The position numbers and the translations under genes are program-made. Below, piece by piece: positions 1-64,000 of a stretch of 64,000 bases of DNA; the first letter of the stretch is position 1, and each line of letters starts with the position of its first letter. The stretch is from Chloroflexota bacterium (GTDB lineage: Bacteria > Chloroflexota > Anaerolineae > B4-G1 > SLSP01). The DNA lies in NCBI GenBank assembly GCA_029555965.1, contig JAKQHY010000109.1:862-64861 (forward strand). Direction: 5' to 3'. The notes under the pieces are model-generated. The model was not told where the DNA came from. It saw only the letters and a program-made list of their open reading frames with translations, and ran no database searches.

Positions 1-3000
1 GGCGGGATATTCGGCTTTCTCGTAGGCGTAAAACAGCGAGGTCAGCCCTTTGGAAATGGAGCCGGGGACGAGGCCCACGTAGAGGAGCGCCAGCGCGATC
101 ATGGCCTGCGTCGAGGCCGGGCCGGTGAGTTGCGCGACGAGCGTCTGGCGCGTCACGATGAAGCCAACGAGCAGGGTGATGCCCAGCACGCTCAAGAACA
201 GGCGGAGCACCGTGGTGTTGAAGAAGTAGCGATTGGCCTGCTCCCGGTGGCGGGCGACCTCGCGGGTCAGGTAAGCGTCCAGCCCGAAGTTGGTGATGAT
301 CTCGAACCAGATGAAGACGTTGCCCGCCAGGTAATAATCGCCGGCGTTGGCCGGGCCGAGGATGCGCAACATCAGGGCGGCAAACGCAAATTCCATCACG
401 CGGTTGAACATCGTCAGTGCGATGGGCGCGAGGCTGTTTTTGGCGACGCGCTGCACGGTGCTCGCGCCGGCGTCTTCGCGGTAGACGCGCCGCCAGAGCC
501 ACAGCACGGCGCAGAAAAGCAACGTCATCCCCCCCAGGAAGGAGGTGAACGCGCCGATTTTGACGCTGTTAGGGCTGTACTTGAAGCGCACCGTCGCGCT
601 CTCTTCCAGCCGGACGCCCCGGAAGTTCCCGGCGATGCGCACGATGGGCGCTTCGGTCTCGGCGTCTTCGCCCGCGCCGGGGGGCCGCGTGAAGGCTTTC
701 CAGCCGGGGAAGTAGGCGTCGGCGAGGATCAACCAAGCGGGGCCGTCTACCGTGGCGTCAATCAGGACTTCGTTGGCTGTGTACGAAACGACTGGCTGTG
801 CTTGCGCCGTGGCCGGTTCCGGCGTCGCCGGCTGCGCGTTGGCGGCGACCTGGTCGGCTTCTACAATGGCGTAGAAGCGGGGATCGTAAGTCTGGATCGC
901 CGTCCCCACCGCCTCTACATCCGCCACGACCAGGGTGGCGCTTTGCGGTAGGGTGAAGGCGCGCGGCATCACCCCCAGGTTTTCGTAGATGCGGACGGCC
1001 TTATCCTGGTAGACCTGGCGGTATTTCGGCAGGGGGATTTCTTCCTCGGTGACGATGTATTTGACGGTGAGCAGGTCGGTCAGCGGGCTGTCGAGGCTGG
1101 AGAATTGCGTGAACGGCGCGATGCGGTTGTAGGGCAGCCCGCCCTGCGGTTCGATCCAGTTCATGTAGCGCACATACTGCGCCGTGAACAGGCTGTCGTA
1201 GCCGCGCACGTCCTGGAGGTCGTGGATCATCCCGGCGTTGGCGCTGAGGGTGTTTTGTCCGTGGGGGGCGAAGGTGGAGAAGCGCCACAGGCCGGGTTGT
1301 TGCTTGAGGAAAGCGATGGACGGCGGTTCGGCGGTCAGCAGCGCCGGGTCGGTGGCCGGGTTGAAGCCCGCGCTGAAACTGACCAAATCCAGCACGAGCA
1401 GCGCGACCGCCATCACTTCCCAGACCGGACGGCGTCCCAGGCGGCGGGGCAGGTAGATGGGGCAGCGCGAGACGCGCAGCACGCAGCCCGCCCCGATCAA
1501 CAGCAGCGCCGCCGTCTGAATCCAGGGGAAGAGGTACGAATAGAAGGCGCGATGGTCGGGGAACGTCTCCGGCGCTCGCGCCAGCGCCAGGAACACGCGC
1601 GCCACCAGCGGCTCAATCGGCCCGAACAGCAGCCGCGAGAGCCACAACCCGGCCAGCAGCAGCAACCCCATCCACAGCGCCGCCACCGCGACGAAGCTGA
1701 CGGCGTTGGGAGACGTGTTGACCATTAGCCAGCGGGGAATGTGCTTCGTCATTCGTAATTCGTCATTCGTAATTTGCGTCTCCCCCTCTCCCTCTCTCCC
1801 CCTCTCCCCTTCCGGCCCGTGCGTGCGCCGATAGTTCGTCACAGTCGTCGCGCCCAGCGCGGCCAGCGCGGCCAGCGCCACCGTCAACGGGAAGACCCAG
1901 CGGAACGGCGAGTGCGATTGGTTCAGGAAGGGTAGCGCGTAGACCAGCGCGTACATCGGCGTGCCGAAGATGCAGCCGAGTGAGAACAGGGAGAGGAAGG
2001 TGAAGAAGGGGACGTAGGGGTGCGAAAGCCATTGTTTGATTTTGTAGGAAGTGCTGAGTGCTGAGTGCTGAGTGCTGAGGACTGAGGACTGAGGACTGAG
2101 GGCTGAGCCGTTTACTCGCTTTTCCGCTTTCTCGCTGATTCGCCGATCCGCTGATTCGCTGATTCGCGTTTTCGGCGGTCTGAGGATGGCGATGGCAGCT
2201 AGGAATAGCGGCAGGATGCCCAGATAGGCCGCGCCTTCAACGTAGTTCTTGATGCCCCAGTCGAATGCGCCGGTCGGCGTTGGGAGAGTCGCGCCGGTGA
2301 ACACGTCGTGCAGCGCGCGGTGGGTGGGGTTGCCGAAGAAGTTGGGGACGAGGAAGGTGATGAGCCGCCGCGTGGGGTAGGCCCAGCCGAGCACGTCGCT
2401 CAGTGTCACCGCGCCCTGGCGGAAGCTGGTCTGCACCACTTCGTAGAGCGGGAGCAGTTGCACCGCACCCAATGTCAGCCCCAGGCCGACCATGAGGAGC
2501 AAGCCGATGGCCGGGCTGAGCACATCGCTGCGCCAGGTCGCGCGCGGCTGCGTGAGCGCGGTGTGCGCCAGCCGCCACGCCGCGAACATCCCCATCACCA
2601 GCAGCGTGAAGTAGGTGATTTCCGCGTGCCCGGCCAGGATTTCCAGCCCCAGGGCGATGGCGCCGAGCAGCGCCCAGGGCAGCATCGCGCGCTGCGTTCC
2701 GAAAAACGGCGCGCGGCGCACCGTCAAGTCCACGAGCGCCAGGAGCAGCGGTAGCCACGAGGCGGCGGCGACGATCATCGGGTGGACGGCGGAGATGACG
2801 AGGAAGCCGCTCAACTGGAAGACGATGCCGGCCAGGAAGGCGCCCAGGTGATTTGCATGGAGCGTGCGCCCCAGGAGGTACATCGAAATGCCCGCCAGTC
2901 CCAATTGCAGCGTCATAAAGACGCCAAATGCGCGGGGGAGGGGCAGCAGGAGCGAGAGCCACGTCAGCGGGTACAGCGCGGAGTGTTGGCCGTTCGCCAG

Positions 3001-3288
3001 GAAAGGGTGCCCGCCGAACAGGTAGGGATCCCACAGCGGCAGTTCGCGCGCCTGGACGCTGTTGACCAGGAAGCGTTTCCAGGGGTAGTTTTCCAGCACC
3101 AGATCGGACAGGAGGGGATTTTGGGGGGTGGGGGCTGTGTCGCGCAGGGAGCGATAGGGTTCAAACAGATAGAGTGCATCGCCCGGAAGGAGGGTCTGGT
3201 GGCCCAGCGTCACCGGGGCGAAAAGCAACAGTGGCAGCAATAACAAGAGCGCGCCCCAGAGGGCGTCATATTTGAATCGGCGTATCAT
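1..3288 (-). CDS. YfhO-family (GT-C-like) polytopic membrane protein fused to a C-terminal Wzx/oligosaccharide flippase-like domain; 3' end lies outside the window
   Basis: Missing from the ORF track, probably because it has no stop inside the window. ATG at 3288 follows a GGAGAGG RBS. Reads MIRRFKYDALWG...SDLVLENYPWKRF...LPLWDPYLFGGHPFLANGQHSALYP (YfhO-like). The same frame at the left edge reads ...RVAKNSLAPIAL...LGPANAGDY...NFGLDAYLTREVAR...LFYAYEKAEYPA (flippase-like). I checked the frame by hand at both ends and across the two repeat inserts, not codon by codon throughout. Confidence 0.8.
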   Translation of the reverse strand, partial: MIRRFKYDALWGALLLLLPLLLFAPVTLGHQTLLPGDALYLFEPYRSLRDTAPTPQNPLLSDLVLENYPWKRFLVNSVQARELPLWDPYLFGGHPFLANGQHSALYPLTWLSLLLPLPRAFGVFMTLQLGLAGISMYLLGRTLHANHLGAFLAGIVFQLSGFLVISAVHPMIVAAASWLPLLLALVDLTVRRAPFFGTQRAMLPWALLGAIALGLEILAGHAEITYFTLLVMGMFAAWRLAHTALTQPRATWRSDVLSPAIGLLLMVGLGLTLGAVQLLPLYEVVQTSFRQGAVTLSDVLGWAYPTRRLITFLVPNFFGNPTHRALHDVFTGATLPTPTGAFDWGIKNYVEGAAYLGILPLFLAAIAILRPPKTRISESADRRISEKAEKRVNGSALSPQSSVLSTQHSALSTSYKIKQWLSHPYVPFFTFLSLFSLGCIFGTPMYALVYALPFLNQSHSPFRWVFPLTVALAALAALGATTVTNYRRTHGPEGERGREGEGETQITNDELRMTKHIPRWLMVNTSPNAVSFVAVAALWMGLLLLAGLWLSRLLFGPIEPLVARVFLALARAPETFPDHRAFYSYLFPWIQTAALLLIGAGCVLRVSRCPIYLPRRLGRRPVWEVMAVALLVLDLVSFSAGFNPATDPALLTAEPPSIAFLKQQPGLWRFSTFAPHGQNTLSANAGMIHDLQDVRGYDSLFTAQYVRYMNWIEPQGGLPYNRIAPFTQFSSLDSPLTDLLTVKYIVTEEEIPLPKYRQVYQDKAVRIYENLGVMPRAFTLPQSATLVVADVEAVGTAIQTYDPRFYAIVEADQVAANAQPATPEPATAQAQPVVSYTANEVLIDATVDGPAWLILADAYFPGWKAFTRPPGAGEDAETEAPIVRIAGNFRGVRLEESATVRFKYSPNSVKIGAFTSFLGGMTLLFCAVLWLWRRVYREDAGASTVQRVAKNSLAPIALTMFNRVMEFAFAALMLRILGPANAGDYYLAGNVFIWFEIITNFGLDAYLTREVARHREQANRYFFNTTVLRLFLSVLGITLLVGFIVTRQTLVAQLTGPASTQAMIALALLYVGLVPGSISKGLTSLFYAYEKAEYPA
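1750..1810. repeat. In-frame 7-nt repeat (ATTCGTA/ATTCGTC) plus CT-rich tract inside the YfhO-flippase CDS
   Basis: cattcgtaattcgtcattcgtaattt...tccccctctccctctctccccctctcccc; translates on the minus strand as ...GREGEGETQITNDELRMTKH with no stop. Confidence 0.8.
2051..2168. repeat. In-frame heptamer array (GTGCTGA x4, GGACTGA x3, GGGCTGA) and CTGATTCG-type repeats inside the YfhO-flippase CDS
   Basis: Seen directly; minus-strand translation RISESADRRISEK...SALSPQSSVLSTQHSALST contains no stop. Confidence 0.85.
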
Positions 3289-3337
3289 CATCCTCTCCAA
3301 GGTTAGTCAGCGGTTCTCTATGGGCATAAAATACAAA

Positions 3338-3369
3338 CAGGGCTTGGAGCTGCAAAGCTCCAAGCCCTG
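3338..3369 (-). terminator. Intrinsic terminator of the Roadblock-V4R-REC operon
   Basis: Perfect 14-bp stem CAGGGCTTGGAGCT/AGCTCCAAGCCCTG, followed on the minus strand by TTTGTATTTT, about 20 nt after the stop at 3389. Confidence 0.75.
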
Positions 3370-3388
3370 CCTGGTTGTAGTGTGCCGA

Positions 3389-4264
3389 TTACTGCTTTTC
3401 AGCGCCGGCCATGGGCATTTCCATTTGTTCAAGTTCTGGCACTTGTTCGGAGGATAGCACGGCAATGTCGAAGCTGAGTTTGGGCAACGGCGCGCCGCTG
3501 CTGTGCTTTCCGCTTTCCCAGTCGCGGTGCGGATAGAAGAAGGAGATGGCTTCATTCAGGCGTTTATCCAACCGGTGCAGGGCCGTTTGACCTTCCTTAT
3601 CGGCTGTCGCCACTACGACGAACTGGTAATTGTTCAATTGCCCTACGAATGGATCGGTATCCAGGAATTCGACGGCGGTATTTTGCAGGATGAGGGCGAC
3701 AGCGCGCAGTACATCATCATGGGTGACAAACCCGTAAGAGGCGCCGAAATCGCGCATTCCGTTCAAAATAATACGAATTAAGGCCAGTTTAGTATCGTGC
3801 GCTACCCGTTCCATCTGTTCTGTTACCAGCACCGAGGTGGGCAGTCCTGTCACCGGATGCAAGAAGGTTTCACGGATGTTACGTTGGAGGATGTTGCGCA
3901 CCCGAATTCGCAATTCCTGCACATCAAAAGGTTTTGTAATGTAGTCTACTGCGCCCAACTCCAATCCTTGCAGGCGATCCATCCGTTCCCGGCGCTCCGT
4001 CAAAAAGATGATGGGGGTGTTTTCGGTGCGGCGTTGACTGCGTAGTCGTTCGCATACTTCATACCCGTCAATGTCGGGCAGATGGATGTCGAGCACCACC
4101 AAATCGGGCTGGGTTTTGGTCGCCATAGCCACCGCATCCTCGCCCCAGGCTGCATGATCAACGGTGTATCCCAGGGAAGTAAAATACGCCGACAGCATTT
4201 CGGCCGTATTGGGATCGTCTTCAACGACAAGAATGTGACGCGGCGTATCCTCTCCTGACTTCAC
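3389..4264 (-). CDS. Response regulator: REC domain plus degenerate GGDEF-like domain
   Basis: REC motifs ILVVEDD / LVVLDIHLPDIDG / IFLT / YITKPF. Then HPVTGLP and YGFVTHDDVLRAVA, with NNYQF at the GGDEF position. GTG at 4264 follows AGGAGA (track start is 4294). Confidence 0.85.
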   Translation of the reverse strand: MKSGEDTPRHILVVEDDPNTAEMLSAYFTSLGYTVDHAAWGEDAVAMATKTQPDLVVLDIHLPDIDGYEVCERLRSQRRTENTPIIFLTERRERMDRLQGLELGAVDYITKPFDVQELRIRVRNILQRNIRETFLHPVTGLPTSVLVTEQMERVAHDTKLALIRIILNGMRDFGASYGFVTHDDVLRAVALILQNTAVEFLDTDPFVGQLNNYQFVVVATADKEGQTALHRLDKRLNEAISFFYPHRDWESGKHSSGAPLPKLSFDIAVLSSEQVPELEQMEMPMAGAEKQ

Positions 4265-4286
4265 GCCACAGTCTCCTTTTACTAGA

Positions 4287-4925
4287 TTAGCCAATCGGCT
4301 CTTTGTAGACTGCGAAAGTGCAGTTCTCGTGGCTCATGCCGATGCAAGTCAGTTGATCCACCCGGAAAGTGCGTCCGCCGCTCAACCAGCGTAGCGCCTC
4401 TTCGATGATGCCTGCCGCGATGAAGCCGCCGGGCCGTTCCACCTTGCGTCCCCAGCACATGGAGCAGCGATCAATAATGTAGTGGAAGTGGTCGCCGCCG
4501 GGGTCTTTGACGTAAGAGGTCTGATCACTCAACGAGTCAAAAACTTTGGCAACCGCCGGTAGCCCTGCCTTGAGTTTTGCCTGTAGCGGCAGCACCTTGA
4601 AGGCCAGGTCGCTGGCGCCCACCAACGCGCCAAAGTTCGCCAGACCTTGCGCAAAGAGCACGCGCCCCAGGCGTAACTGCAAACCACGGCCTCCGCGCGG
4701 TCCGTACATTTCCTCCAGGGCGCGGTTCAATGCCGAGATATAGGCAAAATCAAACCCTTTGTCCATAATATCCGGCGGTGGATTGTCAATGAACATGGAA
4801 AGGCCCGCCATGTTGAGGATGGCGTTCAGGCCATTGCGCCCCATAATTTCTTCGAGGGCGTCAAAGAGGATGAGACCAAATCGGTTGGGATAGTAGAAAC
4901 CACTGGGTTCAGGGGTATTCGCCAC
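4287..4925 (-). CDS. V4R (4-vinyl reductase-like) ligand-binding domain protein
   Basis: ALEEIMGRNGLNAILNMAGL N-terminus; C-terminal CSMCWG...G..EEALRWLSGG...CIGMSHENCTF cysteine pattern typical of V4R. GTG start follows GGAGG. Confidence 0.85.
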   Translation of the reverse strand: MANTPEPSGFYYPNRFGLILFDALEEIMGRNGLNAILNMAGLSMFIDNPPPDIMDKGFDFAYISALNRALEEMYGPRGGRGLQLRLGRVLFAQGLANFGALVGASDLAFKVLPLQAKLKAGLPAVAKVFDSLSDQTSYVKDPGGDHFHYIIDRCSMCWGRKVERPGGFIAAGIIEEALRWLSGGRTFRVDQLTCIGMSHENCTFAVYKEPIG

Positions 4926-4944
4926 TGCAAACCTCCTTACGTTG

Positions 4945-5319
4945 CTAGAGAATCGTTGATAGTTCTTCTGCTGCCCGACGCATGTCGAGGAAAAGTAGCC
5001 CTAATTTAGCCTGTTGCCGGGCCAGGACAGTGAGCACCGCTTCCTCACCCACAGCGCGGAGGATAACGTAGCCTTTCTCGCCCTTGACATAGACTTCGTC
5101 AAGTACGCCTCGCCCTAACTCCCCCGCAATGCGCTCACCCAGGGACAACATCGCGGCAGACATCGCCGAGACGCGGTCCTCTTCAACGCCTTGTGGCAGG
5201 GATGTGGCGATGGGAAGGCCATCTACACTGATAATGGCGGATGCTTCGACATCGGGGCTGCTAACCTGTAGTTCGCGCAGTCGCTCCACCATCCGTTCAT
5301 TTCGTGACCTGTTTGCCAT
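4945..5319 (-). CDS. Roadblock/LC7 (MglB-like) protein
   Basis: ASAIISVDGLPIA...RVSAMSAAMLSLGERIAGELGRG...VYVKGEKGYV...AKLGLLFLDMRR. ATG at 5319 follows GGAGG. Confidence 0.92.
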   Translation of the reverse strand: MANRSRNERMVERLRELQVSSPDVEASAIISVDGLPIATSLPQGVEEDRVSAMSAAMLSLGERIAGELGRGVLDEVYVKGEKGYVILRAVGEEAVLTVLARQQAKLGLLFLDMRRAAEELSTIL

Positions 5320-5387
5320 ACTTCGCGCCCTCCGATAGGAATTTGTTGAACCAGGAAGAGTGATAGTTCCTGGGGCCATTCATAGAC

Positions 5388-5416
5388 AGGGTATCACAGG
5401 AATATTACATTGTCAA
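5388..5416 (-). promoter_or_regulatory. Putative sigma70-type promoter of the Roadblock operon
   Basis: Minus strand TTGACA-17 nt-TACCCT, with TG just upstream of the -10. Confidence 0.45.
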
Positions 5417-5645
5417 GGCAAGGTTAAGAAATATTCCAACCCTCAAACTAAGACAGCTTATGGGCTATTCAATGCCGTTCATGTTTATATTTTAGTATAA
5501 CTTTTCTAGTTGGCAACACTGACCGACAATTTTTAGTAGACTTGACGGCGATTAACCAAAAAACGTTTTTGTGAACGCGGCAGAGTTGCCATGTCTGTTA
5601 GTTTATCACTTTCTGCGAACAATACCAAATCGCACGGCAAGCTCG

Positions 5646-5830
5646 CAGGGCCTTATCATTCTCCAGCCGGATGATGCGCTGCGCCATAGGAGACGGCTAA
5701 AGCCGTGATTCTTAAAGGGGTTTTGCGGTGACGGGCGGTAGCCCGTCACCGCAAAACCGCCTTCTTACCAGCGGCTTCAGCCGCAAAATCTCTTCGACAG
5801 GTTGTACCTGCCGAGAATGATAAAGCCCTG
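5646..5830. mobile_element. 185-bp MITE, copy 1 (CAGGG ends, 9-bp target duplication; ISAs1/IS4-like ends)
   Basis: TIRs CAGGGCCTTATCATTCTC / GAGAATGATAAAGCCCTG. Direct repeat GCAAGCTCG at 5637-5645 and 5831-5839. Second copy at 36991-37175. Confidence 0.9.
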
Positions 5831-5896
5831 GCAAGCTCGCGCTCGGCTTGATTCAATTCTAATAACACGTTATAATTCTTCAAGAGCTGGATTATT

Positions 5897-8386
5897 ATGA
5901 TCGGGGTTGGCATGGAGCAGGTCAAAACAAAGCCCAAAGTTCTCTCAATAGATGATACGCCTTCGTCTCGCCGGTTAGTACAACGCCTGCTTTCGGCTCA
6001 CTATGAGGTTTTTGAAGCGAGTGACGGGCTGACCGGGATTGATGAGGCCTTGCAGGTCGAGCCAGCCTTGATTCTGGTAGATTTGAATCTACCGCAATTC
6101 ACGGGTTATGAAGTTGCCACCCGCCTTAAAGCCTTGATGCCCGATGTCCCCATTGTGGCCTTGAGCGCCGATATGTCTGACCATGTCCACGAGCGCGTGC
6201 TGGCTTCCGGCTGCGACGGCTATATCCCCAAACCGATTGATCCAGATACTTTTGAAGAACAGGTAGCCAATTTTCTTGGCGGTCAGCGAGAAGAATTGCT
6301 GGATGATAGCTACCGGGACGCCTATCAACAAACTCTCGTCGCACGGCTGGAACAGAAGGTGCGGGAGCTGACCGAGGCTCTCAAGAGCAACGCCGATCTG
6401 AACGAGCAGCACGCACAGCTTCTCAAAGAGACCCAGCGCCGGGCCATCTTGTTGGCGGCCGGCGCCAAGGTCGCGCAGAGCATTACCTCTATTCTGGATT
6501 TGGACGAGCTGCTACAGGCCACTGTAAAAATCATCGGGGAAGAGTTTGGGTTCTATTATGTAGGAGTGTTCCTGGTGGAGCCTGGCACAGACTGGTTGGT
6601 ATTGCGCGCCGGGTTGGGGGAGGCCGGCGCCGCGATGGTGGCTGCCGACCATCGCCTGAAGATCGGTGGACTTTCGATGGTCGGGGCGGCGACCAGTCGG
6701 CGCAAGGCTATCAGCGCGCGGGATGTGGGTGTGGCTCCTGTGCATTTCAAAAACCCCCATTTGCCGCTGACCCGTTCCGAAATGGCTTTGCCCCTGATCC
6801 TTGGCAATGAAATCATCGGCGCGCTGACGGTGCAGAGTGTTGAGGAAAACGCCTTTTCTCAGGATGACGTGAAGGCATTACAAACGATGGCGGATCAGTT
6901 GGCTGTCGCCATCCGTAATGCGACCACTTATTTAGAGAACACCCGGTTGCTGGCTAACGCGGAGCGGCGCACGCGCCTGCTCGAGGCCGCCGCGGAAGTC
7001 GGGCGGCGGGTGACATCCATTCTTGACACGGATACTCTGTTGAAAGAGACGGTGGATATTCTCTGCGACGCCTATGGCTTTTATTATGCCGGTGTGTTTC
7101 TGGTGGACCCGACGCTAGAGCGCAAAGGGCCGGACGGTGAGTTGGAGCAATGGGCCGTGTTGCGGGCGGGGCGCGGCGACGCCGGTCGGTTGATGATTGC
7201 TGCCGGGCACAAGCTCAAGGTGGGGGGACTCTCAATGATCGGGACGGCGATTGCGAGCCGCAAGGCGCTCATCGCACTGGATGTGGGGGAGGAGCCGGTC
7301 CATTTCAAGAACCCGCACTTGCCGCTGACCCGTTCGGAGATGGCGCTGCCGTTAGGGGTTGGCGACCGTGTGATCGGCGCGGTAACGGTGCAAAGCGCGG
7401 CGGAGGCGGCTTTCACCCCTGAGGACATCACGATATTGCAGTCCATGGTGGATCAGTTGGCGATTGCTATCGCCAATGCTCGCTTGCTTAAAGACCTGGA
7501 ATCGGCGCACTCTGAGTTGGTGCGCACCAAGACTTTCGAGGCTATCGCTACGGCTACCGGTGAGGCGATTCACTGGGTAGGCAATAAAGCGGCTCCTATT
7601 CCGGCCAGCGCGGGGCGTGTGGCAGAGGATGTGACGAGATATTTCTTGATGATGGATGGGGTATTGAAGCTGGCGCCCCCCGAATTGCAGGAACATAAAT
7701 TCTCGCAAATGTTGCGTGCGGCGGTGGAATATATTGAGGAATATGCCTCCGAAACAAACTTCGCGTTGGACGTGGTGGAATTGCGCGCCCAGTTGGAGCA
7801 GCGTTCTCTACGCCAACTCAGCCGCGCACTCTCAGCGGAATCCATTTTTGAGGATTTAGAGATTGCGCGACAAAGTTCCCGCTCGATTTTGAATATTAAA
7901 GAAGACCTGATCGGCCCGGCGCGTGAGAAGCATCTGGAGGCGGTGAATCTAGAACAATTTCTCAGGACCATTGTTAAGTCTATGGGTATCCCCGAAGGTG
8001 TGGCGCGCTATCTGTTTTCTGAAAACATGGCGCAGGCAAAGGCCGATATCCGGCAATTGGAGAATGTCTTCAACAACTTGCTTAAGAACGCAATGGAGGC
8101 GATGGACAAGGTTGAAGATAAAAAGTTATTTATTTGGGGTCGGCGCGCGGACGATCCCCGTTTTGTGGTCGTGGATATTACCGACAATGGCGAGGGAATT
8201 CCCTCAGAAATCATTGACAAAATATGGGTCCCCTTCTATACAACCAAGGGAAATCGCGGGGGAACAGGGTTGGGATTGCCGGCCTGCAATAAAATTATTA
8301 CACAATTAGGGGGGAAGCTTACTCTGGATAGCATGGTCGGTGAGGGTACTACGTTTAGCGTTTATCTTCCGATTTACAAAGAATGA
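5897..8386 (+). CDS. Hybrid sensor kinase REC-GAF-GAF-HisKA-like-HATPase
   Basis: REC (VLSIDD, LVDLNLP, YIPKP); two GAFs (HFKNPHLPLTRSEMALPL; DQLAVAI); H-box-like EAIHWVGNK; N box NLLKNA; G boxes DNGEGI and GTGLGL. Confidence 0.9.
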   Translation: MIGVGMEQVKTKPKVLSIDDTPSSRRLVQRLLSAHYEVFEASDGLTGIDEALQVEPALILVDLNLPQFTGYEVATRLKALMPDVPIVALSADMSDHVHERVLASGCDGYIPKPIDPDTFEEQVANFLGGQREELLDDSYRDAYQQTLVARLEQKVRELTEALKSNADLNEQHAQLLKETQRRAILLAAGAKVAQSITSILDLDELLQATVKIIGEEFGFYYVGVFLVEPGTDWLVLRAGLGEAGAAMVAADHRLKIGGLSMVGAATSRRKAISARDVGVAPVHFKNPHLPLTRSEMALPLILGNEIIGALTVQSVEENAFSQDDVKALQTMADQLAVAIRNATTYLENTRLLANAERRTRLLEAAAEVGRRVTSILDTDTLLKETVDILCDAYGFYYAGVFLVDPTLERKGPDGELEQWAVLRAGRGDAGRLMIAAGHKLKVGGLSMIGTAIASRKALIALDVGEEPVHFKNPHLPLTRSEMALPLGVGDRVIGAVTVQSAAEAAFTPEDITILQSMVDQLAIAIANARLLKDLESAHSELVRTKTFEAIATATGEAIHWVGNKAAPIPASAGRVAEDVTRYFLMMDGVLKLAPPELQEHKFSQMLRAAVEYIEEYASETNFALDVVELRAQLEQRSLRQLSRALSAESIFEDLEIARQSSRSILNIKEDLIGPAREKHLEAVNLEQFLRTIVKSMGIPEGVARYLFSENMAQAKADIRQLENVFNNLLKNAMEAMDKVEDKKLFIWGRRADDPRFVVVDITDNGEGIPSEIIDKIWVPFYTTKGNRGGTGLGLPACNKIITQLGGKLTLDSMVGEGTTFSVYLPIYKE

Positions 8387-8409
8387 CCATGGACGTATAC
8401 ACTTATTTT

Positions 8410-8552
8410 GTAACTGCGTGGCCGGGCCGATCTATGAGTAGAATGTGATCTGAAATCTGGTTAGGGGTGGTTTTTCATCGCCGAGCTGCTCTTGGCGGCG
8501 AAAAAGCCGCTTTATCTCGCCTCTACGCGGTGATGTCCAGGTTGGCAGTTAC
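8410..8552. repeat. Degenerate MITE/REP-like element with GTAACTGC...GCAGTTAC ends and a central hairpin
   Basis: 8-bp terminal inverted repeat; internal GGTTTTTC...GAAAAAGCC stem. Confidence 0.5.
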
Positions 8553-8588
8553 TCTATTTCATTACGTTAAGAAAGGTGGTAAAGGGCT

Positions 8589-8996
8589 ATGGATGAAGAG
8601 ATAAAGATTTTATTGGTTGATGATGAGCGTATGGTACGACGCAGTATGGAAAAGACCCTGACACGGGCCGGATTTTACGTCGTGACGGCAGAGGACACCG
8701 CTAGCGCGCTGGAACTGTTCAAAGAGGAACTGGCCGAGGAGCCGTTTGATCTGGCCTTGTTAGACCTGAACATGCCCAACTTTGAGGGTGTTCCGGCGGC
8801 CAACGCCGGCCTGGAGTTGTTGAGCGAATTGGTAAAATTGCAGCCCACTCTCCCGGTGGTGGTGTTGACCGCCTTTGATGAAGTTGAGCGCGCCAAAGAT
8901 GCCGTGGCGCGCGGCGCGCGTGCTTACTTTGTCAAAGGGCGTGAGGCCGGCCTGCTGGAATTGGTCAACGAAATCCTGGGCACGGAAGCGGCTTAG
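8589..8996 (+). CDS. Single-domain response regulator (REC)
   Basis: ILLVDD, LALLDLNMP, VVLTA, YFVKG. Confidence 0.92.
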   Translation: MDEEIKILLVDDERMVRRSMEKTLTRAGFYVVTAEDTASALELFKEELAEEPFDLALLDLNMPNFEGVPAANAGLELLSELVKLQPTLPVVVLTAFDEVERAKDAVARGARAYFVKGREAGLLELVNEILGTEAA

Positions 8997-9140
8997 CGTC
9001 ACGCGCCGGCGCAACCTAAGGAGTCGTCATGAACCGGGTTCAGCGACAAGGTCAAAAAATTCAATGCAGCGGCGCAGAACCGAGCGTTTTTGACTATAAG
9101 ACTATCTGACTAACGACTATCAGACTATTTTCGAAGGAGT

Positions 9141-11291
9141 ATGGGAATGGAGAAGCAGAATTTATCGGAACGGCGAGCGGCGCTGCTTCAGGCCGGCGCT
9201 CAGGTCAGTCGCAACATCATTTCGATTTTGGATCCTGAGGAGTTGTTGCAGAAGACAGTGGACATCATCTGTGAAGAGTTTGGGTTTTATTATGCCGGCG
9301 TCTTTCTATTGGATGAGACCGGCGAGTGGGCTGTATTACATTCCGGGCGGGGCGCGGCCGGGGCGGCGATGGTGGGCGAAGGTCACAAACTCAAGGTGGG
9401 GGGCCTTTCGATGATCGGCGCGGCCACTGGGCGTAACCAGGCGCTCATTGCCCTGGACGTAGGCGAAGAGCCGGTCCACTTCAAAAACCCCCACCTGCCG
9501 CTAACGCGCTCAGAGATGGCGTTGCCGTTGGCCGTTGGGGATACAGTGATCGGGGCGCTGACGGTGCAGAGTGTGGAAGAGGCTGCCTTCACGCGGGACG
9601 ACATTACTGCGCTGCAAGCTATGGCCGATCAGTTGGCGATCGCAATCCATAACGCGCGGCTGTATTCCCAGAACGCCCGGTTGCTCAAACAGGCTTCACG
9701 CCGCGCGCGCTTGTTGGAGGCGGCCGCGGAGGTAGGCGCGGGGGTGGCTTCTATTCTCGATTTGGACACCCTGCTGCACAAGACAGTGGACATCATTTGC
9801 AGCGCCTATGATTTTTACTATGCCGGTGTGTTCCTATTGGATGAAACCAGTGAGTGGGCCGTCCTACGCGCCGGGCACGGTGAGGCCGGCGCGAATATGG
9901 TGGCGTTGGGGCATAAACTCCAGGTGGGTGGGCTTTCGATGATCGGCACCGCCATCGCCGAGCGCAAGGCGCGTATCGCGCTGGACGTTGGCGAAGAGGC
10001 CGTACACTTCAAGAACCCACATCTGCCGCTGACCCGTTCGGAGATGGCGTTGCCGTTGGTCGTGGCCGAGGGTGAAAATCATGCGCGCGTCATCGGCGCG
10101 GTGACGGTGCAGAGCGTGGAAGAGGCCGCGTTCAGTCACGAGGATATCAGTTCTTTGCAGGCCATGGCCGATCAACTGGCGATTGCTCTGCACAACGCGC
10201 ATTTGCTCCACGAGTTGGAAATTGCCCACGCGGAATTGGTGCGCACCAAGACGTATGAGGCGGTGGCGACGGCGACCACAGAAGCGATCCACTGGATTGG
10301 CAACAAAGCGCTGCCCATCACGGTCAGTGTGCAGCGATTGCGCGATGATCTGAGTGATTTGTCGGATGTGGCGCCGGAGGTGATAGAGTCCCTGTTGGAG
10401 GACCTGACGCTCATTGATGACAGCGCGAAGCTGATCTTTGCGGTCAAGGAGCATCTCATTGGCCCGGCGCGCGAGTATATGCCGGCGCCCGCTATGATTG
10501 AGGATGTGGTTAGGGACGTGGTGACCCAGATGGCGCTGCCGGCGGAGTTGGTCAGCTACAAAATCGCTCCCAACTTGCCACTAGCCATCGCCGACACCAC
10601 CCAGTTGAATCGCGCGCTGACCTACGTGTTGCAAAATGCCGTGGAGGCGATGCAGAAGGCGCCGGCTCCCCACATTCAGGTGACGTTGGCGCCGGCTGAG
10701 GAAAAGGGCGCCCTTTACGTGAGTGTGCGGGTAGCCGATGTCGGGCCGGGCATCTCCGCCAGTGAGATGGATAAGATGTGGGCGGCGTTTTACACCACAA
10801 AAGGCGCCAAACACGCGGGCCTGGGGCTTTCGGCCTGCCTGCAAATCATGAAGCAGATTGATGGTAAAATCGTGGCGGCCAATCGTCCAGAAGGCGGCGC
10901 CGAATTCACGCTCTTCATTCCTGCGGATTTGGGGACGCAGAAGCCGGCGGAACTGCCGGCGGGGCGCTCCCTATTGTTAGTGGATGACGACGATGTGTGG
11001 AGCCGCTTCGTTGAGGAGCTGCTCACCAATGCCGGCAACTCTGTCAGCCGGGCGCCGGATGGGGAGGCGCCCCTCAGTGATTTCGACTTGATCCTGGTGG
11101 ACTATACGCTCTCTGGGGGAAGCTGCACGAAGGTATTGGCGAAAATTGCTAAGGCTGGCATGGCCGACCGCACCTTGGTGGTATCCTCCAACTTGCGAGT
11201 GGAACAGACCATGGAACTGATGCGGTTTGGCGTCCGCGACGTGATCGTGAAGCCCTATACCCATGCGGCATTGGCGGCCAAACTCGGCTAG
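9141..11291 (+). CDS. Hybrid sensor kinase GAF-GAF-HisKA-like-HATPase-REC
   Basis: Two GAFs nearly identical to those of 5897-8386; EAIHWIGNK; YVLQNA; DVGPGI; FYTTK; AGLGL; C-terminal REC (LLVDDD, LILVD, VIVKP). Confidence 0.9.
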   Translation: MGMEKQNLSERRAALLQAGAQVSRNIISILDPEELLQKTVDIICEEFGFYYAGVFLLDETGEWAVLHSGRGAAGAAMVGEGHKLKVGGLSMIGAATGRNQALIALDVGEEPVHFKNPHLPLTRSEMALPLAVGDTVIGALTVQSVEEAAFTRDDITALQAMADQLAIAIHNARLYSQNARLLKQASRRARLLEAAAEVGAGVASILDLDTLLHKTVDIICSAYDFYYAGVFLLDETSEWAVLRAGHGEAGANMVALGHKLQVGGLSMIGTAIAERKARIALDVGEEAVHFKNPHLPLTRSEMALPLVVAEGENHARVIGAVTVQSVEEAAFSHEDISSLQAMADQLAIALHNAHLLHELEIAHAELVRTKTYEAVATATTEAIHWIGNKALPITVSVQRLRDDLSDLSDVAPEVIESLLEDLTLIDDSAKLIFAVKEHLIGPAREYMPAPAMIEDVVRDVVTQMALPAELVSYKIAPNLPLAIADTTQLNRALTYVLQNAVEAMQKAPAPHIQVTLAPAEEKGALYVSVRVADVGPGISASEMDKMWAAFYTTKGAKHAGLGLSACLQIMKQIDGKIVAANRPEGGAEFTLFIPADLGTQKPAELPAGRSLLLVDDDDVWSRFVEELLTNAGNSVSRAPDGEAPLSDFDLILVDYTLSGGSCTKVLAKIAKAGMADRTLVVSSNLRVEQTMELMRFGVRDVIVKPYTHAALAAKLG

Positions 11292-11314
11292 TGATGGCGG
11301 CTGATTTCAGGCAT

Positions 11315-11341
11315 CGCGGCCGACACATCGTGTCGGCCGCG
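11315..11341. terminator. Hairpin between convergent genes (probable bidirectional terminator)
   Basis: CGCGGCCGACAC-ATC-GTGTCGGCCGCG, perfect 12-bp stem. Confidence 0.65.
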
Positions 11342-11345
11342 TTTA

Positions 11346-12473
11346 TTAGGGGATGGGGGGAGGCAGGTACGCGGCATCAAAGGTTGCTATTGCGCCCTCA
11401 AATGCTGCGAGCCATTCGCGGAAGGCGTGGCGCAGGGTGTCCCGCTCTGCTTCTGGGATGAAAGCGGCCTCGACTGAATGGCGCAGCATCCGGTAAATGA
11501 AATGCGGCGCCAGTCCAATCTCATCCGTCGCCACGACGTATTCCTGGCTCAACGTTGTTGCGCTGATACTGGGATCATCCGTGTTCAGGGTGACGTACAT
11601 TCCCAATTTGAACAAATCGTACAGGGGATGTTGGCTCAAGCCGCGCACGATACCGGTGTGCAAATTGCTGGTGGGGCAAACCTCAAGGGTGATGTGGCGC
11701 TCGCGCAACATCTGTATGGTGTCGGAATTTTCAATGGCCCGGACGCCATGTCCAATGCGCTGCGCGCCCAAATTCAATACGGCGGTGCGGATGCTGTTGT
11801 CGCTGTCGGCGTTGATCGCTTCGCCCGCATGAACCGTGATGTTGAGTCCGGCTTGTTTGGCGCGACGGAAAATCGGCTCAAAGCGGCCGGCCGGATGCAT
11901 GGCTTCGTCGCCGGCCAGGTCAATGCCCCGCACCAACAAGCCCAAATGTGCCAGGGCGAGGTCGGTAATCTCTTCCGCAGTACGAAGCTGTTCATTGCGT
12001 CCGATCTGGAAAATGAGGCAGGTGCGCGTGTTGCTGGTCTCTTGCGCCTGCGTCACCGCTTCAATGACCCAATCCACAACATCGTGCAGCCGAAAGTGAT
12101 GGACGCGCGAGAGCGCCACCGGGTTGAAGCGCAACTCCAGGTAACGGATGTTATCGGCGGCAGCGTCCAAGACGGCCTCTTGGGCAATGCGTTTTACGGC
12201 TTCTTTGGAGGTATAGAAGCGGCGCAGGATTTGGAATTTTTGTAAAAAGGTGTCCAGGCGGTGAGGCCCGTCGGTCATCTGAACGTAGGGGCGCAGGCCT
12301 TCCATATCGTGGGAAGGAAGATCAAGGCCGTGCTCCTGTGCAATTTCGAGCAATGTTGCCAGACGCAGGGAGCCTTCCAGATGGCGGTGCAGGTCAATCT
12401 TGGGGAGAGCCTGCGCCCATTCTTTCCGCGTTTGCGGCGCTGTGTCCAGGCTGTTTTCTTGGCGTGGGGTCAT
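11346..12473 (-). CDS. add: Adenosine deaminase family amidohydrolase
   Basis: LPKIDLHRHLEGS, YLELRFNP, GIDLAGDE, TVHAGE, RIGHG, LEVCPTSN, LNTDDP: metal and catalytic residues intact. Probable start ATG at 12473. Confidence 0.92.
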   Translation of the reverse strand: MTPRQENSLDTAPQTRKEWAQALPKIDLHRHLEGSLRLATLLEIAQEHGLDLPSHDMEGLRPYVQMTDGPHRLDTFLQKFQILRRFYTSKEAVKRIAQEAVLDAAADNIRYLELRFNPVALSRVHHFRLHDVVDWVIEAVTQAQETSNTRTCLIFQIGRNEQLRTAEEITDLALAHLGLLVRGIDLAGDEAMHPAGRFEPIFRRAKQAGLNITVHAGEAINADSDNSIRTAVLNLGAQRIGHGVRAIENSDTIQMLRERHITLEVCPTSNLHTGIVRGLSQHPLYDLFKLGMYVTLNTDDPSISATTLSQEYVVATDEIGLAPHFIYRMLRHSVEAAFIPEAERDTLRHAFREWLAAFEGAIATFDAAYLPPPIP

Positions 12474-12519
12474 GACTTGGGTGATTTCTATGGGAAAAGT
12501 TCCAAAGCGCGGTCTGCGA

Positions 12520-12855
12520 TTAACGTTCCCGCAGCAACCAACCCCAGTAAATCGCCGCAACGCTCAGGTTCAAGCTCACGCCCAGGGTCAGCGGGAGGTA
12601 AAATAATGTCAAGAGGAGCGCGGGGGTGAGTTTTATAACGGGAGGAGAAACAAGTGCGACACTGCACATCAGCAGGTAACTCAACGTCGCGGTCAGAATG
12701 AGCAGCATCCCTACGTCAAACCATTTGTAATGGGGCGGCATACGGGTGACCTCTCCCATCCGCCGGCTCAGGACACGCAACAGCCAGTTCAAGTAGAGCA
12801 TCGCCAGGAATAGGCCGGCGCCGAGGTGTGAGGTCAGAACTTCAGCGGCGTTCAT
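12520..12855 (-). CDS. Small membrane protein with about 3 TM helices (KaiC-associated pair, member 2)
   Basis: Three hydrophobic segments; LSRRMGEVTRMPPHYKWF loop; ends YWGWL; overlaps the upstream gene by 14 nt. Confidence 0.8.
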   Translation of the reverse strand: MNAAEVLTSHLGAGLFLAMLYLNWLLRVLSRRMGEVTRMPPHYKWFDVGMLLILTATLSYLLMCSVALVSPPVIKLTPALLLTLFYLPLTLGVSLNLSVAAIYWGWLLRER

Positions 12856-13171
12856 TCGTTTTTCCTCCCATCATCTTTTCATGCAAGGCGTTGCTTAATC
12901 CAATAAGCCATAATCCGCTGATGAACATCAGGCTGTTGGCCAGCGGGTCGCCCACGAAATCCGGCCAACGGTCCGCTACTAGAAACACGCGCCACAAGTA
13001 GCGCAGCGCGCTGATGCCTGTCAAACTGATGGGGATGAGATAGAGTTGATAGTAGGTCCTTTGACCAGAGGTATGCTCGAAGAAGCGCGCAATGCTCATG
13101 ACAATAATCTGCAATAAGACTATCCCGACCCAAATTGCAATACTAAAAATTAGGTTAGTAATTGGCTGCAT
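12842..13171 (-). CDS. Small membrane protein with about 3 TM helices (KaiC-associated pair, member 1)
   Basis: Three hydrophobic segments; IARFFEHTSGQRTYYQLY loop; starts 3 nt after the KaiC-like stop. Confidence 0.8.
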   Translation of the reverse strand: MQPITNLIFSIAIWVGIVLLQIIVMSIARFFEHTSGQRTYYQLYLIPISLTGISALRYLWRVFLVADRWPDFVGDPLANSLMFISGLWLIGLSNALHEKMMGGKTNERR

Positions 13172-13174
13172 AAT

Positions 13175-14020
13175 TCATTTCCTCACAAAAGCCTTGATGA
13201 AGGATGCCGCCATTCGCTTAGGGGTCCCGCTCATCAGACCCTCCTGTCCCTCAAAGGGCGCCATCACCACCAGGCCGCGTGCATCAATCTCGAACTGTCG
13301 GATGGCGCTGTCGTGGGCGCTCCCGCGCATTTTCAGCACAATGATCGCGCGCCGGACCGCGCTCATGATTTCGACATAGCGCAGCATCGTGTATGAATCC
13401 ACAATAAAATGAATACCGGCCCCGCCGGAGAAGCCTTCCTCGTCTCCAAATAAGAAGGTCGTCTCACGGGTCAACAGGGTGGTCATTCCTTGACGTTTCA
13501 GCGCGTTCAGGAAGCTATAGAGGCGGTCACGTTCCACGAACTTTTCCGAAGCACCGGGCGCCGGGGTTCCCCGCGCCATCAGACTCACCTTGCTCTTAGG
13601 CGCCGCATTGGGGGAATGGGCCATCGCGGACTCATAGTGGGTGACACTGTCAATCAAAATTCGTTTGGCGTCCATCTGGGCGATGGTGTGTTCCAGGACG
13701 CCATTCGCGTGTTCCAGGTCTATTTGGGTAACCTCGGGGCTGGTGATGATGACCTTGAGCAATCCCTCTTGTTCTAAACGACGAAAATCCCACCCGAAGG
13801 CGGCGGCCATCTGGTAGTAGGTTTCCGGCAACGCCTCAAAGGTGAGAATGATGCCCGGTTCGCCCTGTTGGGCGCCGTGATAGATGAATTGCATCCCCAG
13901 AGTGCTTTTGCCGCAACCAGGCGGCCCCTCAATCAGATTTGTGGTATTGGGGAGATACCCGCCGCCCAACATGGTGTCAAATCCGGTGATGCCTGTTTGT
14001 ATCCTGGTATCGTATGACAT
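13175..14020 (-). CDS. Single-domain KaiC-like (RecA-superfamily) ATPase
   Basis: TGITGFDTMLGGG, Walker A GPPGCGKST, Walker B ILIDS, IIVLKMRGSAHD. Confidence 0.92.
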   Translation of the reverse strand: MSYDTRIQTGITGFDTMLGGGYLPNTTNLIEGPPGCGKSTLGMQFIYHGAQQGEPGIILTFEALPETYYQMAAAFGWDFRRLEQEGLLKVIITSPEVTQIDLEHANGVLEHTIAQMDAKRILIDSVTHYESAMAHSPNAAPKSKVSLMARGTPAPGASEKFVERDRLYSFLNALKRQGMTTLLTRETTFLFGDEEGFSGGAGIHFIVDSYTMLRYVEIMSAVRRAIIVLKMRGSAHDSAIRQFEIDARGLVVMAPFEGQEGLMSGTPKRMAASFIKAFVRK

Positions 14021-14031
14021 CGGTGGCGTCC

Positions 14032-14397
14032 TTACTTCCGTATCAGGTGATAGACTGCTTTGCGGCGAAATTCACGATCGTTTGTAGCTTCGGTGAATTT
14101 CTGTACTTTGTCCTGTAGCTCGGCGTTGGGTTTCAAGACATAGGCCAGCATATTGCCGACCACGACTTCGTCCAGCAGTCCGTGGGCTTTGAGAAAGGAC
14201 AAAGCGTCTTGCACATCTTCTTTATCCCGACCAAGATAACGGGCGATCCCCTCGGCGGTGTCAAAAGTGTTGGGGTTCTGGTGAAAGAATAGCAGCAATT
14301 CCCACTTGATGAAAGAATCCACATAAGTGGTCAAGAAATCCAACAGATCTGGATCCAAATCCTGGGGTACGCGGGTATTCAAGGTATGCATTTTCAT
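14032..14397 (-). CDS. Small winged-helix-like protein
   Basis: VDSFIKWELLLFFHQNP...TAEGIARYLGRDKEDVQDALSFLKAHGLL pattern resembles a wHTH; lies 11 nt before the KaiC-like gene. Start uncertain (14391, 14397 or 14439). Confidence 0.7.
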   Translation of the reverse strand: MKMHTLNTRVPQDLDPDLLDFLTTYVDSFIKWELLLFFHQNPNTFDTAEGIARYLGRDKEDVQDALSFLKAHGLLDEVVVGNMLAYVLKPNAELQDKVQKFTEATNDREFRRKAVYHLIRK

Positions 14398-14445
14398 CGT
14401 TCTTCTCGACTGGTCATAAATGACGTGAGTTCCGCGCAAAGTTTG

Positions 14446-17631
<3,186 letters not shown>

Positions 17632-17859
17632 CCAGGTCTCCTGAGTTGATAATTAGAACGTGACGTGTTGTGGTGGGCCATTGAAAATCCCGCCGGTCAG
17701 TCTGGCCGGCCCACTATGCCAGTTTTATCCATTCTGTAGCTGTCATTATATCATACCCAGGCGACTGGACAATGGTTTTGCGTTGGACGTGGTCATTTCT
17801 TTGCCGGGTGGGATGCTCGCGGCGGTGGTTGTTTTAAAGACATTCTATGGGGGATTTGA

Positions 17860-17970
17860 TGAAAATAGCCCTTCATGGCCTGACCCCCCGGTGAGGGGGA
17901 ATCCGGGGGGTCAGCAGCCAAGGAAAGGAGGAGAGGTGTAATGGGTTTGGTCCCATCAAAACCTCATTGT
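17860..17970 (-). ncRNA. Candidate small RNA or structured leader with anti-Shine-Dalgarno (CCUCUCCUCCUUU) motifs
   Basis: Minus strand: short hairpin ATGGG-ACCAAA-CCCAT, unpaired ACACCTCTCCTCCTTT, then stem CTGACCCCCCGG/CCGGGGGGTCAG with loop ATTCCCCCTCA. TATGAT lies just upstream (17976-17981). Confidence 0.4.
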
Positions 17971-18185
17971 TCTCCATCATAGCCGCGTTCCAAGCCAGGG
18001 AATAGTGATGGATAGCTATAGATTGCATGACGTAAATCCTTTGGGTGGGTCAGGCGTGATGCGCGATGGCCATGGACAGGATAGTTTTTCCAAAGTTGGG
18101 TTTTGTGCTACACTACCCATAGAGTATTCCCAATTTTGTAAAAAGGGTTACTGACCCTGGGGACAGCCCCACTAATGAAAGTTTT

Positions 18186-18252
18186 CGCCACGGAGACACG
18201 GAGACTTAGCGATTTTATGGAATTTTCTCCGTGTCCTCTGTGTCTCTGTGGT
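18186..18252. repeat. 9-nt periodic palindromic repeat (CACGGAGA.../...CTCTGTGT)
   Basis: gccacggagacacggaga ... tctccgtgtcctctgtgtctctgtgg inverted arms. Confidence 0.7.
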
Positions 18253-18276
18253 TATTTTATACAAGGAGAGAGACAA

Positions 18277-18708
18277 ATGAACGAAACATTGAACCCGCAA
18301 ACCGCCACTGAAGAGATGCCGGAGCAGCCGGAAGTAACTCAAGCCGCGCATGATGTGACCGCGCAGACCGTTTCCATCGAGCAAGGAGGGGCAGAAAACG
18401 TCAAAGCTGATCAGGTTTTTGTCGAGCAAGGCGGTATTGGACAAGTCGAAGCGCAATTTGTGGATGTGAAGCAAGGCGGGATCGCGCTGGCGATGGGCAC
18501 AAACATCACCCTGACGGATGGGGCCGCGGTAGCAGTGGTGGCGGAGAACGTTAAGATGACCGACACGCTAGTTTTCCTGGTCGCTGCTGAAAAAATCGAA
18601 GGGGAAGATACCACCATCCTCTTTGATCTGCGCGCCGCGGTCGTCCTGGGTGTCATTTTGGGCGTTGTGGCTACCTTCTTGGGGCGGATTTTTGCCCGCC
18701 ACGACTAG
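18277..18708 (+). CDS. Hypothetical protein with 15-aa QGG repeats and a C-terminal TM anchor
   Basis: ATG at 18277 follows AAGGAG; SIEQGG / FVEQGG / DVKQGG at 15-aa spacing; hydrophobic AAVVLGVILGVVATFLG tail. Confidence 0.75.
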   Translation: MNETLNPQTATEEMPEQPEVTQAAHDVTAQTVSIEQGGAENVKADQVFVEQGGIGQVEAQFVDVKQGGIALAMGTNITLTDGAAVAVVAENVKMTDTLVFLVAAEKIEGEDTTILFDLRAAVVLGVILGVVATFLGRIFARHD

Positions 18709-18769
18709 GGGGAAGTGAACTCGGATCGCCTTTCACGTCCCACCTATCTGGAATTTTTGAGACAGCGTT

Positions 18770-20644
18770 ATGTCATTTCCCGAACGCATCGGCAAGTACG
18801 AAATCCTCGCCGAAATTGGCTATGGTGGCTTTGCGGCGGTCTATAAGGCGCATGATTCGGCTACCGGGCGCATTGTCGCCCTCAAGGTTATGCACACCTA
18901 CTGGCAGACCGATGCGGCCTTCGTCCGCCGCTTCCGCCGCGAAGGCTTTGAAATGTCACGCCTGCACCATCCGAATATCGTGACGGTTTATGAATCGGGA
19001 GAATGGGAGCAGTACCTGTATATCGCTATGGAATACCTGGCGGGGCGCACTTTAAATGACGTGTTGAAATCGGAGATAACCCTTTCTCTGGAACGGACCG
19101 TCAGTATTCTGGAACCGATTGCCTCCGCATTGGATTACGCTCACCGGCAAGGTGTCATTCACCGGGACATCAAACCGGCAAATGTACTCCTGGATGAGTC
19201 TGGCGGTCGCTTACAGGTGACGCTGTTGGACTTTGGGTTGGTAAAGGCGTTGGCGGGCAGCTCCGCGTTGACTTCTCAGGGGATGTTGGTCGGTTCCCCG
19301 GAGTATATGGCCCCGGAACAGGCAAATTTGGAGTTGCGGCGCGATGTTGGCTCGGCCGCAGATCGTTATTCGTTGGGAGTGCTGGCGTACCGCATGTTGA
19401 CGGGGCGCGTGCCGTTCCCCGGCAATACCCCGGCCACACTCAACGCTCACGAACACAAGCCGGTGCCCCCCCCCCAAGAATTTCGTCCTGATTTGCCCGA
19501 TGAAGTCGCCGATACCCTGCTTAAAATGCTGGCGAAGAACCCTGGTGAGCGATTTCCGACGGCGGGGGCCTTTGTCGCACAACTGCGGGTGGCGGCAGAT
19601 ACGCAGGTCAACGTGCAAGAGCGTGACACGCAGTTGACGGCTCTGTATGGACAGTTAGATGTTGCCGCCCGCGAGCACCGGTGGCGCGAGGTGCTGGGGC
19701 TGGCCGGCGAGATTCAGACGCTTGATCGCCATTACCGTGACGTGCAGTCGCGCCTCGCGGCGGCGCAGCAGGCGCTGGGCGTGCAATCGGCGTCCGCCCG
19801 GCGACGCACGCGTTGGTGGCGCGGTCTGGGTATCGTCGGCGCGTCATTGGCGCTGGTGGCCTTATTCTGGAGCTGGCGGAGGCTCGCTTTTCCGGCGACG
19901 CTGCCGCACAATGCGAAAGTCGGACAAACCTGGACGCGCCCTACCGATGGTATGACCCTCGTATACGTTCCCCCCGGCATGTTCTTGATGGGCGCCGCGG
20001 ACGGCGATCCCGACGAGCAGCCGGTTCATTCGGTGACGCTTGCCGGATTCTGGTTGGATCGTACGGAAGTGAGTGAGGCGCAGTACGCGCAGTGTGTGTC
20101 CACCGGGGCATGTCGGGCGCTGGCGGCGTCGGCAACCGGTCCGAATTATCCGGCGGTGGGTGTTTCATGGGAGGACGCGACTGCCTACTGCGCCTGGGCC
20201 GGCGCCCGCCTGCCGACCGAAGCTGAATGGGAATATGCCTATCGCGGTGTGGAAACCCGGATTTATACCTGGGGCAACACCTTCGATCCAGTTCGCGTCA
20301 ATTTTTGCGACATGCATTGCTCTGAAATGTGGTCGGCGCCTGACCAGGATGATGGATATGCTGAGGGGGCGCCTGTGGAGAGCTACGTGGCCGGGGCGAG
20401 CTGGTGCGGGGCGCGCAATCTGGCCGGCAATGCCTGGGAGTGGGTGGGGGACTGGTATCACGCAGAGGCTTATGCGACTGCGGCCTCGCAAAATCCCACC
20501 GGCCCGGCAAGCGGCACTTTGCGGGTGCTGCGCGGCGGCTCTTGGAGCAGTCCCTCCTACAATGTGCGTGGCAGTTATCGTTTCTCCGGGGATCCAACTC
20601 AAAGCGATCCTACCTGGGGATTCCGTTGCGCGCAGTCACGCTAA
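18770..20644 (+). CDS. Hanks-type Ser/Thr kinase, TM helix, and FGE-sulfatase (SUMF1-like) domain
   Basis: IGYGGFAAVY, VALK, HRDIKPAN, DFG, YMAPE; TM GLGIVGASLALVALF; RLPTEAEWEYA, NLAGNAWEW, RGGSW, GFRC. Confidence 0.93.
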   Translation: MSFPERIGKYEILAEIGYGGFAAVYKAHDSATGRIVALKVMHTYWQTDAAFVRRFRREGFEMSRLHHPNIVTVYESGEWEQYLYIAMEYLAGRTLNDVLKSEITLSLERTVSILEPIASALDYAHRQGVIHRDIKPANVLLDESGGRLQVTLLDFGLVKALAGSSALTSQGMLVGSPEYMAPEQANLELRRDVGSAADRYSLGVLAYRMLTGRVPFPGNTPATLNAHEHKPVPPPQEFRPDLPDEVADTLLKMLAKNPGERFPTAGAFVAQLRVAADTQVNVQERDTQLTALYGQLDVAAREHRWREVLGLAGEIQTLDRHYRDVQSRLAAAQQALGVQSASARRRTRWWRGLGIVGASLALVALFWSWRRLAFPATLPHNAKVGQTWTRPTDGMTLVYVPPGMFLMGAADGDPDEQPVHSVTLAGFWLDRTEVSEAQYAQCVSTGACRALAASATGPNYPAVGVSWEDATAYCAWAGARLPTEAEWEYAYRGVETRIYTWGNTFDPVRVNFCDMHCSEMWSAPDQDDGYAEGAPVESYVAGASWCGARNLAGNAWEWVGDWYHAEAYATAASQNPTGPASGTLRVLRGGSWSSPSYNVRGSYRFSGDPTQSDPTWGFRCAQSR

Positions 20645-20683
20645 AGATTCTGCATTTAATCAACCACCTTCTTTCGACAAACA

Positions 20684-20717
20684 AACGGGCGAGACTGTTC
20701 GTACAGTCTCGCCCGTT
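20684..20717. terminator. Hairpin between the convergent kinase gene and rplT
   Basis: AACGGGCGAGACTGT-TCGT-ACAGTCTCGCCCGTT, perfect 15-bp stem. Confidence 0.75.
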
Positions 20718-20737
20718 GCGTTGCACTCAGAAAACAC

Positions 20738-21085
20738 TCACGCCTGGAGCGCAGTTTCGACCAATTTGCCAAAGGCGCGCGAGTCATTCACGGCCAGATT
20801 GGCCAACATTTTCCGGTCAATCTGAATATTGGCCTGCTTCAGCGCGTGAATCAAACGGCTGTAGGAGACGCCATGGGGCCGGGCAGCGGCGTTGATGCGG
20901 ATGATCCACAGCCGGCGCATATCGCGTTTCCGCGCGCGGCGGTCGCGATAGGCGTAACGCATGGCCTTCATCCAGGCTTCATTCGCTCGCCGGAACAACT
21001 TGCGGCGCGTCCCATAATACCCTTTGGTCTGACTGATGATTTTCTTATGGCGACGGCGTGTTACGATACCCGTTTTAACTCTCAC
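20738..21085 (-). CDS. rplT: 50S ribosomal protein L20
   Basis: RVKTG...[26 protein letters not shown]...DRKMLA. Confidence 0.98.
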
Positions 21086-21103
21086 AATCTCACCTCAATC
21101 CTT

Positions 21104-21322
21104 CTATGACTTTTGTTTCAGATAGGGCGCCAGGCGCTTTACCCGGCGGATGGTGCCCTTGTGTTCGACAACAAGCATTTCGTCGAACAGCGCTCGCACC
21201 CGGCGCGACCTGCGGCGTCGGAAGTGGCTCTTGCCCATTTTGGTGCGCATCAACTTGCCCTTACCACCTTGGGACAAACGAAAGCGCTTGGACGTGGACT
21301 TATGCGTCTTCAACTTTGGCAC
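21104..21322 (-). CDS. rpmI: 50S ribosomal protein L35
   Basis: PKLKTHKSTSKRF; position between infC and rplT. Confidence 0.95.
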   Translation of the reverse strand: MPKLKTHKSTSKRFRLSQGGKGKLMRTKMGKSHFRRRRSRRVRALFDEMLVVEHKGTIRRVKRLAPYLKQKS

Positions 21323-21339
21323 AGTAATTCCTCCTACAG

Positions 21340-21858
21340 CTACTTTTTCTTTTTAGGCGCCAACACCATCAACATAGTTCGGCCATCCAACAGAGGCGCC
21401 TGTTCCACAACCGCTACATCAGCAAGCTCATCAGCAATATCTTGAAGTTGCTTCATGGCAACCTCTGGATACGTGATCTCCCGCCCCCGGAAGCGAATTC
21501 GCACTTTAACTTTGTTACCTTCTTCGAGCCAGCCACGGGCGCTTTTGACTTTGAACAAAGTGTGATGATCGTTGGTTTTCGGACGTAGTTGAATTTCTTT
21601 GATCTCGATTTGCTTTTGCGCCTTGCGGGCTTCCCGTTCTTTTTTGGCTTGCTCGTATTGGAATTTGCCAAAATCCAGAATTCGTGTGACCGGCGGCTCA
21701 GAGTTCGGAGCTACCTCAACCAGGTCTAACCCAGCCTGCCTTGCCAGCCGCAGAGCTTCTTCGATGGCCAAGACCCCGTGATTGACTCCTTCGGCGTCAA
21801 TGACACGCACTTCGCGCACGCGAATTTTCTCATTGATGCGATATCTTTGCTTACTGAT
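21340..21858 (-). CDS. infC: Translation initiation factor IF-3 (non-canonical ATC start)
   Basis: In-frame extension ATC-SKQRYRINEKIR upstream of the track start, behind an AAGGGGG RBS; LDLVEVAPNSEPPV, KEIQLRP, KVRIRFRGRE. Confidence 0.96.
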   Translation of the reverse strand: MSKQRYRINEKIRVREVRVIDAEGVNHGVLAIEEALRLARQAGLDLVEVAPNSEPPVTRILDFGKFQYEQAKKEREARKAQKQIEIKEIQLRPKTNDHHTLFKVKSARGWLEEGNKVKVRIRFRGREITYPEVAMKQLQDIADELADVAVVEQAPLLDGRTMLMVLAPKKKK

Positions 21859-21914
21859 AGCAACCCCCCTTGTCTAACTCAATGCTATGTTGATGTGGGC
21901 ATAACCAGCTACGC

Positions 21915-21942
21915 ATCATAACATAAAAATGCTTTCTGTCAA
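21915..21942 (-). promoter_or_regulatory. sigma70-type promoter of infC-rpmI-rplT
   Basis: Minus strand TTGACA-16 nt-TATGAT with an extended TGn. Confidence 0.65.
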
Positions 21943-21957
21943 ACATTTTATCCCAGT

Positions 21958-22080
21958 AGTTACGCGGTTGTTTTCTTTAGACAGGATTTACAGGATTAAC
22001 AGGATAAAAAAGCGTCTATAGGGCTTCCTAATCCTGAAAATCCTGTTAATCCTGTCAAAAATATGGTAAACCGCGTAACT
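21958..22080. repeat. Palindromic element with AGTTACGCGGTT ends enclosing 9-nt ACAGGATTT/AATCCTGTT arms
   Basis: agttacgcggtt...gacaggatttacaggattaacaggat...aatcctgaaaatcctgttaatcctgtc...aaccgcgtaact. Confidence 0.8.
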
Positions 22081-22305
22081 CCTGTTATCCAAGGTCTTAT
22101 TGCTCTACTGTTGTGCGACATTCCTGCTTGAATTGAACGCTACCGTTGTTTTCTGGGGGCATTTTCCCATGGTGGATGGCGCTCGCCACCGCAAATCTCC
22201 GTTTTCACAGAAATCGTTTTTCGAGCTAAAATAATCAGTGATGTTCATATGAGACTCGCAATAATACAATTTTATTTTATATCAAGAGCTATTGTGGAGG
22301 AATAA

Positions 22306-23211
22306 ATGGAGACGCGCGCGTTAGGGAGAACCGGCCTTGAAGTCAGCCGCCTGGGCATCGGGCTGGCCGAAATCGGCTTTGAGTTGACGTTGGAAGAAGT
22401 GAACCATGCGGCGACGGTGCTCAACACCGCGCTGGACAACGGCATCACGTTCCTGGACACGGCGGCGTGCTACGACATCAGCGAGGAGCTGATCGGGCGG
22501 ACGATTGCCCACCGCCGCGCCGAGTTCGTGCTGGCGACGAAGGCCGGCCACGTCACGGGCGGCTACGCGGGCGAATCGTGGACGGCGCAGACCGTGCGCG
22601 ACAGCATTGATCGCAGCCTCGTGCGGATGCGCACCGACTACGTGGACCTGGTGCAGTTACATTCCTGCGATGTGGACGTGCTGGAGCGCGGCGACGTGAT
22701 CCACGCGCTGCAAGCGGCGCAGCAGGCCGGCAAGACGCGCTTCATCGGCTACAGCGGCGACAACGAAGCTGCGTTGTGGGCTGTGCAGAGCGGCCTGTTC
22801 GACACGCTGCAAACCAGCTTCAACCTGGTGGATCAAAACGCGCGGCTGTACTTGTTCGGCCCGGCGCAGGCGCAGGGGATGGGCGTCATCTGCAAGCGGC
22901 CCATCGCCAACGGCGCGTGGGGCGCCGCCAAGGCGCCCAGCGACTACGCCGCCGCCTACTTCGCCCGCGCGCAGCAGATGGCGGCGCTTGGCCCGCTGCC
23001 GGGCGCGCCGGCGGACCGCATCGTGCTGGCGCTGGGCTTCGGCTTCGCGCACGAGGCGGCGGACGTGTTGATCGTCGGCACGCGCAACCCCGCGCACCTC
23101 GCCGCCAACATCGCGCAAGTGACCACCCAGCTCCCCCTCGCGCCAGAAACCGTCGCCGAACTCCAACGCCGCTTCGAGCTGCTGAATCAATCCTGGATAC
23201 AGTTGGAGTGA
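22306..23211 (+). CDS. Aldo/keto reductase
   Basis: RALGRTGLEVSRLGIG, FLDTAACY, LATKAG, SLVRMRTDYVDLVQLH, GKTRFIGYS. Confidence 0.93.
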   Translation: METRALGRTGLEVSRLGIGLAEIGFELTLEEVNHAATVLNTALDNGITFLDTAACYDISEELIGRTIAHRRAEFVLATKAGHVTGGYAGESWTAQTVRDSIDRSLVRMRTDYVDLVQLHSCDVDVLERGDVIHALQAAQQAGKTRFIGYSGDNEAALWAVQSGLFDTLQTSFNLVDQNARLYLFGPAQAQGMGVICKRPIANGAWGAAKAPSDYAAAYFARAQQMAALGPLPGAPADRIVLALGFGFAHEAADVLIVGTRNPAHLAANIAQVTTQLPLAPETVAELQRRFELLNQSWIQLE

Positions 23212-23217
23212 GAGAAA

Positions 23218-23329
23218 AATTCGCAATTCGCAATTCGCAATTCGCAATTCGCAATTCGTAATTCGCAATTCGTAATTCGCAATTCCTAACTCGCAACTCG
23301 CAACTCCTAACTTGCAACTCTTAACTCAC
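23218..23329. repeat. Tandem heptamer array, 16 units (AATTCGC degenerating to AACTCNN)
   Basis: Units counted directly; fills the intergenic gap up to the next GGAGG. Confidence 0.95.
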
Positions 23330-23340
23330 TGGAGGTCACT

Positions 23341-24330
23341 ATGCTAAAAATCGGTATTTTGGGAATGGGCGGCATGGGCTGGCACCATGCCCGCCGGTAT
23401 CGGCAGTTGGCAAACGCGCGGGTGGTCGCCCTGGCGGACCTGGTGCCGGAACGTCTGGAAGCCAAAGAAACCGTGCAGATCAACCTGGCTGCGGAGGGAA
23501 CGCCGTTGGACTTCGCGCAGGTGGCGCGCTACGGCGAGGCCGCCGACCTCATCGCGCAGGCAGATGTGGACGTGGTGGACATCTGCCTGCCGACGGACTT
23601 GCACGCGCCCTACGCCATCAAGGCGCTGGAAGCGGGACGTCACGTCCTGTGCGAGAAGCCGATGGCGCTCACCTCTGCGGACGCTGACCAAATGATCGCG
23701 GCCTCGGAGGCGGCAGGGCGGTACTTGATGATCGCGCATTGCCTGCGTTTCTGGCCGGAGTATCTGTACCTCAAACGCTGCATCCAGGAGCAGATTTACG
23801 GGCGGCTGCTCTCGCTGAACATGTGGCGGATGGGCGGACATCCGGGCTGGGCGGCGCGCAACTGGTTCGCCGACCCGGCGTGCAGTGGCGGCATGACGAT
23901 GGACTTGCACATCCACGACGTGGACTACGTCAACGCCGTGTTCGGCCGCCCCGACCGCTTCTACGCCACGGCGCGCAAATCGGAGAAGGCGCTGACCCAC
24001 GACGTGCTGCACGCCATCTTCGAGTACACCGACGGCCCGCAGATTCACATGCACGCCGGGTGGAGTGTGGGGCAAATTCCGTTCCATGCCGGCTTCGAGG
24101 CGTGGTTCGATCGCGCGCTGCTCTGCTATGACGAGGGCAAGCTGACCGTCTTCGACGATCCCGGCAAAGTGGCCAGTCATCCCGCCGACTTCGCGCCGGG
24201 CGACGCCTACCTGAACGAAATCGCCTACTTCCTGCACTGCGTCGAGACGGCGACGCCGCCGGTGGAGTGCCTGCCGGAATCCGTGCGGGAATCCGTGGCG
24301 TTGGTAGAGGAGGAATTGCGGGGGGTTTGA
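23341..24330 (+). CDS. Gfo/Idh/MocA family oxidoreductase
   Basis: IGILGMGGMG, HVLCEKP, DLHIHD. Confidence 0.93.
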   Translation: MLKIGILGMGGMGWHHARRYRQLANARVVALADLVPERLEAKETVQINLAAEGTPLDFAQVARYGEAADLIAQADVDVVDICLPTDLHAPYAIKALEAGRHVLCEKPMALTSADADQMIAASEAAGRYLMIAHCLRFWPEYLYLKRCIQEQIYGRLLSLNMWRMGGHPGWAARNWFADPACSGGMTMDLHIHDVDYVNAVFGRPDRFYATARKSEKALTHDVLHAIFEYTDGPQIHMHAGWSVGQIPFHAGFEAWFDRALLCYDEGKLTVFDDPGKVASHPADFAPGDAYLNEIAYFLHCVETATPPVECLPESVRESVALVEEELRGV

Positions 24331-24435
24331 CAGCCCTGCCTTCTCTGGAAATAGATGTTTGAACGTTGGAACGTTTCAACGTTCCAACGTTTTTAAATCA
24401 TCTGCTATTTTTAACTGAACACAAAGGAGCAAACG

Positions 24436-25257
24436 ATGACAACGTTGAAATTGGGGGTCATGGCCCCGTTGGAACATGGGCCGGAAGAAGAACTCAAACG
24501 GGTTCACGAGTTTGGATTGCCGACGTGCCAGGTGGTCTGCTGGCATCGGGAATGGTTCACGCTGGAGGTGGCCGACCGGTTGATCGCGGCGGCGGAGCAG
24601 AAGCAGGTGGAGGTGACGACGATCTGGACGGGCGTGCCGGGACCGCACGTCTGGGATTTTGTGAAAGGCCCGGTCTCCATCGGCCTGGTGCCGCCGGAAT
24701 TTCGGGCGGAACGGGTGGCGACGCTCAAGGAAGGCGCAGATTTCGCCGCGCGGGTGGGCGCGCCGAGCATCACCACGCACGTCGGTTTCATCCCGGAGAA
24801 TATGACGGATCCGCTCTATTCTGGCACGCTGGACGCGCTGCGCGAGGTGGTGGAATACTGCGGCGAGCGCGGCCTGGGCTTCTGGTTCGAGACCGGACAG
24901 GAGACGCCGGTGGTGCTGCTGAGCGTCATCCAGGAATTGGGGTACGACAACCTGGGCATCAACCTCGATCCGGCCAACTTGCTGATGTACGGCAAGGCCA
25001 ACCCGGTGGACGCGCTGGACGTGTTCGGGCAGTACGTGCGCGGCATCCACGCCAAAGACGGCGAGTATCCCACCAATGGGCGGCAGTTGGGCGTCGAGAA
25101 GCCGCTGGGGGAGGGGCGCGTCAACTTCCCCGTGCTGATCCCCAAGCTAAAGTCGCTCGGCTACACCGGCGCGTTGACGATTGAGCGCGAAATTAGCGGC
25201 CCACAGCAGATCGCCGACATCCAACGCGCGATCGCGCTGCTGTCGCAATGGGTGTGA
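24436..25257 (+). CDS. Sugar phosphate isomerase/epimerase (xylose isomerase-like TIM barrel)
   Basis: FETGQE, INLDPAN, IHAKDG, LGEGRV, LTIERE metal-ligand pattern. Confidence 0.9.
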   Translation: MTTLKLGVMAPLEHGPEEELKRVHEFGLPTCQVVCWHREWFTLEVADRLIAAAEQKQVEVTTIWTGVPGPHVWDFVKGPVSIGLVPPEFRAERVATLKEGADFAARVGAPSITTHVGFIPENMTDPLYSGTLDALREVVEYCGERGLGFWFETGQETPVVLLSVIQELGYDNLGINLDPANLLMYGKANPVDALDVFGQYVRGIHAKDGEYPTNGRQLGVEKPLGEGRVNFPVLIPKLKSLGYTGALTIEREISGPQQIADIQRAIALLSQWV

Positions 25258-25332
25258 AGGAATCTTAAGACTGGGGTGATCGGAGACCGGCCAGAGTCTG
25301 CTGGGGCCGGCCTCTGACCATACCCCTACCTT

Positions 25333-26481
25333 CTATACACTCCCACGATCCGGCAACGATTCAAACGCCGGCACGTCCACCACAAAGACCTGTCCGTAGC
25401 CTTGCGGGTCGGCGGTGTAGACCACCTGCGTGCCCGTCGCGTTGAAGCAGGGGTGGACGTGGACGCGCTGCGTGTGGAACGAGCCGCGATGCCACGCCAA
25501 CACTTTCGGCCCCTCGAACTGTCCGTTTTTGAAGCGCCATAGCAGCAGATACGGGTCTTTGGCGTCGCCATCGCCGACCACCAGGTCGAGCATGTAGCTG
25601 TGGAAGTGCCAGCAATGCCCCTCAAACGGCGCCTCCACCTGGTCGGTGTTGTCGTAGCGGATCGCGCCGTAGACCGGGCCGGCGGGCGTCTTGCCGTGGT
25701 AGCCGATGTGCTCGCCGTCGCTCATCCAATATTCGTGCCCAATCGCCTCATCCGGCGCGTTGGGGCGGATTTGCCATACTTTGCCGGTGTTCAGGTCCAG
25801 TCCCCAGATACGATTCTCCACCAGATGCCACGGCCCTTCGTGGCAGAACGTGACGATGTTGGGCAGCCTGGGCGAGGCGTTGAAGTGACCGAGCCAGTAG
25901 TCCTCCTCAAAGACCACTTCCGGCTCGCCGCCGTCAATCGGGATTTTGATGATGAACGAGTGCGGGTGCGCCTCCCACGTTTCGCGGAAGCCGACGTAGC
26001 CGTGCCCCAAATCCACCATAAAACGGTCGGAGAGGTCTTGGGTGTAGCCCGCGCAGAGGTACTTGCCGTCCGCCGTCGCGTTGGCGCTGCCGCCCACGTA
26101 GCCCACCGGTCGCGTGTAGAGTGGGCGCGTCTCCAACGTCGCCAAATCCAGCGCCGTCAGCACGCCCTGCTGCGTGAAGTATAGCTCCTCGCGCACCGGG
26201 TTCTTGCTCAAGCCGCCGGGTTCGCCCAGCGCAGGGTTGAGGTCGGTGAGCTGTGTGATGTCCCCGCTTTCCAAATCCACCCCGAAGAGATTCGTGCGGT
26301 TCTCCCGGTCGGAGTAGAAGACAATTTTGCGACCGTGGTCATACCAGGAGGGGTAAGTAAAATAGAAGTGGTTGCTGTGCCCCTTGTAATGCGTATACTG
26401 CCGCACGGTCGCCCCGCTGACGGGGTCTGTGGATATCGTCAATTCCGATTCCCAATGCGAACCCACCTGTAGCTTTGCCAT
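25333..26481 (-). CDS. Oligogalacturonate lyase family beta-propeller protein
   Basis: DPVSGATVRQYT, HFYFT, WLGHFNASP, FCHEGPWHLVENRIW, GHEYW, HVHPCF. Confidence 0.85.
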   Translation of the reverse strand: MAKLQVGSHWESELTISTDPVSGATVRQYTHYKGHSNHFYFTYPSWYDHGRKIVFYSDRENRTNLFGVDLESGDITQLTDLNPALGEPGGLSKNPVREELYFTQQGVLTALDLATLETRPLYTRPVGYVGGSANATADGKYLCAGYTQDLSDRFMVDLGHGYVGFRETWEAHPHSFIIKIPIDGGEPEVVFEEDYWLGHFNASPRLPNIVTFCHEGPWHLVENRIWGLDLNTGKVWQIRPNAPDEAIGHEYWMSDGEHIGYHGKTPAGPVYGAIRYDNTDQVEAPFEGHCWHFHSYMLDLVVGDGDAKDPYLLLWRFKNGQFEGPKVLAWHRGSFHTQRVHVHPCFNATGTQVVYTADPQGYGQVFVVDVPAFESLPDRGSV

Positions 26482-26499
26482 AATGCCTCCATTACCCTA

Positions 26500-27450
26500 T
26501 TATTGCCCGCGGCGGTTTTGATTGCCGCGACGGCGAGTTATCAACCAACCCAATCCCACACTCAACAGCGCGCCCAGTCCCGCAAGGAGCGCACCGAATT
26601 TCGCCAGGTCTTGTCCAATCGTCGCCTGCGCCGGCGCGCCTTCCAGCGGCACGTACCGTCGGATCGCCAGCTTCGATAGATTGACGCTTATCACCGGACT
26701 CAAGTGCGCCGCCATACACAAAAAGCGATCCTGCGCCGTCACATAAGTCACCAAGCGGCGCTTCATCACGGCGTCCCAGATGCTTTGCGCCGCCACTTCA
26801 GCTTTGACCGGCTTGAAGGCGCCGGTCTTGGCCAGCAGCGCGTCCTTGGAGACGAACTGTCCCGCCGCCAGTTTGTTGCTTTCAAAGTCGGACTCCGTGT
26901 TGCCCGGCACCACTTTGATCACGTCAATGCCGTAGGCTGCGAGTTCGATGGCGGCCGACTGCGAGAGATACGACAACGCGGCCTTGCTCGCGCCGTAGCC
27001 GGCCGTATAAATGATCGGCGTGGATTCGACGATGGAAGAAACGTTGACAATTACCCCGTCGTGCTGCGCTTTCATGGTTGGCGCCACCGCCTGCAATAAC
27101 GCCAATGGCGCAAAGACGTTCAAGGCAAAGACGTATTCCAGTTTCTCCAAATCCACCGTCTCCAACGTGCCGGAGATACCGACGCCGGCATTGTTGATCA
27201 GCACGTCAATCCGGCCAAACTCCGCCAACGTTTTCTGCACCAGGGCCTCGATGTCACTTTTGACGGTGACATCGGTGGGGACCGCCAGCGCCTTGCTCCC
27301 GGCGGCGGTCATGTCCGCCGCCAGCTTTTGCAGCTTATCCTGAGAACGCGCCGCCAGCACAACCGCCCATCCTTTGCGACCAAAAAGTTCCGCTGTAGCG
27401 GCTCCGATGCCGGTGCTTGCTCCGGTCACGATCACAACGCGTGGTTGCAT
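26500..27450 (-). CDS. Short-chain dehydrogenase/reductase with C-terminal TM tail
   Basis: TGASTGIG, INNAG, VSS, YGASK. ATG at 27450 follows GGGAGGA. Confidence 0.9.
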   Translation of the reverse strand: MQPRVVIVTGASTGIGAATAELFGRKGWAVVLAARSQDKLQKLAADMTAAGSKALAVPTDVTVKSDIEALVQKTLAEFGRIDVLINNAGVGISGTLETVDLEKLEYVFALNVFAPLALLQAVAPTMKAQHDGVIVNVSSIVESTPIIYTAGYGASKAALSYLSQSAAIELAAYGIDVIKVVPGNTESDFESNKLAAGQFVSKDALLAKTGAFKPVKAEVAAQSIWDAVMKRRLVTYVTAQDRFLCMAAHLSPVISVNLSKLAIRRYVPLEGAPAQATIGQDLAKFGALLAGLGALLSVGLGWLITRRRGNQNRRGQ

Positions 27451-27462
27451 ATTGTCCTCCCT

Positions 27463-27793
27463 TGAAAATAGCGAATAGCGAATAGCGAATAGCAAAATCT
27501 CTGCGTCCTCTGCGTCTTTGCGGTGAAAATTTTCATCCAACCGCTGGTGAACCGCCGGTTAATGATGAATTCCTCTGAAAATACAAGACTGTTTCACGCA
27601 AAGGCGCAAAGATGCAAAGTAAAAACAGAAACTTGGCGGGCTTGGCGTCTTTGCGTGAGATTTTCATCCAACCGCTGGTGAACGGCCAGCCGTTAATGAG
27701 GAATTCCTCTGAAAATAGTGATTGGTGATTATTAGGGATTGGGGCAGCCCAATCCCTAATCCCCAATCCCTGGTCTCTGCGATGATTTTTCAT
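27463..27793. repeat. Composite intergenic repeat array: two ~55-bp direct repeats alternating with 7-nt and 9-nt periodic units
   Basis: ATTTTCATCCAACCGCTGGTGAAC...GTTAATGA(T/G)GAATTCCTCTGAAAATA at 27529-27583 and 27660-27717. Between and around them: (GAATAGC)n, CGCAAAG../CTTTGCG and GGGATT/AATCCC units. Confidence 0.85.
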
Positions 27794-29616
27794 CTACCCG
27801 CCGTTCGGGGCGCGGCGCGCAACACCAGCGGCAGGTACACGGGATAGAGTTGCGCAACGATCCGCATGTGGAGCGGCACAACGAACGGGCTTTGCGGCAT
27901 CGGCGTATCCGTGGTCAGAGTGATGACGCCGGTGTAATCGCCGACGGGGAGGCCGCGCGGATCAACCCTTACCCTGAAGGTACTCAGATACAGTGAGGCG
28001 GTCTCGCCCCACACGCTGGTGGTGGGGGCGACGCTGAACGGGAGACCTTGAGTGGCTGTGACGATGCTCCAATTGAACGGATAATCGCCGGTATTTTCCA
28101 CCACCACCGTCGCGGCCGCCGGGTGAGTGTCCGAGACCCCCTGCATCCACCCCAGGGCGGTGGGCCGCACCGCCATTCCCCAGAGGCCGATGACGTTGAG
28201 GGTCAGCGGGATTGTGATCGGATTGTGGGGCATGAGATCCGCCGCCGCTGTCACGGTCACGACGCCGGTGTAGGTTCCGGTCAGCAGGTCGCGCGCGTCC
28301 ACCACGATTTGGAAGCTCTCCCCGGCGGCCCCATCACTTGCAGTGACGGTGAAGGGCAGTCCTTGCGTTGTTGTGCTAAGCGTCCACGTGAAAGGCCGTT
28401 CGCCGGTGTTCTCCACCGTAACCGTCTCGGTGAAGCGTGCCCGTTCGCGCAGCCGGACGGTCCACTCGAAAGCATCGGGCGTCACGCGCATGGATTGCGC
28501 GGCCCACGAGTGGGGGCGTTTGGGCATTTCTTTCAGCCCTGTATACGCCGCGCGGGGGCTGCCATCGGGCTTCAGCACCGAAAACCACCGGAGTGGATCG
28601 CACGTTGCCATCCACGCGCTCGGCAAGGTCGCAAAATCCAGGTTGGAGACGACCATCACCTGCATCCAGGGCCAGTGGGTGTCGGCATAGGCAAAGGCGC
28701 GGGTGAGATAGGTGCTCTGGGAGATGGCGCTGACCTGCTGCCATGCGAACCCCCAATTTCCCCAATCCGGGTCGCATTCCACCCCCTCTTCGTCGGAATC
28801 CAACAGCCAGCCGAACTCTGTCGCCCAGATCGGCTTGTGGCTATCGCCGTGCGCGACCATCACCGCGTAGATATCCTCCGCGCGCCGGAAATTGGTGATG
28901 CCCCACCCGTACTCTTTGTCCTCCGGCGGGCCGCCAAAGCCGTAGTTGTGGATGCTGATAGCATCGAAGTGACCCTGCAAGCCCGCCGTGTACATGGCCT
29001 CAAGGTAAGTCGCGTCGTTGAGCGAGTGGACGCCATCCCCGCCGGTAGGCGCGAGGCTGCCGGCGACAATGATCGTGTCGGGATCGCCGGTTTTTGCGCC
29101 GAGGTATGCCCGCTTGACCATCTCTGTGTAACGCGCGGCGTCCAGGGATTGGCCGGTCCACTGAAAATCAAGATTTGGCTCGTTCCATACCTCAAAAGCG
29201 ACCCGGTAGCGGTAGCCGCAGGCCGCGCGCTGCTGGCCCACATACTCCGCCATTGCCTGGAAGAACGCCTGCCACCCCGCCATCTCATCGTCCTGGACAG
29301 GGCGCCAGTTGTTGGCGGCGCGCTCGACGCGGAACACCAGGTTGAGTTGGTTACGGCATGCCTCATCCAGCCGCCATTGCACGGTATCCCACTGGTAGAC
29401 GCCATCGCGGTCGGGATCAACATCATCCCAGCGGGCAAAATACTTGAACCAGTCGAACCCCGCGTCGCTCACCGCGTTCATGTGCGCGGGATCGGCGGGA
29501 TAACCAAGCATCATCCCGTAGCCGAGATGCGGCTCGGGCTCCTGGGCATACGTGGGCGCAACCCACCCTAATAATCCTACCGCGACCAAACACAGCACGA
29601 TTCCGATTTTATACAT
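27790..29616 (-). CDS. Secreted clan GH-A glycoside hydrolase with two BACON/Ig-like domains and a YLPLV tail
   Basis: Signal peptide MYKIGIVLCLVAVG...AQE; acid/base EVWNEPN; nucleophile IWATEFGW; two VENTG...W...G.YTGV repeats; VYLPLVLR. Confidence 0.85.
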   Translation of the reverse strand: MYKIGIVLCLVAVGLLGWVAPTYAQEPEPHLGYGMMLGYPADPAHMNAVSDAGFDWFKYFARWDDVDPDRDGVYQWDTVQWRLDEACRNQLNLVFRVERAANNWRPVQDDEMAGWQAFFQAMAEYVGQQRAACGYRYRVAFEVWNEPNLDFQWTGQSLDAARYTEMVKRAYLGAKTGDPDTIIVAGSLAPTGGDGVHSLNDATYLEAMYTAGLQGHFDAISIHNYGFGGPPEDKEYGWGITNFRRAEDIYAVMVAHGDSHKPIWATEFGWLLDSDEEGVECDPDWGNWGFAWQQVSAISQSTYLTRAFAYADTHWPWMQVMVVSNLDFATLPSAWMATCDPLRWFSVLKPDGSPRAAYTGLKEMPKRPHSWAAQSMRVTPDAFEWTVRLRERARFTETVTVENTGERPFTWTLSTTTQGLPFTVTASDGAAGESFQIVVDARDLLTGTYTGVVTVTAAADLMPHNPITIPLTLNVIGLWGMAVRPTALGWMQGVSDTHPAAATVVVENTGDYPFNWSIVTATQGLPFSVAPTTSVWGETASLYLSTFRVRVDPRGLPVGDYTGVITLTTDTPMPQSPFVVPLHMRIVAQLYPVYLPLVLRAAPRTAGR

Positions 29617-29697
29617 TCTGTACCTCCTCGCTAAATGGTTGTGGTTTCCCCTGCCGGCTGCCCGCAGGAACCGGTTGAGGGGGGTGTTGTTAATCAC

Positions 29698-29725
29698 TTT
29701 ATAGTCAAACCGGAGTGTCTGTCAA
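29698..29725 (-). promoter_or_regulatory. Putative sigma70 promoter of the glycoside hydrolase gene
   Basis: Minus strand TTGACA-16 nt-TATAAA. Confidence 0.55.
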
Positions 29726-30308
29726 TGTGGGCGTCGAGCTTCGGGCATGCTTATTGACCGGGCGTCGCATTGGCCCAGACCCTGCATGGCTTTCCCCCAT
29801 TGACTAAATCTACAAGTTCCCTATACTGATACTTGTGATCTGCTTCTAACAATGGGTTGTGGTAATGCATCCGCAGCCATCTGGTTGGAGTGTATGAATC
29901 TCTGTATGCAATATGCCGGGTTGTATCAGGATCATCCTGCTGGCTTTCCAGCGCCGCTACTCCCCTCAACTTTATCATCTCACATTGATTACCTTGCTGG
30001 CGAAGCATCGCCGTCTGTCCGCATCTGTGTGGCTGATGCGGACGCTCGCTTATATTACCACGCTTACCATCTCCCAAAATCCGGGCTGACATGCAAGTTC
30101 CTTGCGGCGGAGTTAGCCAGGGTTTTTGTCCTCTACGATTTCCCCACTTAATGAAGACCTGTCCTGTTGATGTGTCCGGGCTTCGACGGGTCTGGCGTTA
30201 AGGGGGACGTCTCTATGAACTCTCTGTGTGTCGTATTGTTGCGACTAGGGCCATACTTGGGGCGGGGCGCCGGGCGCTCTATTCAAGTTGTACCTTAAGG
30301 AGGTTCGT

Positions 30309-33300
30309 ATGGCGGGTTCATTGGTTTTACTTCGCCGCTGCCTGCGGGCAGCGGGCCAGGGACTCCTGGCGCTGGCGTTTTTGGTGGGGGACGCGCCGCT
30401 TGCGCCCAGCCCAAATCGTTCTATACCTTCTTCAGCAGGATTTCTTCAAAATGGCGTGACGGTCGCGGGAACGGTTCAGACAATCCCCTCTGCTGTAACC
30501 ACGTCCTCCCCATTCCCGTTCGAGCCGGTCGCTCCCGAACCGCCGTTGGCTGTGGGACTGCCTCTAGCCGCTGTCGGCAAATTGGAGCTGACGGAGAAGC
30601 GCACCGTGGACAGCGCCACCTTCGATATGGGCGACGGCCACTACGCGCTGGTGCAGGGCAGTCGTCCGATGCACTATCAGGATGAAGAGGGCGCGTGGCG
30701 GCGCATTGACCCCGCCTTTACTGCCGTCGCAAATGGCTGGGTCAACACGACCAACGCCATCAACACCGGCCTGTCGCCGCGCAGCAGCAAGGCTAACCTC
30801 ACGATAAATCAATCCGGCGTGGGATGGGAACCGCGCGCATTAGAAGTTGTGAACGCCGCCGGGCAGGTCACGTCCCTGGCGACGCCGCTGCCCGACGCGG
30901 ACGCGCTCACCGGCACACTCAGCGCGGACGCGCGCACTGTGACTTATGCCGGCAGTTGGAGCGACACCGCGCTGCAAGATCGGTGGGAAAGTGCCTACGG
31001 GCAGGCGGCGTACAGCTTGAAAATAGACAAAGCCCTGACAGGCTTCGGAAGCCGGTCGGGTTTTGTGGACTTGCGCGTGACCCTGCACCTCTTCCCCGGC
31101 ACGCAGCTTCAGATCAACGGCCGGCCGCTCGATCCGGCGGAGCTGCCGCTGGAAACCCGCGACGAGCTGGCCTTCGTGAACGCGCAGGGCGAGACGCTCT
31201 GGCTGCAACCGCCTTCGGCTTATGAGGAAGGCAACCCCGCCGCGCGCGTCGAGGGCCGCTACACCCTGGCCGCCGGGACCGACGCCAGCACGGTCGAACT
31301 CGCGGCGCGCATCCCCAGCGAGTGGCTCGCTGCCGCCGACCGCCAGTACCCTGTCGTGCTTGATCCGGTGTTCCAGGTGCGCACCGGTACGGTTGTCCGG
31401 CGCGCCCGGTATCACAACGATGGGAGCTTTTGGGGTAACGACAATGTGACCACGCCCGAATTGGGGCAGTTTCTCGACGGGGTGGTGCGCATCATGGTCA
31501 AGTTCGCCCTGCCGATGATGCCGCCCAACACGGTCATCAACAACGCTTACCTGGTGCTGGCGCCAACCGACATCAACTACGCCACACGCAACTATTTGAC
31601 CGTGGGGGCGGCGGCTTACGCCTTGAGCAACGATACCTGGATCAGCAGCGGCTCCGTGGAGCCGCAATACGAGGCCACCGCGCTCTCCCCCATTGGCGAC
31701 TCGACCCTCTCCTACAGCCGGGGCAACCTGGAGAGCTTTGACTCGGTGACGTGGGACGTGACCGCCCTGGCGCAGTCGTGGGCGCCGACGGCACTGAACC
31801 CAGGCGGCACCAATTACGGCGTCATCCTGCGCCAGACGACCGAGTTTTGCAACGATTGGTCGCGCCCGGATTGCGGCGGATTCTACGTCGCCGACCAATT
31901 CACCAAAGACGACCTGCGCGACGTCGAGGCTTTTTACACCAGGGAAACCGGCGAGTACACCCCCCCACCGCGCGGCGGTATCCGGCTGGTGGTGATCTAT
32001 TCAGGGCCTACCCTGAACGAAGGGCAATTGATCACCGGCATTGCTGGCGGCCTGAGCAATCCCCTCAGCAACGATCCCTACTTCCATGTGGATCACGAAT
32101 ACCGGCTGCAAGCCCTGCCGAGTCACTGGCAGGCGGCGGTGGCGCGCGGACTCGACGGCACCTTCGGGCCGAACCCGCCGACCAATTATAACGATCTGTA
32201 CGGTCAAGACCTGGGCGGCAGCGTATTGATGGACCTCTACGACACGGCGGATACGGCGCAGACGATGGATCCGCCCCAGGCCAGTGGCTTGAGCTACATT
32301 CTCCTGAATGGGCGCGGCGCGGCGGGTCAGCAATACCGGCTGCGCGTCCCACCCAACACCACCAGCGCCCCGCCCAACGGCTACGATATACAGGTGATCG
32401 GCGAAAAGGCCGACCTCACCGTGCCTATCAACAGCAGTACCGTGATCACCTACACCTGGAATGGCGCAGGCTTCGATACCCACGACCCGCTGGCCCTGTG
32501 GAATATCAACTTACCCTCCGGGAGCCATGCCCGCGTGGACATTGACATTCTGGCTCACAATCACCAGGATAGCGGGAGGCATCCCATTCCAGGCACCTAC
32601 GACTATGCGCGCGGCTTTGCGGGGCAGTTGTACCTCTCCGGGGCGGCGTACCGGGGCGCGAGCGGCAGCTTCAGGCCGATGAAGAGCAACGTCAATCCGA
32701 CGGATACGGCCATTCCCGACGGCAGTGTGCGGTTGACCAGCGGCACCTTCACCGCCGGGTACGTGCCCTACGCGCTGGCGCTGACCTATCTGGGGCCACA
32801 AATGACGATCTATACGTGCCTGGGCGGCGGCGAATTCTGCTCACCCCAGGTCGCCCACCTTAAGTTCACCTATCGCGTGCGCGTCACGGCCTGCTCCGGC
32901 GACACGTTCCCCACGCGCAGCGGCGTTTGCCAGGAAATCAAGTGTCCCACAACCGCCTTCCCACCTTCCGGGCGCGTCGCCAATGTCATGGGAATGCAGT
33001 TGTGGAGCGAGAACGGCTGGACCAGTGGACAAAACAATGACGGCCCCGCGCCGTTGATCGGCGCCATGAACGAGGTAGCCCCGACGGTGGCCGTGGTCGG
33101 CGGCAAGATTACCTACGACGCCAGCGCGTTCACGATTGACGCTGACAGTGAAGTGATGTTGGTCAACTGCGGCACGCTGGCCGTCCCCACGAACCCCATT
33201 GACAACAACTACTTCAGCGTGTACGCCAACACCGCCATGGAAAGCCAGGAAATGTACGACGAATCGTGGATTGAGCCAACCACCGCGCAAAGCGCCAGCA

Positions 33301-36300
33301 CCTTTAACCCGTGGCGCACGGAGGATGTCGCCGACACCAGCGGCGGAGCAGCCCCCAACGTTTACCCCATTACGGGGCTGGTGTGGAATTCGGTCACACT
33401 GCTGCGGCGGACGGGCAACGACCTCCACTTCACGGTGTCTTACTCGACCGATTACCGGGGATGGCCGGCGCTGCAAAGCACGGTGACGCAGGTGGGCGCG
33501 GACGATCCGCCAGACGTAGCCGGTACGTTGATCCTCGACCTGGGCGAGACCTTCAGCATGGACACGACGCCTGCCGGCGGCAAGGATCAGGCGCGCACCT
33601 TCGAGCTGGTGCGCGCCAGCGCGGCGACGATCACGCAGCCGGACAACCTGGGCGGGGCCAGCAAGCCGGTGCAGGCGGTGCTCCTGGGGATGGGACAAAA
33701 GATCCCCAGCGACCCGGCGCAGCTCTGCATCGGCAATGGGGTAGGATGCGTGGACTTGCGCGCGCTCGACGACACACCTGCCGACCGGCTCAACCCCAGG
33801 CGCCAATGGCAGATGCCGGACGTCCACATCTCCGGCCAACCGGGGATGGTGGTGATGAGCACGGTGGGCAATTTGCAGGTGTACAGCGTGGATCATCCCA
33901 ATATGCCGATGGCGACGCAGGATGTCGGTGGGCAATACAGCTTCGACACCTTCGGCGCGGGCGTCACCGTGGAAATGGAACCATGTGCGCCGGGCGAGCC
34001 GGCGGTCATGGTCATTCGCGGCGAGACGCGCATGACCATGCCCAACATCGGCGACGGCAGCAATCCCGATGGCGTCATCGCCGCCTCGTTCAAGCTGTGC
34101 CAGACCAAGCTGCGCAGCGTGAGTTTCCAGTTCCATTCACCGGTGGGCCTCCCCATCGGGAGCAGCGGCCTCTTTGTCACCGGGATGACGGGGCAGGTGG
34201 ACCTGTCCCCCAACTACACCCAGATCAAGTTCACGCTGGACTTCCAGGCGGCGCAAGGCGGCGACGGCGGCCTGATGAAGGGCAGCGGTTCGGTCCTGAT
34301 TGACACACGCGGCTACTTCGAGTTCTCCGGCGCGGGCAAAATCCTGGGCGTGCTGAACGCCTCTGGCAAGCTGTGGGTTGCCTGGACCCCGCTCGACCTC
34401 GGCTTTGAGATGAACGTGAGCTACTCGGACTGGCTGACCGGTATGGCGCGGGCGCACATGTGGGAGGGGCAGGGCTGGCAGCATCGCTATCCCTGGCTGC
34501 CCGACAACGACGAGCGGCACATCGCCGCACAAATTGCCGCGACCATCTCTATCGAAGAAGGCGCGGCATTCAGTTGGTGGTTCATTGACATCCCCCCGTG
34601 GGACATTGACTTCGGCATCGAGGTGGCGTTCGGCCAGTTCTGCACGAACAGCAGTTGCACCGGCTACGAGTGGGGCGTCAAAGGCAAGTTCACCATTGTC
34701 GGCTACGATATAGGGCTGTACTACGGCTTCGACGACGGCTTCGACTTCATCCTGGGCAACGACGACCACGTGCTGATCGATCAGTACGGCGGCGCAACAG
34801 CCATGCGCGCTTCCGCGGCGGGGGTGAAGGTGCAACAGGCAGCCCTGGCCGTCAACGGCGTCGCCACCGAGACCTTCAACGTCAGCGCAGACGCGGAGAG
34901 TCTGCTCTTTGCGCTTGGCTGGCAGGCTGGCGCGCCGCAAGTCACCATCCTTGACCCGAACGGAGTGGACGCCGCCACCGGCGCGATGTACACGGTGGCA
35001 ATCAGCGAGACGACCTACAACCGTCTGATCGGGGTAAAACTCAAGCAGCCGACCCCTGGCGTGTGGCGCGCCGTCCTCAGCAACCTGACCGGGCAGGAGC
35101 ACTACAAATTCGTCTACCTGGCGAACAAAGGCGCGCCGGGCGAAGCCGCCAATCCCGGCCACTTCCTGACGCCCAGCGCCTTCGGAGACAATGCCACCGG
35201 CGTCTACACCCTTACCTGGACCGTTCCGCCCGGCACATCCCCCAGCGCCACGATCAGCCTGAATTACACCCAATACTATTGGGTTGACAACATTTCTACT
35301 TACTGGGACGCCGACACACGGGTCAAAGATGTGCCCATCGTCAAAAACCTGCCGTTCAACACCGGCTTCTACCATTGGGATACATCCGGGCTGGTCAACG
35401 GCTACTACGGCATCCGCGCCATTGTAGATGATGGCGTCAACGACATCCCGACCAGGCCCAGTTATCCCAAAGACTCTTGCCAGACGCGGGACGAGTTGCC
35501 GAGTGAGCGCGCGTTCGATACACAACGCTTCCCCGGACTCAGCACGTTTGCCTCGTTCACGCAGACGGTCAATCCAAGCCCGCCAGGCATGGTCGTTATC
35601 ACCGATACCATCGCGCCGGCCGCGCCCGTCAGCCTGACGTTGAAAGGCGTGGATAGTGCAATCCTGGCGCGCTGGAACCCCTCGCCGGAGAAAGATGTGG
35701 TGGGATACCTGGTGCGCTGGGGGGTGGGGCAACGGTGGGGGATGCCTATCCAGTGGCATTGGGTGGATTACAACGAAATGCGCGTGTCGGCGACCGTTTC
35801 CCCTACGGTGCGGCTGGGCGGACTGAGCAATGAAGATCCAGGACTACTCAATGCGTATGGCGTCATGGTCAGCGCCATTGACGTCAACAACAACGTCAGC
35901 GTAGCTTCACCCATCATCACCGCTCAGCCCACCGGCGACGCGATGTCCCAGGTTCCCTCCGCGCCGGTCGGCCCGACGCTGGGAACCATCACGTCGTCCT
36001 GCACCATCTACAGACGCTGCACCAGCACCGCCACCCTGTCGTGGTCGCCAGGCGCGGGCCCGACGCCGGCCAGCTATCGCCTCGTCTACACGCGCCTGTC
36101 GCCCAGTGTGGTCGTCGCGTACACCGAAACCACAGGCGCCGCCCTCACCTTAAATCTGACCACTGGCGCGACGTACAGTGTCACTGTGAGCGCGGCCAAC
36201 AGCGAAGGCTGGCGCAGCGGGAACAGCGCGGGCGTCCAATTCGTGGTCACGAATGGCGTGGACGGCGACGGCGACGGGATGCCGGACGATTGGGAAATGG

Positions 36301-36872
36301 CTAACACATCTCTCTTCAAACCCGCCATCCTGCCGGGCGGCGACGAGGACAACGACGGGGTAACGAACCTGCAAGAATACCAGGCGCAAACGTCGCCCTG
36401 GCAGCAGGATGGCGACGGCGACGGCTTCAGCGACCAGGAAGAGCAGCAGGCCGGCACCGATCCGCTGGACAGTCGCAGTTTCCCGGCGCAGGTCACACAG
36501 CCGCGCCTGGAAATCAATCATCGGATCGTCATCCGCAGCAAAAAAGGCGCGACCGAACAACACACCATGAACCTCTTTTATCAAAACACTGGCGGCGGGA
36601 CTCTGATGTTGGTTCCTAGCAGCGACAGCGCGTGGATCGCCCCCATGATCTTTCATCTGCTCCCGCCGTTCGCGGGGGATGGCGTCCGGTTGGAAGTGGA
36701 TACCAGCGGATTGCAGCCCGGCTTCTACTCCAGCATCGTGCGCCTGAACCCGGCGGCCGGCAGCCAGCTTATCGGCGAACCGCAGTGCATCCGCGTGGAT
36801 ACGTGGGTATCGCCGGCGGATGACGAGATTCCTATACGGCAGCTCTACTTGCCGTTGGTGATGCGGCAGTAA
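30309..36872 (+). CDS. Very large secreted multidomain protein (DNRLRE-like N-terminal region, FN3 domains, TSP3-like Ca-binding repeats, BACON-like domain, YLPLV tail)
   Basis: ATG at 30309 follows AAGGAGG; ADRQYPVVLDP and WDVTALAQSW...NYGVILR; FN3 patterns (LARW...GYLVRW, LSW...SYRL...TYSVTVSAAN); DGDGDGMPDDWE, DEDNDGVTNLQEY, DGDGDGFSDQEE; ends LYLPLVMRQ. Confidence 0.85.
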   Translation: MAGSLVLLRRCLRAAGQGLLALAFLVGDAPLAPSPNRSIPSSAGFLQNGVTVAGTVQTIPSAVTTSSPFPFEPVAPEPPLAVGLPLAAVGKLELTEKRTVDSATFDMGDGHYALVQGSRPMHYQDEEGAWRRIDPAFTAVANGWVNTTNAINTGLSPRSSKANLTINQSGVGWEPRALEVVNAAGQVTSLATPLPDADALTGTLSADARTVTYAGSWSDTALQDRWESAYGQAAYSLKIDKALTGFGSRSGFVDLRVTLHLFPGTQLQINGRPLDPAELPLETRDELAFVNAQGETLWLQPPSAYEEGNPAARVEGRYTLAAGTDASTVELAARIPSEWLAAADRQYPVVLDPVFQVRTGTVVRRARYHNDGSFWGNDNVTTPELGQFLDGVVRIMVKFALPMMPPNTVINNAYLVLAPTDINYATRNYLTVGAAAYALSNDTWISSGSVEPQYEATALSPIGDSTLSYSRGNLESFDSVTWDVTALAQSWAPTALNPGGTNYGVILRQTTEFCNDWSRPDCGGFYVADQFTKDDLRDVEAFYTRETGEYTPPPRGGIRLVVIYSGPTLNEGQLITGIAGGLSNPLSNDPYFHVDHEYRLQALPSHWQAAVARGLDGTFGPNPPTNYNDLYGQDLGGSVLMDLYDTADTAQTMDPPQASGLSYILLNGRGAAGQQYRLRVPPNTTSAPPNGYDIQVIGEKADLTVPINSSTVITYTWNGAGFDTHDPLALWNINLPSGSHARVDIDILAHNHQDSGRHPIPGTYDYARGFAGQLYLSGAAYRGASGSFRPMKSNVNPTDTAIPDGSVRLTSGTFTAGYVPYALALTYLGPQMTIYTCLGGGEFCSPQVAHLKFTYRVRVTACSGDTFPTRSGVCQEIKCPTTAFPPSGRVANVMGMQLWSENGWTSGQNNDGPAPLIGAMNEVAPTVAVVGGKITYDASAFTIDADSEVMLVNCGTLAVPTNPIDNNYFSVYANTAMESQEMYDESWIEPTTAQSASTFNPWRTEDVADTSGGAAPNVYPITGLVWNSVTLLRRTGNDLHFTVSYSTDYRGWPALQSTVTQVGADDPPDVAGTLILDLGETFSMDTTPAGGKDQARTFELVRASAATITQPDNLGGASKPVQAVLLGMGQKIPSDPAQLCIGNGVGCVDLRALDDTPADRLNPRRQWQMPDVHISGQPGMVVMSTVGNLQVYSVDHPNMPMATQDVGGQYSFDTFGAGVTVEMEPCAPGEPAVMVIRGETRMTMPNIGDGSNPDGVIAASFKLCQTKLRSVSFQFHSPVGLPIGSSGLFVTGMTGQVDLSPNYTQIKFTLDFQAAQGGDGGLMKGSGSVLIDTRGYFEFSGAGKILGVLNASGKLWVAWTPLDLGFEMNVSYSDWLTGMARAHMWEGQGWQHRYPWLPDNDERHIAAQIAATISIEEGAAFSWWFIDIPPWDIDFGIEVAFGQFCTNSSCTGYEWGVKGKFTIVGYDIGLYYGFDDGFDFILGNDDHVLIDQYGGATAMRASAAGVKVQQAALAVNGVATETFNVSADAESLLFALGWQAGAPQVTILDPNGVDAATGAMYTVAISETTYNRLIGVKLKQPTPGVWRAVLSNLTGQEHYKFVYLANKGAPGEAANPGHFLTPSAFGDNATGVYTLTWTVPPGTSPSATISLNYTQYYWVDNISTYWDADTRVKDVPIVKNLPFNTGFYHWDTSGLVNGYYGIRAIVDDGVNDIPTRPSYPKDSCQTRDELPSERAFDTQRFPGLSTFASFTQTVNPSPPGMVVITDTIAPAAPVSLTLKGVDSAILARWNPSPEKDVVGYLVRWGVGQRWGMPIQWHWVDYNEMRVSATVSPTVRLGGLSNEDPGLLNAYGVMVSAIDVNNNVSVASPIITAQPTGDAMSQVPSAPVGPTLGTITSSCTIYRRCTSTATLSWSPGAGPTPASYRLVYTRLSPSVVVAYTETTGAALTLNLTTGATYSVTVSAANSEGWRSGNSAGVQFVVTNGVDGDGDGMPDDWEMANTSLFKPAILPGGDEDNDGVTNLQEYQAQTSPWQQDGDGDGFSDQEEQQAGTDPLDSRSFPAQVTQPRLEINHRIVIRSKKGATEQHTMNLFYQNTGGGTLMLVPSSDSAWIAPMIFHLLPPFAGDGVRLEVDTSGLQPGFYSSIVRLNPAAGSQLIGEPQCIRVDTWVSPADDEIPIRQLYLPLVMRQ

Positions 36873-36897
36873 GGGGGCTTACCTTCCAATCCGTGTT

Positions 36898-36930
36898 GTT
36901 TCGCTGGCGGGTATTGCCCGCCAGCGAAAC
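36898..36930 (+). terminator. Hairpin after the large secreted-protein gene
   Basis: GTTTCGCTGGCGGG-TATTG-CCCGCCAGCGAAAC, perfect 14-bp stem. Confidence 0.7.
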
Positions 36931-36990
36931 GACATCTTTCAAACACCCCCTCTGAGTGCGCCTCGCGGGCTAGAATGAGTTCTCGGATAG

Positions 36991-37175
36991 CAGGGTCTTA
37001 TCATTCTCCCGCCGGATGGTGCGCCGCGATACAGGAGATGGCTAAAGCCGTGATTCTTAAAGGGGTTTTGTGGTGACGGGCCAGCGCCCGTCACCACAAA
37101 ACCGCCTTTTTACCGGCGGCTTCAGCCGCAAAATCTGCCCGGTAAGCGTGGGGCGACGAGAATGATAAAGCCCTG
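36991..37175. mobile_element. 185-bp MITE, copy 2 (CAGGG ends, 10-bp target duplication)
   Basis: TIRs CAGGGTCTTATCATTCTC / GAGAATGATAAAGCCCTG. Direct repeat TCTCGGATAG at 36981-36990 and 37176-37185. Same length as, and colinear with, 5646-5830. Confidence 0.92.
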
Positions 37176-37296
37176 TCTCGGATAGGTTTTCTATTGGTAA
37201 TTTGCCAATAGTTGGCTATAATAAAAACGAATTACCCGCGCGGTGTTTTGCCACTACATGGTACATTCACCCTACATTCTATTTCAGAGGCTGTGG

Positions 37297-38454
37297 ATGA
37301 AGACACGATTTTGCTATGTACTGTTAAGCCTATGTTTGCTGAGCGGCCTACTGGCTTTGCCGGCGGCGGCCGATGCGGCGGTCGTCCGGGCCGTCATGTT
37401 TTACTCGCCATCGTGCGGTCACTGCCATTACATTGTCAGCGAGGTCTTGCCGCCGCTGTTGGAAAAATATGGCGACCAATTCATGATTGTCGGCGTCAAT
37501 GTCGCCGAAGAAGGCGGGCAGGCATTGTATCAAGCCGCCATCACGCAGTTTGCCATCCCGGATGAGCGGCTAGGGGTGCCCACGTTGATTATTGGGGATA
37601 GCGTTCTGGTCGGTTCCGGCGAAATCCCCGACCAACTGCCAGGACTGATCGAGACGTATCTGGCGCAGGGCGGACTGGATTGGCCCGCCATCCCCGGCCT
37701 GGCCGAGGCGCTGGCCGCGAGCGCTCCCACGTCAGAACCGCCCACGCCGTCGCCCACGCCGTTGTCTGCCGCAGTCGTTGAGACTGCGCCCGCTGCCACC
37801 GCGGTCGTGCCTACCGCGACGGCGGCCCCTACTATTCCCGGCATCGTTACCGATGATGGCGGTTGGCGCGCGCGCTTTGCCCGCGATCCACTCGGCAACG
37901 GCATCTCCATCGCGGTATTGGTGGGGATGATTGTCAGCGTCCTCTACCAGGGGATCGCGCTGACCCGCGCGCCCGGCGAGGCCGCCCTGCGCCGCTGGAC
38001 GTGGGCCATCCCGCCGCTGGTCGTGCTGGGGGTGATTGTCGCGGGCTATCTGGCCTACGTGGAAACGCAGCAGGTCGCCGCCGTCTGCGGGCCGGTCGGG
38101 GATTGCAATGCCGTGCAGCAGAGCGAGTTCGCCCTGCTGTTGGGCTTCCTGCCCATCGCCGTGCTGGGTCTGATGGGCTACGTGGGAATCGGCGCAGCGT
38201 GGGGTGTGGCGCGTTATATGCCTGATCCGTGGGCCAACCTCGCAAAGCTGGCGCTGGTGGGGATGGCCTGGTTCGGCATTGCTTTCTCCATCTATCTGAC
38301 TTTCTTGGAACCGTTCGTCATTGGCGCGACGTGCGCCTGGTGTCTCACCTCGGCGGTGGTGATGACGGCATTGTTCTGGGTGATCGCCCCTTTGGCTTCG
38401 CCAACATGGTCCGCCTTACGCGCCGCTGGCCGTGCGCCGCAGCCCGAACCCTGA
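37297..38454 (+). CDS. Thioredoxin-VKOR fusion (disulfide bond formation)
   Basis: Signal peptide; SPSCGHC; GVPT cis-Pro loop; P/T/A linker; VKOR CGPVGDCNAVQQS and EPFVIGATCAWCLTS. Confidence 0.9.
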   Translation: MKTRFCYVLLSLCLLSGLLALPAAADAAVVRAVMFYSPSCGHCHYIVSEVLPPLLEKYGDQFMIVGVNVAEEGGQALYQAAITQFAIPDERLGVPTLIIGDSVLVGSGEIPDQLPGLIETYLAQGGLDWPAIPGLAEALAASAPTSEPPTPSPTPLSAAVVETAPAATAVVPTATAAPTIPGIVTDDGGWRARFARDPLGNGISIAVLVGMIVSVLYQGIALTRAPGEAALRRWTWAIPPLVVLGVIVAGYLAYVETQQVAAVCGPVGDCNAVQQSEFALLLGFLPIAVLGLMGYVGIGAAWGVARYMPDPWANLAKLALVGMAWFGIAFSIYLTFLEPFVIGATCAWCLTSAVVMTALFWVIAPLASPTWSALRAAGRAPQPEP

Positions 38455-38512
38455 AAAAATGCTGAAAATTCGACAGACAGTCGAATGAAAATTTAATTCA
38501 AGGAGAATCCTC

Positions 38513-38890
38513 ATGACTGCATTACCCGAAATCGTCACTCAGGCCTGGGAGCAACGGGAAGGCCCCGCTGTGTTGGCCACGGTGGACGCCGCCAGCGTCC
38601 CCAACGCGATCTATGCCACTTGTGTCCGCCTTGTTGGGGCGGATACGCTGGTGGTGGCCGACAACTTCTTCAACAAGACCCGCGCGAACATCCTGGCGGG
38701 CAGTCAGGCCGCGCTGTTGTTCATCACCAAGGAAGGCAAAGCCTACCAGGTGAAAGGCCGTATTGAATATCACACGGCAGGGCCGGTGTTTGACGAAATG
38801 AAACAATGGAACCCGGCCAAACTGCCGGGTCACGCCGCCGCCGCCCTGAAAGTGGAGCAGGTTTTTGCGGGCGGCGAACAACTGGCCTGA
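38513..38890 (+). CDS. Pyridoxamine 5'-phosphate oxidase-like FMN-binding protein
   Basis: VLATVD..VPN, VADNFFNKTRANI, YQVKG. Confidence 0.88.
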   Translation: MTALPEIVTQAWEQREGPAVLATVDAASVPNAIYATCVRLVGADTLVVADNFFNKTRANILAGSQAALLFITKEGKAYQVKGRIEYHTAGPVFDEMKQWNPAKLPGHAAAALKVEQVFAGGEQLA

Positions 38891-38912
38891 AAAGGTCAAA
38901 TCATTTTTCAGC

Positions 38913-38950
38913 CAGCATCGCCGCCGGTCTGATGACCGGCGGCGATGCTG
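38913..38950 (+). terminator. Strong hairpin downstream of the FMN-binding protein gene
   Basis: CAGCATCGCCGCCGGTC-TGAT-GACCGGCGGCGATGCTG, perfect 17-bp stem. Confidence 0.7.
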
Positions 38951-38979
38951 ATCTTCTGCGCGGTCGTTATATGCGGCTT

Positions 38980-39117
38980 TGCCGCGCATTTCCCCCAAGG
39001 ACGTCCCCCCGGCTGTCTGCACTGTGGGCTACCGCCCGTCGCCGCAAAACAGCCTTTTTCCCGGCGGCTTTGGCCGCAAAATTACCCCGGTGGAGCATGC
39101 CCGCCTAGAAAGCCCTG
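38980..39117. mobile_element. Degenerate right-hand remnant of the CAGGG-MITE family
   Basis: gggctaccgcccgtcgccgcaaaacagcc...ggcggctttggccgcaaaat...aaagccctg matches the 3' half of the 185-bp MITE. Confidence 0.65.
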
Positions 39118-39309
39118 CTGTCGAGTTGGTTCGTTTGTATGAGTAGTGTATACTGCTGTTTCAAAGAAAGCTCACTCTACCCCGTGTGGCTTTGCGGCAG
39201 TTCTCGTCCGCAACAAAGGCCACGAGGGCCGACGTGAGTTCTTGTTGTTTATGGGCGCGGCGGGCGCCCAGGCACCTTTTCAATCGAGAATCAATTTAAG
39301 GAGGGACCG

Positions 39310-42300
39310 ATGAACACTAAAATTCGCCATATCATAGGGGCAACCGTGAGTGGGTTGTTCCTGGCTGTTTTGCTCTTGCTTTTGCACCCCGCAGTGGACG
39401 CGCGCCCCCTCGACGAGCCGCCTCCCCCCCGGCGCCCCGGCGCCATCACCGCCGACGGCGCCATCACCGGCGTCGTCACCGGCGACGACACCGCGGCGCC
39501 GATTGCCGGAGTGCAAATCTGTGCTTACCGGGAAGCGCCCCACGTTTACCGATGCGCCAGCACAGACGCCGGCGGCGTCTATTCCATCAGCGTGCCGGCC
39601 GGCAACTACCAGGTCATCTTTTTGCCGCCGGATTACCACATGAATGAATATTACGATAACGTGCCCTACAACTCACCTAACAGTCACACTCCAGTCGCGG
39701 TCGCCGACGACACCGTTACCCCCAACATCAACGCGGGCCTGGCCGTCGGGATGCAGATCGGCGGGCAAGTGACCGACGAGATAACCGGCAATCCGTTGCT
39801 GGGCGTCACGGCCTACGTCGAAGACCCCGGGGGTTATTACTACGCCTACGGCAGCACCGGCGCCGATGGCGTGTATACCGCCACCCCCGGATTGCCCGCA
39901 GGATCGTACCGGGTGCAATTTGCGGATTACGGAGGGATGTGCGCCACCGAGTATTACTCCAATGTCTATCTCCCCGGCCAGGCAACGCTCGTCACCCTGA
40001 CCACCGCCAACCTCACCGGCATAGATGCCGTGTTGACGCAGGCGGCGGTGATCACCGGCCTCGTCACCGACGGCGGCCCCTTGAGCAACATCCAGATCGA
40101 CGCTTATTTCGCCGACGAGGACGCATACGCCAACGGCGCCAGCACCGATGCCAATGGCGTCTATCGCCTGACAGGCCTGGCCCCCATCGCCTACAAACTG
40201 CGGTTCTACGATTCCACCGGCCAATATCTGGTCGAATGGCATCAGGATAAGCCCAATTGGGACGCCGCCGACCCCATCTCCCTCACCGGCGGCGTGACGA
40301 CCACCGTCAACGCGCAACTGACAACAGGCGCGGTCCTCACCGGCACGGTCACAGCGGAGGGCAGCGGCGTTCCCTTGACGCACATTCGGGTCAGTGCCTA
40401 CGACGCGATCACCGGCGACTCCATCGCCGGCGATTATACCGACGTCCTTGGCGTTTACCGCATCGGTGGACTGGTCGGCGGCGTCTACAAATTGCGGTTC
40501 CAGGATTATGCCGGCGTCTACCTGGACGAATATTACGACGACAAACCCGACCTCGCCAGCGCGGACACCATCGTGCTGACGGTCGGTGTGACCACCACGG
40601 TGGACGCTGTGCTGACGCCTGGCGCGGTCATCAGCGGCACGGTCACGGACGCTGGCCACGGCACAGGCTTGGACGCCATCAACATTATCGCCTACGACGC
40701 CACCACCAACAATTACGCTGGGCAAGGCGCCACCGACGCCGCCGGCATCTACCGCATCGGCGGACTGGCGTCCGGCGGCTACAAGCTCTATTTCTACGAC
40801 AACGGCGGCATCTACATCGCCGAGTACTACGATGACAAACCCAACCTCGCCGGCGCGGATCCTGTGATGGTGACGGCCGGCGTGACGACCACCGTGAACG
40901 CCGCGTTGACGCCTGGTGCGGTCATCAGCGGCACGGTCACGGACGAGAATCACGGCGCCGGCCTGAACAGCGTCACCGTCGTCGCCTATGACGCGGCCAC
41001 CGACTACTACGTCCGGGAGGATACCACCACCGCCGCCGGCATCTACCGCATCGGCGGACTGGCGGCCGGCAGCTACAAGCTCTATTTTTATGACCCCAGC
41101 GGCGTTTACCTGAACGAGTACTACGATGACAAACCCGACCTCGCCAGCGCGGACCCCATCGCGCTGACGACCGGCGTGACGACCACCGTGAACGCCGTGC
41201 TGACCCCTGGCGCGGTCATCAGCGGCACGGTCACGGACGAGAGCCACGGCGCCGGCCTGAACAGCGTCACCGTCACCGCCTACGACGCGGCCACCGGCAA
41301 CTACATCCGGGATGACGCCACTGACGCCGCCGGCGTCTATCGCATCGGCGGACTGGCGGACGGCAGCTACAAGCTCTATTTTTATGACCCCAGCGGCGTC
41401 TACATTGCCGAGTACTATGACGACAAGCCCGACCTCGCCAGCGCGGACCCCATCGTACTGACGGCCGGCGTGACGGCCACCGTGAACGCCGCGTTGGCGC
41501 CCGGCGCGGTTATCAGCGGCACGGTCACGGACGAGAGCCACGGCGCCGGCCTGCACAGTGTCACCGTTACCGCCTACGACGCGGCCACCGGCGACTACAT
41601 CCGGGATGACGCCACTGACGCCGCCGGCGTCTATTGCATCAGCGGACTGGCGCCCGGTAGTTACAAACTTTACTTCTACGACTATAATGGCGTCTACGTA
41701 AGCGAGTACTATGATGACAAGCCCAACTTTGACATTGCTGACCCGATTGCAGCGACACCCGGCATGACAGTCACCGCGAACGCCGCACTGGCACAAGGCG
41801 GGATACTCAGCGGCACGGTTACAGAGGCAGGGAGCGGCCTGCCTCTGGATAACATAGACGTCAACGTCTACGATGCCGCCACCGACGCTTACGTCAAAGA
41901 CGCCAACACCGACGCGGATGGCATCTATCGCATCAGCGGACTGGCCGCCGGCGGCTACAAACTCTACTTCCGCGATCCTAACAGCGCCTACATGGGCGAA
42001 TACTACGATGACAAATCCTCCCTGGCGACCGCCGATCCGATTGCCGTGACGGCCGGACTGACGACAACGGCAAATGCCGCCCTGACGGCGGGGGGAGTCC
42101 TCAGCGGCGCCGTCACCGAAGAGGGCAGCGGCGCGCCGTTGGCGGGCATCCAGGTCAGAGCCTACGACGCGGCCACCAACACCTCTATTGCCAGTGTCGC
42201 CACCGACGCCGCCGGCGTCTACCGCCTCGGCGGGCTGGCAAACGGCGCTTACAAACTACGCTTCAGAGACAGCAGCGGCGTCTATCTGACCGAATATTAC

Positions 42301-44763
42301 GACAATCAGTCCAGCCTGAGCCACGCGGACCTGGTGATGGTGACAGGCGGTATGACGACCACTGCGAACGCGGCCCTGACGCGCGCGGGGACTCTCAGCG
42401 GCACCATCACCGAAGAGGGCAGCGGCGCGCCGTTGGAAGCCATTGCCGTCAACGTCTACGAAGCGGCCACCGGCAACTACGTCGCCGCCGCCGACACCGA
42501 CGCTAACGGCGTCTACCGCCTCGGCGGGCTGGCGGACGGCCTATACAAGCTCTATTTCTACGACAACGGCGGCAACTATCTCAGCGAGTATTATGCAGAT
42601 AAGCCGTCTTTGTCCGACGCTGATCTGGTGACGGTGACGGCAGGGCTGACCTCCACTGTGGATGCGGCGCTCGCCCACGGCGGGCGCATCACAGGCCGTG
42701 TGACCGACGCTGCCTCCGGCGTGGGCATCGCGGGCGTATCGGTGTCGGTCGCGCGCCAGGATGCCAGCAGCCCAGACGGCTCGGCCAGCACGGACGCCGG
42801 CGGTTACTACACGACGACTGCGCTCTACACCGGCGTCTACCGAGTCAGATTCAGCCCTCCCCAGCCGTACCACAGCGAGGATTACGATGGGTTCCGGTGG
42901 TGGGAGACCTTCACCCCGGTGACGGTGTCTGCGCCGTTGACCACCACCGGCGTGGACGCGACCCTGCACACCGGGCCGCTCATCACCGGATTCGTCGCCG
43001 GCCCTGCCCCTCTGGAAGATGTGTACGTTAAAGCCTATCGCGGCGCCGATTCGTATGCGTCGGCCAATGCCTATACCCGCAACGACGGAACGTATCGCCT
43101 CGGCCCGCTCGATCCCGATGCTTATCGGATATACTTTGAACCGGACGGCATACACGCCGGTGAATGGTACAGCGATTCGGAAAGCTACCGCGGAGCGGGA
43201 GTCGTCACCCTGCTGAGCGACGACGTGACGGACGTGAATGCCGACTTGAGCAACGGTGGGGTTATCAGTGGGACCGTCAGCGGGACAGGCGGCGCTCCGC
43301 TCGCGGACGTGTGGGTCTACGTGTACCCGGTTGGAAGTGACAGCTCGGTCGCCTCGGATCGGACAGATGCCGCCGGCTATTACGCCACCCGCCCCGGACT
43401 ACCTACCGGCGAATACCAGATCAAATTCTCCGCGCCGCCCGGCTACACCACCGAGTGGTACAACGACCGGGGCAACCGGTCCACGGCAACCCCCCTCACG
43501 GTCACGTCCGGCGTCACGGTGACGGCGGACGCGCAGTTGGCGCCTTACGCCTGGGGCGCCATCACCGGCGCCGTCACTGCCGCCGACACCGGCCTGCCGG
43601 TGAACGTGTGGGTGTACGCCTACAACGCCAGCGGTGCAAACGTGCGGTCGGTCTATGCTTCCGGCGCTTACGTGCTGGACTATCTGCCGCCGGCCGTCTA
43701 TCGGGTCTACTTCGGTTCTCCACCTGCGCCCTACGTTTCGAGATACTATTCCGACAAGTCCGGCCTATCCGCCGCCGATCTCATCACCGTAACCGCCGGC
43801 GTGACAGTCACGAATATCAACCAGGCGCTCCCGCGCGGCGGCGCGATCCACGGCGTCGTTACCGACACGGCCACTGGCGCCGGCATCCCCGGCGTCCACG
43901 TCTATGCCCGGCGGGTGGTCGGCAGTTGGACTTCCAAAGAGACCTACACCGGGGTAGACGGAACCTATCGCCTGGAAGGCTTGCCGGATGGCGGCTACAA
44001 AGTGCAGTTCACCTCGCCCCCGCCCTTTGTCTGCGAGTGGTATGACGACGTCCTGCTTGAAAATGCCGCCGCCATCGTCACCGTGACGTTGGGGGCTACG
44101 GTGAACGCGCATGCGGCGCTAGGGACGGGCGGCGTCGTCACCGGCGTCGTCACTGCCGCCGACACCGGCGCGCCGTTGGCGGGCGCTTATGTCTACGTGT
44201 ACAGTTCTACCACGGGCGCGTTCATCACCGGAGTCTATGTCGGCAGGGATGGTGCGTACCGCACCCCTGGTCTGCCCGCCGGCGACTACTGGATTTATTT
44301 CAGCGTGGGGCCGTGGGCTATGTACTGGCCTGAATGGTACATGGATGCCCACACCACTGGTGACAGAATTTCGGTCACGGTGCCGTCCGCCGGCGCGATC
44401 CCCAACATAGATGCCGCCTTGGAACGCGGCGGATCCATCAGCGGCTGGACCTACAGCCAGGCGACGGGGCGCCCGTTGAACGATGTGTACGTCGCCGCGC
44501 ACTATGTCGCCGCCCAGGGCTACGTGGATTACGACTACAGCAACGACTGGGGGTTTTATCAGATAGACGGCCTGCCGAACGATCTGTACAAAGTCTACTT
44601 CTCCAGGAATGGGTATGTGGCGCAGTGGTACGACCAGGCGGCGGACTTCACCGCCGCGCTTACCGTGACCGTCAACGCGTCGTCCGAGGTGTCGAACGTG
44701 AACGCCTATCTGCGCTCCCCCCACGGAGTCTACCTGCCGCTCGTGCTGCGCAACGGAGAATAG
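39310..44763 (+). CDS. Secreted protein with about 18 tandem ~98-aa carboxypeptidase-regulatory-like (beta-sandwich) repeats and a YLPLV tail
   Basis: Signal peptide; repeat G.ISGTVTD...TDA.G.Y.I.GL..G.YKL.F....Y..EYYDD; exact 294-bp period at 40621/40915/41209/41503; ends VYLPLVLRNGE. Confidence 0.9.
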   Translation: MNTKIRHIIGATVSGLFLAVLLLLLHPAVDARPLDEPPPPRRPGAITADGAITGVVTGDDTAAPIAGVQICAYREAPHVYRCASTDAGGVYSISVPAGNYQVIFLPPDYHMNEYYDNVPYNSPNSHTPVAVADDTVTPNINAGLAVGMQIGGQVTDEITGNPLLGVTAYVEDPGGYYYAYGSTGADGVYTATPGLPAGSYRVQFADYGGMCATEYYSNVYLPGQATLVTLTTANLTGIDAVLTQAAVITGLVTDGGPLSNIQIDAYFADEDAYANGASTDANGVYRLTGLAPIAYKLRFYDSTGQYLVEWHQDKPNWDAADPISLTGGVTTTVNAQLTTGAVLTGTVTAEGSGVPLTHIRVSAYDAITGDSIAGDYTDVLGVYRIGGLVGGVYKLRFQDYAGVYLDEYYDDKPDLASADTIVLTVGVTTTVDAVLTPGAVISGTVTDAGHGTGLDAINIIAYDATTNNYAGQGATDAAGIYRIGGLASGGYKLYFYDNGGIYIAEYYDDKPNLAGADPVMVTAGVTTTVNAALTPGAVISGTVTDENHGAGLNSVTVVAYDAATDYYVREDTTTAAGIYRIGGLAAGSYKLYFYDPSGVYLNEYYDDKPDLASADPIALTTGVTTTVNAVLTPGAVISGTVTDESHGAGLNSVTVTAYDAATGNYIRDDATDAAGVYRIGGLADGSYKLYFYDPSGVYIAEYYDDKPDLASADPIVLTAGVTATVNAALAPGAVISGTVTDESHGAGLHSVTVTAYDAATGDYIRDDATDAAGVYCISGLAPGSYKLYFYDYNGVYVSEYYDDKPNFDIADPIAATPGMTVTANAALAQGGILSGTVTEAGSGLPLDNIDVNVYDAATDAYVKDANTDADGIYRISGLAAGGYKLYFRDPNSAYMGEYYDDKSSLATADPIAVTAGLTTTANAALTAGGVLSGAVTEEGSGAPLAGIQVRAYDAATNTSIASVATDAAGVYRLGGLANGAYKLRFRDSSGVYLTEYYDNQSSLSHADLVMVTGGMTTTANAALTRAGTLSGTITEEGSGAPLEAIAVNVYEAATGNYVAAADTDANGVYRLGGLADGLYKLYFYDNGGNYLSEYYADKPSLSDADLVTVTAGLTSTVDAALAHGGRITGRVTDAASGVGIAGVSVSVARQDASSPDGSASTDAGGYYTTTALYTGVYRVRFSPPQPYHSEDYDGFRWWETFTPVTVSAPLTTTGVDATLHTGPLITGFVAGPAPLEDVYVKAYRGADSYASANAYTRNDGTYRLGPLDPDAYRIYFEPDGIHAGEWYSDSESYRGAGVVTLLSDDVTDVNADLSNGGVISGTVSGTGGAPLADVWVYVYPVGSDSSVASDRTDAAGYYATRPGLPTGEYQIKFSAPPGYTTEWYNDRGNRSTATPLTVTSGVTVTADAQLAPYAWGAITGAVTAADTGLPVNVWVYAYNASGANVRSVYASGAYVLDYLPPAVYRVYFGSPPAPYVSRYYSDKSGLSAADLITVTAGVTVTNINQALPRGGAIHGVVTDTATGAGIPGVHVYARRVVGSWTSKETYTGVDGTYRLEGLPDGGYKVQFTSPPPFVCEWYDDVLLENAAAIVTVTLGATVNAHAALGTGGVVTGVVTAADTGAPLAGAYVYVYSSTTGAFITGVYVGRDGAYRTPGLPAGDYWIYFSVGPWAMYWPEWYMDAHTTGDRISVTVPSAGAIPNIDAALERGGSISGWTYSQATGRPLNDVYVAAHYVAAQGYVDYDYSNDWGFYQIDGLPNDLYKVYFSRNGYVAQWYDQAADFTAALTVTVNASSEVSNVNAYLRSPHGVYLPLVLRNGE

Positions 44764-44767
44764 CGCG

Positions 44768-44902
44768 GACGGCTAAAGTCGTTGGTTTTAGACGTTTTGC
44801 GGTGATGGACTCCCGCCCGTCACCGCAAAACGCTCTTTTTATCGGCAGCTCTAGCCGAAAAATCACCCCGTGAGGCGCGCTCACCGAGACGGATGAAGCC
44901 CT
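44768..44902. mobile_element. Degenerate relative of the CAGGG-MITE (core plus right end)
   Basis: gacggctaaagtcgt...gttttgcggtgatgg...cccgtcaccgcaaaac...tagccgaaaaatc...gaagccct. Confidence 0.65.
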
Positions 44903-44921
44903 AACACCAAAACCATGAAGG

Positions 44922-44950
44922 TTGACCCATCAAGCGGGGCGCTATATAAT
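44922..44950 (+). promoter_or_regulatory. Putative sigma70 promoter of the corrinoid activator gene
   Basis: TTGACC-17 nt-TATAAT. Confidence 0.6.
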
Positions 44951-45021
44951 CAAGTCTCAGCGGGGACTACGGACAGATTTTTTCATCTACTGACGCTATC
45001 TTTTCCTTCGGAGAACGGCTC

Positions 45022-46854
45022 ATGACGCGACCGGCGACCATACCGCCAACCTATCAAGTGGATTTTGAACCCATCGGCAAACGGGTGGATGTGACGCCGG
45101 ACACTACGCTCCTGGAAGCGGCGCGGCGGGCGGGCATCGCGCTGACCGCGACGTGCGGCGGGATGCACAGCTGCGGCCGGTGCCGGGTGATCATGCTCGC
45201 GGGTCATGTATCCCCCGCCGATGAGGGCGAAAAGGCGCTCCTGACCGAGTCGGAGTTGCAAAGCGGCTACCGGTTGGCGTGCAGCGCGCGCGTTCAAAGC
45301 CGGGTCAAAGTGCATGTCCCCCCAGCGTCCCTTGTCACCGGCCAACGTTTGCAGGTGACGGGCGAATCGGCCGGTCTGACGCCTGATCCGCCGATCTGGG
45401 CTTACCCGTTAGAAGCGCCGCCGCCCACCCTGCACGATCCCCGCGCCGACCTGGAACGGCTCACAGCGGCGCTGCCCCAGGGAACCGGCGCGAGCCTGCC
45501 CGTCGTCCGCCAAATCACTGAAACCGCACGCACGCACGACTGGCGCTTGACCGCCTACCTGCGGGACGCCGAAATCGTGGGCGTCGCGCCGCCGGGAGCG
45601 GGGCCAGTGGGCGTGGCTGTGGACCTGGGCACCACTAAAATCGCGGCCAGCCTTGTTGATCTGACGGACGGAACCGAGTTGGCCGCAGCGGGAGCATTGA
45701 ATCCGCAAATCGGCTACGGCGAGGACGTCATCAGCCGCCTGACCTACGCCCTGCGCGGCCCCGCAGGCGCGCACACACTGGCGGCGCTGGCGCGAGAGAC
45801 GCTAGACGCCCTGTTGGGCGACCTGACCGCACAGGCAGAGGTCAATCGGACGCAGGTGGCGGAGATTTGCCTGGTGGGCAACACAGCGATGACGCATCTG
45901 CTGCTTGCGCTGCCGGTGAGCCAGTTGGCGTCCGCGCCCTACGTGGCCGCGACGCACCGGGCGCTGGACGTGCGGGCCGCCGACCTGGGGCTGGCCGCCG
46001 CGCCGGGCGCCTACGTCCACGTACTGCCCGGCATCGGCGGGTTCGTGGGCGCGGATCACGTGGCGATGCTCCTGGCCGGTGGGCTGGATGAGATGGCGCA
46101 CGTGACGTTGGGGATTGACGTGGGGACGAACACCGAAATTGTGCTCGCCCGACCCGACCAGGGCGCGCTAACCTCAACGTCGTGCGCCTCCGGCCCGGCG
46201 TTTGAGGGCGCGCACATCGGCCACGGGATGCGGGCCGCGTCCGGCGCCATCGAAGCGGTGGCGCTGACCGAAACCGGCGCGCAGTTGAAGACCGTGGACG
46301 ACGCGCCCGCCATCGGGCTGTGCGGCTCCGGCATGATTGACGCCGTGGCCGAGTTGCGCCGGTGGGGGCTGCTCAACGCGCGCGGGCGGTTCGAGCGCGA
46401 TCATCCACGGGTGCGAAGCGAGCCTCATGGGCCAGAGTTCGTGCTGGCGTCCGCCGCCCAGGGCGGAAGTCGGAGCGATGTGGTGATCACGCAAAAAGAC
46501 ATCAATGAGTTTCAGTTAGCCAAAGGCGCCATCTGCGCCGGGGTGGAGAGTCTGCTCGAGGCCACGGGGACTTCGCCGGAGGATGTGCGCGAGGTGGTCA
46601 TCGCGGGGGCGTTTGGGGCGTTTCTGAACGTGCAGAACGCGCTGGCTATCGGGCTGCTGCCCCCGCTGCCTCACGCGCGCTACCGGCAGGTGGGCAACGC
46701 GGCCCTGGTGGGCGCCCGATACGCGCTGGTATCGCGCCGGATGCGGGAGCGCGCCCAGGCCATCGCCGCGCAAACCCGCTATTTGGAATTGACCACCTAC
46801 CCCCAATTCAAGCGGCGCTTCGCGCTGGGAATGGGCTTGGGGAGTAGGGAGTAG
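45022..46854 (+). CDS. ATP-dependent reductive activator of corrinoid proteins (RACE; 2Fe-2S plus ASKHA)
   Basis: CGGMHSCGRC...RLAC ferredoxin; VDLGTT, YGEDVISR, GGFVGAD, DVGTNTE, SGPAFEG, GLCGSG, IAGAFG, GNAAL. Confidence 0.92.
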   Translation: MTRPATIPPTYQVDFEPIGKRVDVTPDTTLLEAARRAGIALTATCGGMHSCGRCRVIMLAGHVSPADEGEKALLTESELQSGYRLACSARVQSRVKVHVPPASLVTGQRLQVTGESAGLTPDPPIWAYPLEAPPPTLHDPRADLERLTAALPQGTGASLPVVRQITETARTHDWRLTAYLRDAEIVGVAPPGAGPVGVAVDLGTTKIAASLVDLTDGTELAAAGALNPQIGYGEDVISRLTYALRGPAGAHTLAALARETLDALLGDLTAQAEVNRTQVAEICLVGNTAMTHLLLALPVSQLASAPYVAATHRALDVRAADLGLAAAPGAYVHVLPGIGGFVGADHVAMLLAGGLDEMAHVTLGIDVGTNTEIVLARPDQGALTSTSCASGPAFEGAHIGHGMRAASGAIEAVALTETGAQLKTVDDAPAIGLCGSGMIDAVAELRRWGLLNARGRFERDHPRVRSEPHGPEFVLASAAQGGSRSDVVITQKDINEFQLAKGAICAGVESLLEATGTSPEDVREVVIAGAFGAFLNVQNALAIGLLPPLPHARYRQVGNAALVGARYALVSRRMRERAQAIAAQTRYLELTTYPQFKRRFALGMGLGSRE

Positions 46855-46910
46855 GGAGTAGGGAGTAAGGGACATCTTCCCTTTACTCCTTACTCCTTAC
46901 TTCTTACTTC
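46840..46910. repeat. Heptamer palindrome (GGGAGTA)n...(TTACTCC)n overlapping the stop codon
   Basis: gggagtagggagtagggagtagggagtaaggga...tccctttactccttactccttacttcttacttc. Confidence 0.85.
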
Positions 46911-47319
46911 ATAACTGGACATTGGCGAAAATGCTGATTCCCGGCGAAATAAATGGCCTTTGACAAAAAATATCCGGCTCTTTACGCCGTCTTTTAGCAA
47001 CACAAACCTACCCAGAAACAATGATGCGTTTTCTGGTTGATTTGGTGTATTTATGAAACGTTTTGGCAAAGAAACAATCTCAAAGGAGTATGTTCGCTCC
47101 TTAACTGGCAAAACCGACTTTGAGTCGAGGGATAAATCATCCCTGGAGCTATGCTTTTAACATCCCTATCACGGACAATGTCCGTAGCGATCAATAGACC
47201 ACCGGTGCTTGGATATGCTTATTGCCAAGATTGTTTGCAGTGCCGTCAGTTTCAGATGTTAACAGCATATACCTAAAATTCGCCAGAGTCCAATTCATAA
47301 TTACAGAAAGGAGCAATGT

Positions 47320-48120
47320 ATGCAGATAATTGGTGAAAAAATCAATGGGACGCGCAAGCAGGTGAAGCAGGCGATTGCCGACCGGGACGTGGACTTCATC
47401 CAAAGGCTGGCCCGCCGCCAGGCGGAGGCCGGTTCGACGTGGCTCGATGTGAACGCGGGGACGCCGCCCGATCGAGAGCCGGACGATCTGGTGTGGTTGG
47501 TGGAGACGGTGCAGGCTGTGGCGGACGTGCCGCTGTGCCTCGACAGCGCCAATCCGCAGGCGTTAGCGGCGGCGCTCAAGGTCGTCAACCAGACGCCGAT
47601 GATCAACTCGATCAGCGGCGAGCCGCAGCGCTTGGAGAACGTGCTGCCCTTCGTTGTCGAACACGGCTGCTCGGTCATCGCGCTGGCGATGGACGACAAG
47701 GGCATCCCCGAAAGCAGCGAGGCGCGCCTGGCGGTGGCCCGCCGCGTGCTGGAAGCCACCCGCGCCGCCGGCGTCCCCGACGCGCGCGTGTACGTGGACG
47801 CGCTGACCCTGACCCTCAGCACCGACGTCCAGAGCGCGATGCTCTTCTGCGACACCGTCCGGGCGGTGCGCGCCGAATACCCGGACGTTCATTTTGTGTC
47901 GGGCTTGAGCAACATCTCGTTCGGCCTGCCGGCCCGTTCCTACATCAACCGCGCTTTTCTGACGCTGGCGCTGGCGGCGGGCCTGGATTGCGCGATTCTC
48001 GATCCCCTGGATCGCGAACTCAAGGCCACACTGCTGGCCGCCGAACTGGTGTTGGGCCGCGACCGCTATTGTCTGACGTACACCCGCGCCTACCGCGCCG
48101 GGGCTTTCGACAAGCCTTAG
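47320..48120 (+). CDS. Methyltetrahydrofolate:corrinoid methyltransferase (AcsE/MT2-like pterin-binding protein)
   Basis: IIGEKING, LDVNAG, LCLDS, MINSISG, SGLSNISFGLPAR, AILDP. Confidence 0.92.
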   Translation: MQIIGEKINGTRKQVKQAIADRDVDFIQRLARRQAEAGSTWLDVNAGTPPDREPDDLVWLVETVQAVADVPLCLDSANPQALAAALKVVNQTPMINSISGEPQRLENVLPFVVEHGCSVIALAMDDKGIPESSEARLAVARRVLEATRAAGVPDARVYVDALTLTLSTDVQSAMLFCDTVRAVRAEYPDVHFVSGLSNISFGLPARSYINRAFLTLALAAGLDCAILDPLDRELKATLLAAELVLGRDRYCLTYTRAYRAGAFDKP

Positions 48121-48127
48121 ATTTTTT

Positions 48128-48203
48128 TTCACCGCAAAGGACGCGGAGAACGCGGAGGAAATTGTTAAAGAAATCTCTGCGCCCTCAGCGTTCTCGGCGG
48201 TAA
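48128..48203. repeat. 9-nt periodic palindromic repeat (ACGCGGAGA type)
   Basis: tttcaccgcaaaggacgcggagaacgcggag...ctctgcgccctcagcgttctcggcggtaaa. Confidence 0.75.
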
Positions 48204-48250
48204 AATCCCGTACAGAAGTAAATATTTCATTCACCTAAAGGAGGTTCGTT

Positions 48251-48880
48251 ATGTCGCAACAATTGATTGACGCCATCGCCGATATGAGGGAAGACGAAGC
48301 CCTCGCATTGGTCGAAGAGTTGGCAGGGAGCGGCGCGCCGCCGTTGGCAATTCTCAACGATGTCAAGACGGCCATGGACATCATCGGCCAGCGCTACGAG
48401 GAGAGCGTGTACTTTTTGCCCGAACTGGTGCTGGCCGGGGAGATGTTGAACCAGATCATGGAGGTGCTCAAACCCTCCCTGGCCGAGACTGCGGCGGAGA
48501 AAAGCCTCGGCAAGGTGCTCATCGGCACGGTCAAGGGGGACATCCACGACATCGGCAAGGACATCGTTGGCTTCATGCTCAAGGTCAGCGGCTTCGAGGT
48601 GCGCGACCTGGGCGTGGACGTGCCCGCGCCGAAGTTCGTCGAAGCCGTCCGGGAGTTCCAGCCGCAGGTGGTCGGCCTGAGCGGGTTCCTGACGCTGGCC
48701 TTCGACGAGATGAAGGCGACCGTCGCGGCCATCGAGAAAGCCGGCCTGCGCGATCAGGTGAAGATTATGATCGGCGGCGGGCAGATTGACGACGCCGTCA
48801 GGGAATACACCGGCGCGGACGCCTACGGCAAGGATGCGATGGCGGCCGTCAAATTAGCCAAAAGTTGGGTAGGGGGGTAA
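48251..48880 (+). CDS. Cobalamin-binding corrinoid protein
   Basis: YFLPELVLAG cap; GTVKGDIHDIGK (DxHxxG), DLGVDV, GLSGFL, IMIGGG. Confidence 0.95.
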   Translation: MSQQLIDAIADMREDEALALVEELAGSGAPPLAILNDVKTAMDIIGQRYEESVYFLPELVLAGEMLNQIMEVLKPSLAETAAEKSLGKVLIGTVKGDIHDIGKDIVGFMLKVSGFEVRDLGVDVPAPKFVEAVREFQPQVVGLSGFLTLAFDEMKATVAAIEKAGLRDQVKIMIGGGQIDDAVREYTGADAYGKDAMAAVKLAKSWVGG

Positions 48881-48882
48881 CG

Positions 48883-50232
48883 ATGGACAAGCAAAAGGCT
48901 CCACTATCGGCAGAGGAAAAGCTGGAAGCAGCGTTTCAAAGATTGCTTTCACCGAAAGACCCGGCGGGGAACGACCTCCAATTCCAGAGCGCGGAGGCCA
49001 AGGCCAACTACCAGGCCAGCATCACCCGGATCAAAGATGCCATCCAGTTGCGGGAACCGGATCGGGTGCCGGTCACGGTGCTGCCGAGCATGTTTCCCTA
49101 TCTGAATGCCGGGATGACCGTCGAGGAGGCCATGTACGATTATGAAAAATGCACCACGGCCTTCAAAAAATTCGTCCTGGAGTACCGGCCGGATATGCAC
49201 ATCGGCGCGTCGGCGCCGGGGCCGGGCAAATTCTACGAACTGCTCGACTACAAACTGTATTCCTGGCCGGGCCACGGCGTCGCGCCGGAGCATTGCTACC
49301 AGTGCAACGAGGCGGAATATATGAAGGCAGACGAGTACGATCTGCTGATCAGCGATCCGTCGTTCTATTTCAGGAATTTCTACCTGCCACGTATCGGCGG
49401 CGCCTTCGAGGGCTTTAAGATGCTCGCGCCGTTTACCAGCATCCTGGAGATGTACGGGTTGGCCTTCAACTTCGTTCCCTTCGCGCTGCCTCCCGTGCAG
49501 GCCAGCTTCCAGAAGTTGTTTGAGGCCGGGGCCGAAGCCCTGAGATGGGTCATGGCGATGGGCGCCAGCGATGGCGCATTGACCGCCATGGGCTTCCCCA
49601 ACATCATCGGCGGGTTCACCAAAGCGCCGTTTGACGTCATCGGCGACACCCTGCGCGGCACCAAGGGGATCATGCTGGACATCTACCGCCGGCCCGACAA
49701 GCTGATTGCGGCCCTGGAACACCTGACGCCCATCATGATTGCGATGGGGGTGAGCGCGGCGCAGCAGACCGGCAATCCCCTGATCTTCATACCGCTGCAC
49801 AAGGGCGCCGACGGCTTCCTGTCCGACGAGCAGTTCAAGAAATTCTACTGGCCCACCCTCAAACAGGTGATGCTCGGCCTGATCGAGAACGGCTGCATCC
49901 CCTTCCCCGCGCTGGAAGGACACTGGGAATCGCGCCTGGACGTGATCCAGGACGTGCCACGGGCCACGACAGCGTGGATGGTGGATCAGAGCGACATGGT
50001 GAAGGTCAAGCAAACGTTGGGGCAGAACGCCTGTCTCATCGGCAACGTGTCCTCCTCCATGCTGAAATTGGGCACCCCGCAGGACGTGCGAGATTACGCT
50101 AAAATGCTGATTGACACGGTCGGCAAAGGCGGCGGCTTCATCATGAGCAACGGCGCCTTCTTCGACGAAGCCAAACCGGAAAACGTCAAGGCGATGGTCG
50201 AATTCACCAGAGAATACGGCGTCTACAAATAG
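48883..50232 (+). CDS. Uroporphyrinogen decarboxylase-family protein (probable MT1-type substrate:corrinoid methyltransferase)
   Basis: EPDRVPV, APFDVIGDTLRG, FKKFYWPTLK, CLIGNV, GGGFIMS, AKPENVKAM; 2 nt behind the corrinoid gene. Confidence 0.85.
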   Translation: MDKQKAPLSAEEKLEAAFQRLLSPKDPAGNDLQFQSAEAKANYQASITRIKDAIQLREPDRVPVTVLPSMFPYLNAGMTVEEAMYDYEKCTTAFKKFVLEYRPDMHIGASAPGPGKFYELLDYKLYSWPGHGVAPEHCYQCNEAEYMKADEYDLLISDPSFYFRNFYLPRIGGAFEGFKMLAPFTSILEMYGLAFNFVPFALPPVQASFQKLFEAGAEALRWVMAMGASDGALTAMGFPNIIGGFTKAPFDVIGDTLRGTKGIMLDIYRRPDKLIAALEHLTPIMIAMGVSAAQQTGNPLIFIPLHKGADGFLSDEQFKKFYWPTLKQVMLGLIENGCIPFPALEGHWESRLDVIQDVPRATTAWMVDQSDMVKVKQTLGQNACLIGNVSSSMLKLGTPQDVRDYAKMLIDTVGKGGGFIMSNGAFFDEAKPENVKAMVEFTREYGVYK

Positions 50233-50298
50233 ACATCCGATGGAGGAATGGCTTTCGCCGGTGGACAGCGTCCACCGGCGAAAGCCATCTACAGACCC

Positions 50299-50925
50299 AT
50301 GCGCATCTACTTTACCCGCCACGGCGAGAGCCAGGCAAATCTGCTGCACGAAATCTCCAACCGGGGGCTGCGGCACGGGCTGACCCGCCAGGGCCGGGAA
50401 CAGGCTGAGGCGCTGGCCCGGCGGCTGAAAGGCCGCCCCATCGCCCGCGTCTACGCCAGCCCGGTGCTGCGCGCCATCGAAACCGGCATCCTCCTGGCCC
50501 ACCGGCTGGACGTGGAGTACGAAATCACCGACGCCTTGCGGGAATACGACTGCGGCATGTTCGAGGGGCGCTCGGACGAGGCCGCCTGGCAGGGGTGGCA
50601 AACCCTGTTCGACGCCTGGGTCCTCCATCACCGGTGGGAGCAGCGGCTTGAGGGCGGCGAGAGCTTCTACGACATCCGGGCGCGGTTTGAGCCGTTCATC
50701 GAGGGGCTGGTCAGGCAGTATGGGGAGAGCGACGCGGAAGTGGTGTGCGTGGCGCACGGCGGCCTGTACTGGATGATGCTGCCGCTCGTGCTGAAGAACG
50801 TGGACGCGGCGCTGATTGCGCAGTACGGACTCGACTACACCACGTGCATCGTGGCGGAAGCGTATCCGGCGGGCCTGTTCTGCGTGGAATGGAACGGGCG
50901 TCCGGTGGCCGCGCCTAAAGATTGA
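50299..50925 (+). CDS. Histidine phosphatase family protein
   Basis: RHGES, ASPVLRAIET, LREYDCG, GGES, VAHGG. Confidence 0.9.
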   Translation: MRIYFTRHGESQANLLHEISNRGLRHGLTRQGREQAEALARRLKGRPIARVYASPVLRAIETGILLAHRLDVEYEITDALREYDCGMFEGRSDEAAWQGWQTLFDAWVLHHRWEQRLEGGESFYDIRARFEPFIEGLVRQYGESDAEVVCVAHGGLYWMMLPLVLKNVDAALIAQYGLDYTTCIVAEAYPAGLFCVEWNGRPVAAPKD

Positions 50926-52000
50926 TCACTGCGAGGAAGTCGCGGTTGGTGGGGTACTGCGCCAACAGGTCTCCGAGTTGGCGGAGCGCCCGGCGGGGCG
51001 AGCGTTCTGCCAGCGCCCGGCGCACTTTGGCGATGCGCCGCGCGTCCTCCGGTGTATAGAGGCGCTGCTCCTTGCGCGTGCCGCTGGCCCGCACATCCAG
51101 CGCCGGAAATAGCCCTTCCTCGGCCAGTTCCCGGCTGAGGACGATTTCACAGTTCCCCGTGCTTTTGAATTCCTCGTAGATCACCTGATCCATCCGCGAG
51201 CCGGTATCCACCAGCAGCGTCGCCAGGAGCGTGACCGATCCGCCGCCCTCGACGGCGCGCGCCAGCCCGAAGAACCGCCGCGGCAGTTCCAGCGCGCCCG
51301 CGTCGAGGCCGCCGGAGAGCGTGCGCCCGCCGCCGGTGCCGGCTCCCCGGCGATTGACGGCGCGCACCAGCCGCGTGAGGCTGTCCACCAGCACCACCAC
51401 ATCGTGGCCACATTCCAGCTCAACGCGGATGTGGGCCAGCATCAACTCCGCCAGGGCGACATGCTCTGCCGGGCTTTGGTCGCTGGAACTGGCGTAGACC
51501 TCAGCCTGGGCGGTGCGGCGGAAGTGAGTGACTTCCTCCGGGCGCTCGTCAATGAGAAGCACGAGAATCCGCGCCTCCGGGGACACGGTGCGGATGCCCT
51601 GCGCGATCTGTTCCAGCAGCAGCGTCTTACCCGCCTTGGCCGGCGCCACGATCAACCCGCGCGCGCCCTTGCCGATGGGCGCCAGCAGGTCAATGAGACG
51701 CAGGCTTATCACCGGGCTGGCGCCGAAGTCAAAGCGCTCGTGGGGGTCTATGGCTTGCAGTTGCTCAAAGGGCGTGCGCTGCCGGAAAGCCGCCGGCGTC
51801 AGGCCGCAGATCGTGGTTACAGAGGTCAGCGTTTGCCCCGCCGCATCCAGGTCGCCGGCGATAAGCGCGCCCGGAACCAGGCCATACTCGCCGACCAGCC
51901 GGGCCGGGACGCGCGCCACGACCTGCTGCCGCGCTGTTTCGAGCAGCACGCCGGCGCCGCGCGCCGTGCTTTTGAAAATACCTTTAACCGTTTCTGTCAT
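50915..52000 (-). CDS. rho: Short-form transcription termination factor Rho homologue
   Basis: PIGKGARGLIVAPAKAGKT, LLIDERPEEVT, VDSLTRL, LSGGLD, FFGLAR, LVDTGSRMD..IYEEFKSTGN, SGTRKE. N-terminal region shortened and divergent. ATG at 52000 follows GGAG. Confidence 0.88.
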   Translation of the reverse strand: MTETVKGIFKSTARGAGVLLETARQQVVARVPARLVGEYGLVPGALIAGDLDAAGQTLTSVTTICGLTPAAFRQRTPFEQLQAIDPHERFDFGASPVISLRLIDLLAPIGKGARGLIVAPAKAGKTLLLEQIAQGIRTVSPEARILVLLIDERPEEVTHFRRTAQAEVYASSSDQSPAEHVALAELMLAHIRVELECGHDVVVLVDSLTRLVRAVNRRGAGTGGGRTLSGGLDAGALELPRRFFGLARAVEGGGSVTLLATLLVDTGSRMDQVIYEEFKSTGNCEIVLSRELAEEGLFPALDVRASGTRKEQRLYTPEDARRIAKVRRALAERSPRRALRQLGDLLAQYPTNRDFLAVINL

Positions 52001-52060
52001 TCTTTTCTCCAATACCCTGGTGCGCGCCGCAGGCCGTTGTGCGTTGACATCGTCGCGCGC

Positions 52061-54148
52061 TCACTTTGCCGGCGTCAAAGACAGCGACGCAGTGTCCATC
52101 TTCACGTCACAATGGGCGACGACAAACGCCCAACGATCCGCTGCCTCTTCGATGATCTTGGCGGTGGGCTTGCCCATGCCGTGTCCGGCCTTGGTCTCGA
52201 TGCGAATCAGCACCGGCGCGTCGCCGGCCTGGGCGTGTTGGAGCGCCGCCGCGAATTTGAAGCTGTGCGCCGGAAAAACGCGGTCGTCGTGGTCGGCGGT
52301 GGTAATCAGCGTCGGCGGGTAGTGTACGCCGACCTTGACGTTGTGATAGGGCGAATAGGCCAGCAAAGCCTGGAAATCGGTCGCGTCGTCCGGCGAACCG
52401 TAGTCTGAAGTCCACGCCCAACCGATGGTCCATTGATGGAAGCGCAGCATGTCGAGCACGCCGACTGCGGGCAGGCACGCGCCGTACAGATCCGGCCGTT
52501 GGGTGAGGCACGCGCCCACGAGCAGCCCGCCGTTGCTCCCGCCGCCGATGGCTAATCTGGGCGTGCTGGTATAGCCGTTGGCGATCAACCACTCCGCCGC
52601 CGCGATGAAATCGTCGAAGACGTTTTGCTTGTTGATCAGCCGCCCGTCATCGTGCCACACCTTGCCGTATTCGCCGCCGCCGCGCAGGTTGGCCTGGGCA
52701 TAGACGCCGCCCAACTCCATCCACACCAGAAGGGTCGCCGAGAAAGCGGGCAGCATGGGGATGTTGAACCCGCCATAGCCGTACAGGAAAGTCGGCGTGT
52801 CGGAGCTGGGCTTCACGTCTCTGCGATGCGTGATGAACATCGGCACGCGCGTGCCGTCCTTGCTGGCGTAGAAGACCTGTTCGGTGACGTAATCCGTCGG
52901 GTCGAAGCCGACTTGGGGGCAGCGGAAGACGGCGCTTTCGCCGCCGGAGAGCGTGGCGCGGTAAATCGTTCCCGGTGTGGTGAAACTGGTGAACGGGTAG
53001 AAAATCTCGTCGTCCGCGCGCCGCCCGCTGCATCCCGCCACCTGACCGAGTCCCGGCAGCGCGATCTCGCGGACAAGCCGTCCTTCTTTGTCCAACACAC
53101 GCATCTCGCTGTGCGCGTCGTGCATGGTGATGGCGACAAACCAGTCCTGCACCAGCGTTACACTTTGCAGCGCGTCGTCCGATTCGGGCACGATTTCGCG
53201 CCAGGCCGTGCGTTCCGGTTGGCGGATGTCAATGGCGATGACGCGCTCCTTGGGCGCGTCGAGATCGGTCCGAAAATAGAAGAGCGGGCCATCGTTGCCC
53301 AAAAAGCCGTACGCGGCGTCGAAGGTGTTCAGCAACTCGATCACCGGCGCGGTCGCGTCCTGCAAATCCCGGTAAAAGACGCCGTTTTCGCGGTTGGTTC
53401 CCAGCCAGACGGTGATGATGAGGTAGCGGCCATCCTCGGTCACATCGCCGCCAAATCCCCACTCTTTCTGATCGGGCCGTTCGTAGACCAGCGCGTCATC
53501 GGCCTGCGGCGTGCCCAGGCGGTGGTAGTAAAGCTTGTGGAAGTAATTGGCGCTTTTGAAGGCTTCGCCTTCTTTGGGCGCGTCGTAGCGGCCGTAGAAA
53601 AAACCGGCGTTATCCTTGGTCCACGCCGCGCCGGAGAATTTGCTCCATTCGACTAAATCCGCGCGGTCGCGCCCGGTGTCCACCTCGCGCACGCGCCAGG
53701 TCAGCCAGTCCGAGCCGGACGCTGACAGCGCGTAGGCCAGCAGCCGCCCGTCATCGCTGATGGCCCAGTTGGTCAGCGCCACCGTGCCGTCCTCCGAAAG
53801 TCCATTGGGATCGAGCAAGGCCTGCGGTTCGGCGTCCAGAGCCTCCATCCAGTAAAGTACGGCCTGATTTTGTAACCCCGTCTGCTGGGTGAAGAAGTAG
53901 CGCCCACCGTGCTTGTACGGCGTGCCGAACTTGTCGTAGTCCCACAGTTGGGTCAGCCGTTGGCGGATTTTCTCGCGGGCTGGGAGTTGCTCCAGGTACG
54001 CGAAAGTGAGCTGGTTTTCGGCTTCAACCCACTGGCGGGTCTGCTCGGAATCCAGATCTTCTAGCCAGCGGTAGGGATCGGGCACGGCGACGCCGTGTAG
54101 CACGTCAACGTGGGAGGTGCGTTCAGCAGGGGGGTACGTGAAGGCCAT
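52061..54148 (-). CDS. Prolyl oligopeptidase (S9A)
   Basis: VPDPYRWLED, YGYGGF, GGSNGG, DHDDRV, KAGHG. ATG at 54148 follows AAGGAG. Confidence 0.96.
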   Translation of the reverse strand: MAFTYPPAERTSHVDVLHGVAVPDPYRWLEDLDSEQTRQWVEAENQLTFAYLEQLPAREKIRQRLTQLWDYDKFGTPYKHGGRYFFTQQTGLQNQAVLYWMEALDAEPQALLDPNGLSEDGTVALTNWAISDDGRLLAYALSASGSDWLTWRVREVDTGRDRADLVEWSKFSGAAWTKDNAGFFYGRYDAPKEGEAFKSANYFHKLYYHRLGTPQADDALVYERPDQKEWGFGGDVTEDGRYLIITVWLGTNRENGVFYRDLQDATAPVIELLNTFDAAYGFLGNDGPLFYFRTDLDAPKERVIAIDIRQPERTAWREIVPESDDALQSVTLVQDWFVAITMHDAHSEMRVLDKEGRLVREIALPGLGQVAGCSGRRADDEIFYPFTSFTTPGTIYRATLSGGESAVFRCPQVGFDPTDYVTEQVFYASKDGTRVPMFITHRRDVKPSSDTPTFLYGYGGFNIPMLPAFSATLLVWMELGGVYAQANLRGGGEYGKVWHDDGRLINKQNVFDDFIAAAEWLIANGYTSTPRLAIGGGSNGGLLVGACLTQRPDLYGACLPAVGVLDMLRFHQWTIGWAWTSDYGSPDDATDFQALLAYSPYHNVKVGVHYPPTLITTADHDDRVFPAHSFKFAAALQHAQAGDAPVLIRIETKAGHGMGKPTAKIIEEAADRWAFVVAHCDVKMDTASLSLTPAK

Positions 54149-54261
54149 CTTGGGTTCTCCTTTTTCATTTGGGGCTTCAAAGAGCCTTGGGCCTTGAAGC
54201 TGGATTGTCCATTCAGTTGGGATAATAACTCGAAAAGAAGAACTCGTCAACGCTTACTTCC

Positions 54262-54289
54262 TTGACAACCACCGCCGCTCCGCCATAAT
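54262..54289 (+). promoter_or_regulatory. Putative sigma70 promoter of the flavodoxin gene
   Basis: TTGACA-16 nt-CATAAT. Confidence 0.55.
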
Positions 54290-54389
54290 CATGGTTGGAT
54301 GAAAAAAAACTTCTCAACGGAATTTAACGGACATCTTTCCGTTTAATCCGGTCAATCCGTCGAGGCCATTTTCCAGGAGTGGAGATCTA

Positions 54390-54854
54390 ATGAACATTAG
54401 TATCATTGTTTATTCCCAGAGCGGACACACTCTGAGTGTGGCCGCGCAGTTGCAGGAGACGTTGTCGGCGGACGGCCACGCTGTGACGTTGACGCAACTG
54501 GAGACGGTCGCGCCACTGCAAATGGGCGATACGACCGCCGAACTCAACACCATACCTGAGGTTGGTGCTTACGACGCCCTGGTGTTCGCCTGCCCGGTGC
54601 GCGGCGGGACGCCGGCGCCGCCGATGCGCGTCTTTTTGGAGCAGGTTGCTTCATTGGAGGGCAAAAAGGTCGCCTTGTTGGTGACGGGTTTTTTCCAGGC
54701 CAAGTGGGGCCGCGAGCAAACGCTCGCGCAGATGCGGGCGTTGTGCGACGCCAAGGGCGCGTCTGTCTGCGGGGTGGGGAGTGTGGGGTGGTCCAGCCTG
54801 CGCCGCAAGCAGCAGATCGCGCGGGCAATGGCTGATTTGCGTCAGGTGTTCTAA
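54390..54854 (+). CDS. Flavodoxin family protein
   Basis: IVYSQSGHT phosphate loop, YDALVFACPV, LEGKKVA. Confidence 0.85.
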   Translation: MNISIIVYSQSGHTLSVAAQLQETLSADGHAVTLTQLETVAPLQMGDTTAELNTIPEVGAYDALVFACPVRGGTPAPPMRVFLEQVASLEGKKVALLVTGFFQAKWGREQTLAQMRALCDAKGASVCGVGSVGWSSLRRKQQIARAMADLRQVF

Positions 54855-54858
54855 CTAA

Positions 54859-55032
54859 GAACCTATCCGAAAATTATAGCGGCGTTGGGCCGCTGCGCCG
54901 GGTCTTGCGGCTAAATCCGCTTTCAGGAAGGTATTTTTTCGTGGGCGGGCGTAGCCCGCCCACGAAAAAATACCCTTCAAACCGCGCCTTTAGGCGCAAA
55001 TCGTGGGCCAAAACGAATTTTCGGATAGATTC
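54859..55032. mobile_element. 174-bp MITE with GAACCTATCCGAAAATT ends and TAA target duplication (IS5-like ends)
   Basis: TIR GAACCTATCCGAAAATT / AATTTTCGGATAGATTC (1 mismatch); TAA on both sides; perfect 21-bp central stem at 54930-54974. Confidence 0.85.
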
Positions 55033-55142
55033 TAAGGCTGGGTGTAAGTTGCGCCACCTGCCGCCATCAGTCGGGAGTTTGGTGACAGGTTTCCCTGAAG
55101 ATGGTCAACCGGATAGGGCGTGTGGGGGAAATTATGTAAGAA

Positions 55143-55224
55143 AACTCCCAAACTTGAGAGGGGGGAATGTCCGCCAGCGCGCTAAACACGCTATCTCACT
55201 CTGGCCCTGCCAAGTTTGGGAGTT
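55143..55224. repeat. Small inverted-repeat element AACTCCCAAACTTG...CAAGTTTGGGAGTT
   Basis: Perfect 14-bp inverted repeat enclosing about 54 nt. Confidence 0.65.
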
Positions 55225-55276
55225 CAGAAGGCAACTTGTTCCGCTGTTGCGGACTGCGGTTGTCGTATTTGGCGCG

Positions 55277-55561
55277 CTATACGATGATAATCCCGTTATC
55301 CCCTTCGTAAGCGTCGGCTTCTGGGTCGTTGAACCAGACGTTCTGGGCGGCATTGTAGTAGCGGAAGGCATATCGCTGGCCTTTGGTCAACTCGATTGCC
55401 ACACTGTAGGTCCCATTGCTGCGTTTCTTCAGCGGATGGGCGGTTTTGTCCCAGTGGTTGAATTCTCCCACGACTGTGGCCTCGGCGTTGGGGGTGTCGG
55501 CGGGCAGCGCGAATGTCACCCGCACCTCATTGCTGTTACGTTTTCCTTGTCGGCTAATCAT
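55277..55561 (-). CDS. Isoamylase early-set / CBM48-like domain protein
   Basis: VRVTFALP, VVGEFNHWD, L..GQRYAFRY, WFNDPEAD. Confidence 0.85.
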   Translation of the reverse strand: MISRQGKRNSNEVRVTFALPADTPNAEATVVGEFNHWDKTAHPLKKRSNGTYSVAIELTKGQRYAFRYYNAAQNVWFNDPEADAYEGDNGIIIV

Positions 55562-55734
55562 GTTCCTCTCCTTGTTTTTAATTTATTGATCGATCCCGGT
55601 GAAGCGTTAGAAGCCCCCTTTTCACCGGCATCCGGCCCATTCCCCGTGAGCTGGACAGAGAAAGTATACCATAGCTTGACCACATGTGAATATCACTAGC
55701 TTCGCCCGCGACTGCCGCGCCGCAAGGGCGCGCG

Positions 55735-56106
55735 TTAGCCCCATTTAGATGCGCCGAATTCATCGGCTACTTCGTAGGCCAGGCCCAACTCCGCGCGCAG
55801 TTGTTGCAGCAGCGCCCGCGCGGCCCAGTTGAAGCGCGCACATTCTTCCAGCGTCCATGGCGTTGGCCCGGCGGGATTGTCCCAATTGAGCGAGGTATCG
55901 TACCACGCCACCAGCCGTTCCACCTCCTGGCGTGTTTCAGGTGGCAGCGGCAGTTGTTCCGGTGTGATCGCAATGCCGTAAGCGGCGCGGGCCGCGTCGT
56001 TGCCGCTCCACAGGCACACCCCCGACCCGGCATCGAAGAAATAGCGCAGCCGGTAGCACGCTGTATCATGTTGTTGACTTGGGCTAGTTGTTGTCAAAGG
56101 TATCAA
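55735..56106 (-). CDS. Hypothetical protein (FFDAGSGVCLW motif)
   Basis: Protein-like composition: YRLRYFFDAGSGVCLWSGNDAA...WYDTSLNWDNP...LRAELG; last gene of the co-oriented array. Start uncertain. Confidence 0.7.
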   Translation of the reverse strand: MIPLTTTSPSQQHDTACYRLRYFFDAGSGVCLWSGNDAARAAYGIAITPEQLPLPPETRQEVERLVAWYDTSLNWDNPAGPTPWTLEECARFNWAARALLQQLRAELGLAYEVADEFGASKWG

Positions 56107-56440
56107 TCACCTGCACGGACCCTGATCGGATATGCCATTCAACGGTCGGCATACAACCGTTATCGAATGCAAGAATGGTGCCCTCTGAAATAAATCTGGC
56201 TATAAACATAAAAGGTGAGGGGACTGTATAAGGCGTTACATCATCCTCCAGAATCAGTCCGCCCCAATTTCCTTCTTGATCTGATAGCGGCGTAAAACCA
56301 TCGCGTCTTAAATCATCGAGCAAATTTCCACCATAGGTTTGGGAGGCCAACTCGATCGAGCCGGCATCGAGAATACAATTTTGACGACCGGGTGAATGTA
56401 CGTCTACAAGAATCCAGGAGCCGCCTTCTTCAGGTAACAT
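56084..56440 (-). CDS. Hypothetical protein (lower GC)
   Basis: ATG follows a strong GAGGAGG RBS; acidic 118-aa product. Confidence 0.6.
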   Translation of the reverse strand: MLPEEGGSWILVDVHSPGRQNCILDAGSIELASQTYGGNLLDDLRRDGFTPLSDQEGNWGGLILEDDVTPYTVPSPFMFIARFISEGTILAFDNGCMPTVEWHIRSGSVQVIDTFDNN

Positions 56441-56449
56441 AAAGCCTCC

Positions 56450-56641
56450 TCAACCTGCCGGCAGGCGACGGTGATGAACCGGAAAAATAGCCGGGTAATC
56501 GTGCAGCGTGTCGAGCGCAGACGCATCGAGAAATTCGCCGCTGCCCGAATCCACCACATAGCACCACGTTTCGTCCTCGGCGTATTGCCACAGCCTGGCT
56601 TCCGAGGTGAGGGCGCTGTCCGGCGGCAGGGCGTTTTCCCA
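56450..56641 (-). pseudogene. Start-less 3' gene fragment (WENALPPDS...WCYVVDSGSGEFLDA...RLPAG*)
   Basis: 64 codons including the stop, with GC-rich third positions, directly after the TGA-TAA of the upstream gene and in the same frame; no start codon or RBS. Confidence 0.5.
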
Positions 56642-56644
56642 TTA

Positions 56645-57124
56645 TCAGGAAGTTCTTTTTAGCGCCATGATCTCTTTTGCGGACAAGGGCGCTGGTGGAA
56701 TAGGGCCGATGTCGAACACATCTTCGTCCGGATACTTTTCCTGCACGCGATAAAACGCGCCATCAGGTGTAACCAGGAGCCAGTCGCTTGTATTGGACCC
56801 CGGCGGATAGGGATCGTAGGCGGCGATTATCAGCTCGGATGACAAGGCTTTGGCAAGGGCCGCGCCCAGGTCCAGGATTGAATTCTTGTACAGATATTTT
56901 CCCCAGTAGCGGGTTATCATGTGGATGGTCAGGTAAAGTTCGTATCCTTCTGCCTGAACTTCATACTCATAGTATAACGTCGCCTCGCTGTCGTCCATAC
57001 TTATTGCGGCGTATTCGCGGATGTGGGATACCTCTATGCCCAATATGCGACTCAGCGCCAACCTGGCAGATTCCAGTGGTACGGCAGTTCGGAAAATGAA
57101 TTGATATTCATTCTGATATGCCAT
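56645..57124 (-). CDS. Hypothetical acidic, Tyr-rich protein (immunity-like)
   Basis: ATG follows AAAGGA; 159 aa; SDWLLVTPDG motif. Function inferred from context only. Confidence 0.7.
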   Translation of the reverse strand: MAYQNEYQFIFRTAVPLESARLALSRILGIEVSHIREYAAISMDDSEATLYYEYEVQAEGYELYLTIHMITRYWGKYLYKNSILDLGAALAKALSSELIIAAYDPYPPGSNTSDWLLVTPDGAFYRVQEKYPDEDVFDIGPIPPAPLSAKEIMALKRTS

Positions 57125-57136
57125 TGGGTTCCTTTT

Positions 57137-57514
57137 TCACTTAAGGTCGGGGCGAAGCGCGATGTAAAAAACGCCATCAATGGCGCGTGCGACGCGATCC
57201 ACTGCGTCTGCGATGGACTGCCCCGGACGTAGCCGGCAGGCAATGCCCGGATGACCGCCGGGCGGAGCCTCGACCAGCTCAACCTGGAGTTCGTCGAACA
57301 GCTTGCGAATCGCGGCCAGATCGAGCGTTTCCACCGGGACATAGGTCGCGTTGTGTTCCCGGTACAGATATTCAAAGGTCTGGTGGCCATCATCCACGCG
57401 AATCCCGTTGCCGTCGTCGGGGTGGATATACACGGTTTCCAGGTTCTCGCAGCGCACTTCAAGGGCGCGCGCTGTTCCACATTCCAAATCTGCGTCACCA
57501 CCAGGGTCGCTCAT
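57137..57514 (-). CDS. Hypothetical protein
   Basis: 125-aa ORF with genome-like codon usage, co-oriented and filling the gap; may be 5'-truncated. Confidence 0.55.
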   Translation of the reverse strand: MSDPGGDADLECGTARALEVRCENLETVYIHPDDGNGIRVDDGHQTFEYLYREHNATYVPVETLDLAAIRKLFDELQVELVEAPPGGHPGIACRLRPGQSIADAVDRVARAIDGVFYIALRPDLK

Positions 57515-57595
57515 TTAGGAGGCTCCGTTCTTTCTCTCACCAACCACTCGACAAGGTGAGTGTCATTACCCGCTCCGGCGCGCCCGGCAGGCAGG

Positions 57596-58531
57596 CTACC
57601 CGCCGGCCAAAGCCCGCATGCGGTCAGCGATGGCGGCCAAAGTCTCCCAATTTTCCAGGTACGCATGATACGCCAGGCGCTCAAGCCCGATGTGCAGATA
57701 GCTGGCCAAAAGCCGGGCGTCCTTGTTTTCCGGGGCGTAGCCCTTTTCCAGCCAGCGCTGCTCGAGCGCCGATCTCAAGGATGCGACATTCAACTGGGGA
57801 TGCCAGGGCGCCCAGAACTCGAACCACGCCAGATCGTACAGGTGGTCGCCGTATACCGAGCAGCCCCAATCGAGCACGCCGGTGATTCGCGCTCCGTCCA
57901 CCAGCACATTGCGATTCATCAGGTCGCAGTGCAGCAAACAGCGCGGAACCGCATCGTCCACGATCTTTTTCAGCAAATCGAATCCCCACGCAAACGTCGC
58001 CGCGCCGTGGGACGACCGCGCCAGCCGTTCACGCCACCCGTGACTGCGTTGATCCGGCGTGTCCTGGTCTACCGACAAGAGCCGGCTGGCCCAACCAGAA
58101 TGGCCCGCATTCCCATCCGCGCCCCATCCCCCAAACCCCACCGTGGCGGTCAAGTCAGCCGTGCGCAGCGCTTCCAGCGCCGCCACGACGGCGGGGAGCA
58201 GCGCCATCCACTGCTCCGCGCTCACCTCCTCCAGCGGCAGACCGTAGACGCGCTGCGAAATGGCGTAATAGCCATCCAATGCCGGCCCGATCTCGAGAAC
58301 CTGGGGAATGGGCAAATCTGGCGTGGCGTAGGCATGAGCCAGCTGATCCTTTTGAAAATCATCAACGTATGGGCCAAAACGAATCACAAGCGCCTGACCG
58401 TCACACGAAAAGCCAAAACATCGCGACCAGGCGCCTTCTCCTATCTGGACGACCTGCGCAGGTTCGATACCCAGATGGCCGGTCAGAAAAGACCGGGCCT
58501 GTTGCACGTCTATGGTGTGATCGTTAGCCAT
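57596..58531 (-). CDS. Aminoglycoside phosphotransferase family protein, hygromycin-B kinase-like
   Basis: IGEGAWSRCFGF, FQKD, LPIPQVLEIG, YAISQRVYG; Brenner motif HCDLMNRN; GVLDWG..YGD.LYDLA. Confidence 0.88.
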   Translation of the reverse strand: MANDHTIDVQQARSFLTGHLGIEPAQVVQIGEGAWSRCFGFSCDGQALVIRFGPYVDDFQKDQLAHAYATPDLPIPQVLEIGPALDGYYAISQRVYGLPLEEVSAEQWMALLPAVVAALEALRTADLTATVGFGGWGADGNAGHSGWASRLLSVDQDTPDQRSHGWRERLARSSHGAATFAWGFDLLKKIVDDAVPRCLLHCDLMNRNVLVDGARITGVLDWGCSVYGDHLYDLAWFEFWAPWHPQLNVASLRSALEQRWLEKGYAPENKDARLLASYLHIGLERLAYHAYLENWETLAAIADRMRALAGG

Positions 58532-58543
58532 TTTTGATTGACC

Positions 58544-59152
58544 TCAAGGTGTACAAAACGTGTGTCCATGTTGTGCATCCCCTACGCGCGCGCTCAGGCT
58601 CTTATACCGATCGGTGAGCCACTGTGCAAAGCCGGCATCCTCCGGCAAAATATCCGCCGGTGAGCTTGTCCCAAAGACGTGCGACAGACTGTCCAGCGTC
58701 GCATTGACCGCATTGCGCCACAAAGGCCATTCGACCTCAAAGTCTCGATAATAGGTGCCGACGAATCCGGCGACCCACTCGTAATAATCCGTGGATTCAT
58801 TGCCACGGGTGCTGTAATGCGACAGGGCAATGCGCCCATCGGCTGTCCGTTCTATCGAAGGCTTGCGAAATTCGCTGAACGGAAAGCTGCCAAGTTGTTT
58901 TTGTTCGCCGGCGGCGTACTCGTCAAGCGTGTTTGCCAACTCGTAGCACAGCAGTTTGAGCGGCCACGTAATCAGTTCATTCCCCAGCCACAGAACCTCG
59001 TCAATGCGATACATGATCCCGGCTTCGCAGGCCAGGATTTCATCCTGACTGAATTTGATCGGCCACGAAATAGGCGACGGATAAGGCGGAATAAAGAGCC
59101 ATAGATCGGTCAGCTCGGGCCGCAGATAAAGGTCAATGTGAAATGTGTGCAT
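58544..59152 (-). CDS. Hypothetical protein
   Basis: ATG follows GAAGGA; 202 aa, aromatic and acidic; no recognisable motif. Confidence 0.65.
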   Translation of the reverse strand: MHTFHIDLYLRPELTDLWLFIPPYPSPISWPIKFSQDEILACEAGIMYRIDEVLWLGNELITWPLKLLCYELANTLDEYAAGEQKQLGSFPFSEFRKPSIERTADGRIALSHYSTRGNESTDYYEWVAGFVGTYYRDFEVEWPLWRNAVNATLDSLSHVFGTSSPADILPEDAGFAQWLTDRYKSLSARVGDAQHGHTFCTP

Positions 59153-59187
59153 ATAGATTTCCTTCTCACACTGTCACAAGTCTTGCA

Positions 59188-59814
59188 TCACCCGTTCTCC
59201 GGCAATGGCCGATAAAGCGTCCGCCCCTCCAGGCTCGACCACAGCAGCGCTTCGCTGTTGAAGCGCCGGTAGCCGTCTTCGTCGGCGACGATCTCGTACA
59301 GCCCGCGCTCCATGTCGTCGGCGAGACGGGCGAACCATTCTTTCAGGCTGTGCGCCACGAGATAGCGTGCCGTGTCGTCGTGCAAAAAGAGGATGACTTG
59401 CCCCACCGTTCCCGCATGGTTGGGGTCGAGGTCCACGCAAAAGAAATGCCCGTTGCCGCTGGCGACGACGGGAAGCCAACGCGGATTCCACCACAAGCCC
59501 TTGATGGCCGGCGTCTCGTCGTTCGTGTTGTCGTCAAAAGCTCCCTCCGCCGCCAGGTCGCGCATCGTCTGCGCCTCCTGGACGATGAACTTGAGTTCCA
59601 GCAAGCGCCAGCCGCCGATCAAGCCCTCCGAATTCCACTTTTCTCCGTTGGCGAGCCGCAGGTATTCGCGCAGGTCGGCGGGGAAAGCCAGGCCCAGCGC
59701 ATTTTCGGCGGCAGCGATGTCGGCCTCGCTCGCGCCGGGGTTGAAGGCGATGTCTAATGAACAGACGGCAGCCCAGCGCCTGAAACGGGCAATTAGGTCC
59801 TCCATCGTTGGCAT
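59188..59814 (-). CDS. SMI1/KNR4 (SUKH) family protein
   Basis: FNPGASEADIAAAENALGLAFPADLREYLRLANG, WWNPRWLPV...GNGHFFCVDLDP...GTVGQVI...HD...VAHSLKEWF. Confidence 0.92.
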   Translation of the reverse strand: MPTMEDLIARFRRWAAVCSLDIAFNPGASEADIAAAENALGLAFPADLREYLRLANGEKWNSEGLIGGWRLLELKFIVQEAQTMRDLAAEGAFDDNTNDETPAIKGLWWNPRWLPVVASGNGHFFCVDLDPNHAGTVGQVILFLHDDTARYLVAHSLKEWFARLADDMERGLYEIVADEDGYRRFNSEALLWSSLEGRTLYRPLPENG

Positions 59815-59815
59815 A

Positions 59816-60823
59816 TCAATACCAGCCATCAATAATCCACCCCCGCAGCTCATCATCGTCCACGATCTCGACCGCTGCGCCCTGTTCCGCCAGCGCCGCG
59901 ATCGCGGCGACCTGGGGAGAAGGTGTGTCGGCTTCGTAAGCAGCGTACTCTTCTTCGCCCAGCACGGCATAGGTCAGCGCCGGAGAGACGGTTTCGACCA
60001 CCGCGCCGCCCAGCCGGGTGATGATGTGCCGCGCTTTTTTCAGGTTCAGATAGCGGAATTCACCGAGAAAGAGGAACTGCTGCCCGGCCAAAGGCCCTTG
60101 CCCGTCGCGCAGGCGCAGCGCGTAGGCCGAACTGCCATTGCCGATCCCGTCGAAATCCAGCCGGTGGGTACCGTAACGCTGGCTGGAAGCGGCCAAAGTG
60201 TCCAGTCGGGGCAGGTCGCCCTGGAGCTTGAGCAACCAGCCGCCACAGACGTGGACCACCACATCAGTCAGGTCGGGGCAGCCGTCAAAGGCGATGATCT
60301 CGGGATAGATTTCCATGTTGTCCTCGTCCCCGTAGTAAACGAATTTCTGCAATGCCGCGCCGGGGCCGAACGCGAGCCGGCTGAGATGACTCTCGTCTGG
60401 GTTGCCCCAGTTGACCTCGCTCAGGTGGAGGGTTGTCACCCGCGATGCCGGGCTGTCCGGCCACCCCAGGTGCAAGGGATCCGGTGTGTAGAGCCAGCAA
60501 TTCTCCAGTGTCACCTTTTGCAGCGTTGGGTGGAGCAACACGCTGGCATCGAGGCGGCAGCGGCCCACGCTCAGGGTCTCCAGATGTGGGCAGACGGCGG
60601 CAAAATCCAAGTCGCGCAGGTCGTGTTTGAAGGGGTGTTGGGGAAAGGCCAGCGACATCTCCAGTGTGTCCAGAGCTGCGCCGTGTTCGCGCAAGGTGGC
60701 GGTGAGGACTTCCAGCCCGGAATGATCGTATTCTTGAGCGATGAGGTGGATCGAGCCTGGAGGCTGATCCGTCAGTCGTTCCAGTTTGTTGGGTTCACTG
60801 CTGCGCACGACAAGTTTTTCCAT
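59816..60823 (-). CDS. LRR-like repeat protein with C-terminal BRCT domain
   Basis: CPHLETLSV, PTLQKVTL, CPDLTDV, LPRLDTL leucine repeats; PLAGQQFLFLG...LGGAVVETVSPALTYAVLG...VEIVDDDEL (BRCT). ATG at 60823 follows GGAGG. Confidence 0.75.
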   Translation of the reverse strand: MEKLVVRSSEPNKLERLTDQPPGSIHLIAQEYDHSGLEVLTATLREHGAALDTLEMSLAFPQHPFKHDLRDLDFAAVCPHLETLSVGRCRLDASVLLHPTLQKVTLENCWLYTPDPLHLGWPDSPASRVTTLHLSEVNWGNPDESHLSRLAFGPGAALQKFVYYGDEDNMEIYPEIIAFDGCPDLTDVVVHVCGGWLLKLQGDLPRLDTLAASSQRYGTHRLDFDGIGNGSSAYALRLRDGQGPLAGQQFLFLGEFRYLNLKKARHIITRLGGAVVETVSPALTYAVLGEEEYAAYEADTPSPQVAAIAALAEQGAAVEIVDDDELRGWIIDGWY

Positions 60824-60900
60824 GGGTTGACCTCCTGAAAATAAAAATTGGGGACTGGGGCGCGGCTCACCCGGTTTGAACCATCCCCAGCATTTTCTCA

Positions 60901-61320
60901 TTAGCCCAGCGCAAGGACCAAAGCCGTCAGGAACAACAGACCCATCAGCAGAAATCCAATCCCGCTCCTGTACAACTGGCCGGCCGAAATCACCTTGAAT
61001 GGATCGTCTGGTGAGACCAGCAGAACGACCTCTCTTCCCAGCCAGGCTTCGGCCATCTTTTTCGTGGGCGCTCGGATGCCGGTGCGGACGCTATGCGCCA
61101 TGCCACCGGCGTCGCGACAGGAAGCGACCAGCTCCCAGCTCGTTCCCAGCCGCGACGCCCAGTGCAGATAGGGTGCGTGTCCGACCACGGTCCGGCCCAG
61201 GCGCAGCGCTTTTCTCTTGAAGCGCAGGTCCCGCAACAGCAGCCAGCCACCGAGGAGAGAGGGCGCTGCCACGAACGGCAGCATGATCAAAATGAGAGCC
61301 TGTCTAGCGTGCATCACCAA
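60901..61320 (-). CDS. Two-TM membrane protein (DUF3592-like architecture)
   Basis: N- and C-terminal TM helices flanking G.VVG...G.EV.LLV.PDDP. Confidence 0.6.
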   Translation of the reverse strand: MVMHARQALILIMLPFVAAPSLLGGWLLLRDLRFKRKALRLGRTVVGHAPYLHWASRLGTSWELVASCRDAGGMAHSVRTGIRAPTKKMAEAWLGREVVLLVSPDDPFKVISAGQLYRSGIGFLLMGLLFLTALVLALG

Positions 61321-61476
61321 CTCCTGCCTATTCTATCCCGATTCAGGCCAACCTCTGCCGTGAATTATCCGGCATGGTCATCGGATTGTTCCTCTCGTTT
61401 TACCCCGATCGCGAAACCCGCCCGGCAGAAACTGCTGCCGGCAAGATTTGACTCTTTTGAGGTCAGGGCGACAAGA

Positions 61477-61716
61477 CTAAGATGCCGTATCCACCAGCCT
61501 GGCCCCGCAATGGGGACAATAATGAATGACAATTCCGCCGCCGCCCGCCGCTTTTGCGAGGGCGATCACCCACTGCCGGGAGCGGGGCCACCACTCGTAG
61601 CGGAGGTCGTAGACGCAGGTTGTGGTGTGCGCGGCGAACAGGTCGCAGCAGGGCCGAAAATCTTGTGGCACGTAAGCCGTGCCTTCCAGACAAGGGGTTC
61701 CATTGGGATGACGCAT
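61477..61716 (-). CDS. Small Cys-rich protein (CC...IHYCPHCG.RL)
   Basis: 79 aa with PCC and YCPHCG putative zinc ligands. Confidence 0.65.
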   Translation of the reverse strand: MRHPNGTPCLEGTAYVPQDFRPCCDLFAAHTTTCVYDLRYEWWPRSRQWVIALAKAAGGGGIVIHYCPHCGARLVDTAS

Positions 61717-61745
61717 TATCAGGCCTCATTTGTTCAAGCGTGATT

Positions 61746-62303
61746 TTAAGGAAACTGGATTTCCATCGGTTCGGCCCGGCTGAGCTGCTGCCATGCCATC
61801 AGTTGGGTGATATTGCGCACGTGCTGCTCCTTTTTTCTGGGTAGAATGGGCGTGCGCCCCCAGCCCACCTCGCACTGCACCGTGACCGCGCCTTGCCGGG
61901 TCACGACCGGGTTGCGCTCGCGGGGCAGGCTGTAGTGATCGCCCAGGCGCGGCGGGGTGAGGCTGACCTCAAGTTCCACCTGCTCGCCCGGCGGCAAGGG
62001 GCGGGTGAGGGGGATTTCGATGAAAAGGTACTCCATGTTGGGATCGGGCGGGTTGACGCCATAGAGAATCAGCAGGTCGCCGTCTTGATCCAACACGTAG
62101 GGCATGCGCTCGCTGTCAAAGATGTGCAGGGTATCCACCGAGACGTTCTCGACGGTGACGCGCGCCACGATTGCGCCGTCGTCGCCGGTCGCGGGCGTGC
62201 AACTCACCCGCAACGGCTCGATGGGTGCAGTCTCCGTAGGAGTACCGCATCCCACCAAAACCAGCAATCCCAAGAGTAACCACAGGATTTTTGTCAATTC
62301 CAA
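61746..62303 (-). CDS. Putative lipoprotein
   Basis: Signal ILWLLLGLLVLVG-C lipobox followed by a beta-rich domain. Confidence 0.75.
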   Translation of the reverse strand: MELTKILWLLLGLLVLVGCGTPTETAPIEPLRVSCTPATGDDGAIVARVTVENVSVDTLHIFDSERMPYVLDQDGDLLILYGVNPPDPNMEYLFIEIPLTRPLPPGEQVELEVSLTPPRLGDHYSLPRERNPVVTRQGAVTVQCEVGWGRTPILPRKKEQHVRNITQLMAWQQLSRAEPMEIQFP

Positions 62304-62569
62304 AACCCAAAATATCCCATCAAGAAAACCACCAGCCCGACGATCAACCCGCTATATCGGGCGATCCGCGACGCCTGGCGCAACGGCGCGTGCCACTCAC
62401 ACTCAAGTTTAATATAGCCCACGTAATGTACCAGCACGGTGAAGATCAAGCTGAGCGGCAGCACGATGGCCGGCCCACTCCAATCCTCCGGGTGGCGTAA
62501 CAGATAAGCCAGACTGATGCCGGCCATGCCTGGCCCCAGGGAGTAGGGGATCGCCAACAAGTCTTCCAT
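62294..62569 (-). CDS. Small membrane protein (about 3 TM)
   Basis: Hydrophobic 91-aa ORF overlapping the next gene by 10 nt. Confidence 0.6.
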   Translation of the reverse strand: MEDLLAIPYSLGPGMAGISLAYLLRHPEDWSGPAIVLPLSLIFTVLVHYVGYIKLECEWHAPLRQASRIARYSGLIVGLVVFLMGYFGFWN

Positions 62570-62584
62570 GTCAAATTTGCGACC

Positions 62585-64000
62585 TCAACCGCAGTTCCAA
62601 TTGTACAAAACCCGTGAGAAATCGCGTTTCAGCCAATCCACCGGCGAAATGAAAAAGTTGGCGAGGCCGCCGTCGCCCCAGGTGAGGTGCTCGCCGCAGG
62701 AGATTTGCAGCAGCAGAACTTGTTGGGGGTTATCGGCATCAATGGGGCAGTCTTGCGTGCTGCCGGGGTAACCGCCCAGCTTGCATCGCCGCATTTTGAA
62801 GAACGCCATCTGCTCCTCAAACGTCATCCCGGCGTCCAGCGTGTAAAAGGGCTGTCCGATGTGCTGCTCAAAGCGGTAATCTTCATTGGATACCGGAGCG
62901 TAGTCCATCCGAAAACGCAGTCCCAGCGGTCGCTCGACCGGCGGGTATGCGAAAAGGGGTAAAAAGTCAAAATCGCTGGTCAGCGCGGCGTCATCGTGGG
63001 TCACATCCTCGAAATACAGCACTCTGAACCGCTCCTGCCGCGTGTTGTCGGCGGTCAGGCTGTACACATAATTGGCATAGATGTAAAACGCCAGGATTCC
63101 CCCGGTCGGAAAGCCCGCCAGGGGGGGCGTTTCGGCAAAGTTGATCTGCGCCAGGAAGAACAGCGGATTCCCCTCGCCGTCCAGCGGATACGGGCAGTTG
63201 CGCGGCAGGTACGGCAGCCCGCCGAATTTGCTCTCCCACAACTCTGTCGCGTCGTCAGGGTAGGGGAGGATGTCAATGAAAGGCCGCACGGAATCCAGCA
63301 GCGCCTCTTTGTAAGCCAGCAAGCCCTCTGGGATGACCAGGCGTTGTTTGTACTCGTCCAGCGAAATCGCCGGGAGAATCTTGTCGGTCGGGGCGGGGCC
63401 GGGCAGCGGCGCTCCGCCCAGTAGTTTGATGATGTGCGTTTTGCGCCGTTCTCTGGCAATGTCCAAAGCCGTTTGCGCGTCGTGAGCCGCCACCGTTACA
63501 TCGGCGCCACCTGCCAGCAGCAGTTGGGCGATGTTCTTGTAGCCACCCGCCGCCGCCAGGTGGAGCGGGGTGTCGCCATCACTGTTCTGAGCGTTCAAGT
63601 CGGCGCCGCTTTCGACCAGTAACTCGCAGACCGCGTACTTTCTCGCCTCAACCGCGATGTGCAAGGGGATGCCATCGTACAGACCGGATGACCGCGCATT
63701 GACGTCCGCTCCGTTTTGCACCAGCAGCGCGACGGTCTCCACAGCCGCGTCGCGGCAGGCGTAGTGCAGCGGCGTCGCACCTTTGCGCGCAGCAGCGTTC
63801 ACATCCGCGCCGTGAGCCACCAGCCGCGCAACGATCTCCCCGCTCACGCGCAACGCCTTGTCGGATGCGCGGCTATCGCCTGAAGGATCGAACAGATAGG
63901 GATACGCCGCGCTCGTGAGCGCCTTGTGGAGCGGCGTCTCGCCGGAGTTGCATTGGATGTTGACCTGAGCGCCGTTTTCCAGCAGCAGTTCGACGATTTG
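62585..64000 (-). CDS. Ankyrin-repeat protein fused to a YwqG/DUF1963-like domain; 5' end lies outside the window
   Basis: Frame stays open to the window edge (QIVELLLENGAQVN..GETPLH); several G.TPLH.A...LL..GADVN repeats; SKFGGLPYLP, LFFLAQIN, GILAFY, KLGGYP, LLLQI, WGDGGLANFFI, DFSRVLYNWNC. Confidence 0.9.
   Translation of the reverse strand, partial: QIVELLLENGAQVNIQCNSGETPLHKALTSAAYPYLFDPSGDSRASDKALRVSGEIVARLVAHGADVNAAARKGATPLHYACRDAAVETVALLVQNGADVNARSSGLYDGIPLHIAVEARKYAVCELLVESGADLNAQNSDGDTPLHLAAAGGYKNIAQLLLAGGADVTVAAHDAQTALDIARERRKTHIIKLLGGAPLPGPAPTDKILPAISLDEYKQRLVIPEGLLAYKEALLDSVRPFIDILPYPDDATELWESKFGGLPYLPRNCPYPLDGEGNPLFFLAQINFAETPPLAGFPTGGILAFYIYANYVYSLTADNTRQERFRVLYFEDVTHDDAALTSDFDFLPLFAYPPVERPLGLRFRMDYAPVSNEDYRFEQHIGQPFYTLDAGMTFEEQMAFFKMRRCKLGGYPGSTQDCPIDADNPQQVLLLQISCGEHLTWGDGGLANFFISPVDWLKRDFSRVLYNWNCG

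Follow-up and report, generated by a model that had tools for sequence, protein, structure and literature searches.

A conserved secA-linked gene block of Anaerolineae-type Chloroflexota encodes a single-domain KaiC-like ATPase, a putative winged-helix protein, a membrane-protein pair and an adenosine deaminase family enzyme

In the stretch of DNA analyzed here (64,000 nucleotides from the Chloroflexota assembly GCA_029555965.1, hereafter the window), the genes running from secA to add appear to form a vertically inherited, operon-like and uncharacterised unit, found here only in Chloroflexota of the Anaerolineae type. The order of the block is secA, a gene for a winged-helix-like (wHTH-like) protein, a gene for a KaiC-like ATPase, the genes for two small membrane proteins termed TM-A and TM-B, in many lineages a gene for a multi-GAF histidine kinase, and add. 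Our best reading is that the block encodes a membrane-anchored KaiC-like/wHTH regulatory cassette that the secA promoter would drive, add being a neighbour transcribed along with it, and we regard the chances of this reading as about even. The features of the window used below are the following.

17745..17772, minus strand: promoter-like site preceding secA, TTGTCC-16-TATAAT plus TG extension
14446..17631, minus strand: secA, first gene of the conserved block, 1061-aa ORF
14032..14397, minus strand: wHTH-like protein, 121 aa, HTH matches below cut-off
13175..14020, minus strand: KaiC-like protein, single-domain KaiC/RecA-type ATPase, 281 aa (PF06745, E 5e-49)
12842..13171, minus strand: TM-A, 109 aa, three-segment membrane protein by family-mean hydropathy
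12520..12855, minus strand: TM-B, 111 aa, three-segment membrane protein, 14-nt overlap with TM-A
11346..12473, minus strand: add, ADA-family enzyme, 375 aa from its ATG, last gene of the block (TIGR01430)
11315..11341, no strand assigned: GC-rich hairpin of 12 bp, located where the add and histidine-kinase genes converge
5897..11291, plus strand: convergent signalling trio as a whole, by Pfam domains
5897-8386, plus strand: RR-GAF2-kinase, trio member
8589-8996, plus strand: response regulator, trio member
9141-11291, plus strand: GAF2-kinase-RR, trio member

An earlier, sequence-only reading of this DNA had described five co-oriented genes behind secA with gaps of 11, 3, -14 and 46 nt. Re-measurement gave the same values, with all genes on the minus strand and a gap of 48 nt between secA and the wHTH gene. 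The SecA domains were verified on a long-form relative.

We compared the window with the best 80 of 318 loci matching the KaiC-like seed, all from distinct species-level genomes of Anaerolineae-type Chloroflexota and thus from one lineage of one phylum, and scored gene presence by tblastn of the six window proteins. The co-occurrence of wHTH, KaiC-like and membrane genes that the earlier reading had suggested looking for in relatives was indeed observed: among these best 80 of 318 loci, the wHTH-like and KaiC-like genes were each detected in 80, TM-B in 76, TM-A in 67, secA in 76 and add in 63. Order and strand of the six genes were invariant wherever they were detected, and such a recurrence in 80 species-level loci is far beyond chance. 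As controls, window ORFs beyond secA found matches in just 0-11 of the 80 loci, and those beyond the kinase trio in just 0-2; the trio itself also lies beyond add in 13 loci of the window's clade. The gene upstream of secA was rare or unique in 41 of 74 cases, and the gene downstream of add belonged to at least seven recurrent types. Since the outer flanks beyond secA and add are variable, the stretch from secA to add represents a selected unit, with secA-wHTH-KaiC-TMA-TMB as its rigid core. Sequence identity to the window varies in concert across the six genes (Spearman 0.56-0.82), a pattern that would be expected under joint vertical descent; for SecA the median identity is 59%, with values below 50% in part of the loci.

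In all 76 loci whose contig extends far enough (best 80 of 318), the gene immediately preceding wHTH is secA. This linkage, the tightest of the cassette, had been overlooked by the earlier reading. The promoter-like site upstream of secA agrees with 10 of 12 positions and is the best one in the region 11000-18200. Among related loci, TATAAT was present at most 250 nt upstream of secA in 52 of 61. The same hexamer occurred in 2 of 76 spacers between secA and wHTH, in 8 of 40 between TM-B and add, and in 4 of 80 coding regions of KaiC. A match to TGnTAnAAT in 13 of 76 secA-wHTH spacers suggests that some lineages may have an internal promoter. At the other end of the block, the hairpin at 11315..11341 (12 pairs, 10 of them G-C) is the strongest terminator-like site within 11000-18200 and is likely a two-way terminator; the 10 other terminator-like sites of this region are all intragenic, and none was found in the spacers from secA to add.

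The KaiC-like protein matched PF06745 with an E of 5.3e-49 (167.1 bits vs a cut-off of 26.6), in two stretches around a lineage-specific insert located behind Walker B. Invariant in the alignment of the family (n=34) are Walker A GxxGxGK[ST] (G35, G37, K38), Glu62 of TFE, Walker B Asp124 and Arg232 of KMRGS, and Walker A, Walker B, the Glu and the Arg align with KaiC's own motifs. The segment IHFIVD aligns with ISTITD of the KaiC CII domain, which places His-Phe at S431/T432, the Ser-Thr autophosphorylation pair of CII; in the family, the first of these positions is variable and the second is a nearly invariant Phe. Nucleotide-binding and catalytic residues are retained, whereas the clock phosphorylation pair is missing. 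Its C-terminal tail is basic and amphipathic, with a conserved M-x-x-SF-x-x-AF motif.

Neither TM-A nor TM-B was matched by Pfam or NCBIfam, and together with the wHTH-like protein they constitute three protein families without a curated model. Family-mean hydropathy displays three nearly coincident peaks for each (8-24/43-59/80-96 and 10-26/46-62/82-98), segments 2 and 3 of the window TM-A being only moderately hydrophobic. The analogous loops after the first segment that had been noticed earlier are present and were aligned by hhalign (probability 89.5%, E 2e-6, 65 columns), and the two proteins are distant paralogues. These basic loops are their most conserved parts, with the signatures IARF[YF]E-x-TSGQ in TM-A and LSRR-x-G-x-VTKM-x-x-YY-x-WF in TM-B, which also carries a C-terminal YWGW; by the positive-inside rule the loops are predicted to be cytoplasmic, the topology being drawn only from hydropathy and charge counts. 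Of the idea that the pair forms two halves of a heterodimeric sensor, the paralogous pair is retained, and the sensor role is doubtful because the proteins have almost no extracytoplasmic mass. In the 65 loci with both genes, the HSP ends of TM-A and TM-B are -11 to +92 nt apart. The nearest atlas neighbours of TM-A are unnamed Chloroflexota proteins, and the TM-B family comprises 56 representative clusters at E<=1e-3, of 83-146 aa.

The winged-helix identity of the 121-aa protein is a weak assignment, suggested by matches below threshold: MarR_2 (E 1.6e-3), HVO_A0114 and TrmB for the window protein, DUF7342 for its relatives (29.4 bits vs a cut-off of 31.6), and the structure 3r0a (E 5.7e-3), with BlaI and ArsR weaker. 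Its family forms 1299 clusters with a mean column identity of 59%; the 120 listed are 121-146 aa long, and every organism name given for them is Chloroflexota. The putative signalling character of the cassette is strengthened by a soluble multi-GAF histidine kinase whose gene begins at the TM-B stop in 31 of the best 80 of 318 loci, with a median gap of -4 nt. All seven of these kinases examined combine 2-7 GAF domains with HisKA and HATPase_c.

As for the add product, it scored 269.5 bits with TIGR01430 (cut-off 216.55) and E 9e-81 with PF00962, and its best solved relatives, 6n9m and 6n91, are named adenosine deaminase (E 6e-59, 203 bits). The catalytic residues that the deaminase had been said to keep are confirmed: HxH, VHAGE, GHG and NTDDP align with 6n9m, 6n91 and mammalian ADA, and the zinc ligands and the catalytic Glu, His and Asp are all at aligned positions. 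The Asp that follows the HxH motif of ADA and holds the ribose hydroxyls is present in 6n9m, 6n91, 9vlv and 1ndv; a Glu occupies this position in 3rys and in add, where the window protein and 51 of 52 orthologue ORFs share the sequence HRHLEG. In N6-methyl-AMP deaminase, an Asn17 at this position is reported to hold the phosphate (PMC6451127). Since the position varies among Asp, Asn and Glu, it can set substrate choice.

Among the best 80 of 318 loci, add is adjacent to TM-B in 41 and lies 1-5.3 kb downstream, with inserted genes between, in 22; in 5 loci with an intact cassette there is no add over at least 7.1 kb, and 12 further loci end too early. It is thus found downstream on the same strand in 63 of the 68 loci reaching far enough, so that the linkage whose absence would have refuted the sequence-only reading is present in relatives. 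On the tree, add changed between the adjacent, distant and absent states at least 10 times, and about 5 of these changes are forced by well-supported branches. This persistence through state switches and changing downstream neighbours suggests that add may be more than a bystander. The invariant Glu at the ribose-contact position, unusual among the ADAs that the enzyme otherwise resembles, also speaks against a plain salvage role. On the other hand, the gene looks housekeeping, and argS, dcd, gcvH/P and prs are found near it.

We propose the following scheme for the regulatory cassette. TM-A and TM-B would form a six-segment membrane anchor, and the KaiC-like ATPase, which like its relatives is probably a ring, would dock on the cytoplasmic loops of this anchor, possibly via its conserved amphipathic C-terminal tail. 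ATP turnover would change the state of the wHTH-like protein and, where present, of the GAF kinase, the output being either transcriptional or a phosphorelay. The whole block would be driven mainly from the conserved secA promoter, so that the switch would be made in step with the secretion motor. As to add, it would most likely encode an ordinary purine-salvage deaminase, co-transcribed as the last gene, and not a signal-making enzyme.

This last point departs from the sequence-only reading, in which the deaminase is an integral signalling part. Spelled out, this model would have the enzyme produce or remove a purine ligand, be it adenosine, adenine, cAMP or some other adenine compound, read by the cassette and/or by the GAF kinases. 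Such a role would fit with the retention of add in 63 of the 68 assessable loci despite all its state changes and the variety of its downstream neighbours, with a conserved block that stops exactly at add, and with the invariant HRHLEG at a position able to set substrate choice; GAF-rich kinases are moreover linked to the block in 44 of the best 80 of 318 loci, as judged from crude gene calls, and a small RelA/SpoT-type HD protein is encoded behind add in 3 loci. However, the enzyme scores as an ordinary ADA, above the curated cut-off and nearest to enterobacterial-type Add structures (203 bits vs 133 for 3rys), a domain-model scan detected no extra sensor or effector domain in it, and its gene is also linked to argS and dcd, besides being separated from TM-B in 22 loci and absent from 5 with an intact cassette. 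Furthermore, no cyclic-nucleotide motif of the NKFDE type was seen by eye in the GAF domains of the window. We therefore consider this explanation unlikely.

One would also wonder whether the cassette serves SecA, by monitoring or tuning export or membrane-protein insertion, or by feeding back on the secA operon. A parallel can be drawn with the secM-secA-mutT operon of E. coli, where secA is co-transcribed with its own expression regulator and with a purine-nucleotide housekeeping enzyme, and the cassette could be a functional analogue of secM-type control. The invariable position behind secA, the lack of conservation upstream of secA, the main conserved promoter preceding this gene, and the presence of two integral membrane proteins and of an ATPase with a basic amphipathic tail are all in line with such a service. 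Unlike in E. coli, though, secA is here followed by the additional genes, whose products are an ATPase, a wHTH-like protein and membrane proteins, and the two systems have no sequence relationship; the cassette resembles no Sec, YidC or SecDF component, and no conserved operator-like repeat was found by 8-mer counts. Linkage to an essential, strongly expressed gene may merely supply expression, and the frequent histidine-kinase partner points to signalling, so that we find a service to SecA rather unlikely. A still simpler view limits the functional unit to the four-gene core, or denies one altogether, and takes secA and add as bystanders kept nearby by slow rearrangement. The co-varying identities, as in plain vertical descent, the restriction of the sampled genomes to one lineage of one phylum and the several housekeeping genes of the neighbourhood are compatible with it. 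Yet the flanks turn over freely at equal divergence (0-11 of 80 loci), SecA itself has diverged as far as given above, and starts and stops in the block overlap or nearly touch, which makes this view very improbable to us.

Coming back to the regulatory cassette, a close parallel may be sought in archaea. Single-domain KaiC-like ATPases were reportedly proposed as archaeal signal-transduction hubs by Makarova, Galperin and Koonin in mBio in 2017, and PH0186 (2zts), PH0284 (2dr3) and SSO2452 (2w0m) are solved archaeal members. Like them, the window protein consists of a single KaiC domain of the RecA type whose Walker motifs are intact, and its profile matched 2zts (E 1.4e-36) and 2dr3 (E 4.3e-34); its gene neighbours encode a small HTH-like protein, membrane proteins and often a histidine kinase. 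Unlike them, it is bacterial and, among the sampled loci, confined to Chloroflexota of the Anaerolineae type; true KaiC gives higher scores than the archaeal proteins, the NCBIfam models for archaeal KaiC all remain below cut-off, and its partner families TM-A, TM-B and wHTH-like are without a curated model. A fixed place behind secA is not, to our knowledge, a feature of archaeal KaiC-like systems.

Cyanobacterial KaiC has the same fold and provides the nearest relatives of known structure (family-profile E 1e-103), and it is likewise associated with histidine kinases, cf. SasA and CikA, the latter also carrying a GAF domain. Circadian KaiC, however, consists of two tandem domains of about 500 aa in total. 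An identity as bona fide KaiC was rejected for our protein, which has one domain of 281 aa, His-Phe in place of the CII Ser-Thr, and scores of 156.5 vs 408 and 120.1 vs 546.25 bits with the equivalog models; no KaiA or KaiB family member was found among the window ORFs scanned. ArlH of the archaellum is also a KaiC-like protein of one domain that acts together with a membrane protein, as we propose here from the genes. Its presence in the same phylum was recently reported (PMC12488501). This identity was also discarded, as the ArlH model gave 36.7 bits vs a cut-off of 215 and no ArlI, ArlJ or archaellin was found among the window ORFs and the locus gene-family representatives scanned.

The add product aligns end to end with the housekeeping enzymes 6n9m and 6n91, with all metal-binding and catalytic motifs, and differs from them by the Glu replacing the Asp of HxHxDG and by its constant location as last gene of the secA-cassette block. 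It shares the deaminase fold with RdrB of RADAR and with CARF-ADA (Cad1), as seen from the PADLOC model CARF_ADA (E 3.9e-57 over the ADA domain) and from PDB 9ebt (E 5.7e-23). Unlike Cad1, it has no CARF or other sensor domain; unlike RdrB, it reaches only about E 3e-3 with RdrB models and 37.4 bits with the NCBIfam RdrB model (cut-off 800), and no RdrA or CRISPR gene was found nearby among the genes scanned. A known anti-phage defence system was rejected on the PADLOC scan, where add matched through its ADA domain only, the KaiC-like protein matched only mad8 (E 4.4e-6, over the P-loop), and the wHTH-like protein, TM-A and TM-B had no match.

Chloroflexota of the Anaerolineae type abound in sediments, digesters and hot springs, and few have been cultured. 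The conservation of the block beside the essential secA in the best 80 of 318 loci points to a basic, uncharacterised piece of their cell biology. The boldest hypothesis, quite improbable in our opinion, would be a new bacterial signalling device in which a KaiC-type ATPase, kept at the membrane by its own pair of small paralogous proteins, reads an adenine-compound status shaped by the Glu-type deaminase and sensed by the GAF kinases, and sets expression through the wHTH-like protein in step with the secretion motor. The invariant Glu of the deaminase raises a separate question of enzymology. The regulatory cassette itself, with its ATPase, membrane anchor and kinase, offers a concrete system open to co-expression study, and with it the concept of KaiC-like ATPases as signalling hubs, so far archaeal, would come to include bacteria.

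The locus comprises six co-oriented genes, with secA first and five genes behind it. The four genes from the wHTH-like gene to TM-B are called the cassette here; TM-A and TM-B are two small three-segment membrane proteins, and add is an adenosine-deaminase-family gene.

17772-17745, upstream of secA: promoter-like site with an extended -10 box
14446-17631, minus strand: secA
14032-14397, minus strand: wHTH-like gene, 121 aa
13175-14020, minus strand: KaiC-like gene, 281 aa, with a KaiC domain
12842-13171, minus strand: TM-A, 109 aa, small and hydrophobic
12520-12855, minus strand: TM-B, 111 aa, small and hydrophobic
11346-12473 (counted from the ATG), minus strand: add
11315-11341, 3' of add: GC-rich hairpin of 12 bp

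From secA to add, the spacers measure 48, 11, 3, -14 and 46 nt in order; the ORF coordinates thus reproduce exactly the last four, which a sequence-only reading had already reported. Between the promoter-like site and the hairpin, the remaining terminator-like matches all lie within coding regions.

Of 1636 candidates, 729 clusters belong to the KaiC-like family at E<=1e-10; identity is at least 51% in the 120 best clusters, whose named organisms are all Anaerolineae or Chloroflexota. We scanned a species-representative genome collection with a 19-member KaiC-like alignment (A1). This yielded 318 stretches with a KaiC-like relative, the best 80 of which were fetched with at most 8 kb on each side (loci designated by L numbers); NCBI labels them as Anaerolineae, Thermoflexia, Caldilineae, one Chloroflexia, or unclassified Chloroflexota, and their genes were called crudely as longest ORFs. 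In tblastn searches the wHTH-like and KaiC-like proteins both matched in 80/80 loci, secA and TM-B in 76/80 each, TM-A in 67/80 and add in 63/80. Every match of the six proteins in these best 80 of 318 loci keeps the gene order of the window and lies on the same strand as the KaiC-like gene. Where secA is missing, in four loci, the contig is cut off upstream; in all the other 76 the end of secA lies 22-630 nt from the wHTH-like gene, measured between HSP ends.

As a control, the 80 loci were searched likewise with every ORF of 90 aa or more in the window's first 34 kb. The five ORFs beyond secA matched in 1, 11, 2, 8 and 7 loci, and those still further out in 0-2. On the opposite side, ORFs past a convergent kinase trio (RR-GAF2-kinase, response regulator and GAF2-kinase-RR, window 5897-11291, plus strand) also matched in 0-2 loci. 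According to the crude gene calls, the upstream neighbour of secA is rare or unique in 41/74 cases, and the place after add is occupied by one of at least seven recurring gene types (argS in 16 cases, a convergent GAF kinase in 12, phosphotransacylase in 5 and metallo-beta-lactamase in 3, among others). Since the flanks vary on both sides while the block genes are kept, the conserved block starts at secA and ends at add. Identity to the window co-varies among all six genes (Spearman 0.56-0.82), a pattern that fits joint vertical descent and not mobility. A ribose-phosphate pyrophosphokinase gene precedes secA in five loci. SecA itself is a long form in L045, L067, L068, L072, L076, L077 and L080, reaching up to about 2100-2200 aa, with roughly 1000 additional residues after or within the wing/scaffold domain.

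Besides being conserved, co-oriented and tightly spaced, the block has a conserved promoter before secA: a TATAAT -10 box is present at most 250 nt upstream in 52/61 loci. The same box occurs in only 2/76 secA-wHTH spacers, 8/40 TM-B-add spacers and 4/80 KaiC coding regions. A looser TGnTAnAAT match was found in 13 of the 76 secA-wHTH spacers, and some lineages may therefore carry an internal promoter between secA and the wHTH-like gene. Exact 8-mer counts upstream of secA recovered the -10 box and an element of the divergent gene alone, and no shared operator. Rfam gave no match at E<=0.1 in window 11000-19000. The region at window 17875-17995 (plus strand), between secA and the divergent ORF at 18175-18708, contains a GC-rich hairpin, then a very strong Shine-Dalgarno-like run with a 13-codon ORF. 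Within this region 21 consecutive bases are identical in 11/80 loci although SecA identity is about 66-90%; its fold z is -2.96, it has no Rfam match, and it could serve the divergent gene as a leader or small RNA.

The KaiC-like protein matches PF06745 (KaiC) with E 5e-49. An alignment of 34 sequences shows no variation in Walker A, the TFE glutamate, the Walker B aspartate or the KMRGS arginine. Among solved structures, the closest relatives of its profile are KaiC itself (E 1e-103) and then archaeal single-domain proteins (2zts, E 1.4e-36; 2dr3, E 4.3e-34). In pairwise alignment, IHFIVD of the KaiC-like protein stands opposite ISTITD of the KaiC CII half, which holds the clock Ser-Thr pair; the KaiC-like protein therefore has His-Phe where clock KaiC has Ser-Thr. 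Within the family the Phe is nearly invariant and the position before it variable. Judged from these alignments, the ATPase has intact catalytic residues and lacks the clock phosphosites. It is not a clock KaiC: it is a single-domain protein without the Ser-Thr pair, the window ORFs scanned include no kaiB, and its scores fall below the equivalog cut-offs. The archaellum protein ArlH was rejected on score and neighbours, and a defence system on the lack of any relevant PADLOC match. The last dozen residues, M-x-x-SF-x-x-AF-x-R, form a conserved basic amphipathic stretch. A low-complexity insert after Walker B (window 13530-13640, residues about 130-160), variable in length and sequence, is restricted to the window protein and its nearest relatives.

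TM-A and TM-B gave no family match in Pfam or NCBIfam scans. Each family shows three hydropathy peaks, at nearly identical positions in both, and is most strongly conserved in the basic loop after segment 1 (IARF[YF]E-x-TSGQ in TM-A, LSRR-x-G-x-VTKM-x-x-YY-x-WF in TM-B). The likeness of these loops, remarked on in the sequence-only reading, holds at the profile level: segment 1, loop and segment 2 align (probability 89.5%, E 2e-6), and the two are therefore distant paralogues. By their Lys and Arg content the loop and C-terminus lie inside, so that the conserved loops are predicted to be cytoplasmic. By the same measure, the parts predicted to be outside amount to about 6-10 N-terminal residues and a stretch of about 10 joining segments 2 and 3. 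This would leave little for a ligand sensor and speaks against the membrane-sensor role that had been proposed for the pair. For TM-B, an exhaustive search yielded 56 representative clusters, each 83-146 aa long; for TM-A, a word-based search gave four close relatives. An Atlas search returned solely unnamed Chloroflexota clusters for both, and TM-A had no relative among solved structures. The one match of TM-B to a solved structure, a GPCR segment (E 3.7e-4), was short and chance-like. Apparent TM-A/TM-B fusions, long ORFs of about 200 aa in the crude gene calls, proved to be artefacts; in L005, L042, L056 and L073, whose coordinates were checked by hand, the two lie in separate frames.

The wHTH-like family (1299 clusters) has a mean column identity of 59%; among the 120 clusters listed, lengths are 121-146 aa and all named organisms are Chloroflexota. 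Its helix-turn-helix matches are all sub-threshold (MarR_2, E 1.6e-3). The other similarities are weak: DUF7342 (29.4 bits, cut-off 31.6), the putative regulator 3r0a (E 5.7e-3), and BlaI and ArsR-type repressors (E 0.35-0.8). The wHTH-like protein, TM-A and TM-B are three partner families without any curated model. A GAF kinase is often coupled to the block: in 31 loci a soluble kinase gene begins at the TM-B stop (median gap -4 nt with longest ORFs; -274 to +56 nt in 30/31), and in 7/7 complete kinases HisKA and HATPase_c come after 2-7 GAF domains. No kinase gene stands at the TM-B stop in the clade of the window; there, in 13 loci, add is followed instead by three convergent genes, two for GAF hybrid kinases and one for a response regulator. 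Elsewhere in the window, the minus strand at 3389-5379 encodes side by side a response regulator, a V4R-like protein and a Roadblock/LC7 protein, an arrangement akin to MglB-type small-GTPase regulator neighbourhoods. At 18770-20644 (plus strand), a Ser/Thr protein kinase carries a fused FGE-sulfatase (formylglycine-generating-enzyme-like) domain.

The add product matches PF00962 (A_deaminase, E 9e-81) and the NCBIfam adenosine deaminase model (269.5 bits, cut-off 216.55). In 41 loci its gene lies at most 500 nt from TM-B; in 22 it is 1-5.3 kb downstream, preceded by the kinase gene alone or by this and a phosphotransacylase gene. Five loci (L064, L067, L072, L077, L080) lack it over at least 7.1 kb downstream, and its position cannot be assigned in 12 short contigs. 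On a tree of the wHTH-like and KaiC-like proteins, these states (adjacent, distant, absent) change at least 10 times, and well-supported branches force about five changes each for adjacent and distant; add has therefore stayed behind the cassette through repeated gain or loss of intervening genes. In the five add-less loci its place is taken by a 234-aa uncharacterised P-loop protein (c20) between two phosphotransacylase genes, with weak RadA-like matches only; it is neither an ADA nor a clear KaiC relative. An about 150-aa RelA/SpoT-type HD-domain protein directly follows add in L013 (10709-11158), L017 and L024.

The sequence-only reading had proposed that the deaminase makes or removes a purine signal. 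One unusual feature could favour this. The motif HRHLEG after the metal-binding histidines (window 12390-12410) is present in the window and 51/52 orthologue ORFs, the exception being a call that misses the N-terminus. Its Glu is Asp in the best-matching ADAs and mammalian ADA, and Glu in chain 3rys, which is reportedly the adenine deaminase AAur1117 (Goble et al. 2011). In plant N6-methyl-AMP deaminase, the equivalent Asn17 binds phosphate (PMC6451127). The residue at this position can thus affect the choice of adenine compound, and the substrate of add may differ from plain adenosine. However, the protein can be aligned over its full length with solved structures of enterobacterial-type Add (6n9m, 6n91; E about 1e-58), no catalytic motif is missing, and the family scan found no added domain. 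Moreover, the cassette persists in the five loci without add, further housekeeping genes (argS, dcd, gcvH/P, prs) lie nearby, and no second ADA-family match occurs among the other window ORFs scanned. A purine signal thus seems unlikely.

A role of the cassette directed at SecA, whose gene it follows, appears slightly more doubtful. Mere inherited linkage, beside which both the co-varying identities and the variable flanks have to be set, we judge quite improbable. We give about even credence to a membrane-anchored KaiC-like switch expressed with secA, add being a co-transcribed salvage enzyme. Nearest in concept is the signalling hub proposed for archaeal KaiC-like proteins. Our full-text literature search found no description of this secA-to-add gene set, and the papers found on Anaerolineae and KaiC, in their accessible parts, concern the archaellum alone. 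In the proposed switch, TM-A and TM-B would hold the KaiC-like ATPase at the membrane, and its nucleotide turnover would switch the small wHTH-like protein and, where present, also the kinase.
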